Source of the DNA: Nautiliaceae bacterium
Lineage (GTDB): Bacteria > Campylobacterota > Campylobacteria > Campylobacterales > Nautiliaceae
Direction of reading: 5' to 3'
DNA length: 64,000 nt
NCBI GenBank assembly: GCA_039831155.1
Contig: JBDONT010000008.1
Location: forward strand, 29,318 to 93,317
The position numbers were made by a program, and so were the translations under genes. Shown one piece after another: positions 1-64,000 of this stretch. Below the pieces are notes generated by a model. It was given only the letters and a program-made list of their open reading frames with translations, did not search any database and had not been told where the DNA came from. The stretch's first letter is position 1. Each line of letters begins with the position of its first letter.

Positions 1-78
1 AACCCACCCAAACTTAATTGCATAATACATAAAAATATCATCGGCATCAGGCGAGTGGGCAACTGTGTAAGTTTTCAC
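1..78 (-). CDS. mqnD: MqnD/MqnA-family menaquinone (futalosine pathway) protein, 5' fragment running off the left edge
   Basis: Manual translation from GTG at 78: MKTYTVAHSPDADDIFMYYAIKFGWV (HSPDxDD N-terminal motif); start overlaps the Uma2 stop codon. Confidence 0.8.
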   Translation of the reverse strand, partial: MKTYTVAHSPDADDIFMYYAIKFGWV

Positions 79-590
79 ATTATCTCCTCTAAAATCTCTT
101 CTTTTGTAATTTCTATATCTCCACAAGGAGTATTTAGAGTTACTTCATTTAATTCTTTTTCTTTTTTTAAATCAAGAATTACCACTTTTTCATCTGGATA
201 TACCAAAACATAAAAAGGGACTTTGTTTATTTTATAAATCTTTTTTTTTGTAATTTCATCTCTAAGACGAGTAGATGGAAAAATTATTTCAAAAATAATT
301 AAAGGGGCCTTTGTTATATACTTTTCAAGTTTTCCACAAATTACGCTTACATCAGGACGTAAAATAGTATCTTCGCTTATTCTGTATTCTGCTTCTACTA
401 ATACAAAACATTTATTACATTTTCTAAATTTTAAGTTTAATAAGAATGCCAATTTTCCAGCAATCCATTGATGTTTGTTAAAAGGAGCAGGTGCTATAGC
501 ATATGGGCGACCTTTTATTAATTCCCAGTCTCCTTCCCAATGTTCGTAATCTTTAACTGTGTAGTATTCTTCTACAATTGCAAGTGCCAT
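75..590 (-). CDS. Uma2-family (DUF820) putative endonuclease
   Basis: YT..DY..W.G.WELI.G, H..IA..L, RPDVSV, EI.xPST motifs; probable start MALAIVEE at 590. Confidence 0.85.
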   Translation of the reverse strand: MALAIVEEYYTVKDYEHWEGDWELIKGRPYAIAPAPFNKHQWIAGKLAFLLNLKFRKCNKCFVLVEAEYRISEDTILRPDVSVICGKLEKYITKAPLIIFEIIFPSTRLRDEITKKKIYKINKVPFYVLVYPDEKVVILDLKKEKELNEVTLNTPCGDIEITKEEILEEIM

Positions 591-659
591 TTTGTAGCCT
601 TTTTTACAAATTATAGCAAAAATGATATAATTGCGTATACTACCTATTAAAGGATTTAA

Positions 660-1700
660 ATGGACGCAAATAAGCAAAAAGCACTTGAACTTGCCCTAAA
701 GCAGATTGATAAACAGTTTGGAAAAGGTTCTTTGGTAAAACTTAGCGAAAAAGAGATTGAACCTATTGAAGCGATTCCGACAGGGTCTTTCGGGCTTGAT
801 TTGGCCTTAGGAATTGGTGGAATTCCAAAAGGAAGAATTACCGAAATTTACGGGCCGGAGTCTTCCGGTAAGACTACTTTGGCTTTGTCTATTATAGCTC
901 AAGCCCAAAAACAGGGTGGAATTGCCGCTTTTATAGATGCAGAACACGCTTTTGACCCGATTTATGCAAAAAATATTGGGGTTGATATTGACAATTTGCT
1001 TGTTTCTCAACCGGATTACGGAGAACAGGCACTTGAAATTGTAGAGACTCTTGCTAGAAGTGGTGCTGTGGATGTTATTGTTATAGATTCGGTAGCGGCT
1101 CTTACTCCAAAAGCAGAAATTGAAGGAAATATGGGAGACGCTCAAGTAGGTGTTCAAGCTAGACTTATGAGCCAGGCTTTAAGAAAATTAACGGCTGCAA
1201 TTCATAAAATGAATACGACCGTTGTGTTTATTAACCAAATAAGAATGAAAATCGGAATGATGGGATACGGAAGCCCGGAAACCACAACAGGTGGTAACGC
1301 TCTTAAATTTTACAGTTCTGTTAGACTTGATGTTAGAAGAATTGCAACTTTAAAACAATCGGATAAGGAAGTAGGTAACAGAGTAAAAGTAAAAGTGGTA
1401 AAAAATAAGGTGGCTCCTCCTTTTAGAATAGCTGAATTTGATATAATGTTCGGGAAAGGAATTTCTCGTGAAGGAGAAATCCTTGATTACGGGGTAAAGC
1501 TTGATATTATCGATAAGAGCGGGGCATGGTTTAGTTACGGTGCTACAAGACTAGGTCAAGGTAAAGAGAATGCAAAAGAGTATTTAAAAGAACATCCGGA
1601 GCTTGCAAAAGAGATAGAAGAGAAGATTAAAGAGGCTTTGGGTGTTGAGCTTTCTCATATGATTGATACGATTGAAAAAAAAGAAGACGAATCAAATTAA
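660..1700 (+). CDS. recA: Recombinase RecA
   Basis: GPESSGKTT Walker [21 protein letters not shown]. Confidence 0.99.
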
Positions 1701-1711
1701 AAGGAGAAAAA

Positions 1712-2983
1712 ATGGTATTTATCGAAGATGTGTTTGCGGATGAAGTGTTAGATTCTAGGGGGAATCCGACGGTTAGAGCGACAGTTGTTTTGAGTGATGG
1801 GACAAAAGAGAGTGCGATAGTACCTAGTGGAGCAAGTACGGGGGTTAATGAAGCACTTGAGCTTAGAGACGGAGGAGATAGATTTTTAGGAAAAGGTGTA
1901 TTAAAAGCTTGTGAAAATGTAAATAGTGTTATTGCAAACGAGCTTATTGGTCTTTCTCCTTACGACCAGGCTGAAATTGATAATATTATGCTTGAACTTG
2001 ACGGGACTAAAAATAAATCTAAACTTGGGGCAAACGCTATTCTTGGTGTAAGTATGGCGGTTGCCAGAGCTGCTGCTAGAAGTCTTGATTTACCGCTTTA
2101 TAGATATTTAGGTGGAGCGAATGCACTTGTATTGCCGACTCCTATGCTAAATATAATAAACGGTGGGGCACACGCTGATAACGATGTGGATTTACAAGAG
2201 TATATGATTATGCCAACAGGCTTTGATGACTTTGCAGAAGCTCTAAGGGCTAGTAGTGAGATTTATCATACGTTAAAAAAACTTCTTGCAGCTGACGGGC
2301 ATAATACCGCACTTGGAGATGAGGGTGGATTTGCACCGAACTTTAAAAATAATGAAGAACCGATTGAATATATTATAAAAGCTATCGAAAAATCAGGATA
2401 TAAACCGGGAGATGAAATTACAATAGCACTTGATGCAGCGAGTAGTGAGTTTTATAAAGACGGAAAATACGTACTTGCCGGAGAAAATAAAACATTAAGT
2501 GCGGCTGAACTTGTGGATTATTATGCTTATCTTTGCGATAAATATCCGATTGTTTCAATTGAAGACGGTGTTGCTGAAGAAGATTGGGAAGGTTGGAAAA
2601 TATTAACTGAAAAACTTGGAAATAAAATTCAGCTTGTCGGGGATGATTTGTTTGTAACAAACAAAGAAATCTTACAAAAGGGAATCGAACTTGGTGTTGC
2701 TAATGCGATTTTAATTAAACCGAATCAAATCGGAACCGTGACTGAAACTATGCAAACGGTTAGACTTGCTCAAAGAAATAATTATAAAACTATTATGAGT
2801 CATAGAAGTGGTGAGAGTGAAGATGCTTTTATTGCCGATTTTGCAGTGGCTTTAAATTGTGGTGAAATTAAAACGGGAGCACCGGCTAGAGGAGAGAGAA
2901 CGGCTAAATATAACAGACTTCTTGAAATTGCAAGAAGCATAGCAGGTGCCGAATACACAGGAAAAACACTGTTTAATAGATGA
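1712..2983 (+). CDS. eno: Enolase
   Basis: [25 protein letters not shown]. Confidence 0.99.
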
Positions 2984-3222
2984 TTGATTTTGATGATTTA
3001 ATAAAAAAAGATTCGAAAAGAGTGATTATTATCGTTATTCTCTCTTTTTTCTTTCTTTTTTATATCTATGTGCTGATGTTTGGTGAGAGGTCTTATATTA
3101 GGCTTTTGGATTTAAACGGAGAGTATGAAAAACTTAAACATCATGTTGATAAACTGAAAAAAGAGAATGAAAAACTTCAAAAAGAGTATTTTGAATTAAA
3201 ACAACTTCAAGGTGGAGAGTGA
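2980..3222 (+). CDS. ftsB: Septum formation initiator (FtsB/DivIC-like)
   Basis: One TM helix plus coiled coil ([15 protein letters not shown]), directly after eno. Confidence 0.7.
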
Positions 3223-3791
3223 GATACTTTATACTGTTGGTAGGAGTTATACTGCTTGCTAGACTTAACCCTTTCGAACCGGTGGTAAAACCGGAAAATA
3301 CTATGATAATAAAACCTTTTTATTTTAAAAAAGCAGTTATTAATCTTCCAAAAGACGCAAGGGTTTTAAAAGAGATTGTATTGGTTTATCAAAGTGTAAA
3401 CGGAGATATTAAACAAAAATTTGTAAATATCAATAAACAGATAGACTTTCATAAGCCGATAATAGTCTCTCATAGCATTTCTAAGTTTCCGATTAAAGAA
3501 TACGGGTTTTTAAATCTTTTTAAGCTTTATATAAAAGGTAAAAAAATTTTTCTAAAAACAAAAGACAAACTAATAAGAAGTTTTTTTCTTGTTGAGCCTT
3601 TTAGGATTGTATTGGATTTTAAAAGGGATGCCGACTTTTTAACTCTTACAAAAACAATATCCGATTCGGTGGTTAAAAAAGTGGTTGTGGGGAATCATAA
3701 CGGATATTATAGGGTTGTTTTGTATTTTGATGCTAAGTATGCTTATAGGATTAAAGTGATTGAGGGAGGAGTTAAAATTGAGTTGCAGTAA
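3219..3791 (+). CDS. AMIN-domain periplasmic protein
   Basis: Signal peptide, NPF motif, C-terminal PFRIVLDF...GNHNGYYRVVLYFD AMIN pattern. Confidence 0.8.
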   Translation: MRYFILLVGVILLARLNPFEPVVKPENTMIIKPFYFKKAVINLPKDARVLKEIVLVYQSVNGDIKQKFVNINKQIDFHKPIIVSHSISKFPIKEYGFLNLFKLYIKGKKIFLKTKDKLIRSFFLVEPFRIVLDFKRDADFLTLTKTISDSVVKKVVVGNHNGYYRVVLYFDAKYAYRIKVIEGGVKIELQ

Positions 3792-4278
3792 TATTATATT
3801 AACCGGCTTTATGGGAAGTGGTAAAAGTACAATCGGAAGAGTTTTGGCAAAAGAGTTGGATACTTATTTTATAGATACGGATAGTTTGATAGAGAGTTTT
3901 GAAAATAGAAATATTAAGGAGATTTTTGAAAAAGACGGAGAAGATGCTTTTAGAGAGATGGAAAAAAGATGTTTTAGGTGGATTAAAAATCACGTTTCTT
4001 TTACCGTAATTTCGGTAGGTGGTGGGTTTCCGGTTTTTGTACCGGAAATTAAAGAAGCCGGAGTTGTAATATATTTAAAGGTTGATTTTGAAGATATTGT
4101 AAAAAGACTCTCAAAAGAAGAGATAGATAAAAGACCTCTTTTTAAAGATTTAAAAAAAGCAAAAGAGCTTTTTTTAAAAAGAGATGAAATATATTCAAAA
4201 CTTGCCGATATAGTTATAGAAAACAGAGATTTAAAAACAACTATAAAAAAAATAAAGGAGTATTATGCAAGTAAGTAG
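3778..4278 (+). CDS. aroK: Shikimate kinase
   Basis: GFMGSGKST, GEDAFREME, GGG, RPL; probable TTG start at 3778. Confidence 0.95.
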   Translation: MSCSNIILTGFMGSGKSTIGRVLAKELDTYFIDTDSLIESFENRNIKEIFEKDGEDAFREMEKRCFRWIKNHVSFTVISVGGGFPVFVPEIKEAGVVIYLKVDFEDIVKRLSKEEIDKRPLFKDLKKAKELFLKRDEIYSKLADIVIENRDLKTTIKKIKEYYASK

Positions 4279-4447
4279 TACTTCAATGCATACCACTATT
4301 CAAGTGGAAGCTCAAAAAAAAGCTCAAGATACTGTTAAAAATTTAATGGAAAAAATGATAAACGACGCTTTTAAAAATTCTGCAGAACTTGAAGCTATGA
4401 CGGCTCAAGCTACTGGAAAAGGGCAAAACATTAATGTCAAAGCATAA
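4265..4447 (+). CDS. YjfB-like putative motility protein
   Basis: 60 aa, KKAQD and C-terminal GKGQNINVKA pattern; AAGGAG RBS. Confidence 0.6.
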   Translation: MQVSSTSMHTTIQVEAQKKAQDTVKNLMEKMINDAFKNSAELEAMTAQATGKGQNINVKA

Positions 4448-5024
4448 AGAGCTTTTAGATTTTTATTTAAAAAGAAAAGATTTTATAAAAAAAGAGTTTA
4501 GTGAGAATATAGATTTTACGGATGTTTTTGACCCTTATTTAGATTTGAAAACAGACAAGCCTATTATGATAATAGGAGAAGCACCAGGAGCTAATGAAGT
4601 TAGGTTAAAAGAGCCTTTTGTCGGGAAAGCCGGAGAAAATCTTAACTATTTAATAAGTTTAAGTGGACTTGATAGAAAAAGAGATTTTTTAATTACAAAC
4701 GCTTTTCCCTTTCGTACATTTAAAGGTAATGCAAACAGAACTCCATCTGCAAAAGAGTTAAAGCTTGGAGCAAAACTTTTAGAAAAAGAGATAGAAATTG
4801 TAAAACCAAAACTTATTTTACTTCTTGGAAACTCTGCTATAAAAGCTTTTTCTTATATTCCTTGGGCAAAGGAAGTAAAAAATCTTAAAAAGTGTGGTAT
4901 TTATGAAATAAATGGTAAAAAAGTAGGAGTATGTTTTCATCCGTCTCCTCTTGCTTTTAATAGAAAAGATATAAGAGATAGTTTGGAGAAATTTTTTAAA
5001 AATCTAAAATTTGAGTATAATTAA
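4434..5024 (+). CDS. Uracil-DNA glycosylase, family-4-like
   Basis: IGEAPGANE...PFVGKAG, NRTP, HPS motifs. Confidence 0.9.
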   Translation: MSKHKELLDFYLKRKDFIKKEFSENIDFTDVFDPYLDLKTDKPIMIIGEAPGANEVRLKEPFVGKAGENLNYLISLSGLDRKRDFLITNAFPFRTFKGNANRTPSAKELKLGAKLLEKEIEIVKPKLILLLGNSAIKAFSYIPWAKEVKNLKKCGIYEINGKKVGVCFHPSPLAFNRKDIRDSLEKFFKNLKFEYN

Positions 5025-5040
5025 ATAAAAAGGAGAAAAA

Positions 5041-5328
5041 ATGACAAATATTGAAGATATGATTTTAAGTTTCGGAGAAGTGCCGGAAGCTCACGAGAGT
5101 TTTACTATTGCTTATGGAAGTTTAAGGGTTGAGCAGAGTAGATTATATAAAGACGTACTTCCTACAGATGCAGTAAAACAAGTAATTATTATGCTTCAAG
5201 AGCAAGCTTTGGAAATGGGAGCTAACGGAGTTAAAAATATCGAAATAAAAATAACTCCTCTAAAAGATGAAAAAGGAGTTGACGTAGTTGATTATTATGC
5301 TATGGGGACTTTAATTAAGTTAAAATAA
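5041..5328 (+). CDS. YbjQ/UPF0145-like heavy-metal-binding-fold protein
   Basis: LQEQALEMGANGVKNI...YYAMGTLIKL pattern; AAGGAG RBS. Confidence 0.6.
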   Translation: MTNIEDMILSFGEVPEAHESFTIAYGSLRVEQSRLYKDVLPTDAVKQVIIMLQEQALEMGANGVKNIEIKITPLKDEKGVDVVDYYAMGTLIKLK

Positions 5329-5330
5329 TA

Positions 5331-5361
5331 AAAATGGGAAAGAGCTTTACTTTCCCGTTTT
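5331..5361. terminator. Bidirectional intrinsic terminator between the YbjQ-like gene and tRNA-Phe
   Basis: AAAATGGGAAAG / CTTTCCCGTTTT inverted repeat with A and T tails between convergent genes. Confidence 0.7.
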
Positions 5362-5446
5362 TAAAATAAAAAGGGGGTTTTTTTAAGGATTGGTTTTTTT
5401 CGATATATTAATTGAAAAATAATTTGAGGGAACAAGGAATTTTAAA

Positions 5447-5522
5447 TGGTGCCCAGGGACGGAATCGAACCGCCGACACAGGGATTTTCAGTCCCTTGCT
5501 CTACCGACTGAGCTACCTGGGC
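5447..5522 (-). tRNA. tRNA-Phe (GAA)
   Basis: Reverse complement GCCCAGGTAGCTCAGTCGGTAGAGCAAGGGACTGAAAATCCCTGTGTCGGCGGTTCGATTCCGTCCCTGGGCACCA: 76-nt cloverleaf, GAA anticodon, encoded CCA. Confidence 0.99.
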
Positions 5523-5572
5523 TTGGAATGAAATTATATCAGTATAACTTTAAAGTTAGCTTAAAGAGAAGA

Positions 5573-6490
5573 TTAGTTTTTAAAAATCTTCTCTAATTTT
5601 TCTTTTAGTTTATTTTGACAGTTTTGAAGGGCAAAATCCATTGCGTTTGAGAAGTTGCTAGATGATTTTCCTCCACATTTGATTGAGAAGTTAATAGCAC
5701 TTTTGTCTTTTAGTGTTACATTTAGAGTAAGTGTTGAGATATAGTTTGATAATATCTGTTTATTTTCAATGGATGAAGTTGCATATACTTTAATTCCGTT
5801 TGAGTAAGTGGGGATATTAAGTTGACTAAAGGTGTCTTGTAAAAGAGTTTTTATTTTGTAATTGGAAACTTTAACGTTTACTCCTATTTGTGAGAGTTTT
5901 GTTTGCAGTTTTGTTTTTAGGGATATTGCTTGTTGTATCTCTTTTGAGATATTTTTGTTTGTTAAGGTTTGGACTATGTAAAGATTTTTTATGGCTTTGT
6001 TTAGTTCTTTTATCAGTTTAGGATAGGTTTTTAGAATTTTTATTTTATCTTTGATATTTAGATAAGCTTTTGCCTGGTTAATGGTATTTATAGCTTTTTG
6101 GTAGGCTACGTTTGCACTTTTTTCTTTATTTATTTTTATAAGTACATAGTATTTGTTTTCTTTTGCAGCTTCTTTTACGATTTGATAATCGGAAAATTCT
6201 ACATTGGCATAGCTTTTGGTATCTTTTCTTATTTCTTTAAATATTTGGGAATTGTCGTTATTTTGCATATAACTTTTTGATGATTCGAATGATGAATTTA
6301 TAGTTACGTTTACTTGGGACGCTGCAAAAGATAAAGCGTTGTTTATAGCGTCTTTTTTTGAATATCCCATTCCCGTTGCGTAAATATAAAGTTGGTTGCT
6401 TTTGGGTGTTTCGTTAAACCATTTAGGTGGTTGGGCGTTTTGGCATCCTATTAAAAAGATGATAATTACTGCTAAGATAAATTTTTTCAT
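5573..6490 (-). CDS. LPP20-family lipoprotein
   Basis: Lipobox LIGC, PKWF, YATGMG..K.DA..NAL...ASQVNV.I.S. Confidence 0.8.
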   Translation of the reverse strand: MKKFILAVIIIFLIGCQNAQPPKWFNETPKSNQLYIYATGMGYSKKDAINNALSFAASQVNVTINSSFESSKSYMQNNDNSQIFKEIRKDTKSYANVEFSDYQIVKEAAKENKYYVLIKINKEKSANVAYQKAINTINQAKAYLNIKDKIKILKTYPKLIKELNKAIKNLYIVQTLTNKNISKEIQQAISLKTKLQTKLSQIGVNVKVSNYKIKTLLQDTFSQLNIPTYSNGIKVYATSSIENKQILSNYISTLTLNVTLKDKSAINFSIKCGGKSSSNFSNAMDFALQNCQNKLKEKLEKIFKN

Positions 6491-6499
6491 TTAATGCCT

Positions 6500-7450
6500 T
6501 TATTTAAACATACTTTTTAGTTTTTCTAGAAAAGATGAGTTTTGATGAATTTTTACGTAATCTCCTATTTTTACCGGTTGTTGTACTTTATCTACAATAA
6601 TCCACGAATCGTTAGGGTGTAATACGTTGCTTATTTCGCCTTCTCCTATTTTTATCTCTTCTCTTTTTATTTCGTTTGAGAAAGGAACTTTTGTCTCTTT
6701 TATTGTAAATATTTCAACGTCAACTCCTTCTCTTGCTCCGAAATTTGAACCTAAAGTGGTGTGAAGGATTGTTTTGTTGTCTTTTTTTCTTACTTCATAC
6801 ACATAGCCTTTTTTAGCAAAAAAGTTATAAAGAAAATCTTTTTTATCTTCTATTGCGTTTGAAGTTGCTTTTGATAAAAGATATGAGAAATTATAAAGTC
6901 TTGATTTACTTGTAGAATGTTCACAGTCGCTTAAATTTAGCGTTTTTGCAATGTAGTTTTGAGGAATTTTAATAATAGTCAAACTCCCGAATACACACGC
7001 TTTGTTTGAGTAGTAAGCAGGAGTATAGTGAATTTTTCCTTTTTTATCTTTCCAACTGCTAGGAGGTATGTATTCGCTTGAAGTTTGGGTAGATAAAATT
7101 TTTCCTTTTATGATGTAATCTGCCTGGTTTAGGTTTGTTTGGGCTTTTTTTGCTTCCTCTGCTAATTGTATCTCTTTTTTTAGTGATGAATAGTTTCTAT
7201 TTAGTACCACTACGGCTTTGTAGTTTGATAAAAGGGTTTTTAGTCTGTTTGTAGCTATTTGGTCTAGGGTGTTGTATCTGTTACCGTTAAAAGGAACCAC
7301 CAATACCTGGGTTTTGGAGTATAGTTCTTGTTTTGATGGTTTGTATGATGATTGTTGGGCGTTTATTTTTGTGAATTCATTAGGGTTTATTTTTGTAGAA
7401 CATCCTAAAAAGATAAGGCCACTTATTGTTAAATAAACTGCTTTTTTCAT
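6500..7450 (-). CDS. Lipoprotein with CsgG-like N-domain and FlgT_C-like C-domain (putative)
   Basis: Lipobox FLGC; VLNR...LKKEIQLAE...ADYIIKGKI; C-terminal LG..FGA..G..VEIF beta-barrel pattern. Confidence 0.55.
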   Translation of the reverse strand: MKKAVYLTISGLIFLGCSTKINPNEFTKINAQQSSYKPSKQELYSKTQVLVVPFNGNRYNTLDQIATNRLKTLLSNYKAVVVLNRNYSSLKKEIQLAEEAKKAQTNLNQADYIIKGKILSTQTSSEYIPPSSWKDKKGKIHYTPAYYSNKACVFGSLTIIKIPQNYIAKTLNLSDCEHSTSKSRLYNFSYLLSKATSNAIEDKKDFLYNFFAKKGYVYEVRKKDNKTILHTTLGSNFGAREGVDVEIFTIKETKVPFSNEIKREEIKIGEGEISNVLHPNDSWIIVDKVQQPVKIGDYVKIHQNSSFLEKLKSMFK

Positions 7451-8625
7451 TTTTTCTCCTTTATTAATGTTTGAAACTTTTCTCCTCTTTCTTTGTAATT
7501 TTTAAACTGGTCAAAACTTGCACACGCAGGGCTTAAAATAGCTACGGAATCTTTTGAGTGAAGTTTTGATATTTCGTTTACTGCGTTTTTAAGCTCTTTT
7601 GAAAGATGGTATTTTATCTTAAATTTTTGGGAAAGTTGTTTAAAAATTGAGAGATTTTCACCTATTAAAAACAGTTCTACATTTAAATTTTGCATATATT
7701 CAAATAACGGGGTAAAATCCTGGTTTTTATCAACTCCTCCTAAAATTAAAAATATCTTTTTGTCTTTATATCTTTTTAAAGCGTTTAGAGTGGCGTCTAT
7801 GTTTGTAGCTTTGCTGTCGTCAACCCAGGTTCTATTTAAAGAGTCTTTTATTTCTTCTAGTTTATGAGGGTCTATTTTAAATTCTTTTAAGGATTTTTCT
7901 TTAAAAAAGAGTATTTTATATACGGCTTTTGCCATTATTTCATCCAGTAAAAACGGGGTTTTAAAGTGTAAATCTTTAAAATCGAAATAGTTTATTAAGT
8001 CTTGTTCGTTTTTATAGAGAATTTTAAAGGCTTTTGTTTGAGTGTCAAACTCTTTTGGCATTATTACGATATCTCTTTCGGTCATTCTTTTAAGAGGGGA
8101 TAATTTGGCTTTGACGTACTCTTCAAAGCTTCCGTGCCAGGAGATGTGGTCTTCTTTTATAGGAAGGATTATTAAGATGTTCGGCTTTGCTTTTTTTGTA
8201 TAAAAAAGTTGAAAACTACTTGCTTCAATTACCCAAAATTTTGCCTTTTTATTCATATCGGCTAAAGGAATGCCTATATTTCCTCCTATATCGGAGTAGT
8301 GTTCTTTAAGCAGATAATGAGTCATTTGGGTTGTTGTGGTTTTGCCGTTTGTACCGGTAACCCATATTTGAAAAGGAGCGTTGTCGTAAAAGTAGTCAAA
8401 TTCACTGATTAAATTTTTTGCTTTTTTTATTAAGGGATGAGAAGGGGGAATTCCCGGGGATGTTATTTCGAGTTTGGATTTATTTGGGTCAAATTCGGTG
8501 GAAGGAAGAAGAATATTTTCGTATTTGTCATATGAAGGTTTTGTAAAATTGTCATCGAATATATAAAAACCACCTTTTTTAGCTATTGCTTTTGTTGTTA
8601 GTCCGTATCCGAAAAGTGAAATCAT
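7447..8625 (-). CDS. murD: UDP-N-acetylmuramoyl-L-alanine--D-glutamate ligase
   Basis: SPGIP, VTGTNGKTTT, GGNIG, EASSFQL, DDSKATN, SPACASFDQFKNYKERG. Confidence 0.97.
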   Translation of the reverse strand: MISLFGYGLTTKAIAKKGGFYIFDDNFTKPSYDKYENILLPSTEFDPNKSKLEITSPGIPPSHPLIKKAKNLISEFDYFYDNAPFQIWVTGTNGKTTTTQMTHYLLKEHYSDIGGNIGIPLADMNKKAKFWVIEASSFQLFYTKKAKPNILIILPIKEDHISWHGSFEEYVKAKLSPLKRMTERDIVIMPKEFDTQTKAFKILYKNEQDLINYFDFKDLHFKTPFLLDEIMAKAVYKILFFKEKSLKEFKIDPHKLEEIKDSLNRTWVDDSKATNIDATLNALKRYKDKKIFLILGGVDKNQDFTPLFEYMQNLNVELFLIGENLSIFKQLSQKFKIKYHLSKELKNAVNEISKLHSKDSVAILSPACASFDQFKNYKERGEKFQTLIKEKK

Positions 8626-9518
8626 CTATTTAAATACTCCTTTAAAAGCTCTCCTAAATCGGAATCCAGTTTGATATTAAAATAAGGGAATTTTTTATTT
8701 TCTAAAGAGATGTTTACAAATTCCACTTTGCCTAGGCGTTTTTTTATTTCTTCTTTAAACTGGGTAAGTGTTGAAATTTTGTCTACCAAAATTCCTTTTA
8801 CTTTTGTAGCTATGAATATTTTTCCGTCTGCGTATTTTTTAAGTTTATCCAAAGAGATGTTTCTATCTTCTGCAACGGTTTTTAAGAAATTCTCATAAGT
8901 TGGAAGCAATAAATTGTTTAGTAGGTACTCTTTTTCTTGAGAAGAAGCTTTTTTAAATAGAGAAATGGGTTTTTTATATTTTCCTACTGTTATATCGTCC
9001 TCTTCTATTCCTATTTTTTTTGCGAGTTTGCCTATAACAAAATGTGGCATAATAACCCCTATACTTCCTACAACGGCGTTTTTATTAGCTACTATAGGTT
9101 TTATGGCACTTATTATATAATATCCTCCACTTGCAGCCATACTCTCAACATATACGTTTACCCTTTTTGTTTTGTTTATAAATTTTAAATAAGCGTTAAA
9201 CTCATCACTTGCACTGGGACTGCCTCCCGGGGTATTGAAAACAAGCAAAAACTCTTTACAGTTTTTATCTTTTTTTAATCTGTCCATTTTATTAATAATA
9301 GTGTTTATATAATCCACCGTTATTGTTTTATTAATGTTTATTACGGCTACGTATGGTTTTGTAATAGGAGTTTGGGTTGAAAAACTTTTTTTAAAAAACA
9401 TCCCCACAACAACCAGCTCTGCTAAGATTAGTAAAACAACCCCAAAAAGGATGATTTTTTCTTTTAAAGCTTTTAATTTAAATATTTTTAATTCGGCTTT
9501 TAATTTTTCGTTTTCCAT
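8622..9518 (-). CDS. sppA: S49 signal peptide peptidase SppA
   Basis: NTPGGS, MAASGGYY, VGSIGV; N-terminal TM helix. Confidence 0.9.
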   Translation of the reverse strand: MENEKLKAELKIFKLKALKEKIILFGVVLLILAELVVVGMFFKKSFSTQTPITKPYVAVININKTITVDYINTIINKMDRLKKDKNCKEFLLVFNTPGGSPSASDEFNAYLKFINKTKRVNVYVESMAASGGYYIISAIKPIVANKNAVVGSIGVIMPHFVIGKLAKKIGIEEDDITVGKYKKPISLFKKASSQEKEYLLNNLLLPTYENFLKTVAEDRNISLDKLKKYADGKIFIATKVKGILVDKISTLTQFKEEIKKRLGKVEFVNISLENKKFPYFNIKLDSDLGELLKEYLNR

Positions 9519-9521
9519 TTT

Positions 9522-10571
9522 CTACCTTATTTTTATTGAAAGTATAGCAATTAAATTCATAATTAGTGCAATAATCCAAAATCTAATTGTAATTTTATTT
9601 TCTTTCCAGTTTAAAAGTTCGAAATGATGATGAATGGGTGCCATTTTAAATACTCTTTTTCCTCTTGTTTTGTAACTTCCCACTTGTAAAATTACGGATA
9701 CGGTTTCTGCTATAAATACAAAACCTATTAAAATCAGTAAAATTTCGCTTTTTGCAATAATTGCCAAATAGCCGATAATAGCACCTAAAGCCAAACTTCC
9801 ACTATCTCCCATAAAAACCTCTGCCGGATGGGCGTTATACCATAAAAATCCAAGGAGTGTCCCTATGAGTGCGAAAGCTACTATCGTAAGTTCTCCACTT
9901 CCTAGTTCAAAAGGAAAAAACAGATAATCGCTGAATTTGTAATTACCTATAATATATAAAAACACTGCTAAGGTAAAAAGAGAAAAAATAGAAGGTACCG
10001 TCGCAAGTCCGTCAAGGCCGTCTGTTAAATTTACGGAGTTACTCATCGAAACTATTATAAATGCCCAGAAAATAATCGCTAAAACTCCCATATCAAAAAC
10101 GGGGTGTTTGTAAAACGGAATATAAAGATGAGTATCAAACTTTAAAAGATAAAGTGAAATCGAAATTCCCAAAGCTCCTATCCATTGAAAAATAAATTTC
10201 TGTTTTGCAGATAGTCCTTTTTGGTTTGATTTGCCAAGTACTTTTCCCAAATCGTCCACTATTCCAAGACACATAAAGTATAAAAGTGTAATAATCGCAA
10301 GTACTACGTACTGATTGATAGCGGTAGTTAGTAAAATGGAAATAACGGCACTTAAGATAAAAACGACTCCCCCCATTGTAGGGGCGTCTTTTTTTTGATG
10401 TTCTTGAGGAGCCAGTTCAAATATCGGCTGTTTGAATTTTTTGGCTATTTTTATAAATTTGGGCATTAAGGTTAGGGTAATTAAAAAAGATAAAAAAAAT
10501 GCTACAATAGCACGGAAAGTCACGTAGTGAAAGATATTAATATGAAAGTGTTCATAAAAGTAGTATAACAT
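9522..10571 (-). CDS. mraY: Phospho-N-acetylmuramoyl-pentapeptide transferase
   Basis: PTMGG, NLTDGLDGL, FMGDSGSLALG, MAPIHHHFE. Confidence 0.98.
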   Translation of the reverse strand: MLYYFYEHFHINIFHYVTFRAIVAFFLSFLITLTLMPKFIKIAKKFKQPIFELAPQEHQKKDAPTMGGVVFILSAVISILLTTAINQYVVLAIITLLYFMCLGIVDDLGKVLGKSNQKGLSAKQKFIFQWIGALGISISLYLLKFDTHLYIPFYKHPVFDMGVLAIIFWAFIIVSMSNSVNLTDGLDGLATVPSIFSLFTLAVFLYIIGNYKFSDYLFFPFELGSGELTIVAFALIGTLLGFLWYNAHPAEVFMGDSGSLALGAIIGYLAIIAKSEILLILIGFVFIAETVSVILQVGSYKTRGKRVFKMAPIHHHFELLNWKENKITIRFWIIALIMNLIAILSIKIR

Positions 10572-10637
10572 TATGTCCCTTTTTTAGGTAAAATTTTAAC
10601 AAATAAATATGAAGATATAATGATAGAAGGAGAATAA

Positions 10638-11381
10638 ATGAAATTTAGTGGAAAAAATGTACTTATAACAGGTGCTAGCAGAGGTATTGGAGCCGAAATT
10701 GCAAGATATTTGGCAAAAGATGGGCTTAAAGTTTGGATTAACTATAGAAGTAACGCAGAACTTGCCGATAAATTAAAAGAAGAGATAGAAAGTAATGGAG
10801 GAAGTGCGGCTGTTATCGGGTTTGACGTAAGTGATGAAAAGGCTTTTATTGAGGCTGTTAAAACAATATTCGATAGTGATGGAGAACTTAGTTATCTTGT
10901 AAATAACGCCGGAATTACAAACGATAAACTTGCTATGAGAATGAGTGTTGAAGATTTTAAAAAAGTAATTGACGCAAACTTAACTTCTACTTTTATCGGA
11001 TGTAGAGAAGCACTAAAAGTTATGAGCAAAAAAAGATTCGGAGCTGTTGTAAATGTTGCAAGTGTTGTAGCAGAAGCCGGAAACTTAGGACAGGCAAATT
11101 ATGTTGCAAGTAAAGGTGGGGTTATTGCTATGACAAAAACTTTTGCTCTTGAAGGAGCACCGAGAAATATAAGATTTAACAGTGTAACTCCAGGGTTTAT
11201 TGATACCGATATGACAAAAGATTTACCTCAAAAAGTAAAAGAAGAGATGCTTAAAAAAATCCCTCTAAAAAGATTCGCATCACCAAAAGAAGTTGCAAGT
11301 GCCGTTGCGTTTTTACTTAGTGATGAGGCAAGTTATATTACAGGAGAGACGTTAAAAGTAAACGGTGGAATGTATATGTAA
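10638..11381 (+). CDS. fabG: 3-oxoacyl-ACP reductase
   Basis: TGASRGIG, NNAGIT, YVASK, PGFIDTDMT. Confidence 0.97.
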   Translation: MKFSGKNVLITGASRGIGAEIARYLAKDGLKVWINYRSNAELADKLKEEIESNGGSAAVIGFDVSDEKAFIEAVKTIFDSDGELSYLVNNAGITNDKLAMRMSVEDFKKVIDANLTSTFIGCREALKVMSKKRFGAVVNVASVVAEAGNLGQANYVASKGGVIAMTKTFALEGAPRNIRFNSVTPGFIDTDMTKDLPQKVKEEMLKKIPLKRFASPKEVASAVAFLLSDEASYITGETLKVNGGMYM

Positions 11382-11444
11382 TTTAAATTTTGAGAATTAT
11401 AAAATTTTATGCTAAAATGGCAAAAACAAAAAAAAGGAGAGATA

Positions 11445-11678
11445 ATGGCATTATTTGATGAAGTAAAAGAAGTTATCGTTGAGCAGTTAAACGTAGATGA
11501 AAATGAAGTAAAACCGGAAGCTAACTTTGTAGAAGATTTGGGAGCTGACAGTTTAGACGTTGTTGAAATGGTAATGGCACTTGAAGAGAAATTCGGAATC
11601 GAGATTCCGGACAGTGACGCTGAAAATATCAAAACTGTTCAAGACGTAATCGATTATATCGAAAAAGCAAAATCTTAA
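11445..11678 (+). CDS. acpP: Acyl carrier protein
   Basis: DLGADSLD phosphopantetheine motif; start at 11445 after AAGGAG. Confidence 0.98.
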
Positions 11679-11684
11679 TTTTTT

Positions 11685-11757
11685 TCCCTTCGGGGATAAG
11701 ATTTGAAGGTGTTAAGAAGTGAAGTTTTGCTTTTCATCTTAACATCTTCAAATCTTA
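11685..11757 (+). terminator. Two hairpins after acpP: a cUUCGg stem-loop and a 21-bp inverted repeat
   Basis: TCCC-TTCG-GGGA, then TAAGATTTGAAGGTGTTAAGA (11697-11717) pairing with TCTTAACATCTTCAAATCTTA (11737-11757), one G:U. Confidence 0.7.
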
Positions 11758-11779
11758 ACCTCTAATAAAAAGGAAATTT

Positions 11780-13000
11780 ATGAGAGTTGTTGTAACCGGA
11801 ATAGGTATGATAAATGCAGTAGGTCTTAATAAAGACGAAGCTTTTGAAAATGTAATTACTGGAAAAACAGGAATTGACAGAATTACACATTTTAATCCGG
11901 AAGGTTTCGGGTCTCAAATCGCAGGAGAAGTAAAAGGTTTTGACCCAAAAACAGTAATGGACCCAAAAGATGTGAAAAAGGCTGATAGATTTATTCATTT
12001 AGGAATTGCAGCTGCAAAAGAAGCAATGGCTGATAGCGGTCTTAGTGAATATGACGGAAATAGATTCGGTATTTCTGCCGCAAGTGGAATAGGAGGACTT
12101 CCAAATATTCAAAAAAACGCTGTAATTTGCGAAACGAGAGGTCCTAGAAGAATATCTCCGTTTTTTATTCCGAGTGCACTTGTAAATATGCTGGGTGGAT
12201 TTGTTTCAATTGAATACAGTCTTAAAGGTCCTAACTTATCAAGCGTAACTGCTTGTGCCGCAGGTACTCATGCTATAAATGAAGCTTTTAAAACCATTAA
12301 ACTAGGTCTTGCAGATAAAATGATGGTAGTAGCCGGAGAATCTGCTATATGTGAAATCGGAGTTGGTGGGTTTGCCGCTATGAAAGCCTTATCTACCAGA
12401 AACGACGACCCGACACATGCAAGTAGACCTTTTGATGCAAAAAGAGACGGATTTGTAATGGGTGAGGGTGGAGCTTGTTTAATACTTGAAAAATATGAAG
12501 ACGCAGTTGCTAGAGGAGCTAAAATTTACGCTGAAATTATAGGAATAGGTGAGAGTGGAGATGCTAACCATATAACAACTCCTGCACCGGAAGGTGAAGG
12601 AGCTTACAGAGCTATGAAAATGGCTTATGAGATGGCAGGAAGTCCTAAAATAGATTATATTAACGCTCACGGAACTTCAACAAAATATAATGATATGTAT
12701 GAGACTATGGCTATTAAAAAGCTATTCGGAAGTAAAGAAAACTGTCCACCGGTAAGTTCTACAAAAGGTGCGACAGGGCACTGTCTTGGAGCTGCCGGAA
12801 CGATTGAAGCTGTTATTACTCTTATGGCAATGGAAAGAAACATTATGCCGCCTACTATTAATTATGAAGAACCGGATCCGGATTGTGATTTGGATTATGT
12901 TCCGAATAAAGCTAGAGAAGCTGAAATTAATGTAGCAATGAGTAACTCATTCGGATTTGGTGGAACAAACGGAGTTGTAATATTTAAAAAAGTAAAATAA
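11780..13000 (+). CDS. fabF: Beta-ketoacyl-ACP synthase II
   Basis: TACAAG, NAHGTST, GHCLGAAG, SNSFGFGGTN. Confidence 0.97.
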   Translation: MRVVVTGIGMINAVGLNKDEAFENVITGKTGIDRITHFNPEGFGSQIAGEVKGFDPKTVMDPKDVKKADRFIHLGIAAAKEAMADSGLSEYDGNRFGISAASGIGGLPNIQKNAVICETRGPRRISPFFIPSALVNMLGGFVSIEYSLKGPNLSSVTACAAGTHAINEAFKTIKLGLADKMMVVAGESAICEIGVGGFAAMKALSTRNDDPTHASRPFDAKRDGFVMGEGGACLILEKYEDAVARGAKIYAEIIGIGESGDANHITTPAPEGEGAYRAMKMAYEMAGSPKIDYINAHGTSTKYNDMYETMAIKKLFGSKENCPPVSSTKGATGHCLGAAGTIEAVITLMAMERNIMPPTINYEEPDPDCDLDYVPNKAREAEINVAMSNSFGFGGTNGVVIFKKVK

Positions 13001-13009
13001 AGGTAAACT

Positions 13010-13942
13010 TTGGCAGTACTTGATTTTGAAAAAAAACTACAAGAAATTAAAGAACAAATAGAAGTCGCTAAAATAAAAGGCGACTCTCACGCTGTTTCTG
13101 CTTTAGAAGAGGAACTTAAAAAAGAGATAGAAAAGACATTTAAAAACTTAACTCCTTATCAAAAACTTCTTCTTGCCCGTCATCCCGACAGACCTCACGC
13201 TATTGATATTATAGATTTGATAATGGATGAGAAGATAGAGCTACACGGAGATAGAGAATTTAGAGATGATGAGTCTATTGTCTGCTATATAGGGATGATA
13301 GGTGATGAAAAATGTGTAGTTATAGGAGAGGAAAAGGGTAGAAATACAAAAGAAAAACTAAAAAGAAACTTCGGTATGCCACATCCGGAAGGCTATAGAA
13401 AAGCTTTGCGTGTTGCAAAATTGGCTGAAAAATTTGATTTACCGATTCTGTTTTTAGTAGATACTCCGGGGGCGTTTCCTGGAATTGGTGCGGAAGAGAG
13501 AGGACAAAGCGAAGCAATTGCAAGAAACTTATTTGAACTCTCACGCATAAAAACTCCAACCGTTTCGATTGTTATAGGAGAAGGTGGAAGTGGTGGAGCG
13601 TTGGCTATTGGGATTGCCGATAAGTTTGCTATGCTTAAATATTCGGTTTTTAGTGTAATTTCACCTGAAGGTTGTGCCGCAATTTTATGGGGGGATAATT
13701 CAAAAGCGGAAACTGCCACAAAAGCTCTTAAAATTTCAGCAGAGGAACTTAAAGAGCTAGGACTCATAGATGATATTATAGATGAACCACTTGAAGGAGC
13801 TCATAGAGATTATGAGACGACTGCAAATAATATAAAAAACTATTTCCTAAACCAAGTAAAAAAACTAAAAGAACTCCCAAAAGAAGAACTTCTACAAAAA
13901 AGGTTTGAAAAATATTTAAACTATGGAAGTTTTGAGGAATAA
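13010..13942 (+). CDS. accA: Acetyl-CoA carboxylase carboxyltransferase alpha subunit
   Basis: [37 protein letters not shown]. Confidence 0.98.
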
Positions 13943-13950
13943 TCTCCTCT

Positions 13951-13971
13951 TTTCATTAACATTTCATTAAC
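13951..13971 (+). promoter_or_regulatory. 11-bp-period direct repeat (OmpR/PhoB-family-type site) upstream of the small pseudogene
   Basis: TTTCATTAAC-A-TTTCATTAAC just upstream of an extended -10-like TGtTATATT and an AAGGAG RBS. Confidence 0.55.
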
Positions 13972-14001
13972 TTTTTGTTGTTATATTAAAAAGGAGTGCT
14001 T

Positions 14002-14310
14002 ATGCAAGTTTCAAGCAATATCCAAATGAAAAGTATGCAACAAATGCATTAAATGAACGGACAAGGTGGAGGCCAAGGTAAAGGTATGGGCAGAGTTATG
14101 CAAAGTCTCACACCTGACCAAAGACAAGAGATTTCTTCGCAACTACAATCTTTGTTTCAAGATGATAGGAAAAACATTGTAGACCAAATCAAACAATTAG
14201 ACCCTACTAGTATCTCCCAAGATGATTTGTTTCAATCTATTCAAGATATCTGAAATCCTCAAAAGGATACAACTATCGCTTCAACTTCGGCTGCAGATTT
14301 TTACGCTTGA
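14002..14310 (+). pseudogene. Small Gln/Gly/Met-rich protein gene with two in-frame stops
   Basis: RBS + ATG 14002: MQVSSNIQMKSMQQMH*MNGQGGGQGKGMG...QSIQDI*NPQKDTTIASTSAADFYA*; TAA at 14050 and TGA at 14251 interrupt a single frame. Confidence 0.7.
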
Positions 14311-17105
14311 AGTTCTTTTGCTAAAAATCTAGCCGTATAACTTATGTCGGTAAAGTTTTTTGCTACCTCTTCCACATTTCCGGTGGCGATAACTTTACCA
14401 CCACCACTTCCACCTTCCGGTCCCATATCTATGATGTAGTCTGCATTTTTGATAAAATCCAGGTTATGTTCGATTACTATTACGCTGTTTCCAAGGTCAA
14501 CTAAATGTTGAAGTACTTGTACCAATCTGTCTATATCTGCAAAATGAAGACCGGTTGTAGGTTCGTCTAAAATATATAGAGTGTTGCCGGTGTCTCTACG
14601 ACTTAATTCTTTTGCAAGTTTTATTCTTTGAGCTTCACCTCCACTAAGGGTTGTTGCGTTTTGTCCAAGGGTTATATATCCAAGCCCTACGTCTTTTAGG
14701 GTTTTCAGTTTAGCTTTAATTTTTGGGATTTTTTTAAAAAATTCATATGCCTCATCCACACTCATCTCCAAAACATCTGCAATTGATTTGCCTTTGTATT
14801 TAATCTCAAGAGTTTGTTCGTTGTATCTTTTTCCTCTACACGCTTCACACGTTACCATTACATCCGGCAGGAAGTGCATTTCTATTTTTATTTGCCCCTC
14901 ACCCTTACAAACTTCACATCTTCCCCCTTTGACGTTAAAGCTGAATCTCCCGGGAGTGTAGCCTCTAAGCTGGGCTTCCGGTGTGTTTGCAAATAGATTT
15001 CTTATATCGTCAAATACTCCCGTATAGGTTGCCGGATTTGAGCGAGGGGTTCTTCCTATTGGACTTTGGTCAAGGTAAATTACTTTATCAAGTTGTTTTA
15101 GTCCCGTGATTTCCACGCCTTTTACTTTTTGGATTTTATGGGCGTGATTTAGGATTTCTCTTGCTACGGGAAGTAGAGTTTGTAAAATAAGGCTGCTTTT
15201 TCCACTTCCACTAACCCCTGTTACGCACACAAGGTTTCTTAGAGGTATTTTTACGTTTAGATTTTTAATATTATGGATATTTACGTTTTTGATTTCAATC
15301 CATTCGTTTTGAGGACGGTTTTTTCTATAATTTATGTCTTTTTCTCTTCTTATGTATTTTGCAGTTTCTGTATCGGAGTTTAATAACTCTTTTACATTTC
15401 CGGCAAATACAACTTCTCCTCCGAATTTTCCGGCCCCTGGACCGATATCCACTATATAATCTGCATTTAAAATCGTTTCTCTGTCGTGTTCGACTACAAT
15501 AACGGTGTTGCCTTTGTTTTTTAAGTTTTTTAGGGTGTTTATAAGTTTTAATGTATCTCTTTCGTGAAGTCCGATACTTGGCTCATCAAGTACGTACATA
15601 ACGCCTGTTAGTCCGCTTCCGATTTGAGAAGCTATTCTAATTCTTTGTGATTCGCCCCCACTAATCGTTCTTGCGTCTCTGTGAAGTGTAAGATATCCAA
15701 GTCCCACATCTACTAAGAAAAAGAGTCTCTCGCGAATCTCTTTTAAAATCGGTTCCGCTATTTTTTTCTCTTGTTTTGTCAAATGTGAAAAGTTATTTTC
15801 GTTGCTAAAAAATTTATACGCCTCTTCAATTGGCATTGAGATAACTTCTGCAATGGTTTTTCCTGCAACTTTTACAGCCAGGCTTTCCGGTTTTAGCCTA
15901 AATCCTTTACAACTAGGACATACGCTCTCACTCATAATTTCATTCATATCTTCGTCTTTGTATAAATCAAGGGCAATTTGTCTAAGTCCCGGCCATCTTT
16001 TAGAGATTTTATGTTTTGCGTATTCAAATTCTATTTCATACGCCGTTCCGTTTAAAATAATCTTTTTTTGAAGTTCGTCTAGTTCGTAAAAGCTTTTATT
16101 CATATCTATATCAAGTTCTAGGCAGAGTGCTTTGAAAAACTCTTGATAATATTTTTTATTAAATCCCCAAATAAGTGGAATTGCACCTTTATTTAGAGGT
16201 TTGTCTTTTATTACTTTTTCCAGATCAAGAGTATAGGTAACTCCAAGCCCGTCACACTTAGGACACGCACCTTTTGGAGAGTTAAAAGAAAACGCAAGAG
16301 GTTCAAGCTCTTCAAAACTTACCTTACAATCAAAACACGCCATATGTTCTGAATAGTGTATAAAATCACTTTCAAGTTCAAGCTCTTTTGCGTTTAATAT
16401 CTCTATTTCAACTTCTCCAAAACTTTTATTCAAAGCCTTTTCTACGGCTTCGGCGATTCTTGCTTTATTTTCTTCTTTTATTATGACTCTATCGATTACG
16501 GCTTTAATGGTGTGTTTTTTTGTTTTTTTAAGCTCAATCTCTTCATCAAGCCTTACGACTACGCCGTCTATATAAGCTCTTATTATTCCTTCTTGTCTTA
16601 ATTTTTCAAGTAAATCCTGAAATTCACCTTTTTTTTCTTTGATTAAAGGAGCGTAAATTATAACTTTTGCACCAATCGGCAGTTTTAAAACTTCGTTTAT
16701 AATATCTTGTGGGGTCATTTGGGTAATTTCTTTGCCGCAAAGATGGCAGTGTTGAGTACCTATTCTTGCGTATAAAAGTCTTAAATAATCATATATTTCA
16801 GTAACGGTCCCTACTGTTGAGCGAGGGTTTTTTGAAGTGGTTTTTTGGTCTATCGCGATTGCCGGTGTTAAGCCTTCTATTTTATCAACTTCCGGTTTTC
16901 CTGTTTTTTGTAAGAATTGTCTTGCATAACTTGATAAGCTCTCAATATATCTTCTTTGACCTTCTGCGTATAGGGTATCAAAAGCCAATGTACTTTTACC
17001 ACTTCCACTAAGTCCCGTAAAAACAACTAAAGAATTTTTCGGTATTTCAAGGTTTATATTTTTTAAGTTGTTTTCTCTAGCCCCTATGATTTTTATTTTA
17101 TCCAT
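14301..17105 (-). CDS. uvrA: Excinuclease ABC subunit A
   Basis: Two ABC cassettes (GLSGSGKS, GVSGSGKS, SGGE), zinc-finger CxxC pairs. Confidence 0.99.
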   Translation of the reverse strand: MDKIKIIGARENNLKNINLEIPKNSLVVFTGLSGSGKSTLAFDTLYAEGQRRYIESLSSYARQFLQKTGKPEVDKIEGLTPAIAIDQKTTSKNPRSTVGTVTEIYDYLRLLYARIGTQHCHLCGKEITQMTPQDIINEVLKLPIGAKVIIYAPLIKEKKGEFQDLLEKLRQEGIIRAYIDGVVVRLDEEIELKKTKKHTIKAVIDRVIIKEENKARIAEAVEKALNKSFGEVEIEILNAKELELESDFIHYSEHMACFDCKVSFEELEPLAFSFNSPKGACPKCDGLGVTYTLDLEKVIKDKPLNKGAIPLIWGFNKKYYQEFFKALCLELDIDMNKSFYELDELQKKIILNGTAYEIEFEYAKHKISKRWPGLRQIALDLYKDEDMNEIMSESVCPSCKGFRLKPESLAVKVAGKTIAEVISMPIEEAYKFFSNENNFSHLTKQEKKIAEPILKEIRERLFFLVDVGLGYLTLHRDARTISGGESQRIRIASQIGSGLTGVMYVLDEPSIGLHERDTLKLINTLKNLKNKGNTVIVVEHDRETILNADYIVDIGPGAGKFGGEVVFAGNVKELLNSDTETAKYIRREKDINYRKNRPQNEWIEIKNVNIHNIKNLNVKIPLRNLVCVTGVSGSGKSSLILQTLLPVAREILNHAHKIQKVKGVEITGLKQLDKVIYLDQSPIGRTPRSNPATYTGVFDDIRNLFANTPEAQLRGYTPGRFSFNVKGGRCEVCKGEGQIKIEMHFLPDVMVTCEACRGKRYNEQTLEIKYKGKSIADVLEMSVDEAYEFFKKIPKIKAKLKTLKDVGLGYITLGQNATTLSGGEAQRIKLAKELSRRDTGNTLYILDEPTTGLHFADIDRLVQVLQHLVDLGNSVIVIEHNLDFIKNADYIIDMGPEGGSGGGKVIATGNVEEVAKNFTDISYTARFLAKELQA

Positions 17106-17206
17106 TTACGCTCCTTAGATTTAGTCGCGTATTATAGCAAATTTTAAGGAAAGTTTAAGAAAAGAAGCCTTTTTATTGGATAAAATTTGTTATTTAAAGG
17201 AAGCAA

Positions 17207-17818
17207 ATGAAGATAGTACAAATAGGAGAATTTTATAAAAAAGGGACTTTTTACAAAAAAGAGTTGGCTTTAATTAAAAAAGAGAAAAAATTTAACGGAG
17301 CGGCTTATATAGTAAAAAAAATATTTTTTAATACCGTTTTTGTAATAAAAACTGATTTTGCAACGGTTAGGATGTTGAGAAAAGAAGGGTTTAAACCGAA
17401 TGTTTTAAGTGTGAGTGGGGTTTTGTATTATAAAGATTCTCTTTTATTGCATAAACGTTCTTTAAATTCCGATACTTATCCCGGGTATTTTCATCTTTTC
17501 GGAGGAGGAGTTGAGAGTTTTGATGTGTTTAAAGATATAAAAAGGGAAATTTTAGAAGAGAGCGGTTTGAGGGCTGAATGTAAAAAAATAGGTCTTTATT
17601 TCGAAGAAACTGGAATTATCAGTATTATTTTTAAATGTAAAGGAAAGGGAGAAATAAAGTCCAATTGGGAAGGAGAAATTTATAAAATAAAAAATTTAAA
17701 AGGTTTAAAGTTAACTCCTATGGCAGAGTGGGTTTTAAAACTCAATAGCCCATATCGCAAAGAAAAACACCATCATTTCACTAATGTAGAGTTTCCATTT
17801 AGGTTGAGGTTTTTGTAA
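17207..17818 (+). CDS. NUDIX hydrolase
   Basis: GGGVESFDVFKDIKREILEESGL Nudix box. Confidence 0.8.
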   Translation: MKIVQIGEFYKKGTFYKKELALIKKEKKFNGAAYIVKKIFFNTVFVIKTDFATVRMLRKEGFKPNVLSVSGVLYYKDSLLLHKRSLNSDTYPGYFHLFGGGVESFDVFKDIKREILEESGLRAECKKIGLYFEETGIISIIFKCKGKGEIKSNWEGEIYKIKNLKGLKLTPMAEWVLKLNSPYRKEKHHHFTNVEFPFRLRFL

Positions 17819-18184
17819 TTCGCTTTTTATTTGTTGATATTCGCTATAAGTTAGAGTTGAAAATATCCTTTTTATAACTACGTCTATGTAAGCGTCTTTG
17901 TCGTCGGTTTTGAGTGCTATGAATATGTGTCTGTATACCATATAAAGTTCAATCATCGCAATAAAAATTAAAGTAATATCCACTACTTGTAAGGTAATTA
18001 TCTGTATTAAAATAATTTCGAATATGTAAAAAATAATAACGTAACCTAAAAGAGGGTAGTGGTTTTTTAGGTAGTAAAGAGCGAAGAGTTTATCGGCTGC
18101 GGATTTGATTTGAAATTTTTCTAAAGTGTAAATTCTAAAAGCGATTAAACAAGTTATAATAGTTTCTACTAAAAGTTTATCCAT
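17735..18184 (-). CDS. Hypothetical membrane protein
   Basis: Several hydrophobic helices; ATG at 18184 overlaps the upstream TauE-family stop (TAATG). Confidence 0.6.
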   Translation of the reverse strand: MDKLLVETIITCLIAFRIYTLEKFQIKSAADKLFALYYLKNHYPLLGYVIIFYIFEIILIQIITLQVVDITLIFIAMIELYMVYRHIFIALKTDDKDAYIDVVIKRIFSTLTYSEYQQIKSELQKPQPKWKLYISEMMVFFFAIWAIEF

Positions 18185-18924
18185 TAGTGTCCTTGAAAAT
18201 AGAGTTTGTAAGTTGTCGCACAAAATACGAATATATACCAGATAAGCAGCAGTTTTTTATGGTAAATAGGGTTTATTTTGTGATAGAGTTTAATTCCGAA
18301 ATAAGTTCCTATAAGAGAAGCTATACCAATTGTAAATCCTTTGGTATAATCGATATGTCCTGCTATACTTTGGGATATAAATCCGGAAATTGAAGAAAAC
18401 ACCACAAAAAAGAGACTTAAACTAACAGTCGTTTTGAGACGGTATTTTAAAAATCCTACTAAAATGGGAGTTATTAAAATAGCTCCTCCCACTCCTACGC
18501 TTATTGCTATTAATCCGACAAAAAACCCGATGAAAAAGAGTTTTTTATTATCAATCGGTGGTTCTTCTTTAGGTTCCGGGACCGTTATGAAAAATCTTAT
18601 AATGGCAATTAAAACAAGTGTTAAAAATATAGCTCCTAAAATTTCTTTGGGAGCGTATTTGACTATAATACCGCTTAAACTGGCACCTATCGCTCCGCCT
18701 ATTGCGAGAGATAAGCCGTTTTTTATTTTTAAAAGCCCTTTTTTGTAGTTTAAATAAGACCCGTAAACGGAACTTAGCATCATTTGAGTTACGCTAATTC
18801 CTATGGCTTCTTTGAAATTAAACCCCAAAAACAGCAATATAGGCACAAGTACCGTCCCTCCACCTATGCCGAAAAAACCCGACGCAAATCCTACGAATAT
18901 GCCTATTATAATTGCACTTATCAA
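18184..18924 (-). CDS. TauE/SafE-family (sulfite exporter) membrane protein
   Basis: Duplicated G..SG..GIGGG...VP / GVGG....P motifs, ~8 TM helices. Confidence 0.9.
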   Translation of the reverse strand: MISAIIIGIFVGFASGFFGIGGGTVLVPILLFLGFNFKEAIGISVTQMMLSSVYGSYLNYKKGLLKIKNGLSLAIGGAIGASLSGIIVKYAPKEILGAIFLTLVLIAIIRFFITVPEPKEEPPIDNKKLFFIGFFVGLIAISVGVGGAILITPILVGFLKYRLKTTVSLSLFFVVFSSISGFISQSIAGHIDYTKGFTIGIASLIGTYFGIKLYHKINPIYHKKLLLIWYIFVFCATTYKLYFQGH

Positions 18925-18976
18925 AACGTACCTTTTTTGATAAAATTATATCATAGTAAAAATTGGAAAAAGGATT

Positions 18977-19381
18977 TTGATGTTTAATACAGTAAAAGAG
19001 GCGGTTAACAACTTCGTAAATTCCATAGAGGCGAAAACGACAGAGTGTAACGAAAAACCAAAAGAAGGGTTTGTAAGTAAAATTTCTGTCAGTGGAGATG
19101 AGAATTACGATATTTATATCGTTTTGCCACACGAAAAGTTAAGTTATATAGCCAATTACTATTTCGGGGATGATAATTATGATGTAGAAGATTTGACAAA
19201 AGAGATAGCAAATCAGATTATAGGAAACGCTAAAATAATAGCTGCTAAAAAAAATAAAAATTTTGATATTTCAATTCCCGAATATTTGGGAGAATATAAA
19301 AACGATATAGAGTATGACGATATGCTTTCTTTTAAATTTAACGGAGATAAATGTTTTTATATTCTGTTTAAAGGAAAGTAG
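18977..19381 (+). CDS. cheX: CheX-family chemotaxis phosphatase
   Basis: EIANQIIGNAK (ExxN) and ISIP motifs; precedes fliN. Confidence 0.8.
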   Translation: MMFNTVKEAVNNFVNSIEAKTTECNEKPKEGFVSKISVSGDENYDIYIVLPHEKLSYIANYYFGDDNYDVEDLTKEIANQIIGNAKIIAAKKNKNFDISIPEYLGEYKNDIEYDDMLSFKFNGDKCFYILFKGK

Positions 19382-19702
19382 ATGAGTGAAGAGAAAAAAA
19401 CGGATTCTTTAGAGGATGATATAGAAGAGTTTATTCCCGATTATTCGAATCTACTTGATACCGAGGTTTTGTTTGAGAGTGATTTAGGAAGGGTTGATAT
19501 AACGTTAAGAGAGATTTTAGCCCTTCAAAAAGGAAGCGTTATAGATTTGCAAAAACCCGAAGGTGAGAGTGCCGAAGTTTACATAAACGGAAGAATTATC
19601 GGAAAAGGCGAGGTTATGGTGTATGAGAAGAATTTGGCTATAAGGTTAAATGAAGTTCTTGATGCCAACCAGCTTATTTATTATTTAACCAAAGAGCATT
19701 AA
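19382..19702 (+). CDS. fliN: Flagellar motor switch protein FliN
   Basis: SpoA domain LG...ITLREIL.L.KGSVI.L...GKGEVMV. Confidence 0.92.
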   Translation: MSEEKKTDSLEDDIEEFIPDYSNLLDTEVLFESDLGRVDITLREILALQKGSVIDLQKPEGESAEVYINGRIIGKGEVMVYEKNLAIRLNEVLDANQLIYYLTKEH

Positions 19703-19711
19703 GGAGTATTT

Positions 19712-20470
19712 GTGAGAAAACTTGTTTTGCTGGTGGTGGGTGTTTTTTTATTCGCTACCAATTTAATTAACGTTAATTTTTTTGAAGGAAAAAACAAAAT
19801 AGATATTTTGCTTTCTTTGGATAATGTGTTTGAGGGAAGAGTCAAGCAGGTAGGAAAATACTCTTATTTGATTACGAACATAAAAAGCGATAAGGTTATT
19901 CAAAAAGAGTTTAACGATAAATTTATAAATTCCATTATAATTTCACCTCAAAATAACGGTATAAAAGTGGATGTGATTACAAAATCGAAAATAAAAACCA
20001 GTGTAGCTTTAACACCGGACGGATACGGTCTTAGGTTTAGAATTGTAAATTTGTCCTTAAAGTCTAAAGATGTAAATATTCAAAAAGTACCTCACGCTAA
20101 CGAAAGTGGGTTTGATATGTTTTCTTATCTTATGGCTTTGCTGGTTTTGGTGATTTTGGCCGGTGTTCTTTGGTTTATTAAGAGAAATAAAATCTCTTCT
20201 TTACCTTCTGCTAATCTTCAGATGAAGGTAATTATGCAAAAGCCTATAGACGTTAAAAACAAAGTTGTGCTTTTTGAGTATCAAAACAGAAAATATCTAA
20301 TGCTAATAGGCAATACAAACTTACTTTTGGACGTATTTAGCGAAGATACTCCGGTACCTAAAAACGAAGTGGAGTTTGAAGAGATGTTAAAACTCTCTAA
20401 AAAATACGATAATATAGAACAATACATAAAAAATGCCGAAAAATTAAAGGGGATAGATGAAACAATTTGA
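19712..20470 (+). CDS. fliO: Campylobacterota-type FliO (AMIN-like N-domain, TM, FliO C-domain)
   Basis: Signal peptide, central TM helix, [13 protein letters not shown]....YL.LIG; follows fliN. Confidence 0.7.
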
Positions 20471-22328
20471 TATTATAGTAGTAGGTGGAGGACACGCCGG
20501 GATAGAAGCCGCACTTGCACCGGCTAGAATGGGTAAAAAAGTTTTGCTTCTTACTATGCTTATAGAACAGATAGGAGCAGCTAGTTGTAATCCGGCAATA
20601 GGAGGTCTTGCAAAAGGTCATCTTGTAAAAGAGATAGACGCTCTTGGTGGTGAAATGGCTCTTGCTACCGATAATACGGGAATTCAGTTTAGAGTACTTA
20701 ACGAAAACAGAGGACCGGCCGTTAGAGGAAGCAGGGCTCAAATAGATATGGACAGATACAGAATGTATATGAGAGATGTTTGTTTAAACACTCCTAATTT
20801 AACCGTAGCTCAAGAGATAGTCGATGAAATTATCGTAAAAAACGGTAAGGTTGTGGGAGTTAGAACGAATTTATTAAACGAATACGGATGTAGGGCTTTG
20901 ATTTTAACAACCGGGACTTTTATGAGAGGGATTATGCATTTTGGTCCCGTTAAACTTGAGGGTGGAAGATTTCACGAGCTTCCGGCTAAAAAAATCTCTA
21001 AATCGCTTGAGGATTTAGGCTTTAAGTTAGAGAGACTAAAAACCGGGACTACTGCTAGAATTGATGCAAGAAGTATCGATTTTTCCAAAATGGAAATACA
21101 GCCGGGTGATGAAAATCCTAAGCCTTTTTCTTTCAGAACCGATAAAAAAACATTTAACCCCACTCAACTCCCTTGTTATATAACTTATACGAATGAAATC
21201 ACTCACGATATTATTAAAAGTAATTTCCACAGAGCCCCTCTTTTTACGGGGCAAATTGAAGGAATAGGTCCTAGATACTGTCCTAGTATCGAGGATAAAC
21301 TCAATAAATTCCCGGATAAAGAGCGTCATCACGTATTTGTAGAACCTCAAACTCTTGAAGCTACGGAGTATTATTTAAACGGACTTTCAACTTCTCTTCC
21401 TATGGACGTTCAGGAAGATTTTATTCATTCAATACCGGGTCTTGAAAACGCTAAAATCGTAAGATTCGGATATGCAATTGAATATGACTTTATCCAGCCT
21501 ACAAACCTTAAACATTCACTTGAAACAAAAGAGATAGAAGGGCTTTTCTTTGCCGGACAAATTAACGGAACAACCGGATATGAAGAAGCGGCGGCTCAGG
21601 GTATAATGGCGGGAATAAACGCAGCTCTTAAAATTGACGGAAAAGAGCCTATTATTTTTAGAAGGGATGAAGCGTATATCGGGGTTTTAATTGACGATTT
21701 GGTTACAAAAGGAACGAACGAGCCTTACAGAATGTTTACAAGCAGAAGCGAATACAGACTCTTACTTAGAGAAGATAATGCCATTTTAAGGCTTGCAGAT
21801 TACGGTTATGAGCTTGGAATTTTGGATGATAAGACATATGAGAGAGTACAAAAGCTTAGAGAAGAGATAGAAAAAGGTATGAAGATATTAAATGAAACGT
21901 TCGTAACTCCAAATAAACAGATAAACGCTATGCTTGAAGAGATGGGAGAAGAGAAAATCCAAAGTAAAATGGAGATAAGAAAAATAGCCGGACGTCATAC
22001 GTTTAATAAAGAAAAACTTTTAAAACTGGCTCCGGAGTTTAAAGATTTCAGTGACGACGCGATAGAACAGATTTTAATAGACGCAAGATATCATCATTAT
22101 ATAAAAAGACAAGAAGCTCAAATAGATAAAATGAAAGAGATGTTAAGTGTTAAAATTCCTAAAGATTTCGAATATAAAGGAATTCCTGGGCTTAGTCGCG
22201 AGATAGTGGAAAAACTTGAAAAACACAGACCTATCACTTTATTTGAAGCCAGTGAAATAAGTGGGGTTACACCGGCTGCGATTGATATTATCCATATGTA
22301 TATCAATATGAGAAAAAAGAAAAGTTGA
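20457..22328 (+). CDS. mnmG: tRNA uridine-5-carboxymethylaminomethyl modification enzyme MnmG/GidA
   Basis: [41 protein letters not shown]. Confidence 0.99.
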
Positions 22329-22448
22329 TAAATTTTCTCTTTTTTTATATAAATGAACCTCTAAAGGGTTTAAAATGATTAGATATATAAGAGACAAAGA
22401 AATTGATGAATTTTGTGGAGATTTGAAAAAAATTATAAAGGATTTAAA

Positions 22449-22724
22449 TTGACATATATTTATGTTTATACGGCAGATAAAGAGAAGTTTGAGAGAATTA
22501 AAAAGGCTGTTGAGGTTGCGAAGAGTTTAAGTGAAACGCCGGTTTTTTGTGTAAATGACCTTGAAGCTATAGATGAAGTTAGAAAAAACGGATTTAAAGC
22601 TATGAATGTAGATGCTTTGCAAGATTTATTTAATTTAAGTGACGGCAGTGATACGTTTTATGTTTTAACACCGGAAGATACGACTTATTTAAAAGCTGCT
22701 TTTGCAAACGTAAAGGAGATATAA
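22449..22724 (+). CDS. Hypothetical protein (~91 aa)
   Basis: TTG start at 22449 after AAAGGA; host-like codon usage. Confidence 0.7.
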   Translation: MTYIYVYTADKEKFERIKKAVEVAKSLSETPVFCVNDLEAIDEVRKNGFKAMNVDALQDLFNLSDGSDTFYVLTPEDTTYLKAAFANVKEI

Positions 22725-22834
22725 TGGAAAAAGAAAAACCTTTTAATTTTTGGCTTTTTATGCTTGGGATGTTTGTCGGGCTTTTGGTTTTAACTTCTAT
22801 TGTGGTTGGGGTGCCTTATCTTTTAATGAAGTGA
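22724..22834 (+). CDS. Small single-pass membrane protein (36 aa), not in the ORF track
   Basis: AAGGAG RBS, TAATG coupling with the upstream gene, MEKEKPFNFWLFMLGMFVGLLVLTSIVVGVPYLLMK. Confidence 0.65.
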   Translation: MEKEKPFNFWLFMLGMFVGLLVLTSIVVGVPYLLMK

Positions 22835-23555
22835 TTTCAAAGTAAAATTTACTTCCTTTTCCTTTTTGACTCTCTATTTTTAAAGAAGTTTTATGTAAAT
22901 TTAATATTTTTTCCACAATTGCAAGTCCTAGCCCTAAGGAGTTATCCCAGTCGTTTTTTGAGATACGGTAGAATTTTTGTTTTATAAGTTCTATCTCTTT
23001 TTTGTCTATTCCTTTACCTTTGTCGATGACTTCGAAGTTATCGTTTATGTTAATGATTATTTCATCTTTTGAATATTTAAGTGCGTTTGAGATTAAGTTG
23101 TAAATTACTATTTCTATTAAAGTTTTGTCGGCATATATTATCTTTTTTTCGCAGTTTAGTGTAATTCTGTTTGTATTGAGGCTTTCTATTATATTTTTTG
23201 TTATTTCGCATAAGTCGAAAGTTAAAAAGTTGGTTTTTATTTTGTTGTTTTCGAGTCTTGTTATTAAATAGAGTCTGTCTATTAATTCACTAAGTCTTAT
23301 AGAGTTTTTTTGGATTTTAGTTAAGAATTTTTCGTTTAACTCTTTTGGAAGGTTGTTTTCTAAAATGGTTTGGATGTATCCGTTTATTATGGAAATCGGA
23401 TTTTTGAATTCGTGGGAAATTGCGGATATCAGTTCGTCTTTTGAAGAGTTTAGAATTTTGAGTTTTTTATTTTCTTTTTTTAATTTTTTATTTTCTTTTT
23501 GGAGTTTTTTTAACTCTTCAAACTCTTTTTTAAAAAAAATCTTAAAAATATTCAC
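22797..23555 (-). CDS. phoR: Histidine kinase, PhoR-like, cytoplasmic
   Basis: SHEFKNP H-box, NLISNALKY N-box, DKGKGI, GLGLAIV; in an operon with phoB and phoU. Confidence 0.85.
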   Translation of the reverse strand: MNIFKIFFKKEFEELKKLQKENKKLKKENKKLKILNSSKDELISAISHEFKNPISIINGYIQTILENNLPKELNEKFLTKIQKNSIRLSELIDRLYLITRLENNKIKTNFLTFDLCEITKNIIESLNTNRITLNCEKKIIYADKTLIEIVIYNLISNALKYSKDEIIININDNFEVIDKGKGIDKKEIELIKQKFYRISKNDWDNSLGLGLAIVEKILNLHKTSLKIESQKGKGSKFYFEITSLKDKAPQPQ

Positions 23556-23563
23556 ACCATCTC

Positions 23564-24202
23564 CTATTTTAATTTATATCCCACACCTCTTACGCTTTGA
23601 ATAATTCCACCGATTTTGTGGTTTAATCTGTTGATTGAGACGTTAATGCTTTTTTCGTTTGTTATATTGAATTTTTCACTTATTTCTTCTCTTGTAAAGA
23701 TTCTTTTTTGGTTTTTGAAAAACATTTCAAGCAGTTTGTATTCGTTTGGAGTCAGTGGTATTGTTTCTTTATTAAAAAAAAGGGTTTTTGTGCTTGTATT
23801 TAAGTGGTAGTTTTTATAAGAGATTATATTTGAATGTATGTTGTGTCTTTTCAGGACGGCTTTTATCCTGGCTATTAACTCTTTCATATTAAAAGGTTTT
23901 TTGATGTAATCGTCGGCACCTCTTTCAAACCCTTCTAAAACTTCATCTTCATTTGTTTTAGCACTTAAAAAAATTACCGGAATATCGTAGCCCTCTTTTT
24001 TTAATTGCTGAATAAATATACTTCCTTCAATTCCCGGCAGGTTTCTATCTACTATTAATAAATCGGGATTTTCTTCTATTATGAACTTTTTTACGTATTT
24101 GGTATTTAAAAAACCAACGGCGTCGTAGCCGTTTTGCTGAAGAGTGAATTCTAATAATTCCAGCAAATCCTCTTCATCTTCTATAATTACTATTTTAATC
24201 AT
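23564..24202 (-). CDS. phoB: OmpR/PhoB-family response regulator
   Basis: IEDE, DLLIVD, GADDYIKKPF, winged-helix SVRGVGY; pst context. Confidence 0.88.
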   Translation of the reverse strand: MIKIVIIEDEEDLLELLEFTLQQNGYDAVGFLNTKYVKKFIIEENPDLLIVDRNLPGIEGSIFIQQLKKEGYDIPVIFLSAKTNEDEVLEGFERGADDYIKKPFNMKELIARIKAVLKRHNIHSNIISYKNYHLNTSTKTLFFNKETIPLTPNEYKLLEMFFKNQKRIFTREEISEKFNITNEKSINVSINRLNHKIGGIIQSVRGVGYKLK

Positions 24203-24211
24203 TCGTTACCT

Positions 24212-24772
24212 TTAAAGCTCAAGTCCTTCTTTTGCAAACAGTAAATAAGAAGCTATCGTTTTTGCACTGTCGCTTATTCTTTCGAGTTTTTTTGCGATAT
24301 TTAAAATTTTTAAGATTTCGTCTATGTTTTCTGTCTGTTTAACTTCTAAAACAAGTTCTTTGTATAATTCATCCGCTATTTTTTCGTAGCTTATAATGGT
24401 AGAGTAAGCATCTTCTATGGTATCGCCTTTTACTGCTAATTTAAGTGTGCTTATAGTTGCAAGTGCGTTTTGATAAAGAGCGTCTATTTTTTCGTTTGAG
24501 AAATTGTATTTTTTGATAAAAGACTTTGTCGATTTTTTAATTTTAGCAAGAAACGAGCTTACTTTTAAATATGCAACAGTTTCTCTTAAATATTCTCCTT
24601 GAGGGTGAAAGAGGGCTAAAAATTTAATTACTTCGTTATCAAACTCTTTTAAGTCTATTAAAAAAAACTCTTCCGTTAACTCTTTTTTTTGTAAAGACTC
24701 TTCAATCGCTTCTATATATTTTAGGAATTTGTTGTTTAAATTGTTTAGTGCATTTTCGAAAGAACTAAGCAT
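24212..24772 (-). CDS. phoU: Phosphate signalling protein PhoU (shortened)
   Basis: LALFHPQGEYLRE, EKIADELY, LERISD..K.IA. Confidence 0.85.
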   Translation of the reverse strand: MLSSFENALNNLNNKFLKYIEAIEESLQKKELTEEFFLIDLKEFDNEVIKFLALFHPQGEYLRETVAYLKVSSFLAKIKKSTKSFIKKYNFSNEKIDALYQNALATISTLKLAVKGDTIEDAYSTIISYEKIADELYKELVLEVKQTENIDEILKILNIAKKLERISDSAKTIASYLLFAKEGLEL

Positions 24773-24829
24773 TTCAATCCTTTTTTTTGTAAAATTATAA
24801 CATTAATATATAATTTCGGATGGTTTGAG

Positions 24830-24862
24830 TTGTTATTAAATTGTTATTAAACTGTTTTAAAA
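24830..24862 (+). promoter_or_regulatory. Pho box (three 11-bp repeats) upstream of pstS
   Basis: TTGTTATTAAA TTGTTATTAAA CTGTTTTAAAA; resembles CTGTCAT-n4 Pho box units. Confidence 0.8.
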
Positions 24863-24887
24863 TTTTAAAAATCAAAAAGGAGAGAAA

Positions 24888-25883
24888 ATGAAAAAATTGA
24901 TTTTAGGTGCTTTAGTGGCGGTTAGTTCTTTTGCTTATACTATAAACGGTACAGGTGCTTCTTTTCCGTATACGGTATATAAACAGTGGATAAAAAGCTA
25001 TTATGACCAAACCGGAAACAGAGTAAACTACACTCCTACAGGAAGTGGTACCGGGATTAAAGAAGTTGCTTTAAGACACGTTGATTTTGGTGGAAGTGAT
25101 AAACCTTTGCCTCCTAAAGTTTTGAAAAAAGCTAAACTTTATCAGTTTCCTACGCTAGTTGGAGGGATTGCTTTAAGTTACAATATACCTGGAGTTGATA
25201 ATTTAAAACTTAGCGAAGCTGCCATTGAAGGGATTGTATTAGGTAGTATTGTGTATTGGGATAACCCTTTAATCGTTAAATACAATAAAAACGCAAAATT
25301 ACCTCATAAAAAGATTATTTTTGTTCACAGAAGCGATAAGTCGGGGACTACTTTTAACTTTACTTATTATTTAAGTAAAATGAGCAGTGTTTGGAGAAGA
25401 CATTATGGGGCTAGAAAACTTATAAACTGGCCTACAGACGCCCAAGGTAGAGGAATTGCCGGAAAAGGAAATTTCGGTGTTAGTGCGGCTATTAAAACAA
25501 ACGAATATTCTATAGGATATGTGGATTATGCGGATGCTAAGAAAAACTCTTTAAAAATGGCGATTGTTGAAAATAAAGGTCATTTTGTAGCACCGACTCC
25601 TAAAAACTTTGCAATAGGGGCGGCGTATGCCGGATTTGATGCTAAAAAAGATTTTTATAAAATAATCGCTTATCCTAAAAAAGGATATCCTATAATTGCC
25701 GCTACGTTTATTCTTGTACCTAAAGAAAAAGTAAATAAAGATAAAGAAGTAACAACGTTTTTTGATTACGCTTATAAAAACGATGCAGTTGCCAGTAAAT
25801 TAGGATACATTCCTCTACCGGCTAGTGTTAAAGCTCAAGTTAGAAAATATTGGGAAGAAAAGGGGATTTCTCCTTCAAAATAA
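24888..25883 (+). CDS. pstS: Phosphate ABC transporter substrate-binding protein
   Basis: GASFP, GSGTG, DFGGSD, HRSDKSGTT, IGYV. Confidence 0.97.
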   Translation: MKKLILGALVAVSSFAYTINGTGASFPYTVYKQWIKSYYDQTGNRVNYTPTGSGTGIKEVALRHVDFGGSDKPLPPKVLKKAKLYQFPTLVGGIALSYNIPGVDNLKLSEAAIEGIVLGSIVYWDNPLIVKYNKNAKLPHKKIIFVHRSDKSGTTFNFTYYLSKMSSVWRRHYGARKLINWPTDAQGRGIAGKGNFGVSAAIKTNEYSIGYVDYADAKKNSLKMAIVENKGHFVAPTPKNFAIGAAYAGFDAKKDFYKIIAYPKKGYPIIAATFILVPKEKVNKDKEVTTFFDYAYKNDAVASKLGYIPLPASVKAQVRKYWEEKGISPSK

Positions 25884-25907
25884 AAAAAGGTCTTTAAAAC
25901 CTTTTTT
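25883..25907 (+). terminator. Hairpin/terminator between pstS and pstC
   Basis: AAAAAAGGT...ACCTTTTTT followed by a T-rich tract. Confidence 0.55.
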
Positions 25908-25942
25908 ATTTTTTATACAATTACAAAAACTAAAGGTTATAG

Positions 25943-27010
25943 ATGGAAGCTTTGTTTAAGAAAGTATCTGCTTTAAGTGCTACTTTAATACTGTTTTTAT
26001 TAACCGGTATATTTGTTGTGTTGTTTATATACGCTAAACCGGCCATTAAAGAGTATGGGCTTCATTTTTTGCTTGACCCTAGATGGGGAGTTGAGGTGTC
26101 TCAAAATCAAAACAGTGTAAACAATACAGCAAATACCTCCAATCAAGTTGCAACTCTCCAAGATTCTCCTCAAATAGTTGATAGTGATACTATAGACAGT
26201 GACGATGACGCAATAGATACGGATAATGATTTGGCAGCAGATGAAGATAATGATATAGCGGTAAATGATGACGATATTGCAGCGGCTACTACGGATACCG
26301 ACATAGGAAGCTCCTCTTCTAATACAAAAGTCGTATACGGAGGATTGATTCCTATTGTAGGTACTGTTTTGTCTACTATTTTGGCAATGGCTTTTGCCGT
26401 GCCTATTGCGATGGGGATAGCTGTATTTTTAAGTGAAATAGCACCTCCTTTCATATCAAAGCCCGTAGGTATCGCAATTGAGCTTTTAGCTGCGATTCCT
26501 AGTATTATTTACGGGATGTGGGGGCTTTTTTATTTCGGACCTTTGGTTTCTTCAATTTTTGGAGGAGGAAGTGTTTCTTTATTGGTTGCCGGGATGGTTC
26601 TTGCGGTTATGATTATTCCTTTTATGGCATCTCTCACACGTGATAGTATAAATACTACACCTAATGTATTAAAAGAATCGGCATATGCAATGGGGGCTAC
26701 CAAATTTGAGGTTATAAAAGATGTGATTTTCCCTTATGCTAAAAAAGGTATTATAGGGAGTATGATTTTAGCCTTAGGTCGTGCGTTGGGTGAGACTATG
26801 GCAGTTGCTTTTGTAATCGGAGGTGTATTTAACTTCCCTCATAAATTGATCGACCCTACAGTTTCCATTCCGGTTGTACTTGCGAATAACTTTGCAGAAA
26901 GTAGTGGGATGAGTTTGCACGCACTATTTTATTTAGCGTTAATTTTATTTGTAATTTCATTTATGGTAATTAGTTTTGCTAAGTTTTACTTTTTAAGGGA
27001 TAAAAAATGA
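25943..27010 (+). CDS. pstC: Phosphate ABC transporter permease PstC, with acidic insert
   Basis: LAAIPSIIYGMWG, ESAYAMGAT, RALGETMAV. Confidence 0.96.
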   Translation: MEALFKKVSALSATLILFLLTGIFVVLFIYAKPAIKEYGLHFLLDPRWGVEVSQNQNSVNNTANTSNQVATLQDSPQIVDSDTIDSDDDAIDTDNDLAADEDNDIAVNDDDIAAATTDTDIGSSSSNTKVVYGGLIPIVGTVLSTILAMAFAVPIAMGIAVFLSEIAPPFISKPVGIAIELLAAIPSIIYGMWGLFYFGPLVSSIFGGGSVSLLVAGMVLAVMIIPFMASLTRDSINTTPNVLKESAYAMGATKFEVIKDVIFPYAKKGIIGSMILALGRALGETMAVAFVIGGVFNFPHKLIDPTVSIPVVLANNFAESSGMSLHALFYLALILFVISFMVISFAKFYFLRDKK

Positions 27011-27813
27011 GACTGTTAGTTAATAAAATCGTACTCTTTTTATCAACATTAAGTGCAGTTATAGGTCTTGTGTTTTTGTTTTGGATTTTGATTACCCTTA
27101 CCATTAAAGGATTGAATTCTATTAATTTTTATCTTTTTACCCATGATTTGGTAAATAACGGGCTTAGAAACTTGCTAATAGGGCAGTTTATTTTGGCGTT
27201 AATTGCAGTTGTTATAGGGGTTCCGATTGGAATGATAGCCGGAATTTATCTTCAAGAGTATTCATTCGGAAATAAATATGCAGAATTTATCAGAAACCTT
27301 TCGGATGTTATGATGTCTGCTCCTAGTATCGTAATAGGTACTTTTGTTTATGCGATAATAGTAAATCCTATAGGTCATCAGAGTGGGTGGGCCGGAGCAA
27401 TAGCACTTGCTATTATGATGATTCCTATTGTTGTAAGAACTACCGATGATATGTTAGGGCTTGTTCCAAAAGAACTTAGAGAAGCCGGGGTTGCAATAGG
27501 GGCACCTAAGTATAAAGTGATTATCGATATTATTATAAAAGCTGCAAAAGTTGGTATAATGACGGGTATTTTACTTGCGTTTGCGAGAATTGTTGGAGAG
27601 ACTGCACCACTTCTTTTTACAAGTGGGAACAGTGAATATTTTACTTTAAATTTAAATGAAGTGTTTCCGAGTTTAACTGTTGCTATTTACAATTTAGCGA
27701 CGATGCCGGATGCTAATTTGGTTAAAATTGCTTGGGCTGGGGCTTTTATATTGACTATTTTTGTTTTAATTGTGAATTTGCTTGGTAGATATATTATTAA
27801 AGATAAAAAATAA
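27007..27813 (+). CDS. pstA: Phosphate ABC transporter permease PstA
   Basis: PSIVIG, LREAGVAIGA, ARIVGETAPL. Confidence 0.96.
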   Translation: MRLLVNKIVLFLSTLSAVIGLVFLFWILITLTIKGLNSINFYLFTHDLVNNGLRNLLIGQFILALIAVVIGVPIGMIAGIYLQEYSFGNKYAEFIRNLSDVMMSAPSIVIGTFVYAIIVNPIGHQSGWAGAIALAIMMIPIVVRTTDDMLGLVPKELREAGVAIGAPKYKVIIDIIIKAAKVGIMTGILLAFARIVGETAPLLFTSGNSEYFTLNLNEVFPSLTVAIYNLATMPDANLVKIAWAGAFILTIFVLIVNLLGRYIIKDKK

Positions 27814-27822
27814 AGGTTTGCT

Positions 27823-28605
27823 ATGAAAGTAATGGATATAAAAAATTTTAGTTTTACGTATGCAGGGGCTACGAAACCTTCTTTAAAAAATATTAATTTG
27901 CCTATTTATGAAGGAAAAGTAACGGCTCTTATCGGTCCTAGTGGTTGTGGTAAATCAACTCTTTTAAGAAGTTTAAACAGAATTCACGATTTATATCCGG
28001 GCAATAAGTATGAAGGAGAAATTCTTCTTAAAAATTTAGAAACCAATGAAATGGAAAATATTTTGGAATTCAAAAAAGAAAACGAACTTATAAATCTTCG
28101 TCAAAGAGTTGGAATGATATTCCAAAAACCCACTCCTTTTCCTATGAGTATTTATGATAATATAGCTTACGGGTTAAGACTTAAAGGGATAAAATCTAAA
28201 AGTGAACTTGACGGTAGGGTTGAAGAGGCTTTAAAAGGCGGGGCATTATGGAAAGAAGTAAAAGACAGATTAAAAGATGATGCAAGAGGGCTTAGTGGAG
28301 GTCAGCAGCAAAGACTCTGTATTGCAAGAGCGATTGCAGTTGAACCCGAAGTGCTTTTAATGGATGAGCCGACAAGTGCACTAGACCCAATTTCCACTCT
28401 TGCTATTGAAGAGCTTGTAACAAAACTTAAAGAAAAAGTAACAATAGCTATCGTTACTCATAATATGCAACAGGCAAGTCGTGTTAGTGATTATACGGCT
28501 TATATGTATTTAGGGGAGCTTGTGGAATTTGGAGAAACTACTCAAATTTTCTTAAATCCGAAGGAAAAACACACTGCAGATTATATTGCAGGAAAATTCG
28601 GATAA
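27823..28605 (+). CDS. pstB: Phosphate ABC transporter ATPase PstB
   Basis: [33 protein letters not shown]-terminal GKFG. Confidence 0.98.
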
Positions 28606-28698
28606 GATTTTTTTCTTTTTTTCTTTTATTTAAAAGTGTCGATGACTTATTTTTTATAAAGCCAAATTTTTATATAATTTTATAAAAAAGGCTTATAG

Positions 28699-29583
28699 AT
28701 GAGAATAGTTTTTATGGGTAGTCCGGATTATGCAGTTGAGATTTTAAAAGAGTTGATTAAAAAATATGAAGTTGTGGGAGTATATACCCAGCCGGATAAG
28801 CCGGTAGGAAGAAAAAAGGTTTTAACTTCAACTCCGGTTAAAAAATTCGCATTTGAAAACGGTCTTGATGTTTATACGCCTTCAAGTTTAAAAAATGATA
28901 CGGTAATTAAAGAGTTAAGTCCTGATTTTATAGTAGTTGCCGCTTATGGGCTTTTATTGCCAAAGAGTGTACTTGAAATTGCTCCTTGTATTAATCTTCA
29001 CGCTTCTTTACTTCCGAAATACAGAGGAGCAAGTCCTATTCAAAGTGCTATTTTAAATGGAGACAGATATACAGGAGTTACTGCAATGCTTATGGATGAA
29101 GGGCTTGATACGGGTGATATCTTAACTTGGGATTATACGGAAGTAGGGAACAAAACAAGTATAGATTTATTTAATGAATTGGCACTAATAGCTGCAAAAA
29201 CCACACCTTTTGTAATAGATAACTTTTCTAAAATATCCCCTTTAAAACAAAACGACGCACTTGCCACTTATTCTCCTAAAATTAAAAAGAGTGACGGTAG
29301 GGTTGATTTTGAAGATGCTTTGATTATAGACAGAAAATATAGAGCTTTTCAACCGTGGCCGGGGATTTTTACGGATAGTTTTAAAATTAATGAAATGGAA
29401 TTTCTTGATAAAAGTTCTTTAAATAATCCGGGGGAGATTTTGGAGATAAATGACGGGGTTGTCGTAGGATGTAAAAGAGGAAAAATCAAACTCCTAAAAG
29501 TACAGGCCCCCGGGAAAAAAGAGATAAGTGCCGTTGATTATGTAAACGGAAAGAGATTAAAAGTCGGAGACAAGATAAGTTAA
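28699..29583 (+). CDS. fmt: Methionyl-tRNA formyltransferase
   Basis: FMGSPDYA, TQPDKPVGR, NLHASLLPKYRGASPI. Confidence 0.97.
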   Translation: MRIVFMGSPDYAVEILKELIKKYEVVGVYTQPDKPVGRKKVLTSTPVKKFAFENGLDVYTPSSLKNDTVIKELSPDFIVVAAYGLLLPKSVLEIAPCINLHASLLPKYRGASPIQSAILNGDRYTGVTAMLMDEGLDTGDILTWDYTEVGNKTSIDLFNELALIAAKTTPFVIDNFSKISPLKQNDALATYSPKIKKSDGRVDFEDALIIDRKYRAFQPWPGIFTDSFKINEMEFLDKSSLNNPGEILEINDGVVVGCKRGKIKLLKVQAPGKKEISAVDYVNGKRLKVGDKIS

Positions 29584-30188
29584 TGAAGCTTATTTATTTA
29601 AAAGAGGTAGACTCCACTCAAAAATATCTTATTTCAAAGTTAAAATCCTCTAACCTTTCTCCTCCTGTTTGTGTATGGAGTGATTATCAAACTAATGGAA
29701 TAGGAAGCAGGGGGAACAAGTGGATTGGAAAAAGAGGAAATCTGTTTTTTTCTTTTGCTTATAAGAATGAATTTAACGTACCACTTGAAAGTTTGTCTAT
29801 CTATTTTGGCTGGTTGTTTAAAAAGAGTCTTAATAAATTAGGCAGTAATGCGGTTATGAAGTGGCCTAACGATATCTATTTGATTGATAAAGAGCCCAAA
29901 AAAATAGGGGGAGTTATTACTAATATCGTAAGGGATTTTGTAGTTTGTGGGATAGGATTAAATACTTCTTATCCCCCTTCAAAAGAGTTTGGATGTTTGG
30001 ATATTAAAGTAAAAAATGATAAAATTCTCCAAAACTTTTTTGATATGGATTTTTTGAGTTGGGAAGAAGTGTTTTGTGAATATAAAAAAGAGTTTAAAAG
30101 AACTAAAGCTTTTTTTGGGATAGAGGGTAAGTTATTAAATGATGGCAGTTTAGAAAAAAACAGACAAAGGATATATTCAAATCGATGA
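29583..30188 (+). CDS. birA: Biotin--acetyl-CoA-carboxylase ligase (no HTH domain)
   Basis: DSTQ, QTNGIGSRGNKW, KWPND, KIGG, GIGLN. Confidence 0.93.
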   Translation: MKLIYLKEVDSTQKYLISKLKSSNLSPPVCVWSDYQTNGIGSRGNKWIGKRGNLFFSFAYKNEFNVPLESLSIYFGWLFKKSLNKLGSNAVMKWPNDIYLIDKEPKKIGGVITNIVRDFVVCGIGLNTSYPPSKEFGCLDIKVKNDKILQNFFDMDFLSWEEVFCEYKKEFKRTKAFFGIEGKLLNDGSLEKNRQRIYSNR

Positions 30189-30973
30189 TAGAGATAATAT
30201 CAATTGCAAATCAAAAAGGTGGGGTCGGAAAAACTACGACTGCAGTTAATTTGGCGGCATCCATAGCTTTAACGGAAAGAAAAGTATTGCTTATAGACGC
30301 AGACCCTCAGGCAAACGCCACGTCTTCTTTGGGGTTTTTAAGAAATGATTATGAGTATAGTTTGTATCACGTTTTAATCGGCAGTAAAGATATAAACGAT
30401 ACTATTTTAAAAACACTCATTCCCACACTTCATTTAGTTCCGTCTAATATAGGACTTGCCGGAATAGAAAAAGAGAGTGAATTTTTGGATAAAAAAGAAT
30501 TGACGTTAAAAGAGAGAATTAAGGATTTAAAAGAGGATTATGATTATATTATAATCGACACTCCTCCAATGCTCGGTACTATTACTATAAATTCTTTAAG
30601 TGCGAGTGACAGTGTGATAATCCCTATTCAAACGGAATTTTTCGCACTTGAGGGACTGGCTCAACTTTTAAATACTATTAAACTTGTTCAAAGAACAAAA
30701 AATCCTAAATTAAAAATTAAAGGCTTACTGCCTACTATGTTTACAAAAACAAACAATCTCTCAAAACAGGTTTTTCAGGATTTGATTAACCACTATTCCG
30801 ATAGACTTTTTAAAAATAAAGAAAGTGGTAAGTATATTTATATTCCTAGAAATGTAAGACTTGCCGAAGCTCCGAGCTTTGGAAAACCGGTTGTTTTATA
30901 CGATATTAAAAGTTCGGGAGCAAAAGCTTATGAACTACTTGCAAAAACAATAATCGAGGATGTTGAGAAATGA
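30185..30973 (+). CDS. parA: Chromosome partitioning ATPase ParA/Soj
   Basis: NQKGGVGKTTT, DADPQANAT, IPRNVRLAEAPSFG. Confidence 0.97.
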   Translation: MIEIISIANQKGGVGKTTTAVNLAASIALTERKVLLIDADPQANATSSLGFLRNDYEYSLYHVLIGSKDINDTILKTLIPTLHLVPSNIGLAGIEKESEFLDKKELTLKERIKDLKEDYDYIIIDTPPMLGTITINSLSASDSVIIPIQTEFFALEGLAQLLNTIKLVQRTKNPKLKIKGLLPTMFTKTNNLSKQVFQDLINHYSDRLFKNKESGKYIYIPRNVRLAEAPSFGKPVVLYDIKSSGAKAYELLAKTIIEDVEK

Positions 30974-31809
30974 AAAGATTAGGAAGAGGTTTAAGCTCTA
31001 TTTTAGAGGATGTTGAAGCCGGATATTTAAAAGATTTACCGGCTCAAGGCATTCAAGAAATTGATGTTGCTAAAATTAAGAGAAACCCTTATCAGCCACG
31101 TAGAGAATTTGATGAGGAGTCTTTAAAAGAACTTTCTTTATCTATAAAAAAACACGGTCTTTTGCAGCCTATAGTTGTAATTAAGGATGAAGACGAATAT
31201 ATTTTGGTTTCCGGAGAGAGAAGGCTTAGGGCTACTAAGCTTTTGGGTGAGAGTAGAATTAAAGCTATTGTAGTTGATTATTCAAAAGAAGATTTAAGAG
31301 AATACGCTTTAATCGAAAATATTCAAAGAGAAGATTTAAATCCTTTGGATATAGCTTTATCTTTGCAAAGTCTTATAAAAGAACATAATTATACTCACGA
31401 AGAATTAGCAGCCACTATTGCTAAAAGCAGAAGTTATGTTACGAATTTACTCAGAATATTAAATTTGCCTTCTTTTGTACAAGAAAAAATAAAAGAAAAA
31501 ATATTGAGTGTAGGGCACGCAAAAGTTTTAGTGGGACTTGATGAAGAGTTATTAAAAAAAGTTGTAAAAGATATAGAAGAGAAGTCCTTAAGCGTAAGAG
31601 AAACTGAAAAATTGATTCAAAAATTAAAATCTCCTAAGAAAAACAAAGAAGAAAGCGAAAAAGAGATAGATAAAAAGCTTATTGATGTAGTTGAAAAATT
31701 TAAAAAAATAGGACTTAAAGTGGAGTTAAGTAACAATTTTATAAAAATTAAGTTTAAAAATGACGAAGATTTGGAAAAATTAGAAAAACTTTTAAATGTA
31801 ATCAGTTAA
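30970..31809 (+). CDS. parB: Chromosome partitioning protein ParB
   Basis: LGRGL, NPYQPR, GERRLRA, ENIQREDL, HTH. Confidence 0.97.
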   Translation: MKRLGRGLSSILEDVEAGYLKDLPAQGIQEIDVAKIKRNPYQPRREFDEESLKELSLSIKKHGLLQPIVVIKDEDEYILVSGERRLRATKLLGESRIKAIVVDYSKEDLREYALIENIQREDLNPLDIALSLQSLIKEHNYTHEELAATIAKSRSYVTNLLRILNLPSFVQEKIKEKILSVGHAKVLVGLDEELLKKVVKDIEEKSLSVRETEKLIQKLKSPKKNKEESEKEIDKKLIDVVEKFKKIGLKVELSNNFIKIKFKNDEDLEKLEKLLNVIS

Positions 31810-31842
31810 ATTTATGTTAAAATTTCAAAAAAAGGAGAATTA

Positions 31843-32268
31843 ATGCTTGACCTAAATTTAGGTGTGATGTTAATTGAGGCCGGTATTTTTTTAGTAACGT
31901 TAATCTTGCTAAAGATGTGGCTTTTCGATCCGTTAGTAAAATTTATGGATGAAAGAGAAGAGAAGTTAAGAAAATTAGCAGAGATGGCTGAAGCTAATAC
32001 CGAAGATTCTAAAGAATTGGAAAGAGAAATTGAAGAAGTTTTAGCAAAAGCAAAAAAAGAAGCTAAAGCTATCAGGGACGAAGCCAGAGCTAAAGCTATT
32101 GCCGAAGCAAATGAAATGAAAGCTAAAAGATTAGCTGAAATTGAAGCGGCAAAAGAGCAGTTGGCAAAAGAGATTCAAGCTGAAAAAGAGAAAATCTTAG
32201 CGGAACTTTTATCATCTAAAGATGAAGTTAAAAACCTTGTGGAAAATAAAATAAGGAATGCGGCATGA
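31843..32268 (+). CDS. atpF: ATP synthase Fo subunit b'
   Basis: TM helix, LFDPLVKFMDERE, coiled coil; first gene of the atp cluster. Confidence 0.9.
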   Translation: MLDLNLGVMLIEAGIFLVTLILLKMWLFDPLVKFMDEREEKLRKLAEMAEANTEDSKELEREIEEVLAKAKKEAKAIRDEARAKAIAEANEMKAKRLAEIEAAKEQLAKEIQAEKEKILAELLSSKDEVKNLVENKIRNAA

Positions 32269-32768
32269 AAAAGATTTTCTTATTGGGATTGATGAGTGTA
32301 GCTTTATTTGCTAGTGAAGCTGCTATGAGTGGCGGAACCGATATTGTTGCTAGAACGGTTAACTTTTTAATTTTCGTTGCTATTTTATGGTATTTAGTAG
32401 GGAACAAAGTAATAGCTTTTTTTAGAAACAGAAAAGAGGAAATTGCTACTAAATTCCAAGAAGTTGAAAATAGATTAAAAGAAGCTAAGCTTAAAAAAGA
32501 GGAATTAAACGCAAAACTTGAAGAGGCTAAAGCTAAAGCGAAAGAAATAATCGAAGATGCGACACAAGAGGCGGAGCATATTTATAATACTATAATCGCT
32601 CAAGCTAAAGAAGAATTGGTTTTAATGGAAAAACATTTTGAAGAAGTTAAAATCGCTGAAATTAAAAAAGCGAAAAGAGAAGCGGTCAAAGCGTTTCTTG
32701 AAGATGTATTAAAAGATGTGCATCTATCAAGTGAAGATGCCGCTAAACTTGTATTAAAGGTAGCGTAA
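32265..32768 (+). CDS. atpF: ATP synthase Fo subunit b
   Basis: DIVARTVNFLIFVAIL, coiled coil. Confidence 0.92.
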   Translation: MKKIFLLGLMSVALFASEAAMSGGTDIVARTVNFLIFVAILWYLVGNKVIAFFRNRKEEIATKFQEVENRLKEAKLKKEELNAKLEEAKAKAKEIIEDATQEAEHIYNTIIAQAKEELVLMEKHFEEVKIAEIKKAKREAVKAFLEDVLKDVHLSSEDAAKLVLKVA

Positions 32769-33283
32769 TGGTGGTTGAAAAATATACAAAAGCTTTTTTA
32801 TCGTCACTTAGTGAAGAAGAGATTACTCCGGCTTATGAAGCAATTGCAAGAATTGCTTTGGTTGCAAAAGACCCTAAATTTACATTAATAGTAAAATCTC
32901 CTCTAATGAGTATAGATGAGAAAATTAAAATTTTAGCTGAAATTGCAGAATATGACAATCCTAAGTTTTTAAATTTTCTAAGAATTGTTCTTGAAAATAA
33001 AAGAGAAGATTTATTCAAAGAAATTCATACATCTTTATATGAAAAAGTAGCAAGATACTTTAATACGTATGGAGGTGTAGTTGAAGGTAAAATCAGTGAA
33101 GAGACTTTAAAAGAGATTGAAAATAAACTTTCTCAGAAATTTAATGCGACTATTAAACTTCAGTTAAAAGAGAAAGATATAAACGGTATTAAAGTGTTTG
33201 TAGATATTTTAAACGTTGAAGTTGCAATTAGTGAAGAAAAAATAAAAACCGATTTAATAAACGATATTTTAAAAGCAATCTAA
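32768..33283 (+). CDS. atpH: ATP synthase F1 subunit delta
   Basis: KY.KAF, NFLRIVLENKRE; lies between b and alpha. Confidence 0.9.
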   Translation: MVVEKYTKAFLSSLSEEEITPAYEAIARIALVAKDPKFTLIVKSPLMSIDEKIKILAEIAEYDNPKFLNFLRIVLENKREDLFKEIHTSLYEKVARYFNTYGGVVEGKISEETLKEIENKLSQKFNATIKLQLKEKDINGIKVFVDILNVEVAISEEKIKTDLINDILKAI

Positions 33284-33298
33284 AAGAAAGGAGTATAA

Positions 33299-34798
33299 GT
33301 GGTACAAGAAATCACTTCGATAATCAAGGAAAGAATTGAGAACTACGACTTAAAAGTGGACGTAGAAGAAGTTGGTAAAGTAATTTACTCAGCTGACGGT
33401 ATTGCAAAGGTTTACGGTCTTACGAATGTAATGGCCGGTGAAATGGTTGAGTTTGAAACAGGTGAAAAAGGTTTGGTATTTAACCTTGAAGCTGATAATG
33501 TAGGGGTTGTTGTACTTGGAAAAGGTACTGATATTACCGAGGGAAGTTCAGTAAAAAGACTTGGAAAACTGATTTCAGTACCGGTTGGTGAATCTTTAAT
33601 CGGAAGAGTTGTAAACGCACTTGGTGAACCAATTGATGGGAAAGGTCCTATTGAAGCTACTGAATACAGATACGTAGAAGAAAAAGCACCTGGAATTATG
33701 GCGAGAAAATCTGTTCATGAGCCACTTCAAACAGGTATTAAAGCAATTGACGCACTTGTTCCAATCGGAAGAGGGCAAAGAGAGCTTATTATTGGGGATA
33801 GACAAACAGGTAAAACAACTGTTGCACTTGATACAATTTTAAATCAAAAAAATGAAGATGTAATTTGTATTTACGTTGCCGTAGGTCAAAAACAGTCAAC
33901 TGTTGCAAATATCGTAAGAATTCTTGAAGAACACGGTGCAATGGATTATACAATCGTTGTAAACGCAAGTGCTTCTGAAGCTGCTTCACTTAAATTCTTA
34001 GCACCGTATGCCGGTGTTACAATGGGTGAATACTTCAGAGATAACGGAAGACACGCACTAATCGTTTACGATGATTTAAGTAAACACGCAGATGCATACA
34101 GAGAAATGTCATTACTTCTAAGAAGACCTCCGGGAAGAGAAGCATATCCGGGAGACGTATTCTATCTACATAGTAGATTACTTGAAAGAGCTGCAAAACT
34201 TAACGACGAACTTGGTGCGGGAAGTTTAACGGCTTTACCGATTATTGAAACAAAAGGTGGGGACGTTGCAGCATACATCCCGACAAACGTAATTTCAATT
34301 ACTGACGGACAAATTTTCCTTGAAACTAATCTTTTCAACAAAGGTATCAGACCGGCAATTAACGTAGGTCTTTCGGTATCAAGGGTTGGGGGTGCCGCTC
34401 AAATTAAAGCTATGAAACAAGTTGCGGGTAACCTAAGACTTGACCTTGCACAATTTAGAGAACTTGAAGCGTTTGCTCAATTTGCAAGTGACCTTGACGA
34501 AGCAAGTAGAAAACAACTAGAAAGAGGACAAAGACTTGTTGAAATTTTAAAACAACCGGCGTATTCTCCTTTACCGGTAGAAAAACAGGTTGTAATTATT
34601 TATGCGGGAACTAGAGGATATTTGGATGATATCAATACTAAATCCATTAGAAAATTTGAAGACGAACTATATCCGTTTATTGAAACAAAATATCCTCAAA
34701 TTTTTGAAAACATTAGAACTAAGAAAAAATTAGACGATGAAACCGAAGAACTACTTAAAAAAGCGTTAGAAGAGTTTAAGGCTGGGTTCGAAGGATAA
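33299..34798 (+). CDS. atpA: ATP synthase F1 subunit alpha
   Basis: [30 protein letters not shown]. Confidence 0.99.
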
Positions 34799-34801
34799 TA
34801 A

Positions 34802-35680
34802 ATGGCAACATTAAAAGAGCTAAAACAAAAAATCAGTAGTGTAAAAAACACTCAAAAAACGACTAGAGCGATGAAACTCGTTTCTACCGCCAAGCTTAAA
34901 AGAGCGGAAGAAGCGATTCTTCGCTCACGCGAATATGCTAGAAAAATAGATGAAGTTATAAAAGAAATTTCGGCAAAACTTGCAAGTGTGAAAGATTCTA
35001 TCGAACTTAGAGCGTTTGCAAAAATTGACGAAGTAAAAAAAGTTGATATTATTGTTATTACGGCCGATAAAGGGCTTTGTGGTGGATTTAATATTCAGAC
35101 AATCAAAAAAACTATTGCTTTAATTGAAGAGTTAAAAGAAAAGAAAGTTAAAATCAGACTTAAAGTAATAGGTAAAAAAGCTATTGAATATTTCAATTTC
35201 GTTGGAATTGAAATGTATGAAGAAATAGTAGGTCTTAGTGCCGCTCCGGATTATCAAAAAGCGGCTGAAATAATTCAAAAAAGTTATGAAGATTTTGTAA
35301 ATGAAGAAATTGATAATATAATTACGATTCATAACGGATATGTTAATAAATTAACTCAACAAGTACATGTAAAAGGGTTATTACCTGTAGAGGTTGAAGT
35401 TGAAGATTCTCAAGAGTTTTTAGAAGTTGAACCGGATAATGATTATGAAACAATTTTAGAAATACTTGTTAAAAAGTATATTGAGTATTCTTTATATTAT
35501 GCATTACTTGATTCTTTGGCAGCAGAGCATAGTGCTAGAATGCAAGCGATGGATGCAGCGACTAATAATGCAAAAGAAATGCTACATCAATTAACACTTG
35601 AATTTAACAAAGCAAGACAAGAAGCAGTTACTAGAGAGCTTATCGAAATCGTAACGGCTATTGAAGCTATGAAAAAGTAA
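34802..35680 (+). CDS. atpG: ATP synthase F1 subunit gamma
   Basis: TRAMKLVS, DKGLCG, NKARQ..VT.ELIEI. Confidence 0.99.
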   Translation: MATLKELKQKISSVKNTQKTTRAMKLVSTAKLKRAEEAILRSREYARKIDEVIKEISAKLASVKDSIELRAFAKIDEVKKVDIIVITADKGLCGGFNIQTIKKTIALIEELKEKKVKIRLKVIGKKAIEYFNFVGIEMYEEIVGLSAAPDYQKAAEIIQKSYEDFVNEEIDNIITIHNGYVNKLTQQVHVKGLLPVEVEVEDSQEFLEVEPDNDYETILEILVKKYIEYSLYYALLDSLAAEHSARMQAMDAATNNAKEMLHQLTLEFNKARQEAVTRELIEIVTAIEAMKK

Positions 35681-37096
<1,416 letters not shown>

Positions 37097-37105
37097 AGGT
37101 AGACA

Positions 37106-37486
37106 ATGAAACTTGATATCGTAACACCTCTTGGAAGAATTTATGAGGGTGAGGTAAAAGAAGTATATTTTCCCGGAATCGAAGGTGAATTCGGTGTCCT
37201 TGAAGGACACGCACCTTTGACTACTACTCTTACTCCGGGTGTAATTACAATTAAAAAAGAAGACGGTAGTGAAGAGATTATTGCTATTAACAGTGGATAT
37301 GTGGAAGTAGCACCTGATCATGTAAATGTGCTGGTAGACAATGCACAACCTATAGCCGGAAACGGTAGCAGTGATATTGCAGAAGCTATAGAGAAAGCTA
37401 AACAATTAATTCGTGAAGCTGCTAATTCGGATGTATTAGTAGCGTCGGTGGAAGCAAAGATAGAAAGTGTTGCTAGAAAGCTCTAA
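37106..37486 (+). CDS. atpC: ATP synthase F1 subunit epsilon
   Basis: IVTP.G, PG.EGEFGVL.GH.P. Confidence 0.97.
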   Translation: MKLDIVTPLGRIYEGEVKEVYFPGIEGEFGVLEGHAPLTTTLTPGVITIKKEDGSEEIIAINSGYVEVAPDHVNVLVDNAQPIAGNGSSDIAEAIEKAKQLIREAANSDVLVASVEAKIESVARKL

Positions 37487-38024
37487 AATTCTAAGTAACC
37501 CTATAAACGTTATAGTATTAGGGTGGCTTGGGATTTATCTTTTTTTTACTTTTTTTGTATTTTTTTATAAACTTTTTTCTTTACTCTCTTGGATAAAAAA
37601 AGAAAAAGAATCTCTTAACGCTCTTTTAATGAGCGGTCATATTGTGGGAAGTTCGTTTTTAAAAAGATGTCTTGATAAGTCTTCTCATATAAACTCTTTG
37701 TCTTTTGATGCTTGTATAGAAGCTGCTAAAAATAAAGCAAGCAGTGGAGTTGTATTTTTAAGTATTGTGGCTTCGACCGCACCTTTTATAGGTCTTTTTG
37801 GAACTGTAATAGGAATTTTAAACGCTTTTTCTTCTATGCAAAACATTACTACGATTAATATGATTGCACCGGCTATTGCAGATGCTTTGGTCGCTACTGC
37901 GTTGGGTATTATTGTGGCAGTACCGGCTTATTCTTTTCATCAGATTTTGAGTAAAAAAATAGAAGATTTAATCAGCTTTTTAATTATGCAAAAGGATTTT
38001 TATTTATCCAATGAAGAAGCCTGA
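37467..38024 (+). CDS. tolQ: MotA/TolQ/ExbB proton channel protein
   Basis: STAPFIGLFGTV.GI, IA.ALVATA.G..VAVPA; upstream of tolB-pal. Confidence 0.88.
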   Translation: MLLESSKILSNPINVIVLGWLGIYLFFTFFVFFYKLFSLLSWIKKEKESLNALLMSGHIVGSSFLKRCLDKSSHINSLSFDACIEAAKNKASSGVVFLSIVASTAPFIGLFGTVIGILNAFSSMQNITTINMIAPAIADALVATALGIIVAVPAYSFHQILSKKIEDLISFLIMQKDFYLSNEEA

Positions 38025-38388
38025 ACTTAATATTACGCCTTTTGTGGATATAATGCTGGTTTTACTAGCTATATTAATGGTTTCTGTTAGTGTTAGTACT
38101 TATCAAGAAAAGAGTGTGAATTTGCCGGAAGGTAGTAAAAAAAACGTAGCTACGAAAAAAGCTTCTATTTATATAGTAATAAAAAAAGACGGTGAAGTTA
38201 TTGTAAATAAAGAAAAAATGAGTTTAAAAAATTTTTTAGAAGATTTTAACTTAAAATACGGAAATTTTAATAAAAACGCTTTAGTTTATATTGCAGCCGA
38301 TAAAGATATAAGGTATGATGTGTTTATGAGAGTTTATTCTTCTGTTGTTAAAGTGGGATTTACTCAAATAGGGTTACTTACTAAATGA
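38011..38388 (+). CDS. tolR: ExbD/TolR family protein
   Basis: LNITPFVDIMLVLL, AADKDIRY. Confidence 0.9.
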   Translation: MKKPELNITPFVDIMLVLLAILMVSVSVSTYQEKSVNLPEGSKKNVATKKASIYIVIKKDGEVIVNKEKMSLKNFLEDFNLKYGNFNKNALVYIAADKDIRYDVFMRVYSSVVKVGFTQIGLLTK

Positions 38389-39035
38389 GGCTGTTGGTTT
38401 CTTTTATTTTGTCTTTGATGTCTGTTGGAGTTATTTTATTTTTTTTCTCAACTCTTTTTAAAGCTCCTAAAAAAGAAAAAGAAGTGTTTATTCATACTGC
38501 TATAGTTATAAAATCTCCTAAAAAATCTTTAAAGCCGAATAAAGCAGTCAAAAAAACTTTAAAAAAAGCAATAAAACCTAAAATAGGAAGTAAAAAAAAC
38601 ATTACAAAAGGTGGAGAAAAAATAGAATTTAATGATATTTTTAGTAACGTAAGCTATAATATAAAAACCAAAAAAATTCATTTAAAAGAGAGTCTGGATA
38701 TTAGTAGACTAAAAGAAATAGAAGGTAATTTAAAAAAAGTTAAAACCTTGAGAATTGAATATACTCAAAACGGTAATAGAAAGTTAAAAAAAGAGGATAT
38801 TCAAAATATTATAGCAAAAAAGCTTTATCCCATTTGGGATGAGATTGCTATGATTGAGGGAGAATATGCTAAAATAAATATAATTTCTCAAGATTCAAAC
38901 GTAGAAGTGATGATTTTGGATAGCAATTTGCCTATAGATAAACAGAATGAATTAATAAACAGAATAAAACAGCAAAAATTTAAAGATAATTTTAATATTA
39001 CGGTTTTATTTCAAACAAAGGTGGAAAATGAGTAG
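38385..39035 (+). CDS. TolA/TonB-like energy transducer
   Basis: N-terminal TM helix, Lys/Pro-rich linker, position between tolR and tolB. Confidence 0.65.
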   Translation: MRLLVSFILSLMSVGVILFFFSTLFKAPKKEKEVFIHTAIVIKSPKKSLKPNKAVKKTLKKAIKPKIGSKKNITKGGEKIEFNDIFSNVSYNIKTKKIHLKESLDISRLKEIEGNLKKVKTLRIEYTQNGNRKLKKEDIQNIIAKKLYPIWDEIAMIEGEYAKINIISQDSNVEVMILDSNLPIDKQNELINRIKQQKFKDNFNITVLFQTKVENE

Positions 39036-40185
39036 ATTAATATTTTTACTGATAAGTGTTATATTTTTGAATGCTAAAGAGTTGGTTATTACGAAATATT
39101 TGGATTATAGACCTTCAATTGAAATTGAGTTTAACGGGAATAAAAATGTTTTAAGAATTTTGAAAACGGATTTACAAGTTTTGGATCATTTTAATTATAC
39201 GATTAATAACGATAAAAATTGTAGCTATACTTTTAAATTTGATTATTCGGATAAGACTTTAAAAGTAAGTTATTTTAATAAAGGGAAGTTTTTAAAAAGT
39301 ATTATTTATAAATCGAACAGTTCTTATTATTATCCTTTTTTAGTTCATAAAGCCGTGTATGATATTAATGAATTTTTTTCGCTTCCCAGTGCTAAATTTT
39401 TAATTAGAAAGGTTGTGTATTCTCTTTCGACTGCACCTAAACAAACTAATATTTATTTAGCCGATTATACGCTTTCTTATAAAAAACTGATTATAAGCGG
39501 AGGGCTTAATATTTTCCCTAAATGGGCTAACAAATCTCAAAATGAAATTTTTTACACTTCTTTGGGAAGAGAAGCAGTTTTATATAAGCTTAATTTAAAA
39601 ACCGGAAAAAGAGAAAAACTTCTCTCTTCTCAAGGGCTTTTGATTGTATCCGATGTAAAAAGAGATAAACTGTTGGTTACTTTGGCCTTAAACGGCAGTC
39701 CGGATGTTTATGAGTTCGATTTAAAAACAAAAAAACTGACTCAAATTACGACATATCCTGGAATAGATGTAAACGGAAAGTTTTGGGGAGAGGATAAAAT
39801 AGTTTTTGTATCGGATAGATACGGTATTCCTATGGTATTTAGCAAAGATTTAAAAACGGGGGCAATTTCTAGAGTTGTATATCACGGGAAAAATCAAGTG
39901 GGAGTGGATACTTATAAAAATTATCTTGTTTTAAGCTCAAGAGAAAGTGATAAAAGTTTTGGGAATAATACTTTTAATCTGTTTTTAGTAAATAAAAACG
40001 ATGACTCTTTAAAGCGTTTGACATTTACCGGGCAAAATTCATTTCCTAATTTTTCAGTTGACGGAAATTCCATAATGTTTATAAAAAGAGAAAATTTTTA
40101 TTCAAAAATTGGTATAATACGTTTAAATGAAAATAAGGTATTTTATTACCCTTTGCCTAAAATATTACAATCATTCGATTGGTAA
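39028..40185 (+). CDS. tolB: Tol-Pal system protein TolB
   Basis: Signal peptide, beta-propeller repeats (FVSDR.G.P, FP.FS.DG), C-terminal DW. Confidence 0.9.
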   Translation: MSRLIFLLISVIFLNAKELVITKYLDYRPSIEIEFNGNKNVLRILKTDLQVLDHFNYTINNDKNCSYTFKFDYSDKTLKVSYFNKGKFLKSIIYKSNSSYYYPFLVHKAVYDINEFFSLPSAKFLIRKVVYSLSTAPKQTNIYLADYTLSYKKLIISGGLNIFPKWANKSQNEIFYTSLGREAVLYKLNLKTGKREKLLSSQGLLIVSDVKRDKLLVTLALNGSPDVYEFDLKTKKLTQITTYPGIDVNGKFWGEDKIVFVSDRYGIPMVFSKDLKTGAISRVVYHGKNQVGVDTYKNYLVLSSRESDKSFGNNTFNLFLVNKNDDSLKRLTFTGQNSFPNFSVDGNSIMFIKRENFYSKIGIIRLNENKVFYYPLPKILQSFDW

Positions 40186-40195
40186 GGAGATTATT

Positions 40196-40801
40196 ATGAA
40201 AAAAAATTTATTAGTAGCCGGGTTTGCGGCTTTTTTACTTTTAAGCGGATGTACGAAACAACCGGTTTTAGAAGATGCTAAAGAAGTGAATACCACTACA
40301 AGTACGCCTCAAGTTCAACAGCCGGCGGAAGTGGTAACACAAGCAGATACTCAGACCGCTCTTGAGAATAATGAGAGTGTAAGTACCGCAAATACTGAAG
40401 TTGAAGAACAACAAATTCCTGTTACTCAAAAACCACAACCGGTTCAAAAAGAGTTTGTAAAAGAGGTTTCTCAAATTGTTGTTTATTTTGATTTTGACAA
40501 ATACAATATTAGAAAAGACCAATGGCCTAAAGTTGAAAAACTTGCGAAATTAATTAAAGAAAATCCGGCTAATTATACTATCAGAATAGAAGGTAACTGT
40601 GATGAGTGGGGTACCGAAGAGTATAATTACGCTTTAGGTTTAAAACGTGCTAATAGCGTTAGAAACGCATTAATCAAACTAGGAGTTGACCCTAAAAAAT
40701 TAACTGTTATCAGTTATGGGGAATTAAATCCGGTATGTACGGCTCACGCTAAATGGTGCTGGAGAAAAAACAGAAGAGATAATTTTACATATCTTCCATA
40801 A
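40196..40801 (+). CDS. pal: Peptidoglycan-associated lipoprotein
   Basis: Lipobox LSGC, YFDFDK, EGNCDEWGTEEYNYALG..RA, NRR; start at 40196. Confidence 0.95.
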   Translation: MKKNLLVAGFAAFLLLSGCTKQPVLEDAKEVNTTTSTPQVQQPAEVVTQADTQTALENNESVSTANTEVEEQQIPVTQKPQPVQKEFVKEVSQIVVYFDFDKYNIRKDQWPKVEKLAKLIKENPANYTIRIEGNCDEWGTEEYNYALGLKRANSVRNALIKLGVDPKKLTVISYGELNPVCTAHAKWCWRKNRRDNFTYLP

Positions 40802-40832
40802 TTAAGGTACAATTCCTTAAAAAAGGAATTGT

Positions 40833-41717
40833 ATGAAAAAACTATTTTTTCTTTTACCGGTTTTATTATTAGCGGATGTAGACCCTTTTAAAGCTGGTTT
40901 AAATTCTGCTAATCCTTACGGACTTACTCCTCAAGAAAAAGCTATTTTAAAAAATCAAAAAGCAATTCAACAAAATAGAGATTTAATTTTGAATTTAGAC
41001 AGAAAATTAAGTGAACTTAATTCTTCCATTTCTCAAAAGTTTATAATGTATGACAGTTCGATTTCGGATATTCAAACCAAACTTTTATCTTTTAAAACCA
41101 TTCTTTCCGAAATAGACTCTTTAAAACAAGAGATTGGTGCCTTAAAAAAGAAATATGAAGAGTATAAAGAAAAACTAAAAGCTATGAACGAGCTTTTAAT
41201 TCAGGAACAAAAAAAGATAGAAGCTTTAGAACAACAAAACGCTACTTTAAAAAGTAATTTTGCAGAAATTGTAAAAATTAACAATCAAAATATTCAAAAT
41301 TTAAGAACCTCTTTACAAGAAGTGTTGTCTCAATTAAAAAAACTTACAACTCCTATGTCGGCAAAAGAAGCCTTTAAGAAGGCTAGAAAGCTTTTTTTTG
41401 ACGGTAAGTTTGATAAAGCAAAAGAACTTTTTAGTTACTCTTTGGAAAAAAAATATCTTCCGGCAACATCCGCTTATTATTTAGGTGAAATTGCTTATAA
41501 AGAAAAAAATTATAAAGAAGCTTTAGCTTTTTATAAACAAAGTGTATCCATTTATCCTAAAAAAACCTCTTTTACCGAGAAACTTTTATATCATACGGCA
41601 AAATCTTTTAAATATTTAGGTGAAGATGAAAAAGCAAAACTTACGTTTAAAAAACTTATAAACGATTATACGAGTTCAAAGTATGCGAAATTAGCTCAAA
41701 AAGAGTTGGAAAAATAG
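40833..41717 (+). CDS. CpoB/YbgF-like coiled-coil TPR protein
   Basis: Signal peptide, long coiled coil, C-terminal TPR; follows pal. Confidence 0.8.
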   Translation: MKKLFFLLPVLLLADVDPFKAGLNSANPYGLTPQEKAILKNQKAIQQNRDLILNLDRKLSELNSSISQKFIMYDSSISDIQTKLLSFKTILSEIDSLKQEIGALKKKYEEYKEKLKAMNELLIQEQKKIEALEQQNATLKSNFAEIVKINNQNIQNLRTSLQEVLSQLKKLTTPMSAKEAFKKARKLFFDGKFDKAKELFSYSLEKKYLPATSAYYLGEIAYKEKNYKEALAFYKQSVSIYPKKTSFTEKLLYHTAKSFKYLGEDEKAKLTFKKLINDYTSSKYAKLAQKELEK

Positions 41718-41757
41718 AAACTTTATGTTATACTCACTAAAATTTTAAAGGATAAAT

Positions 41758-42234
41758 ATGGCAAAAGTATATGCAATTGAATATACGGTTAAAAACTCAA
41801 AAGGTGAAGTTGTAGATTCTAATAAAGGACAAGCTCCTCTAGAATTTATAGCAGGTCAAGGTCAAATTATTCCGGGACTTGAAAAAGAAGTTGAAAAAAT
41901 GGAAGTCGGAGAAGAAAAAACAATTGTTGTAAAAGCTGACGAAGCTTACGGTCAAAGAAATGAAGAGTGGGTTGAAACATTACCTAAAGAACAATTTGAA
42001 GGAATTGAACTTCAAAAGGGAATGACTCTTTACGGTCAGTCGGCGGACGGACAAACAATAGCGGTAACCGTAAAAGATTTTGATGATAAAAATGTAACTA
42101 TAGATTACAACCATCCGTTAGCCGGAGAAGATTTAACGTTTGATGTTAAATTGGTTTCAAAAAGAGACGCTACTTTAGAAGAGTTGGCACCTCAAAGTGA
42201 TAGTTGTTGTGGTAACGGATGCGGGTGTCATTAA
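41758..42234 (+). CDS. slyD: FKBP-type peptidyl-prolyl isomerase SlyD
   Basis: G.GQIIPGLE, DYNHPLAGEDL.F; short Cys/His tail CCGNGCGCH. Confidence 0.95.
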   Translation: MAKVYAIEYTVKNSKGEVVDSNKGQAPLEFIAGQGQIIPGLEKEVEKMEVGEEKTIVVKADEAYGQRNEEWVETLPKEQFEGIELQKGMTLYGQSADGQTIAVTVKDFDDKNVTIDYNHPLAGEDLTFDVKLVSKRDATLEELAPQSDSCCGNGCGCH

Positions 42235-42330
42235 TGGCACCTCTTTTTCTTTTTAAGAAATGTAGTGTCTGGTGATTATTTTTTACTATATTGCTTCAAT
42301 ATGATATAATTTTACAAAAAAAGGAATAAA

Positions 42331-43242
42331 ATGAGAGTAGGTTTACTTTTTCCCGGGCAAGGCAGTCAATTTGTAGGAATGGGAAAAGATTTTTACGAAG
42401 CAAGTCCTAAAGCAAGAGAGATGTTTGATATTGCAAGTGATGCAATAAAAGTTGATTTTAAAAAACTTATGTTTGAAGAAAACGAGGATTTAAATAAAAC
42501 GGAATTTACTCAACCGGCTATTTTATTGTATTCGGCTATTGCTTATGAGCTGTTTAAAGACGCTAATTTTGAGTATGCTTTTTCTTTAGGTCACTCTTTA
42601 GGGGAATTTAGTGCTCTTTATTCTGCCGATGCTTTTGATTTGGCAGAAGCTGTAAAAACGGTTCATCAAAGAGGAAAACTGATGAATGAGGCTTTTAAAG
42701 ACAGAGTCGGTTCGATGATGGTTGTACTTGGTTTAAGCGATGAAGAGATAGAAACGATTTGTAAAGAGTCAAATTTACAAGTTTGGCCGGCTAATTATAA
42801 TAGTGATGGACAGCTTGTTATTGCCGGTATAAGAGAAGATTTAGAAAAACTTGAAGCTATTTTAAAAGAAAAAGGTGCAAAAAGAGTTATGCTTTTGAAT
42901 ATGAGTGTGGCTAGTCACTGTCCTTTACTTGAGAGTGCTACTAAACCTTTAAAAGAGTTGCTTAGTGGATATTTAAAAGATGAATTTAAACCTGTTGTAA
43001 GTAACGTAACTGCAAAAGCTTATACCACTAAAAAAGAAGCACTTGAAGTACTGCCTGTTCAGCTTACAAAACCGGTGCTTTATAAGCAGTCTGTTAAAAA
43101 TTATGAAGATAAAGCGGATATCTTTGTAGAACTTGGTGGAAAAGTTTTAATGGGAATTAACAGAAAAGTTACTAAGAAAAAGACACTGCCTGTTACCGAT
43201 ATGAAAAGTTTGGAAAAAGCTATTAGTGTAATTGAGAGTTAA
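42331..43242 (+). CDS. fabD: Malonyl-CoA-ACP transacylase
   Basis: FPGQGSQ, TQPAI, GHSLGE, SVASH. Confidence 0.97.
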   Translation: MRVGLLFPGQGSQFVGMGKDFYEASPKAREMFDIASDAIKVDFKKLMFEENEDLNKTEFTQPAILLYSAIAYELFKDANFEYAFSLGHSLGEFSALYSADAFDLAEAVKTVHQRGKLMNEAFKDRVGSMMVVLGLSDEEIETICKESNLQVWPANYNSDGQLVIAGIREDLEKLEAILKEKGAKRVMLLNMSVASHCPLLESATKPLKELLSGYLKDEFKPVVSNVTAKAYTTKKEALEVLPVQLTKPVLYKQSVKNYEDKADIFVELGGKVLMGINRKVTKKKTLPVTDMKSLEKAISVIES

Positions 43243-43243
43243 A

Positions 43244-43984
43244 ATGAAAATAGCTTTAGCTCAGATAAGACCGAAATTAAGTCCCGATAATCTAAAAAAG
43301 CATATTGAATTTATAAAAAATAGTAGTGCAGATTTGGTTGTTTTTCCGGAACTCTCAATGAACGGTTATAAAATAAAAGACGCACTTTTAGAAGAAGCTT
43401 TTGAAGTGGGTTTTTTTAAAAAACTTAAGTTTGATAAAGACGTGGTTTTGGGTGCCGCTATAAAAGAGGATAAAAAAATCTTTAACGCAGCTCTTTATTT
43501 AAGCGAGGATATTTTTATCCATAAAAAAGTACATCTTCCCACATACGGGGTATTTGAAGAGGGTAGATTCTTTTTTGCTGGGGATGAATTTAAAGTTTTT
43601 GATACGAAATTCGGAAAAACGTGTATGTTTGTGTGTGAGGATGTTTTTAGTGGGGATACTATAAATTTCGTTTCCAAAGAAAAACCGGATTTAATTATAG
43701 TAATTGCGGCTTCTCCGGCAAGAGAGTTTAAAGAAAATTCACTCTTAATTGACGAACAGTGGAGTGCTCTTTTAAAATCTATGGCTATTTTAAGTGGGGC
43801 TTATGTGGCTTTTTGTAATAGAGTCGGATTTGAAGACGGTCTTGGTTTTTGGGGCGGAAGTAAGGTTATAAATCCAAAAGGAGAAGTTGAGATTAGTGCT
43901 TCTTATTTTGAAGAGGAGTTGGTTGAGTGCGAATTAAATCATCATTTAACGACTACTCAAAAATATTTTTTAAGGAAAAATTGA
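43244..43984 (+). CDS. Carbon-nitrogen hydrolase (nitrilase family)
   Basis: FPEL, KVHLP, VCED (E-K-C triad), NRVG.EDG..FWGGS. Confidence 0.9.
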   Translation: MKIALAQIRPKLSPDNLKKHIEFIKNSSADLVVFPELSMNGYKIKDALLEEAFEVGFFKKLKFDKDVVLGAAIKEDKKIFNAALYLSEDIFIHKKVHLPTYGVFEEGRFFFAGDEFKVFDTKFGKTCMFVCEDVFSGDTINFVSKEKPDLIIVIAASPAREFKENSLLIDEQWSALLKSMAILSGAYVAFCNRVGFEDGLGFWGGSKVINPKGEVEISASYFEEELVECELNHHLTTTQKYFLRKN

Positions 43985-44670
43985 TGATAGGTATTTTATG
44001 TGCTATGAGAGAAGAACTTGAGCCTATTTTAGAGTATATGGAGGTTAAAGAGAAGATAATTCACGCAAATAATGAGTATTATTTAGCTATTTTTGATGGG
44101 AAAGAGATAGTTTTGGCTTATAGTAAAATAGGAAAAGTTAATGCGGCACTTACAGCTACCGTAATGATTGAAAAGTTTAAAGTAAAAAAACTGCTTTTTA
44201 GTGGGGTAGCCGGGGGGATTGATGAGGATTTAAAAATAGGGGATTTGATTGTAGCTACCAAAACGACTCAACACGATGTCGATTTGACGGTTTTTGGATA
44301 CGAACCGGGGTTTATTCCGGAGAGTAAAGTTTTTTTTGAGTGTGATGAAGAGTTAAATAAGATAGCTTTTAATATCGCAAATAAACTTAACATAAAACTT
44401 AAAAAAGGTATAATAGCAAGTGGAGACCAGTTTATTCATTCAAAAGAGAAAAAAGAGTGGATAAAGAAAACTTTTAACTCCAGTGCCATTGAAATGGAAG
44501 GTGGGGCTGTAGGATGTGTATGTTGGAATGAAAAGGTGCCTTTTTTTATGTTGAGAGCTATAAGCGATACCGCCCAAGAGGGTGCCGGAGAGGATTTTGA
44601 TAAATTTTTAGAAGAATCCAGCAAAGTTAGTGCAAAATTTTTAATTGAAATGTTAAAGGAAATAAGATGA
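43984..44670 (+). CDS. mtnN: 5'-methylthioadenosine/S-adenosylhomocysteine nucleosidase
   Basis: AMREE, GKVNAA, SGDQF, EMEGGA, RAISD; start ATG 43984. Confidence 0.96.
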   Translation: MIGILCAMREELEPILEYMEVKEKIIHANNEYYLAIFDGKEIVLAYSKIGKVNAALTATVMIEKFKVKKLLFSGVAGGIDEDLKIGDLIVATKTTQHDVDLTVFGYEPGFIPESKVFFECDEELNKIAFNIANKLNIKLKKGIIASGDQFIHSKEKKEWIKKTFNSSAIEMEGGAVGCVCWNEKVPFFMLRAISDTAQEGAGEDFDKFLEESSKVSAKFLIEMLKEIR

Positions 44671-45839
44671 ATAAAAATAAATTAATTGTAATGGTTGTTA
44701 CGTTTGCCGTTTTGATAGCGTTAACTCCTTTGATTTTTTCAAAGCTTATGAATGCTAAATTAAACCAGATGATAGAGAATTATAAAAAAAAGGGATATAA
44801 AGTAGAGCTTTTATCTGATAAGAGTACATATCTTCAAACGGATAAAGTGTTTTTGGTTACTTTACCTAGTAAAGATTTAAAACCCCAAGGTGTTAAAGAC
44901 TTAACGCTGGTTGTTGAAACTGTTTTTAAAAATCTCCCTATTACGGATGTAAAATTTGATGTACGTGTTAAAAAAATAGATTTTATAGCACCAAATATGA
45001 ATTCTTTGGCTGAATTTGTCGAAAAAAATATTCACGCTAAGGTAATTACTCCTAATTTTAAAGTTTACGCTTATAAACTTGATGATATAAAAATTAAGAA
45101 TTCGTTTAAAGAAATGGGGCTAGAGAATATAAGAGGTACTTTTAAATCGGGTGAAGATATTACAAACTCTCTTTTAGTCTCTAGAATTTATACTAAAGAT
45201 AACGGATTTGAAATTTCTGTAAACAATTTTACTTATGAATTTAAAAAACATAAAGATTCTTCGAAGTCGGATTTAAGTTTTAATATGTTTATTAAAACTA
45301 TGTTTGGGGAGTATAAAATTACGAACGTTTACTTAAGCAATTTAGTCGAACTTAAAAAATTGGCTTTTATTTCCGCTAAATTGGGAGTTATGAGGGTGGA
45401 TAGCAAATCTATTAAATTAAATGATTTTAAAGTAGTTTTTTCTTTAAATGATATTCCTACCGAAATTTTAAAAGAGATAGCAATAAAATCGGATGATGAA
45501 ACGGTTGCTAAGATATTCGAACACGGATTTAAGTTTAAACTTACAAGTTCTTTGAAAGATGTCGTTTGGCAAAAGGATTTGGGAGGATATATTCTTGAAG
45601 TTGACGTAGACTCTTTAAAAACTCCTAACGCACTTGAAAAAATAAGAGCTAAGGATTACAGCTTTTTAAATGTTAAAATTAATATTATAGCTTCAAAGCC
45701 TTTATTTGGAATTTTGATAAGAATTGTTCCTAATTTGGCTCCGTTTGCACAGTTTGCAAAAGAACAAAACGGAAAAATGGTACTTGATTTGGAAATAAAA
45801 AAAGATAAACTTTATATTCAAGGAAAACCTGTTCAATGA
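44667..45839 (+). CDS. Membrane-anchored hypothetical protein, YdgA/DUF945-like
   Basis: N-terminal anchor, beta-rich body, C-terminal L.I.GKP. Confidence 0.5.
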   Translation: MNKNKLIVMVVTFAVLIALTPLIFSKLMNAKLNQMIENYKKKGYKVELLSDKSTYLQTDKVFLVTLPSKDLKPQGVKDLTLVVETVFKNLPITDVKFDVRVKKIDFIAPNMNSLAEFVEKNIHAKVITPNFKVYAYKLDDIKIKNSFKEMGLENIRGTFKSGEDITNSLLVSRIYTKDNGFEISVNNFTYEFKKHKDSSKSDLSFNMFIKTMFGEYKITNVYLSNLVELKKLAFISAKLGVMRVDSKSIKLNDFKVVFSLNDIPTEILKEIAIKSDDETVAKIFEHGFKFKLTSSLKDVVWQKDLGGYILEVDVDSLKTPNALEKIRAKDYSFLNVKINIIASKPLFGILIRIVPNLAPFAQFAKEQNGKMVLDLEIKKDKLYIQGKPVQ

Positions 45840-46615
45840 AAAACCCTATAAAAGATATCTTTTTTTCTAAAAAAGTAACTAAATTCGTAGGAAGGGTTCA
45901 AGGAGAGTATGAGCTTATAAAGCCTGGGGATAGGGTTTTAGTGGGGTTTAGTGGAGGAAAAGACAGTTTTGTGCTTTTGCACGTACTTAAAAGGATGCAG
46001 CTTATCGCTCCTTTTAAGTTTGAATTAGCGGCAATTACCATAGACCCGGGAGTTGGGATTGATTATTCTAATTTAAAAAAACACTGTGAAGAGTTTGGGA
46101 TAGATTATATTATTTATCAAACTCCTATTTTTGAAATTTTAGAAGAAAAAAAACGCCCCGGAAGCAGTGCTTGTGGATTTTGTGCCAGAATGAGGAGAGG
46201 GGCGTTGTATTCAAAGGCAAAAGAGCTCGGGTTTAATAAATTAGCTTTAGGTCACCATTTTGATGATGCCGTGGAGACGTTTTTTATGAGTATGTTTTAT
46301 AACGGAATGATGAAAAGTATGCCTCCTATTTATACTGCAAATACCGGAATAGAGGTTATTCGTCCTATGATTAAAGTAAGAGAAAAGTGGATTGAATATA
46401 TGGCTGAAAATAACAATTTTCCGATAATTGATGGAGAAGAGAGTTGTTTGGCTTTAAAAGATGCAGAAGGGGTAAAACAGCCTTTTGCAAGGGCTAAGAT
46501 TAAGAAGTGGCTAAGGGAAATGGAAGAAGATGAGCCGAAGCTTTTTCAAAGGTTAGAGAGTGCGTTTGAAAATATTGAGTGTCATACTTTTTTTATGAAG
46601 GAATATTTGAAATGA
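45836..46615 (+). CDS. ttcA: tRNA 2-thiocytidine biosynthesis protein TtcA
   Basis: SGGKDS PP-loop, CGFCARMRRG, GHHFDD, IRP. Confidence 0.9.
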   Translation: MKNPIKDIFFSKKVTKFVGRVQGEYELIKPGDRVLVGFSGGKDSFVLLHVLKRMQLIAPFKFELAAITIDPGVGIDYSNLKKHCEEFGIDYIIYQTPIFEILEEKKRPGSSACGFCARMRRGALYSKAKELGFNKLALGHHFDDAVETFFMSMFYNGMMKSMPPIYTANTGIEVIRPMIKVREKWIEYMAENNNFPIIDGEESCLALKDAEGVKQPFARAKIKKWLREMEEDEPKLFQRLESAFENIECHTFFMKEYLK

Positions 46616-48168
46616 TAGTTGATATAAAAAAAGCTAGTCAATGGGCAACTGAGAAGTTAAATAAAAATGTTTCTCCTCATAATATTTCATATTTAATAAA
46701 TTATGGAAGAATAAAAAAAATAGAAAAAGATAATAGAGTTTATGTTGATTTAGTTGAGCTTGAAGAGTATTATAATAATTTATATGCTTTAGAAAATGAA
46801 TATAAAAAAAAATATAAAGATATTGAATGGGAATTGAGTTTTGATTGGGTAAAAGAGAGTGAAAGGACAAAACACGTTCATAGACTTCATCCATATAAAG
46901 GTAAGTTTATTCCACAATTAGTGGAATATTTTTTAGACGAGCATATTGATAACTTAAAAAAAGAAGTCTATTTTAAAAAAGGTGATATTGTAATTGACCC
47001 ATTTTGTGGTAGTGGAACAACTTTAATTCAAGCAAATGAACTTGGCATTCATTCTATTGGAATTGATATTTCTCCGTTTAATGCTTTTATATCAAATGTA
47101 AAATTGATTGAGGTTGATTTTAGTAGGCTTGAAAAAGAAATAAATAAAATTATAAAAAAATTAGATGAATTCACAACTTCAAAGAATTATATTAATTTTG
47201 AAAATGAATTAAATGAAAAGTTAGTTAATTTTAATAATAAATTCTTTCCATCGCCAGAATTTAAAGTAAAAGTTAAAAATAAAGATATTAATGAAAAAGA
47301 ATATGGGGGAAATAAAGAAAGAGAATTTTTAAAAATTTATGAAGAATTGCTTAAAAAATATAATGTTACTTTAATAAATAATGGGGATACTTTTTTAGAT
47401 AAATGGTATATAAAAAGTATAAGAGAAGAGATTGATTTTGTTTTTAATTTAATTAAACAAGTTGAAGATGAGAATATAAAAAAAGTAGTGTCTTTGATTT
47501 TAAGCAGAACTATTAGAAGTTGTAGAGCTACAACCCATTCTGATTTAGCTACATTAAAAGAACCTCAATTAACTCCTTATTATTGTAAAAAACACGCTAA
47601 AATTTGTAAGCCTCTTTTTAGTTTAAAAGGTTGGTTTAATAGATATGCTAGAGATACAATAAAAAGATTAAAAGAATTTAATAAAGTAAGAACAGATGTT
47701 TTTAGTAAATGTTTTGTAGGAGATAGTAGGAATATAAATCTTTTTGAAAAAATTAAAGATAAGGAATTTTTAGAGTATTTTAAAACTAAAAAGGCAAAAG
47801 GAATTTTTACTTCTCCTCCATATGTAGGACTTATAAATTATCACGAACAGCACGAATATGCTTATGAACTTTTTGGATTTAAAAGACAAGACGAGTTAGA
47901 AATTGGTGCAATGTTTAATGGAACTAGTAAAAAGGCAAGGGAAGAATATGTAGTAGGAATTTCTGATGTATTGATTAATATGAAAAAATTTTTAAGTAGT
48001 GATTTTGATATTTTTATAGTTGCAAATGATAAATATAATTTATATCCTGAAATTGCAAAACGAGCAAGATTAAAAATTGTAAGAGAGTTTAAAAGACCTG
48101 TATTAAATAGAGTAGAAAAAGATAAAAATCCTTATGCTGAGAGTATTTTTCATATGAGAGGAGTATAA
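46612..48168 (+). CDS. Type II DNA methyltransferase, alpha-class N4-cytosine, with N-terminal HTH-like domain
   Basis: HRLHPYKGKFIPQL, DPFCGSGTT (motif I) preceding TSPPY (motif IV); ATG 46612 overlaps the ttcA stop. Confidence 0.9.
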   Translation: MIVDIKKASQWATEKLNKNVSPHNISYLINYGRIKKIEKDNRVYVDLVELEEYYNNLYALENEYKKKYKDIEWELSFDWVKESERTKHVHRLHPYKGKFIPQLVEYFLDEHIDNLKKEVYFKKGDIVIDPFCGSGTTLIQANELGIHSIGIDISPFNAFISNVKLIEVDFSRLEKEINKIIKKLDEFTTSKNYINFENELNEKLVNFNNKFFPSPEFKVKVKNKDINEKEYGGNKEREFLKIYEELLKKYNVTLINNGDTFLDKWYIKSIREEIDFVFNLIKQVEDENIKKVVSLILSRTIRSCRATTHSDLATLKEPQLTPYYCKKHAKICKPLFSLKGWFNRYARDTIKRLKEFNKVRTDVFSKCFVGDSRNINLFEKIKDKEFLEYFKTKKAKGIFTSPPYVGLINYHEQHEYAYELFGFKRQDELEIGAMFNGTSKKAREEYVVGISDVLINMKKFLSSDFDIFIVANDKYNLYPEIAKRARLKIVREFKRPVLNRVEKDKNPYAESIFHMRGV

Positions 48169-48169
48169 A

Positions 48170-49954
48170 ATGGATATGATAGTTCAGAGTTACTTAGACG
48201 ATTTTAAAAAAAGTTTTGGTTTTAATAACTTAAAAAATGATAAACTTTTTGAAAAATTTGTAAATTATATTTTAATTAATGATTTAATTCCATCTGGTGT
48301 TTCTCCTGAAGATTTAAGTGATAATGAAACAGGAACATATCAAGGTATAGATGGTATATTTTTTATAGTAAATGGTAGAATAATTAATTCTAAAGAGGAG
48401 TTAATAGAAATTGTAAATAAATTTTCTGAAAATGTTTTGAAAATAATATTTATCCAATCTAAAACAACTCCTAAATTTGAATTAAATGAAATTAGAAATT
48501 TTGGAAACATTGTCAAAGACTTTTTAGGTCATAATCCTAAATATTCATTAACAAGTGAAGCTAAGCAATTACATGAGATTTTTTTAGCAATTGTTAAATT
48601 TCATTCAAAATTTAAAGAAGTAGTTATTAATTTATATTTTGCTACAACAGGTTTATTAGAAGAAAATAAAGATAGAGATGTATTGTGTGATGAAATAACA
48701 GAAACTATAACAATATTAGGAATTAGTAAGCCTTTTGATAAAAATAATGTTTTTTTTAATTTAATTGATAAGCAAAAATTGTTAAGTTTATATGATAAAA
48801 CGAAATATTCAGAGGAGGTTGAAATTGAATTTAAGGATAAAACATCATTAGATGTTTCTAATCCAAATATAAAAGAAGCATATATCGGATGGTTGCCTTG
48901 GAATGAATATAAAAAAATATTAATAAATGAAAGAGGCGAAATACGAAATTTATTTTATGATAATGTGAGGGATTTTTTAGGGATAGAAGATAATGAAGTT
49001 AACAAAGAAATAAAAAGAACTATAGAAAATATTCCTGAAATGTTTCATTTATTAAATAATGGAGTTACTATTATAAGTGATAAAAATGAAAGAATGCAAG
49101 AAAAGTTTAGAATTTCTAATTTTCAAATTGTTAATGGTTGTCAAACTTCTAATGTTTTATATGAAATATATAAAGAAAAAGGGGATTTTGAAAATTTAAA
49201 AATTCCTGTTAGATTGATAATTACAGAAGATGAAGATATTAAAAATTCTATTATTATTGCTACTAATAGTCAAAATAAAATTCCTGAAGAACAATTAAGT
49301 GCATTAACATCTTTTCAAAAAGAATTAGAAAAATATTATGAAGCATTTTCTAAAAAAGCACCTTTTAAAATTTATTACGAAAGGAGAGCTAATCAGTATA
49401 ATAATTCTGATATTTTAAAAAAAGAAATTATAGATTTAAGAGAACAACTAAAATTATTTAGTTCTATATTTTTGGAAATTCCTCATATTGCAACATCTAC
49501 TTATAGTAAGGTCTATAGAGAAAATAAAAGAAAAATTTTTTTACCTAATCATAGATATGAACCTTATTTTTTTGGAGGAGTACTTGCATATTTTTTTAGG
49601 CATTTTCTTAATACTTCTAAAATTGATAGAAAATATAATAAGGCAAGATATCATTTGTTTTTAATGGTAAGATTGTTAATAGAGGAAGAAACATTTGAGT
49701 TTAATAAGATAAACTCTGAAAAATATATGAATAAATACTTTAAGAATTTTTTTGATAATATTTTGGATAAAGATAATTATGAGAATTATTTATTAAAATT
49801 GTTTAATAGAGCTATTTCAATTTTAGAAAATGGTTTTAAAGAAAAAGGTTTGGATTTAAATAATCAAAGAGAGTTTTATAAAAAAGATTCTTCAGAAATA
49901 GTTAAACAGGTAGTTTTTGAGTATAAAAGGGCAAAAGGAAAAATTCAAAAATGA
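48170..49954 (+). CDS. AIPR-family (abortive infection phage resistance) protein
   Basis: GIDG, QSK, FYDNVRDFLG, LNNGVTI, QIVNGCQT, ATNSQN, YERR..QY. Confidence 0.9.
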   Translation: MDMIVQSYLDDFKKSFGFNNLKNDKLFEKFVNYILINDLIPSGVSPEDLSDNETGTYQGIDGIFFIVNGRIINSKEELIEIVNKFSENVLKIIFIQSKTTPKFELNEIRNFGNIVKDFLGHNPKYSLTSEAKQLHEIFLAIVKFHSKFKEVVINLYFATTGLLEENKDRDVLCDEITETITILGISKPFDKNNVFFNLIDKQKLLSLYDKTKYSEEVEIEFKDKTSLDVSNPNIKEAYIGWLPWNEYKKILINERGEIRNLFYDNVRDFLGIEDNEVNKEIKRTIENIPEMFHLLNNGVTIISDKNERMQEKFRISNFQIVNGCQTSNVLYEIYKEKGDFENLKIPVRLIITEDEDIKNSIIIATNSQNKIPEEQLSALTSFQKELEKYYEAFSKKAPFKIYYERRANQYNNSDILKKEIIDLREQLKLFSSIFLEIPHIATSTYSKVYRENKRKIFLPNHRYEPYFFGGVLAYFFRHFLNTSKIDRKYNKARYHLFLMVRLLIEEETFEFNKINSEKYMNKYFKNFFDNILDKDNYENYLLKLFNRAISILENGFKEKGLDLNNQREFYKKDSSEIVKQVVFEYKRAKGKIQK

Positions 49955-50730
49955 ATCAATATGCTAAAATTAAAAATTTACTAAAAGAAGTTATTAAAAA
50001 AAAGTTTAAAGACTATGAAACTACAAAAGAACCAGCCTATATGCCATTTCACATAGCACTCCTTGGAAAAGATAAGTTAGCTTTGTATCAATTTATCCAC
50101 TCTCTTAATACAAATTTTGGAACTACTATTTTTGAACCGGTAGCAATAGAACTTGCGAAAAATAACTTTGATAAAGTTGATAGACAGCTTAAAATTGAAA
50201 CGGAAATTTCTGAGGAAACTTTAAAAGAAATTGATATAATTATTGATGAGTTGAATATTGCAAGTAAAAAACCAAATAAATCAGAGGAGATTGAAAGAAT
50301 AAAGAAAAAATTATTTATTGGAGAAAAAAGAAAAGTAAAGCTTACAAGAGTTGATTTGTATTGTCAAAGAGATAACAAAGCATATCTTTTTGACATAAAA
50401 ACTGCGAAACCTAATAAAGGCAGTTTTTTAGAGTTTAAAAGAACGCTTTTAAAATGGGCAGCAGCTATTTTGACTATAAATCCGAATTTGGATGTTTATA
50501 CTATTATTGCAATTCCGTATAACCCTTATTATCCAAAGCCTTATAGTCGTTGGACTATGGCAGGAATGCTTGATTTAGAAAATGAATTGTTAGTTGCAGA
50601 AGAGTTTTGGGACTTCTTAGGAGGAAATGGGAGTTATGATAAATTATTAAAAACTTTTGAGCAAGTTGGAACTGAAATGAGAGAAGAGATTGATGAGTTT
50701 TTTAAAAAATTTAATAAGGAAAATTCTTGA
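49951..50730 (+). CDS. TdeIII/MjaII-family type II restriction endonuclease
   Basis: MPFH..LLGKD..AL..FIHSLNT.FG..IFEPVA, VDL...DIKTAKPN, PYNPY.P..Y.RWT, EEFWDFLGG. Confidence 0.85.
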   Translation: MNQYAKIKNLLKEVIKKKFKDYETTKEPAYMPFHIALLGKDKLALYQFIHSLNTNFGTTIFEPVAIELAKNNFDKVDRQLKIETEISEETLKEIDIIIDELNIASKKPNKSEEIERIKKKLFIGEKRKVKLTRVDLYCQRDNKAYLFDIKTAKPNKGSFLEFKRTLLKWAAAILTINPNLDVYTIIAIPYNPYYPKPYSRWTMAGMLDLENELLVAEEFWDFLGGNGSYDKLLKTFEQVGTEMREEIDEFFKKFNKENS

Positions 50731-51749
50731 AAATATTGGTAGGAATTAGTGGGGGAGTTGACAGTGCAGTTAGTGTTTATCTGCTGAAAAAAGCCGGATA
50801 TGATGTAGTCGGGCTTTATATGAAAATGCACGGAGGCGTAAACCATAAAGAGAATTTAGAAAAAATAGAAAAGCTTTCGAAACTTTTGGGATTTGAGTAT
50901 TTTGTAGAGGATGTGGAAGAGGAGTTTAGAAAAGAAGTTTATGAATATTTTGTAAGAAGTTATCAAAATGGAATTACACCGAATCCTTGTGCTATGTGTA
51001 ATACTAAAATAAAATTCGGTGTTTTTATGAAATTTTTGGAAAAATACGATTGCGATAAAGTCGCAACGGGTCATTATGTAAGAAACGACGGAGAGTTTTT
51101 GTATGAAGCAAAAGATAAAAATAAAGACCAGAGCTATTTTCTTTTTGGAATAAAAAAAGAAGTTTTAACAAAAGTTTTGTTTCCGCTTGGAGAATATACA
51201 AAAGAAGAGATAAAAGAGATAGCTTCTAAAATTGGACTGGAAGAGTTTGCAAAACAAAAAGAGTCTCAAGATATATGTTTTATCGATACGACTTATATTG
51301 ATGTTTTAAGAAATCATTTTAATCCGGAAAAAAAAGGGAAGGTTTTAAATACTAAAGGTCAGAGGGTAGGAGTCCATAAAGGGTATTCTTTTTATACCAT
51401 CGGGCAGAGAAAAGGGTTTACTCTTTTTAAATCTCACAAACCTCAATATGTAGTGGGAATAGACGCTAAACACAATACTTTAATAGTCGGGGATAAGAAA
51501 GATTTACAAAAAACCCAGGTCTTTTTAAAAGGGGTTAATCTTTTTGTTGATAGCCGTTTATTTGAGTGTGAGGCAAAAATACGTTACCGTGCCCTTAAAG
51601 AGAGAGCTTTAGTGAAGATGGAGAGTAAAACAAAAGCAGTAGTTAGATTTAAAGTACCGGTAAGTGGAGTGGCAAAGGGGCAAGCATGTGTTTTTTATGA
51701 AGGTGAAAAGCTTCTTGGAGGAGGGTGGATTAGAGGAGCTAAAAGGTAG
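50727..51749 (+). CDS. mnmA: tRNA-specific 2-thiouridylase MnmA
   Basis: SGGVDS, TPNPCAMCN, ATGHY, KDQSYFL, SQDICF, YTIGQRKG, GQACV. Confidence 0.97.
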   Translation: MKILVGISGGVDSAVSVYLLKKAGYDVVGLYMKMHGGVNHKENLEKIEKLSKLLGFEYFVEDVEEEFRKEVYEYFVRSYQNGITPNPCAMCNTKIKFGVFMKFLEKYDCDKVATGHYVRNDGEFLYEAKDKNKDQSYFLFGIKKEVLTKVLFPLGEYTKEEIKEIASKIGLEEFAKQKESQDICFIDTTYIDVLRNHFNPEKKGKVLNTKGQRVGVHKGYSFYTIGQRKGFTLFKSHKPQYVVGIDAKHNTLIVGDKKDLQKTQVFLKGVNLFVDSRLFECEAKIRYRALKERALVKMESKTKAVVRFKVPVSGVAKGQACVFYEGEKLLGGGWIRGAKR

Positions 51750-51752
51750 CTT

Positions 51753-52727
51753 ATGAAGATAGAAATAGGAGAATCAATTGTATATAGTTGGTTAAAACAT
51801 GTTAAAAAATGTAAAATTGTTCAATTAAATTGGAAAGTTTCTGAAAGTTGGGATAATGAAGAGAATAGATGGAAAAAAATAAAAGTAATTTTTAAAAAAA
51901 TTAATCAAGAGTTTGATAATATTTTAGGAGATAATTTAGAGCAGTTAATAAAACAAGCTGAAATAGATGTGGTTGGAGTTAATGAAAAAGAAATTTATGG
52001 TGTGGATGTTGCCTTTCATATTAATGGGTTAAGATATTCAAATAATGTTAGAAACATAACAAAAAAGATGTTTAGAACATTACTGATATTTGAACTCTAT
52101 TTTTCATCTTATGAAAAAAATATATTTTTTGTTACTCCAAAAGTTACTCCTAAGGAATTAGAAAATATAAAATTAAGGTTAAATGAGATTAAATATTTTG
52201 TAGAAAAAGAAGATTTGAATATTTCATTTGAGTTTATATATAACTCCTCTTTTAAAGATAAAATTTTAAATGAACTTATAAAATTTTCAAATGATATAGC
52301 TGATACATCAGAATTGTTTTTGAGAAGTTATCAATTGTTGAATTTATTTGATAATGAAAAAAAAGATTTTGTAAATTATAAAAACAATAAAAGTCGGTAT
52401 GATTTAGAAGAAAACATAGAAAATGAAATAGAAAAAGTTAAAAGTAGAGTTCCAAGGTGGTTTAAGCATAAAGACCAAATTAATTCCAAAATTTTAATTA
52501 CTTTTTTGGAATTATCAGATTTAAACTCTAAAAGTATAAGTAAAGAATATTTAAAAGCCTATTTCAAAAAGAATTATCCAAATATAAATTTTGAGAAAAA
52601 TTATAATCAAATGAAAAATTTTGGGGAAAAGAATCATGCAAAAGTATTTGAAGAGGAAAAAAATTTTATTACTTTATGGAAACCTGTTTCTGCTTTTATT
52701 GTTGAGGAATATAAAAAATTAAAATGA
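51753..52727 (+). CDS. Uncharacterised putative PD-(D/E)xK-like nuclease with separate C-terminal domain
   Basis: Low GC; E.GE...YSWL.H, QAEIDVVG...GVDVAFH..GL.Y resembles a restriction-endonuclease-fold core. Confidence 0.5.
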   Translation: MKIEIGESIVYSWLKHVKKCKIVQLNWKVSESWDNEENRWKKIKVIFKKINQEFDNILGDNLEQLIKQAEIDVVGVNEKEIYGVDVAFHINGLRYSNNVRNITKKMFRTLLIFELYFSSYEKNIFFVTPKVTPKELENIKLRLNEIKYFVEKEDLNISFEFIYNSSFKDKILNELIKFSNDIADTSELFLRSYQLLNLFDNEKKDFVNYKNNKSRYDLEENIENEIEKVKSRVPRWFKHKDQINSKILITFLELSDLNSKSISKEYLKAYFKKNYPNINFEKNYNQMKNFGEKNHAKVFEEEKNFITLWKPVSAFIVEEYKKLK

Positions 52728-52752
52728 TATAATTAGAAAAAAAGGATTTTCA

Positions 52753-52799
52753 ATGTTACTAACAATTGAAGTTCAGAATGAAAAAGTTGAAGAATTTAT
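52753..52799 (+). pseudogene. 5' part of a small ORF interrupted by the IS200/IS605 element
   Basis: AAAGGA RBS, ATG 52753 MLLTIEVQNEKVEEF ending at the TTTAT insertion motif. Confidence 0.5.
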
Positions 52800-52886
52800 C
52801 CAATCCCAGCAAAGAATACTCCATCTAAATGCGAAGCATTAGGTGGAGATGAATTTGCTATTTGCGATAACAAATTATTAAAAAAC

Positions 52887-52914
52887 TTGACGAATTCAAT
52901 AATTTTGATACAAT
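52887..52914 (+). promoter_or_regulatory. Sigma70 promoter for tnpB inside the element
   Basis: TTGACG-16 nt-TACAAT with a TGn extended -10. Confidence 0.65.
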
Positions 52915-52951
52915 TTGTTTATTATAGATAACAAACAAAAGGCGGTATATA

Positions 52952-54169
52952 GTGCTTTTGGCTACAAACAACAGAGTTAAGACTAAAAACAAAGTAAAAC
53001 TTGCAATCTTAAAAGAACTAACGCACAATTCAAAAGACCTATATAATAAAGCACTATATACTATAAGACAACATTTCTTTTCTACAAAAGAGTATCTATT
53101 ATATCAAGAAGTTTACAAACTTCTAAAATCAAGCGAAGAGTATAAAAGACTTCCAAGCAATGCAAGTCAGCAGACTTTAAAGCAGGTAAATAATGCTTTT
53201 AAAAGTTTTTTTAAACTTCTAAAAGTCAAGAATCAAGGACAAAAAGTCCATATTCCAAGATATTTGGATAAAGATGGACATTTTAAAGTAATCTATACAA
53301 AAATCCATTTAAAAACAATGGACAACGGATATATCAGACTTGCATTGCCAAAATATATTAAAGAAAAATACAAAGTCAATTATCTTTACTTTAAGATACC
53401 AAAACATATCCAAAATAAAGAGATAAAAGAAGTGCATATTTTGCCTTATAAGCCACATTATAAGATATCGTTTGTGTATAGTGATGGAGATAAAAACTAT
53501 AATTACTATACAACAGACGATATTATGGCAATAGATTTTGGAATAGATAACCTTGCAGCTATTATTACACGATATGATAAGCCCATTATACTTGATGGCA
53601 AGTCCTTGAAATCCAAGAACAGATATTTCAATAAGAAAATATCTGTTTTGCTATCAAGTATTACAAAGGGTAAAAATCCAAAAGAGTGGAAAAAAGAGAG
53701 TTTTAAAAGATTAAACATTTGGTATCAAAGAAGAGATAATTACATCAAAGACTATTTGCATAAAACTGCAACTAAAATAATCAATATTGCAATAGAAAAA
53801 GGGATTAAGACTATTGTAGTGGGATACAATAAACTTTGGAAAAACAGATGCAACATTGGAAGAAAAAATAACGAAAAATTCCTCTCAATTCCTCATTCTA
53901 AATTACTTCAATATATTAAATACAAAGCTACTCAACATAAATTAGAGATAATTGAAACGGAAGAAAGCTACACATCAAAATGCGATGCACTTGCATTAGA
54001 GCCAATCCAAAAACACGAAAAGTATCTTGGTAAAAGAGTAAAAAGAGGACTTTTTCAATCAAGTATAGGAAAATTAATCAATGCAGATGTAAATGGTGCA
54101 TTGAATATATTAAGAAAAAGCGTAGCCTGTGATTCTCTCATAAGAGAGATAGCGGGTAGAGGGCATTGA
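52952..54169 (+). CDS. tnpB: RNA-guided endonuclease TnpB
   Basis: LYNKALY, RuvC-I AIDFGIDNL, DYLHK, IVVGYN..WK, EESYTSKCD, RuvC-III NADVNGALNI. Confidence 0.95.
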   Translation: MLLATNNRVKTKNKVKLAILKELTHNSKDLYNKALYTIRQHFFSTKEYLLYQEVYKLLKSSEEYKRLPSNASQQTLKQVNNAFKSFFKLLKVKNQGQKVHIPRYLDKDGHFKVIYTKIHLKTMDNGYIRLALPKYIKEKYKVNYLYFKIPKHIQNKEIKEVHILPYKPHYKISFVYSDGDKNYNYYTTDDIMAIDFGIDNLAAIITRYDKPIILDGKSLKSKNRYFNKKISVLLSSITKGKNPKEWKKESFKRLNIWYQRRDNYIKDYLHKTATKIINIAIEKGIKTIVVGYNKLWKNRCNIGRKNNEKFLSIPHSKLLQYIKYKATQHKLEIIETEESYTSKCDALALEPIQKHEKYLGKRVKRGLFQSSIGKLINADVNGALNILRKSVACDSLIREIAGRGH

Positions 54170-54316
54170 CAAATTTCTGAAAGAAATTTAGGGTTGGTGT
54201 GTGTTCCAGCCTGTAAGGGTATATATCCACCCTTACAAACCTTCCCATAAGGGAAGCCCCACCTATATTACAAAGTAATTAGGTGGAGAGGTTCACTTAC
54301 TCTAAATTTAAAAGAT
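54129..54316 (+). ncRNA. Predicted TnpB omega/reRNA scaffold plus ~20-nt guide (5' end approximate)
   Basis: Stacked hairpins 54134-54149, 54171-54189, 54191-54212, 54212-54237, 54241-54256, 54257-54288; ends TTCAC; flank TTACTCTAAATTTAAAAGAT is the guide. Confidence 0.7.
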
Positions 54317-54387
54317 TTTAAATATATTGATGGTATAAAATTAGTTAAACTTTGATACCATTTCAATAATAAAACAAAGGAGAGATT

Positions 54388-55314
54388 ATGAAATTTAAAC
54401 TTTTCAGTGGTACGGCAAATCCAAAAGTTGCAGAGGATATTGCTTATTATTTGGATAGACCTCTTAGTAATTTAACTGTTAACAGATTTAGTGACGGGGA
54501 AATAAACGTTCAAGTTGGAGAGAGTATAAGAGGGGTTGACTGTTTTATAATTCAACCTACTTGTGCACCGGCTAATGATAATTTGATGGAACTTCTGATT
54601 ATTACCGATGCTATGAGAAGAGCGAGTGCTAAAAGCATTACTGCAATCGTTCCTTATTTCGGATATGCAAGACAAGACAGAAAAGCAGCTCCTAGAGTGC
54701 CTATTACTGCAAAACTTGTTGCCAATATGATGGAAAAAGCAGGAATTGATAGAGTCGTAACTCTTGATTTACACGCCGGTCAAATTCAAGGTTTTTTTGA
54801 TATTCCTGTTGATAATCTTTATGGAAGTATTCTGTTTTTTGATTATTTTAAAGAAAAAAGACTTAAAAATCCTATTATTGCATCTCCTGATATAGGTGGA
54901 GTTGCAAGGGCAAGGTACTTTGCAAGCAAACTTGGTCTTGATATGGTAATTGTGGATAAAAGAAGAGAAAAAGCAAATGAGAGTGAAGTTATGAATATTA
55001 TAGGCGATGTAAAAGGAAAAGATGTTATTTTAATTGACGATATGGTAGATACTGCCGGGACTATGGTAAAAGCCGCAGCGGCACTTAAAGCAAAAGGTGC
55101 TACAAGTGTAAGGGCTTTTGCAACTCACGGGGTACTTAGTGGACCTGCGATTGAAAGAATTAAAGATTCTGTGTTGGAAGAACTTATTATTACCGATACA
55201 ATTCCTTTTAACAAAGAGTGTAAAAAAATAAAAGTGCTTAAAACTGGAAAACTTTTTGCAGAGGTTATTAGAAGAATCGTTTATAATGAAAGTATTAACA
55301 AGCTTTTTGATTGA
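54388..55314 (+). CDS. prs: Ribose-phosphate pyrophosphokinase
   Basis: FSDGE, PYFGYARQDR, DLHAGQIQGFF, SPDIGG, DDMVDTAGT. Confidence 0.99.
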   Translation: MKFKLFSGTANPKVAEDIAYYLDRPLSNLTVNRFSDGEINVQVGESIRGVDCFIIQPTCAPANDNLMELLIITDAMRRASAKSITAIVPYFGYARQDRKAAPRVPITAKLVANMMEKAGIDRVVTLDLHAGQIQGFFDIPVDNLYGSILFFDYFKEKRLKNPIIASPDIGGVARARYFASKLGLDMVIVDKRREKANESEVMNIIGDVKGKDVILIDDMVDTAGTMVKAAAALKAKGATSVRAFATHGVLSGPAIERIKDSVLEELIITDTIPFNKECKKIKVLKTGKLFAEVIRRIVYNESINKLFD

Positions 55315-55868
55315 TGAAAACAGTAAACAAACTTTCAGCTGCTACGATTGAAGTTAAAAAGTCTAAATTTCACTCTTTCCTTATTCCCTTTTCTTTGTTT
55401 GAAGATAAATTAGAAGAATTAAAAAAAGCACATCCAAAGGCCAATCATTTTGTGACGGCTTTTAGGTATTTAAACGCACATAATCAAATAGTTGAAGGAA
55501 GTAGTGATGACGGAGAACCAAAAGGCAGTAGTGGTAAACCTACTTTAAAGGTTCTTCAAGGGAATGATTTGGTAAATATAGGAATTGTTACCGTTAGGTA
55601 TTTCGGAGGTATTTTATTGGGAGTAGGTGGGCTTGTTAGGGCTTATAGCGACGCAGCCAATTTAGCCGTAAAAAATGCCGAGTTGATAGAATATAAGGAT
55701 ATATTTGAGTATACTTTTAGTGTAGATTATGATAAAACAAGAGAAATCGAGTATATCTTAAAACAAAACGACATTTTGGTTGAAAAAAGAGAATTCGGAA
55801 TAGATGGAATTGAGTATACGATAAGAGATGACATAGAAAAAATTAAATTGATAAAGGACATTTTATGA
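55311..55868 (+). CDS. YigZ/IMPACT family protein
   Basis: KKSKF, SDDGEP.G..G.P, VRYFGGILLG.GGLVRAY. Confidence 0.93.
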   Translation: MMKTVNKLSAATIEVKKSKFHSFLIPFSLFEDKLEELKKAHPKANHFVTAFRYLNAHNQIVEGSSDDGEPKGSSGKPTLKVLQGNDLVNIGIVTVRYFGGILLGVGGLVRAYSDAANLAVKNAELIEYKDIFEYTFSVDYDKTREIEYILKQNDILVEKREFGIDGIEYTIRDDIEKIKLIKDIL

Positions 55869-56497
55869 AAAAGTTACTTTTGGTTTTCCTGTTTCCTTTG
55901 ATGCTTTTTGCAGTATCTACGGAAAATATTTTGGCTTTGTCGTGGATGAACGGTTTTTGTAAAGCTCATCCTAAAAAACCGGTATGTTTAAATAGAAAAA
56001 GAGGAGATTACTCTTTAACTCATTTTACCCTTCACGGGCTTTGGCCGGTACATAAAAATTATTGCTCAAATAAACCTTTACATCTATCGTATAGATTTTG
56101 GAAGGTTTTAGAGAAGTTTATGCCGGCTGCTAAATACGGCCTTGCAAAACACGAATGGAAAAAACACGGGACTTGTTTTGGTACAGATGCCAATACTTAT
56201 TTCTTAACGGCAATAAAACTTAATCAGCAGTTTAACGAAACGATGATGTTACAGTTTTTCAGAATGCATATGGGAGAGACGGTAAGTTTAAAAAGAGTAA
56301 GATGGTTTTTTGGACAAGTGTTTGGAAAAGGTGATATAAGAAAATTCCAAATGATTTGCGAAAAGGGATATATTACTGAAATCAGAATTAATTTAAAAGG
56401 AAATCCGGTTGATAAAAATTTAAATTATTTGATAGATAGAGCGGATGAAATGATAGGAAAGAGACAATGTCAAATGGGGATTATCGCAGCTCCTTAA
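55865..56497 (+). CDS. Exported ribonuclease T2-family (RNase I-like)
   Basis: Signal peptide, LALSW..FC, FTLHGLWP (CAS I), HEWKKHGTC (CAS II). Confidence 0.93.
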   Translation: MKKLLLVFLFPLMLFAVSTENILALSWMNGFCKAHPKKPVCLNRKRGDYSLTHFTLHGLWPVHKNYCSNKPLHLSYRFWKVLEKFMPAAKYGLAKHEWKKHGTCFGTDANTYFLTAIKLNQQFNETMMLQFFRMHMGETVSLKRVRWFFGQVFGKGDIRKFQMICEKGYITEIRINLKGNPVDKNLNYLIDRADEMIGKRQCQMGIIAAP

Positions 56498-57768
56498 ATT
56501 TGACTTTTTATTTTTCTTTTTGTTGTAACTCTTAAAATAATTTCTATCAAAAAACAGGCTAAAAAGGCAAAAACCAGGTAAAAGAGTATGTTTTTATCGT
56601 GTTTGGTGTTGTAGTAGATTGTAAGAAAGGCTATTGAAAACATAGCTAAAGCAGCAAAAATTATTAAAATTTTGTTTGCGTTGGTTTTTTGGGTTATAAA
56701 GATGTGTCCTAAATGAACGAAACCTTGAATAATAAGTACGCTTAAGGCTGCAACGGTTGTAATTTCGTCTAAATTAAAAAATAAAATTATAGGAATTATA
56801 ATAGCGGCACTTATAATAAGACCTTCATTGGAATTGAATATATTATATTGGTAAAATTTAGGCAATTCCCCCTCTTTTGCCAATGTATAAGAAATTTCGG
56901 TAGTTGCATATAAAGTTGCGTTTATAGCACTTGCAGTTGCTATAAGGGCGGTTATTGCCATAATTTTAAAGCCCGTTTCTCCAAATATCGGCATTGCTGC
57001 TTTGGCAAGAGCGTAGTCTTTTGCTTTTATAACTTCTTTTAACGGTAAGTTTCCAAGTACGGCTATACTGGTAGCTACGTATAAAATCATTACTATAACA
57101 ATCGCTAAAATCATAGCTTTTAACATTGTTTTTTGAGGGTTTTGCATATCTTCTACCGTATTTGTAATTACGCTAAATCCCTGATATGCAAAAAACGTAA
57201 GTCCTATGGCAAAAAACATATTTGAAATAGGAGGCATATCTTTTAAACTTAAATATTGAGGATTAACATAAAAAAGAGCGGCTATTGTAAAAATGGTTAG
57301 AATTGAAATTTTTATTCCGACAATTAAGTTTTCTGATTTTGCCACAAAAGAAGCACCTAGTAGATTTATTATTGTAAAAATTAAAACAACTCCTACGGAA
57401 AAAGAGTTTATCATAAAATTACTGTGATATCCAAAAAGTCTTGCCCCATACTCTCCAAAACTTTTAGCAACAGCCCCTAAGGCTATCAATTGAGCAAGAT
57501 AAAACATTATACTAAGAGTACTGGAGAAGATGTTTTCTTTGTATTCTTGAGTGATGTATTCTATTATTCCGCCTCTACTTGGGAATCTTAAAGCTAGTTT
57601 TGCTAAAGAGTATCCACTAAGTAAAGCGGCTATTCCACCAAATACGAAAGAAAGCCATACTATGTTTCCGGCAATGCTTCCGGCTTCACCTATTACTATA
57701 AATATTCCGGCCCCTACCATTGAACCGATTCCCAGCATTGCAGCAGAGATAGTATTAAACGCTTTCAT
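56494..57768 (-). CDS. APC-family amino acid permease
   Basis: GSMVGAGIF, FFAYQGF, ~12 TM helices. Confidence 0.9.
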   Translation of the reverse strand: MKAFNTISAAMLGIGSMVGAGIFIVIGEAGSIAGNIVWLSFVFGGIAALLSGYSLAKLALRFPSRGGIIEYITQEYKENIFSSTLSIMFYLAQLIALGAVAKSFGEYGARLFGYHSNFMINSFSVGVVLIFTIINLLGASFVAKSENLIVGIKISILTIFTIAALFYVNPQYLSLKDMPPISNMFFAIGLTFFAYQGFSVITNTVEDMQNPQKTMLKAMILAIVIVMILYVATSIAVLGNLPLKEVIKAKDYALAKAAMPIFGETGFKIMAITALIATASAINATLYATTEISYTLAKEGELPKFYQYNIFNSNEGLIISAAIIIPIILFFNLDEITTVAALSVLIIQGFVHLGHIFITQKTNANKILIIFAALAMFSIAFLTIYYNTKHDKNILFYLVFAFLACFLIEIILRVTTKRKIKSQI

Positions 57769-57813
57769 AGCTTTCCTTTTTTATGTTAAAATTTTACCAA
57801 AAAAGGCAAATCC

Positions 57814-58284
57814 TTGAATCAAGATTATGAAGATAGAATGCTTGAGGCTTTTATTCAAACTCCTAAGAAATTTAAGTGGTATAAAGAGGCTTTTTCAAAA
57901 TTTAATATAAACGGAATAAAAAGAGTTGCGTGGGTTTGGAGCTGGTGGGCGTTTTTTGGAGGAGGGTTTTGGTATCTGCTTTATAGAAAAGCTTATTTGG
58001 CAGCTGTTTTGTCTTTTATAATAGTTGTTGTTTTGAATGCGATTTTACCTTTTTGGGGTCCTATGGCTTTTTATATTTTAATGGGAGGGTATTCGGTATA
58101 TTTTGTTTATAAAAAATATTTGAGCTTAAAATCCAAAATCGAATCGAAAATAGAGGATGAAGAAAAAAGAATAGAAACAATGAGAATTCTTGGTGGATAC
58201 AACAGATGGGTGATATGGGTTGCGGGAGTTATTTATTCAATTTTATTTTTACTCTTTGTAGCTTTATTAGTGAATAATTCTTAA
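57814..58284 (+). CDS. DUF2628-like membrane protein
   Basis: WSWWAFF....YLLYRK.Y motif, GG.N.W near the C-terminus. Confidence 0.75.
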   Translation: MNQDYEDRMLEAFIQTPKKFKWYKEAFSKFNINGIKRVAWVWSWWAFFGGGFWYLLYRKAYLAAVLSFIIVVVLNAILPFWGPMAFYILMGGYSVYFVYKKYLSLKSKIESKIEDEEKRIETMRILGGYNRWVIWVAGVIYSILFLLFVALLVNNS

Positions 58285-58758
58285 ATAACCCACATATAAA
58301 ATTCCGGCGGCTATTCCTCCGAATGCTCCTGCTAAAATATCATCACCCATAACCCCTAAGCTTCCGGGGGCTTTTTTGTCTATTTTTCCTATAATCGAAG
58401 GTTTCCAGATATCAAATATTCTAAAGCATATAAAAGCTAAAACAATCTTAATAAGCGTATCTTCTTTTAAATTTCCAAAAACTCCTATGGCAATTAACAC
58501 TCCTGCAAATTCATCGATTACTATTCTTTTATCGTCGTGAATACCGCCTTTTGATTCATAGTCGTTTATAAGTTTAAAACCTATAATCGAAAATAAAACT
58601 ACTAAAAGCCATATTGTAGTTGCCGGATTCGGTAAAAACGTAATTACTAAATAAGCTATTATCGCAGCAACTAAACTTCCCCACGTCCCCGGGGCTTTTG
58701 GTAAAAGACCGCTAAAAAATCCGGTTAATAAAAACCAGTTGAATTTATTATACTCCAT
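58267..58758 (-). CDS. pgpA: Phosphatidylglycerophosphatase A
   Basis: APGTWGS, IVIDEFAG, FRIFDIWKP, GVMGDDILAG. Confidence 0.95.
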   Translation of the reverse strand: MEYNKFNWFLLTGFFSGLLPKAPGTWGSLVAAIIAYLVITFLPNPATTIWLLVVLFSIIGFKLINDYESKGGIHDDKRIVIDEFAGVLIAIGVFGNLKEDTLIKIVLAFICFRIFDIWKPSIIGKIDKKAPGSLGVMGDDILAGAFGGIAAGILYVGYLRIIH

Positions 58759-58767
58759 ATCTTCTCC

Positions 58768-59943
58768 TTAGGTTAACGAGCTTGTCTGATAAAGTTTCAT
58801 TAAAGAGATATAAAAATCTTCTTCTTTGTTTTTTTCTATAAGTCCTTTATTTGGCGAAATATCGTAATAAAGTTTTTGAAGGTTTTCAAATCTGTTCGGA
58901 TACATTTTGGCTAAAAATTTTGCACTAATCTCTTTTCTCATTAATATGGTAGGTGGCATAAGACCGGTTTTTAAAAGTTCAAATATCGAATCACTGTGAT
59001 AACTTATATGGTGGTGGCTTCCGTGAGGACAAGAGTTTACGCTTACTATCGTTTTACATTTGTCGCAATATACGTATTCGTTTATGGTTTCTATATCTAT
59101 GCCTAAATCCATACTGTCGAAAATGCTTTTTAAATGATTCGCCTCATAATGAATTCCAAGCCCTTTATGGGTTTGTCCCATTATAAATTTATTACAACCA
59201 AAATTTTTGGCAATCATAGCATCAAGTATTGCTTCGTTTACTCCCGAAAAGATATAAGTGTTTATAAGAGGTACGATTATTATTTTTTCTTTTGGGAAAT
59301 AGTTATCGACTACATAACTTAAAGCTTCGTATCTTAATTCGTAAGATACTTCTTCATCTTTCATATTTTTAATCAAAAATACAATCAGCATATCGTTTTT
59401 TTCTATCGCACTTCTCATAATTTTTTCGTGGACTCTGTGGATAGGTTTTGCGTGCATAGTCATTCCGACTACGTTTTTTAAATTTTTAATTTTCTCTTTT
59501 ACGAAGTCTATTTTTTTCTTTATGCTCGTATCTTCCACCCAAAACTCCCCGGCTATTGCGTAGCGACCCAGTCTTTTTAAGGTTTTTGCCACTTGAGGGT
59601 AGTTTTTCGTGTCTTTTGTGCCGTATATTGTCTCAACCCTTTTTAAAGGGTCTATTTCGTATATCTCTTCTACGTTCACTTCGCCTACTTTTTTTCCTTC
59701 GCAAAAGAGTTCTATTTTATTTGGATTGGTTTTTAAAATTTCCCGGTTTTTTTTCCCTGCCGGTGCTAAGATAAAAGAAAACGGTACGGGTTTGTTTTTG
59801 TATTTTTTTGTTTCATCTGCCGTTTTTGCTTCTTTTTTATTCATAAGTTTATCTATAGGTTTTAGCAGACCGGCTTGAACCATAGCAAGAGTTATGTAGG
59901 CTTCTTTGTCTATAAAAATCTTATTTTTGTTTAAAGATTCCAT
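58768..59943 (-). CDS. Sulfate adenylyltransferase-like protein with divergent active site
   Basis: PUA-like N-domain, P.HRVHE, AKNFGC..F..G..H.G, YCDKC...CPHG zinc site. Confidence 0.75.
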   Translation of the reverse strand: MESLNKNKIFIDKEAYITLAMVQAGLLKPIDKLMNKKEAKTADETKKYKNKPVPFSFILAPAGKKNREILKTNPNKIELFCEGKKVGEVNVEEIYEIDPLKRVETIYGTKDTKNYPQVAKTLKRLGRYAIAGEFWVEDTSIKKKIDFVKEKIKNLKNVVGMTMHAKPIHRVHEKIMRSAIEKNDMLIVFLIKNMKDEEVSYELRYEALSYVVDNYFPKEKIIIVPLINTYIFSGVNEAILDAMIAKNFGCNKFIMGQTHKGLGIHYEANHLKSIFDSMDLGIDIETINEYVYCDKCKTIVSVNSCPHGSHHHISYHSDSIFELLKTGLMPPTILMRKEISAKFLAKMYPNRFENLQKLYYDISPNKGLIEKNKEEDFYISLMKLYQTSSLT

Positions 59944-60781
59944 ACTTTTTCCTTTTTTCCCACAAACTTTTTCTACTAATTCCCAGTCTCTTGCTAAGTT
60001 CGGTATCCGGCAGTTTATGTTGATGGTTTAAAATGATAAATTTTATATAATCTTCGATTGATAATATTTCGTCGTTTAAAAAGTTCGTTTTAGAGAGTTC
60101 TATTTCCGCTAAGTTATAGTGAGGATAGTTGTTTTCGAACTCTTTGGGAACTATAATTGCGGTTTTATATTTTGATAATACGTTTAGAGTTTCCGGATTA
60201 TCATAAAAATTTTTAGCATAATATATAGTATGTTTATTTAACTCTTTTTTTTTGAAATTTTTTATATTGATAATTTCTATTTCAAGGTTGTTTTTTTGAG
60301 CGTAATCGAATATCAGTTTGTCAACGGCTTTTTGATAATTTGTTTTTATAAAGAGAGGGAATTTTAATTCATCTATTTCTATCTCTTCTATGTCTTCAAG
60401 GAGGGTGTTTATAAATCTTTCCATTTTTTGAGTTTTGTTTTTTAATGAATAGTACTCTTTTAAGTGGACTATTTTTCTAAGCAGCTCTTCTATGGAAAAA
60501 GGCTTTTGCAAATAGTCATCAGCTCCCATTTGGATAGGTTGAGTTACGTTCGAATAGGTTACATACGGAGCCAATAGTATAATTATTTTATCTTTTTTGG
60601 CTTCTATTAATTTTTCTATTTTTCCTTGAAGATTCGTGTTTACTATAAAAACGTCACCTTCCGTTTCCATCGCTTCGTCGTAAGAAGCGAAAATTTCACA
60701 TTTTGCGTTTAATTTCGCACTTAAATTGTTTTGAATGCTTTGAGCTAAATATAATTCGTTTTCAACGATTACAATCTTCAT
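59921..60781 (-). CDS. Atypical orphan response regulator, HP1021/Cj1608/CemR-like
   Basis: IVENELYLAQSI receiver lacking the phospho-Asp, GADDYLQKPF, Fis-type HTH PDTELSKRLGISRKSLWEKRKK; follows ispDF. Confidence 0.85.
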   Translation of the reverse strand: MKIVIVENELYLAQSIQNNLSAKLNAKCEIFASYDEAMETEGDVFIVNTNLQGKIEKLIEAKKDKIIILLAPYVTYSNVTQPIQMGADDYLQKPFSIEELLRKIVHLKEYYSLKNKTQKMERFINTLLEDIEEIEIDELKFPLFIKTNYQKAVDKLIFDYAQKNNLEIEIINIKNFKKKELNKHTIYYAKNFYDNPETLNVLSKYKTAIIVPKEFENNYPHYNLAEIELSKTNFLNDEILSIEDYIKFIILNHQHKLPDTELSKRLGISRKSLWEKRKKYGIFKQK

Positions 60782-61871
60782 ACCAGTCCTTATATGTTAA
60801 TGTTGCCGTTGATATTACGGCTATTCCTTCTTCGCGTCCTACAAAGCCCATTTTTTCGTTTGTTGTGGCTTTTACGTTTACTGGTGCTTGTAGTAGGTTT
60901 GATAAGTTTCTTTGAATTTTCGTTTTATACTCTTTTAATTTGGGTTTTTGAGCTATAATCGAAATATCGGCGTTTACTATCTCATAACCGGTGTAGGTTA
61001 AGGTGTTTAAAACTTCTTCTAAAAGTTTTATGCTTGAGATGTTTTTGTATTTTTTGTCGGTATCGGGGAAAAACTCTCCTATATCTCCAAATCCGGCAGC
61101 TCCCAAAAGGGCGTCGATTAGTGAATGAATTACAACGTCTCCGTCGCTGTGAGCTTTTAGTCCGTAAGGAGTTTTAATTTCCACCCCACCTAAAAACATT
61201 TTTTTATTCTCTTCAAATTTGTGGGTGTCGTATCCGTTGCCGGTTAAAAATAGTTTTTTGGGTGGTTTTAGACAAGGTAGGTTTAAATCTTTAAAATAGG
61301 TTATTTTTTTGCTTTTCTCCGAACCTTCTATATATTTTATCTCTCCTCCTATCGCCTCTATAGCCGCTCTTTCGTCGGTAAATATCTTTTGGGTATTAAG
61401 GGCTTTTTTTAAAATTTTACTGCGACTTAGTTGAGGTGTTTGGATTAGTTTTACTTTTTCTCTATCGATTGTTTTGTTTTCGTATACTATCGTATCTACC
61501 GGTTTTAAAAAAGGCACCGTACAATCGGAAGGGTTTTTTATTAAATTTATTAGTACTTCTTTTGAGATGCAAGCCCTTGCGACATCCGTTACCATTACGT
61601 ATTCGGTGGTTATATATTCCAAGGCTTTTTTAAGACTTAGTTGTCTTTCTTTGTCGCCCGGGACGATTTTATAATCGCTTAGTTTTTCATATAATCTTAC
61701 GTCTTTTGGATTTGCCGTAATTATCGTTTGTTTAAAGTTAAAAAATGAGTTTAGCCTTTTTGCTACAAACAGCCATAAAGGGTCTTTGTCTATTCTTAAC
61801 CACTGCTTTTTTACCGGATAATTAAATCTTGTGGAATTTCCGGCACTAAGTACAATTAAAGTTACGTCCAA
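60762..61871 (-). CDS. ispDF: Bifunctional IspD/IspF
   Basis: LSAGNSTRF..PVKKQWL, QTPQ, GNGYDTH, HSDGDV..H, DIG..FPD, KATT.E.MG; probable TTG start at 61871. Confidence 0.96.
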   Translation of the reverse strand: MDVTLIVLSAGNSTRFNYPVKKQWLRIDKDPLWLFVAKRLNSFFNFKQTIITANPKDVRLYEKLSDYKIVPGDKERQLSLKKALEYITTEYVMVTDVARACISKEVLINLIKNPSDCTVPFLKPVDTIVYENKTIDREKVKLIQTPQLSRSKILKKALNTQKIFTDERAAIEAIGGEIKYIEGSEKSKKITYFKDLNLPCLKPPKKLFLTGNGYDTHKFEENKKMFLGGVEIKTPYGLKAHSDGDVVIHSLIDALLGAAGFGDIGEFFPDTDKKYKNISSIKLLEEVLNTLTYTGYEIVNADISIIAQKPKLKEYKTKIQRNLSNLLQAPVNVKATTNEKMGFVGREEGIAVISTATLTYKDWYEDCNR

Positions 61872-61874
61872 AAC

Positions 61875-61922
61875 TGTTTCCTTTGGTAAAAGTGTTACGA
61901 AATTATACATTAAAATGTTACA
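61875..61922. promoter_or_regulatory. TGTT(A/T)C boxes flanking the ispDF -10 element
   Basis: TGTTTCC 61875, TGTTACG 61893, TGTTACA 61916; minus-strand TATAAT at 61902-61907. Confidence 0.5.
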
Positions 61923-62015
61923 ATTTGTAAATAATTGCCATTTTTAGGAAAATTTATAGACAAGTTTGTTTTTTCCTTTTTTTAGGGCTTTTAAGCTAAT
62001 TTTAAGGAAAATTAG

Positions 62016-63431
<1,416 letters not shown>

Positions 63432-63433
63432 AA

Positions 63434-63652
63434 ATGATTTTGGAATTTCATCCGAAAAGCAGAAAAATAACAATAGAAATACCGGAAGAATTTATAGATA
63501 AAGATGTTGAAGTAATCGTAAGAGAAAAAAAGAGTAATTTAGATGAATTGTTTGGAATTTTTTCCGATATCAAGCCGAATTATGAAATGGAAGAAAAGGC
63601 TTGGGAATTAGCGGTTCTGGAAAACTACGGGAAAAAAAATGATAAGAATTGA
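63434..63652 (+). CDS. Putative antitoxin of a PIN toxin-antitoxin pair
   Basis: 72 aa, I.IP.E....VEVIV...LFG pattern, overlaps the start of a PIN gene. Confidence 0.7.
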   Translation: MILEFHPKSRKITIEIPEEFIDKDVEVIVREKKSNLDELFGIFSDIKPNYEMEEKAWELAVLENYGKKNDKN

Positions 63653-64000
63653 TGCTAATGTTGTGTTAAGATTTTTTATTAAAGATATTTTAGATCAAGC
63701 ATTTCAAGCTAAAAATATTTTAGAAAATGAAAATGTTTTAATAACTAATGAAGTTATTGCTGAAATAATTTATGTTTTAGAAAAAGTTTATAAAAAGGAA
63801 AGAGATTACATCTATTATGCCCTTTATAAGTTAATTATCCAGAGAAATATTTTAAATTTTGATAAAAGAAAGATTGATAAAAGATTTGTTTTAAAAGCAT
63901 TGGAGATTTATAAAGATACAAAACTTGACTTTGTGGATTGCTTACTTTGCGCTTACGGTGAAGTTGACGAAATCGTAACGTTTGACAAAAAATTGATTAA
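63639..64000 (+). CDS. PIN-domain (VapC-like) toxin, truncated by the window edge; not in the ORF track
   Basis: MIRIDANVVLRF...EVIAEIIYVL...DFVDCLL.A....IVTFDKKL, with the conserved acidic PIN residues. Confidence 0.9.
   Translation, partial: MIRIDANVVLRFFIKDILDQAFQAKNILENENVLITNEVIAEIIYVLEKVYKKERDYIYYALYKLIIQRNILNFDKRKIDKRFVLKALEIYKDTKLDFVDCLLCAYGEVDEIVTFDKKLI

What the first reader, a model, noticed from the sequence alone, without database searches (positions are those of the whole stretch)
52795..54316. Fully decodable tnpB-only element: both ends, TAM, omega-RNA and guide readable from sequence
Seen: both ends carry the same subterminal stem (C(T/C)CCA(T/C)CTA...TAGGTGGAG). The 4 nt 5' of the right hairpin are GAAG and the element ends in TCAC. 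The 4 nt 5' of the left hairpin are AATA, and TTAT (TTTAT) lies directly before 52800. Known: in IS608/ISDra2-type elements this guide tetranucleotide pairs with the cleavage site (IS608: GAAT-TCAA, AAAG-TTAC), and the left target motif equals the TnpB TAM. Inference: GAAG-TCAC and AATA-TTAT both fit that rule, so the TAM should be TTAT/TTTAT and the guide TTACTCTAAATTTAAAAGAT. This would be a compact 405-aa programmable nuclease, probably from a moderate thermophile, needing a TnpA in trans.
Basis: partly seen in the sequence, partly recalled or inferred. Interest (0 to 1): 0.8.

Follow-up and report, generated by a model that had tools for sequence, protein, structure and literature searches.

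The report
Non-autonomous tnpB transposon, ends confirmed
This is an ordinary tnpB-only insertion sequence of the IS200/IS605 type whose ends, target motif and guide were read correctly, although this copy encodes a shortened nuclease and its genome lacks the transposase needed to move it.

Summary

Sibling copies in related Nautiliaceae genomes and vent metagenomes fix the ends. Thirteen of 13 left junctions with a left end, plus 2 run loose ends, read TTTAT|C. Ten of 10 right ends stop at TTCAC| before unrelated DNA. In relative G015, an insertion splits an M23 peptidase gene whose halves rejoin in frame across TTTAT. So TTTAT is target DNA, with nothing duplicated.

TTTAT and TTCAC are the motifs published for ISGst2 of Geobacillus stearothermophilus. 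A true IS200-type tnpA with a homologous left end occurs in relatives G029 and G015 but not in the window's genome.

Three corrections:
- The TnpB is of the "rearranged RuvC-II" kind (Gly291 replaces the usual Glu; Glu338 is invariant) and has no zinc finger.
- The 405-aa length is a truncation. A 34-nt insert brings a stop codon, and 66 of 66 aligned relatives run longer.
- That insert also lies inside the presumed omega-RNA scaffold.

Verdict: a correct reading and a new member of a known kind. Whether this copy still works is open.

The parts
52795..52799 (+). TTTAT target motif, the left cleavage site and predicted TnpB TAM. It is flanking DNA, not part of the element.
   Evidence: Seven of 8 aligned close copies and 6 of 6 G015 contig-end junctions read TTTAT|C. 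Two loose ends in runs X1 and X3 also keep it. The in-frame rejoining of a split gene shows it is target DNA.
52800..52951 (+). Left end. It holds a 19-nt linker (52800-52818) whose last 4 nt, AATA (52815-52818), are the left DNA guide. The imperfect hairpin is at 52819-52848, with a conserved T.G at its sixth pair. An outer stem pairs AGCAAA (52808-52813) with TTTGCT (52854-52859).
   Evidence: Sequence, DNA fold, and conservation and hairpin covariation among copies.
52887..52914 (+). Promoter-like site for tnpB: TTGACG, 16 nt, TACAAT with TG before the second hexamer.
   Evidence: Ten of 12 consensus positions. It is conserved in all 8 aligned copies. This is a consensus match only; no transcription start was mapped.
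52914..52939 (+). Conserved 12-bp inverted repeat at the start of the presumed 5' UTR, just before the Shine-Dalgarno sequence and the GTG start.
   Evidence: Sequence and conservation in the copies. Its function was not tested.
52952..54169 (+). tnpB, 405 aa. It has RuvC-I Asp195, Gly291 at the usual RuvC-II Glu position, the alternative Glu338, and RuvC-III Asp379 in an NADVN motif. It has no C4 zinc finger and is truncated at the C-terminus relative to its relatives.
   Evidence: Pfam and NCBIfam matches, alignments, HMM alignment to AsCas12f, AlphaFold2 model at pLDDT 87.7, and Foldseek matches to Cas12f and TnpB.
54165..54199 (+). A 34-nt insert relative to most copies (35 nt are skipped, with one T between). 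It carries the TGA stop and its own small hairpin.
   Evidence: It is absent from 5 of 7 aligned copies and shared with the decayed copy L037. One RNA-library contig in X1 joins 54164 to 54200.
54115..54296 (+). Presumed omega-RNA scaffold; its 5' limit is unknown. Stems lie at about 54125-54157, 54213-54237 and 54242-54257 and at the right-end hairpin, with a long-range pairing of 54208-54212 with 54289-54293.
   Evidence: RNA fold of 54115-54316: -70.7 kcal/mol, z -5.83. Consensus fold: 56 pairs, 6 with changes on both sides, against 0-1 when the 3' partners are slid. RNA ends were not mapped.
54253..54296 (+). Right-end core: DNA guide GAAG (54253-54256), hairpin 54257-54288, 4-nt linker, and cleavage motif TCAC (54293-54296; TTCAC from 54292).
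   Evidence: Sequence and DNA fold. All 7 aligned copies and 3 of 3 G015 contig ends stop at TTCAC|. Loose ends in the runs start at 54297 and 54298.
54297..54316 (+). Flank-derived guide of the omega-RNA, TTACTCTAAATTTAAAAGAT. The true guide length was not determined.
   Evidence: It is the sequence directly 3' of the confirmed right boundary. That TnpB guides come from this position is established knowledge for TnpB elements; it was not tested here.

Best explanation
Window 52800-54296 is a non-autonomous IS200/IS605-type insertion sequence that carries only tnpB and its omega-RNA. It sits directly 3' of a TTTAT target.

Transposition (inferred from the IS608 and ISGst2 work): a Y1 (HUH) TnpA supplied in trans binds the two top-strand hairpins. 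The tetranucleotides 5' of each hairpin foot, AATA and GAAG, pair with TTAT and TCAC to set the two cut sites. The top strand leaves as a single-stranded circle and the donor is resealed as TTTAT joined to the right flank.

Nuclease function (inferred): tnpB is transcribed from the internal promoter. The 3' part of that transcript, running through the right end into the flank, becomes the omega-RNA. TnpB loaded with it would cut DNA that reads TTTAT followed by the flank sequence, that is, the emptied donor site, so that the element is copied back.

What is shown here: the ends, the target motif, the absence of target duplication, the fit of the guide pairing, the conserved catalytic residues, and a conserved structured 3' region.

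What is not shown: RNA ends, binding or cleavage. This copy is a variant whose TnpB lacks the conserved C-terminal segment and whose scaffold carries a 34-nt insert. Its genome assembly has no matching TnpA, so it is probably immobile there at present.
For: Family:
- PF01385 scores 64.3 bits and PF07282 37.8 bits. NF040570 guided_TnpB scores 164.6 bits against a cut-off of 100.
- The AlphaFold2 model has pLDDT 87.7. Its best Foldseek matches are AsCas12f (TM 0.72) and ISDra2 TnpB 8h1j (TM 0.74 by target length).

Boundaries:
- The G023 copy matches from window 52795 to 54297 and no further.
- Left junctions read TTTAT|C in 7 of 8 aligned copies; the eighth, L037, has no left end. All 6 of 6 G015 contig ends read the same.
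- Right ends stop at TTCAC| in 7 of 7 aligned copies, with the next base T, T, T, T, A, T, G, and in 3 of 3 G015 contig ends, with next base G, A, A.
- Other flanks appear as loose ends at 52793, 52795, 54297 and 54298 in runs X1-X3.

Empty site:
- G015 contig ends L071 and L073 carry the two halves of an M23 peptidase gene. They join as HGRGIY|SCYYHL, matching the G011 orthologue HGRGVYSCYYHL with nothing lost or doubled.

Guide rule:
- For IS608, CL is TTAC with GL AAAG, and CR is TCAA with GR GAAT. The guides lie 4 nt 5' of the hairpin foot, CL lies 19 nt from the foot, and A+16 pairs with T-3 and A+17 with T-4.
- The window's left spacing is also 19 nt.
- Between the window's own two ends, two guide positions change together with their cleavage-site partners (A-T at the left end, G-C at the right).
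- In the tnpA-carrying sister left ends, the guide is AATT and the flank ends in A.
- Hairpin stems covary between lineages while staying alike at both ends of each: CTCCATCTA/TAGGTGGAG in the window, CTCCCTCTA/TAGAGGGAG in G015.

Published precedent:
- ISGst2 has TAM TTTAT and right-end motif TTCAC, and one TnpA mobilises five element families in trans.

Catalytic site:
- D195, G291, E338 and D379 are invariant in 67 of 67 aligned sequences.
- G291 aligns with the catalytic Glu of AsCas12f.
- A rearranged-site TnpB, TvTnpB, cleaves in a TAM-specific way (PMC10530073, passages).

Selection:
- The window and G023 copies are 84% identical in DNA but 93% in protein.

RNA:
- See the scaffold entry under parts.
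- Contigs from RNA libraries X1 and X2 lie on the whole element and cross both junctions without a mismatch.
Against: - No RNA 5' or 3' end, RNP or cleavage was observed. The RNA-library evidence comes from contigs, which cannot show strand or level and may include DNA carry-over.
- The empty allele of the window's own site was not found.
- The window's TnpB has 1 residue after Gly404, while 66 of 66 aligned relatives have 6 or more. Of these, 55 of 66 carry a conserved G-x-[VI]-x-x-P motif. In a full-length relative that motif is modelled as ordered (residues 401-410 at pLDDT 90, a strand at 410-412).
- The 34-nt insert lies inside the scaffold. The only other copy with it, L037, is frameshifted (one search finds it in three pieces) and lacks a left end.
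- The third base of the left guide is T. IS608 has A there at both ends, and a single A in each guide is reported to activate TnpA.
- One sibling, L035, has TCAT instead of AATA yet still sits after TTTAT.
- The window's genome (96.7% complete) has one copy of the element and no IS200-type tnpA.
Confidence: 0.85

Rival explanations
1. The element is what it looks like, but this copy is a decaying relic. The truncated TnpB, the 34-nt scaffold insert or both abolish RNA-guided cleavage, and without a TnpA the copy is stranded. This rival concerns the functional state only and is compatible with the identity given above.
For: - The C-terminal tail is the shortest of 67 aligned sequences, and a conserved, ordered segment is missing.
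- The insert is shared only with the frameshifted copy L037.
- A form without the insert, otherwise identical over 53861-54164, is present in run X1.
- The genome has a single copy and no cognate tnpA.
- The right hairpin has a C.A mismatch at 54258.
Against: - The ORF has no internal stop or frameshift, and D195, E338 and D379 are kept.
- Both DNA guides, both hairpins and the promoter are intact.
- The insert forms its own hairpin, with a compensatory change between the two copies that carry it, so it may be tolerated.
- The same C.A mismatch occurs in L035.
- Contigs from RNA libraries match this copy's two junctions exactly.
Confidence: 0.35
2. The tnpB has been domesticated as a fixed, single-copy host gene, for example as an RNA-guided regulator, and is no longer part of a mobile element.
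For: It is single copy in this genome and no TnpA is present.
Against: - The catalytic residues are intact.
- Both transposon ends are complete.
- The locus is absent from all 5 same-genus genomes searched, which have another spacer between mnmA and prs.
- Near-identical copies sit at other sites in the same vent samples, and the element is multi-copy in G015.
Confidence: 0.03
3. The boundaries are placed wrongly. Either TTTAT belongs to the element, or the element is of another type, such as IS607 moved by a serine recombinase.
For: TTTAT is conserved at every junction, so copy comparison alone cannot tell target from element. More distant family members at 36-38% identity have ends of a different look.
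Against: - The split M23 peptidase gene needs TTTAT to encode Ile-Tyr and matches its orthologue only if TTTAT is host DNA.
- The hairpins, the 19-nt spacing and the guide pairing follow the IS608 pattern.
- A Y1 tnpA carries a homologous left end.
Confidence: 0.02

Closest known systems
ISGst2 of Geobacillus stearothermophilus, a tnpB-only IS605-family element (Meers et al., bioRxiv 10.1101/2023.03.14.532601; I read passages and section 5)
   Same: - It is a non-autonomous tnpB plus omega-RNA element moved by a TnpA encoded elsewhere.
- It has the same TAM (TTTAT) and the same right-end motif (TTCAC).
- Its DNA guides pair with those motifs.
- Its RuvC-I Asp is at nearly the same position (D196 there, D195 here).
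- Its host is a thermophile.
   Different: - The host phylum differs.
- Whether the two TnpB proteins or hairpins are homologous could not be tested, because I had no ISGst2 sequence and the paper's figures and supplements are not held.
- No cognate TnpA is present in the window's genome.
- The window copy is truncated and carries a scaffold insert.
IS608 of Helicobacter pylori (PMC3201880 and PMC5934647; passages read)
   Same: - It has subterminal top-strand hairpins.
- Its left cleavage site lies 19 nt 5' of the hairpin foot.
- Its 4-nt guides lie 5' of each foot, with the same pairing pattern: guide bases 1 and 2 pair crosswise with cleavage-site bases 2 and 1, and base 4 pairs with base 4.
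- It inserts 3' of the target without duplication.
   Different: - IS608 carries tnpA and tnpB.
- Its target is TTAC and its right-end site is TCAA, 10 nt from the foot. Here the sites are TT(T)AT and TCAC, with only 4 nt between the foot and TCAC.
- The third base of the left guide is T here and A in IS608.
TnpBs with a rearranged RuvC-II site: the RIIr clades of Altae-Tran et al. 2023 (PMC10691335) and 'TnpB2', including TvTnpB, of Jiang et al. 2023 (PMC10530073); passages read
   Same: - The canonical RuvC-II Glu is replaced by Gly.
- A conserved alternative Glu lies 47 residues downstream, just after strand beta-5 (the papers say about 45 residues, on beta-5).
- RuvC-III has the NADXN motif.
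   Different: - The named clade could not be assigned, because the supplements that define the clades are closed.
- The window's family also lacks the C4 zinc finger. The PNAS text says that finger is kept in most major clades.
- TvTnpB's TAM is NTGAC.
ISDra2 TnpB (PDB 8exa, 8h1j, 8bf8)
   Same: It has the same overall fold (TM 0.67 by query length and 0.74 by target length for 8h1j). It is a guide-RNA nuclease of similar size from an IS200/IS605 element.
   Different: - Sequence similarity is weak: E 2.8e-4 over residues 56-278 only.
- From recall, ISDra2 TnpB has the canonical Glu and a zinc finger, and its TAM is TTGAT.
Solo tnpB elements of Sulfolobus islandicus (PMC10640517; passages read)
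   Same: TTTAT flanks the solo tnpB elements there, while TTTAA flanks the elements that carry both tnpA and tnpB. Here the tnpB-only left ends follow TTTAT, and the two tnpA-carrying sister left ends follow TTTTAA.
   Different: The hosts are archaea. No sequence comparison was made. The boundary of the tnpA-carrying elements here is inferred from 2 copies only.

Membership tests
IS200/IS605 family insertion sequence | Subterminal imperfect hairpins at both ends, on the same (top) strand | tested here: met
   The stems are alike at both ends, and they covary together between lineages.
IS200/IS605 family insertion sequence | Insertion 3' of a short specific target, with no target duplication and no terminal inverted repeats | tested here: met
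   Fifteen left junctions follow TTTAT. A sibling insertion in G015 rejoins a split gene in frame. This was not shown for the window's own site.
IS200/IS605 family insertion sequence | A 4-nt DNA guide 5' of each hairpin foot that pairs with the cleavage site | tested here: met
   AATA with TTAT and GAAG with TCAC fit the IS608 pairing pattern. Two guide positions covary between the two ends, and one between sister left ends. Exceptions: L035 has TCAT, and the decayed L037 has GAAA.
IS200/IS605 family insertion sequence | A Y1 (HUH) TnpA in the element or elsewhere in the genome | tested here: not met
   The window's genome has only a 255-aa REP-associated-transposase-like gene (PF01797 at 35.5-38 bits, NF047646 below its cut-off). 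It gives 0 matches to the IS200-type TnpA of G015. That TnpA, with a homologous left end, is present in G029 and G015. The element is therefore non-autonomous, as many family members are.
TnpB (RNA-guided endonuclease, NF040570; PF01385 with PF07282) | Profile matches above the curated cut-offs and the TnpB/Cas12f fold | tested here: met
TnpB (RNA-guided endonuclease, NF040570; PF01385 with PF07282) | A RuvC acidic triad | tested here: met
   D195, E338 (relocated) and D379 are invariant in 67 of 67 sequences. Their closeness in three dimensions could not be measured, because the model's coordinates are not exposed.
TnpB (RNA-guided endonuclease, NF040570; PF01385 with PF07282) | A C4 zinc finger between RuvC-II and RuvC-III | tested here: not met
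   Between E338 and D379 there are 0 or 1 Cys in 61 of 67 sequences. Both Cys pairs of AsCas12f align with non-Cys residues. The PNAS paper notes that the finger is lost in some large branches.
TnpB (RNA-guided endonuclease, NF040570; PF01385 with PF07282) | An omega-RNA from the 3' end of tnpB through the right end into the flank | tested here: inconclusive
   There is a structured, covarying 3' region, and RNA-library contigs lie over it. No RNA ends were mapped. Rfam has no matching family.
RuvC-II-rearranged TnpB (RIIr clades / 'TnpB2') | The canonical RuvC-II Glu replaced by Gly or Pro, with a conserved alternative Glu about 45 residues downstream on beta-5 | tested here: met
   G291 ends strand 287-292 and aligns with the catalytic Glu of AsCas12f. 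E338 follows strand 332-337, 47 residues later.
RuvC-II-rearranged TnpB (RIIr clades / 'TnpB2') | Placement in a named clade (RIIr-3, RIIr-5 or another) on the published tree | not testable with these tools
ISGst2-like element | TAM TTTAT and right-end motif TTCAC | tested here: met
ISGst2-like element | Homology of the TnpB, hairpins and TnpA to those of ISGst2 | not tested
   No ISGst2 sequence was on hand. A tblastn search of plasmids listed no Geobacillus record among the 30 rows shown of 113.

The most novel reading that the evidence does not exclude
The 34-nt insert may be more than damage: it could be a natural off-switch. It ends the TnpB reading frame before a conserved C-terminal segment. 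At this locus, 16 nt of it can also pair with the last bases of the right end plus the first 13 nt of the guide (15 of 16 positions, counting G.U pairs; this pairing appears in the minimum-energy fold but not in the centroid). That would hide the guide and leave a silenced element in a genome without TnpA. The other copy that carries the insert has a different flank that does not pair with it, so the match is most likely chance.
Probability: 0.05. Interest if true: 0.5.

Novelty: new member of a known kind. Interest (0 to 1): 0.25.

Why it matters
The finding shows that the ends, TAM and guide of a tnpB-only element can be read correctly from sequence alone, because the calls here confirmed each item. 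But this is the published way of decoding such elements, and the motifs equal those of ISGst2, so no new principle emerges.

The practical value is modest:
- It gives a defined TAM, scaffold and end set for a zinc-finger-less TnpB lineage with a rearranged catalytic site, from vent Campylobacterota that probably grow at around 40-55 C.
- Natural long (about 430 aa) and short (405 aa) forms exist, with and without a scaffold insert. Comparing them would test what the conserved C-terminal segment does.
- The same left end is used by a tnpA-carrying element that encodes a different, typical TnpB. This illustrates one transposase serving several cargo types, as already shown in Geobacillus.

Tried and rejected
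- **Rfam scan:** 52000-55000 at E up to 1 gave no match.
- **Empty allele of the window's own site:** not found. The 5 same-genus genomes join mnmA to prs through a different spacer of about 260 bp, so neither the 324-aa ORF nor the element is there at the DNA level. No contig in the 4 runs laid joins across the whole element. Absence of such a joint is not evidence.
- **Empty site of the G023 insertion:** G025 and G007 have the two flanking genes adjacent, but the spacer is too diverged (about 80% identity in the genes) to place the junction to the base.
- **Guide/target covariation in distant family members:** the groups at 36-38% identity (L007/L009, L038-L045) have ends of another look, without this hairpin or TTTAT, so they gave no test.
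- **Single-sequence search of PDB sequences:** the top hits were designed pentatricopeptide repeat proteins, an artefact of ten weak repeats summed on residues 272-306. The profile search gave Cas12f and TnpB instead.
- **Enrichment of the bare 9-mer TAGGTGGAG:** rejected as evidence; see the observation check.
- **The 324-aa ORF upstream:** no family in Pfam, NCBIfam or PADLOC.
- **tblastn against plasmids:** run to find a named, characterised relative. It gave 113 records, all under 60% identity, annotated as TnpB. The best was Methanohalobium at 43.8%, and no Geobacillus record was among the 30 rows shown.
- **Run X6 (an RNA library from another study):** 6 of the 8 listed pieces lie only on 54200-54272 and come from a relative's copy without the insert. 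This is tempting as a sign of a stable small RNA, but contigs cannot rank parts of a gene, so I do not count it.
- **Earlier notes of this scan:** the look-up returned nothing.
- **Literature:** a search for TnpB together with Nautiliaceae found 0 papers.
Full report
**What is in the window**

The stretch contains one long ORF, 52952-54169 on the + strand (405 aa, GTG start). It lies between an unnamed 324-aa ORF (51753-52727) and prs (from 54388).
- Left hairpin 52819-52848, preceded by AATA (52815-52818), with TTTAT at 52795-52799.
- Right hairpin 54257-54288, preceded by GAAG (54253-54256), with the element ending in TCAC at 54293-54296.

As single-stranded DNA both ends fold far better than shuffled sequence (z -4.15 and -4.29; 0 of 200 shuffles as good). 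The full hairpin pattern occurs only at these two places in the 1.53-Mb genome and not at all in the control. The bare 9-mer of the 3' arm is also frequent elsewhere in the window (6 found, 0.2 expected). Those other sites are Gly-Gly codons without hairpins, so I give that excess no weight.

**Where the element begins and ends**

The genome holds a single copy, by DNA and by protein. Relatives and metagenomes hold siblings:
- G023 has a copy at 93% protein identity, and G015 a frameshifted one. Their record titles call them Nautiliaceae MAGs.
- Vent metagenome contigs hold seven close copies, L032-L037 and the fragment L050. By their flanks, L033 and L037 appear to be the same loci as the G023 and G015:C36 copies.

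The G023 copy matches the window from 52795 to 54297 and no further.

At the left side, 7 of 8 aligned copies read TTTAT|C(C/A)AA, preceded by unrelated DNA. The eighth, L037, has no left end there. G015 also carries a multi-copy variant that broke its assembly: 6 of 6 contig ends read TTTAT|CAAACTC.

At the right side, 7 of 7 aligned copies end in TTCAC and then diverge (next base T, T, T, T, A, T, G). So do 3 of 3 G015 contig ends (G, A, A).

Contigs of runs X1-X3 add further flanks. These show as loose ends that start at 52793, 52795, 54297 and 54298.

**TTTAT is target DNA, not part of the element**

Copy comparison cannot settle this, because TTTAT is present at every junction. One G015 insertion does settle it. 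Contig end L071 (a left junction) and contig end L073 (a right junction) carry the two halves of an M23 peptidase gene. Read across the insertion they give HGRGIY|SCYYHL. The intact orthologue in G011 reads HGRGVYSCYYHL. The Ile-Tyr codons are the TTTAT, and nothing is lost or doubled. So the element runs from the C after TTTAT to TTCAC and inserts without target duplication, as IS200/IS605 elements do. That the two contig ends belong together is inferred from this fit.

**The DNA-guide rule**

From passages in PMC3201880 and PMC5934647, IS608 works as follows:
- It cuts 3' of TTAC, which lies 19 nt 5' of the left hairpin foot.
- It cuts 3' of TCAA, which lies 10 nt 3' of the right foot.
- The sites are recognised by 4-nt guides, AAAG and GAAT, located 5' of each foot.
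- A+16 pairs with T-3, and A+17 with T-4.

Comparing the two IS608 ends adds that guide base 4 pairs with site base 4.

The window follows this pattern:
- The left spacing is again 19 nt.
- AATA with TTAT and GAAG with TCAC satisfy all three Watson-Crick positions.
- Between the window's own two ends, two of those positions change together (A-T at the left, G-C at the right).

The details that differ are listed under "Caveats and scoring" below.

**A transposase with the same ends**

The window's genome (96.7% complete) has no IS200-type tnpA. The only Y1-domain gene is a 255-aa ORF with a C-terminal HTH. It best matches REP-associated tyrosine transposases, though below their cut-off, and is conserved beside gap in three relatives.

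A real TnpA exists in relatives:
- In G029, a short contig carries a complete leftward tnpA (133 aa). It is flanked by a left end whose guide region and hairpin (AAAGAATT, then CTCCATCTAAA...TTTAGATGGAG, then ATGAATTTG) are plainly homologous to the window's. A divergent, typical tnpB follows.
- G015 has the same arrangement with the G015-type stem. Its tnpA is cut by an insertion of the tnpB-only element at a TTTAT.

In both tnpA-carrying left ends the guide ends in T and the flank ends in A (TTTTAA). That is the change the rule predicts relative to AATA and TTTAT. This rests on 2 copies, and their exact boundary is inferred.

**Published precedent**

One TnpA serving several cargo types is what Meers et al. 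showed for ISGst1-5. Their ISGst2 has TAM TTTAT and right-end motif TTCAC, identical to the motifs here (bioRxiv 10.1101/2023.03.14.532601; passages and section 5).

**The protein**

It is a TnpB:
- It matches Pfam PF01385 and PF07282 and NCBIfam guided_TnpB at 164.6 bits against a cut-off of 100.
- At least 4135 database proteins match at E <= 1e-10, of the 7998 candidates scored.
- The AlphaFold2 model has pLDDT 87.7. It matches AsCas12f and ISDra2 TnpB over its whole length.

In an alignment of 67 sequences, D195, G291, E338 and D379 are invariant.

A profile alignment to AsCas12f places:
- G291 on the catalytic Glu of its RuvC-II motif,
- E338 on the Pro before YTSQ,
- D379 on the Asp of NAD,
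- non-Cys residues on both zinc-finger Cys pairs.

In the model, G291 ends strand 287-292 and E338 follows strand 332-337. This is the "rearranged RuvC-II" state described by Altae-Tran et al. (Glu replaced by Gly, alternative Glu on beta-5; PMC10691335, passages) and by Jiang et al. (alternative Glu about 45 residues away). Jiang et al. showed that one such protein, TvTnpB, cuts DNA in a TAM-specific way without collateral activity (PMC10530073, passages). I could not assign a named clade, because the supplements are closed.

The window and G023 copies differ by 16% in DNA but only 7% in protein. This fits selection on the protein.

**This copy is a short variant**

Relative to 5 of 7 aligned copies, the window has a 34-nt insert at about 54165-54199. 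The insert carries the TGA stop and a small hairpin of its own. As a result:
- The protein stops one residue after Gly404.
- All 66 other aligned sequences have 6-29 more residues.
- Of these, 55 of 66 carry a G-x-[VI]-x-x-P motif.
- A full-length sibling models that segment as ordered (residues 401-410 at pLDDT 90, strand 410-412), with a disordered tail after 417.

The only other copy with the insert is the frameshifted G015:C36 locus. A contig in RNA library X1 that is identical to the window over 53861-54164 skips the insert, so both forms coexist in the sampled community. Whether the short form works is open.

**The RNA**

- The last 182 nt of the element plus 20 nt of flank fold at -70.7 kcal/mol (z -5.83).
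- Across 7 copies the consensus fold has 56 pairs, 6 of them with changes on both sides. Only 0-1 such pairs appear when the 3' partners are slid by 1-3 columns.
- The compensated stems are the right-end hairpin and the CTTCCC/GGGAAG stem before it. Both could also matter as DNA.
- Contigs of two RNA libraries from one sample lie on all 30 bins of the laid stretch and cross both junctions without a mismatch. Contigs cannot show strand, ends or level.
- Rfam has no family for this RNA.
- A promoter-like site (TTGACG, 16 nt, TG-TACAAT; 52887-52914) precedes tnpB and is conserved in the copies.

**Context**

In the closest genome, G005 (93-94% DNA identity in the flanking genes), and in three more same-genus genomes, mnmA is followed by prs with a different short spacer. 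In the fifth, G002 (55% complete), the flanking genes were not matched at all. In none of the five were the 324-aa ORF or the element found at the DNA level. The insertion site therefore lies in strain-specific DNA, which is why no empty allele could be found.

**Caveats and scoring**

Two details depart from IS608:
- The third base of the left guide is T, where IS608 has A. A single A in each guide is reported to activate TnpA.
- Sibling L035 has replaced AATA by TCAT, which turns its left end into a perfect 20-bp hairpin, yet it still sits after TTTAT.

Nothing here demonstrates RNA processing, binding or cleavage.

I rate it a new member of a known kind, with interest 0.25.

Noticed in passing
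window 51753-52727 (+): A 324-aa ORF with no match in Pfam, NCBIfam or PADLOC. It fills, together with the element, the gap between mnmA and prs. It was not found at the DNA level in the 5 same-genus genomes.
   Followed up: partly
window 49951-50730 (+): A TdeIII-type type II restriction endonuclease gene (PF09520, 270.8 bits) directly upstream of mnmA and overlapping it. No partner methylase was looked for.
   Followed up: no
L003:1438-2205 (own genome, contig C22): A 255-aa gene with a Y1 (HUH) transposase domain plus a C-terminal helix-turn-helix. It best matches REP-associated tyrosine transposases, below their cut-off, and lies beside gap. ORFs of 255-293 aa with the same domain are in G015, G023 and G003. 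It looks like a domesticated or REP-type enzyme. Whether REP-like repeats exist in the genome was not checked.
   Followed up: partly
L037 / L005 (G015:C36): A decayed copy. Its tnpB is in three frames and it has no left end. Instead, about 65 nt of a right end that stops at TTCAC is fused to the promoter region of the element. How this arose (nested insertion and deletion, or recombination between the two like hairpins) was not worked out.
   Followed up: partly
L035:~970-1130: A sibling whose left end is a perfect 20-bp hairpin. The guide AATA is replaced by TCAT, which pairs with the 3' side, and the inner stem differs from that of its own right end. It may be a left end rewritten by copying across the hairpin.
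   Followed up: no
window 54165-54199 and 54294-54309: Part of the 34-nt insert can pair with the last 3 nt of the element plus the first 13 nt of the guide (15 of 16 positions, counting G.U pairs). The pairing is in the minimum-energy fold but not in the centroid. The other copy with the insert has a flank that does not pair with it, so this is probably chance.
   Followed up: partly
window 52914-52939 (+): A 12-bp inverted repeat at the presumed start of the tnpB transcript, just before the Shine-Dalgarno sequence. It is conserved in all aligned copies. It may be a 5' stabilising or regulatory stem.
   Followed up: no
G015 contig ends L066-L074: The element has expanded in G015, with at least 6 left and 3 right junctions at contig ends. 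One insertion splits an M23 peptidase gene and another splits an IS200-type tnpA.
   Followed up: yes
L083 and L084 (G015:C85, C67): A second, unrelated IS608-like element type in G015. Only the last part of a tnpA is left, followed by a typical tnpB in the same direction.
   Followed up: no
window 52754-52799, continuing at 54297: A short reading frame starts at 52754 and runs into the element. Read across the emptied site it would be only 23 codons, so the insertion may have split a tiny ORF or none at all (by eye).
   Followed up: no
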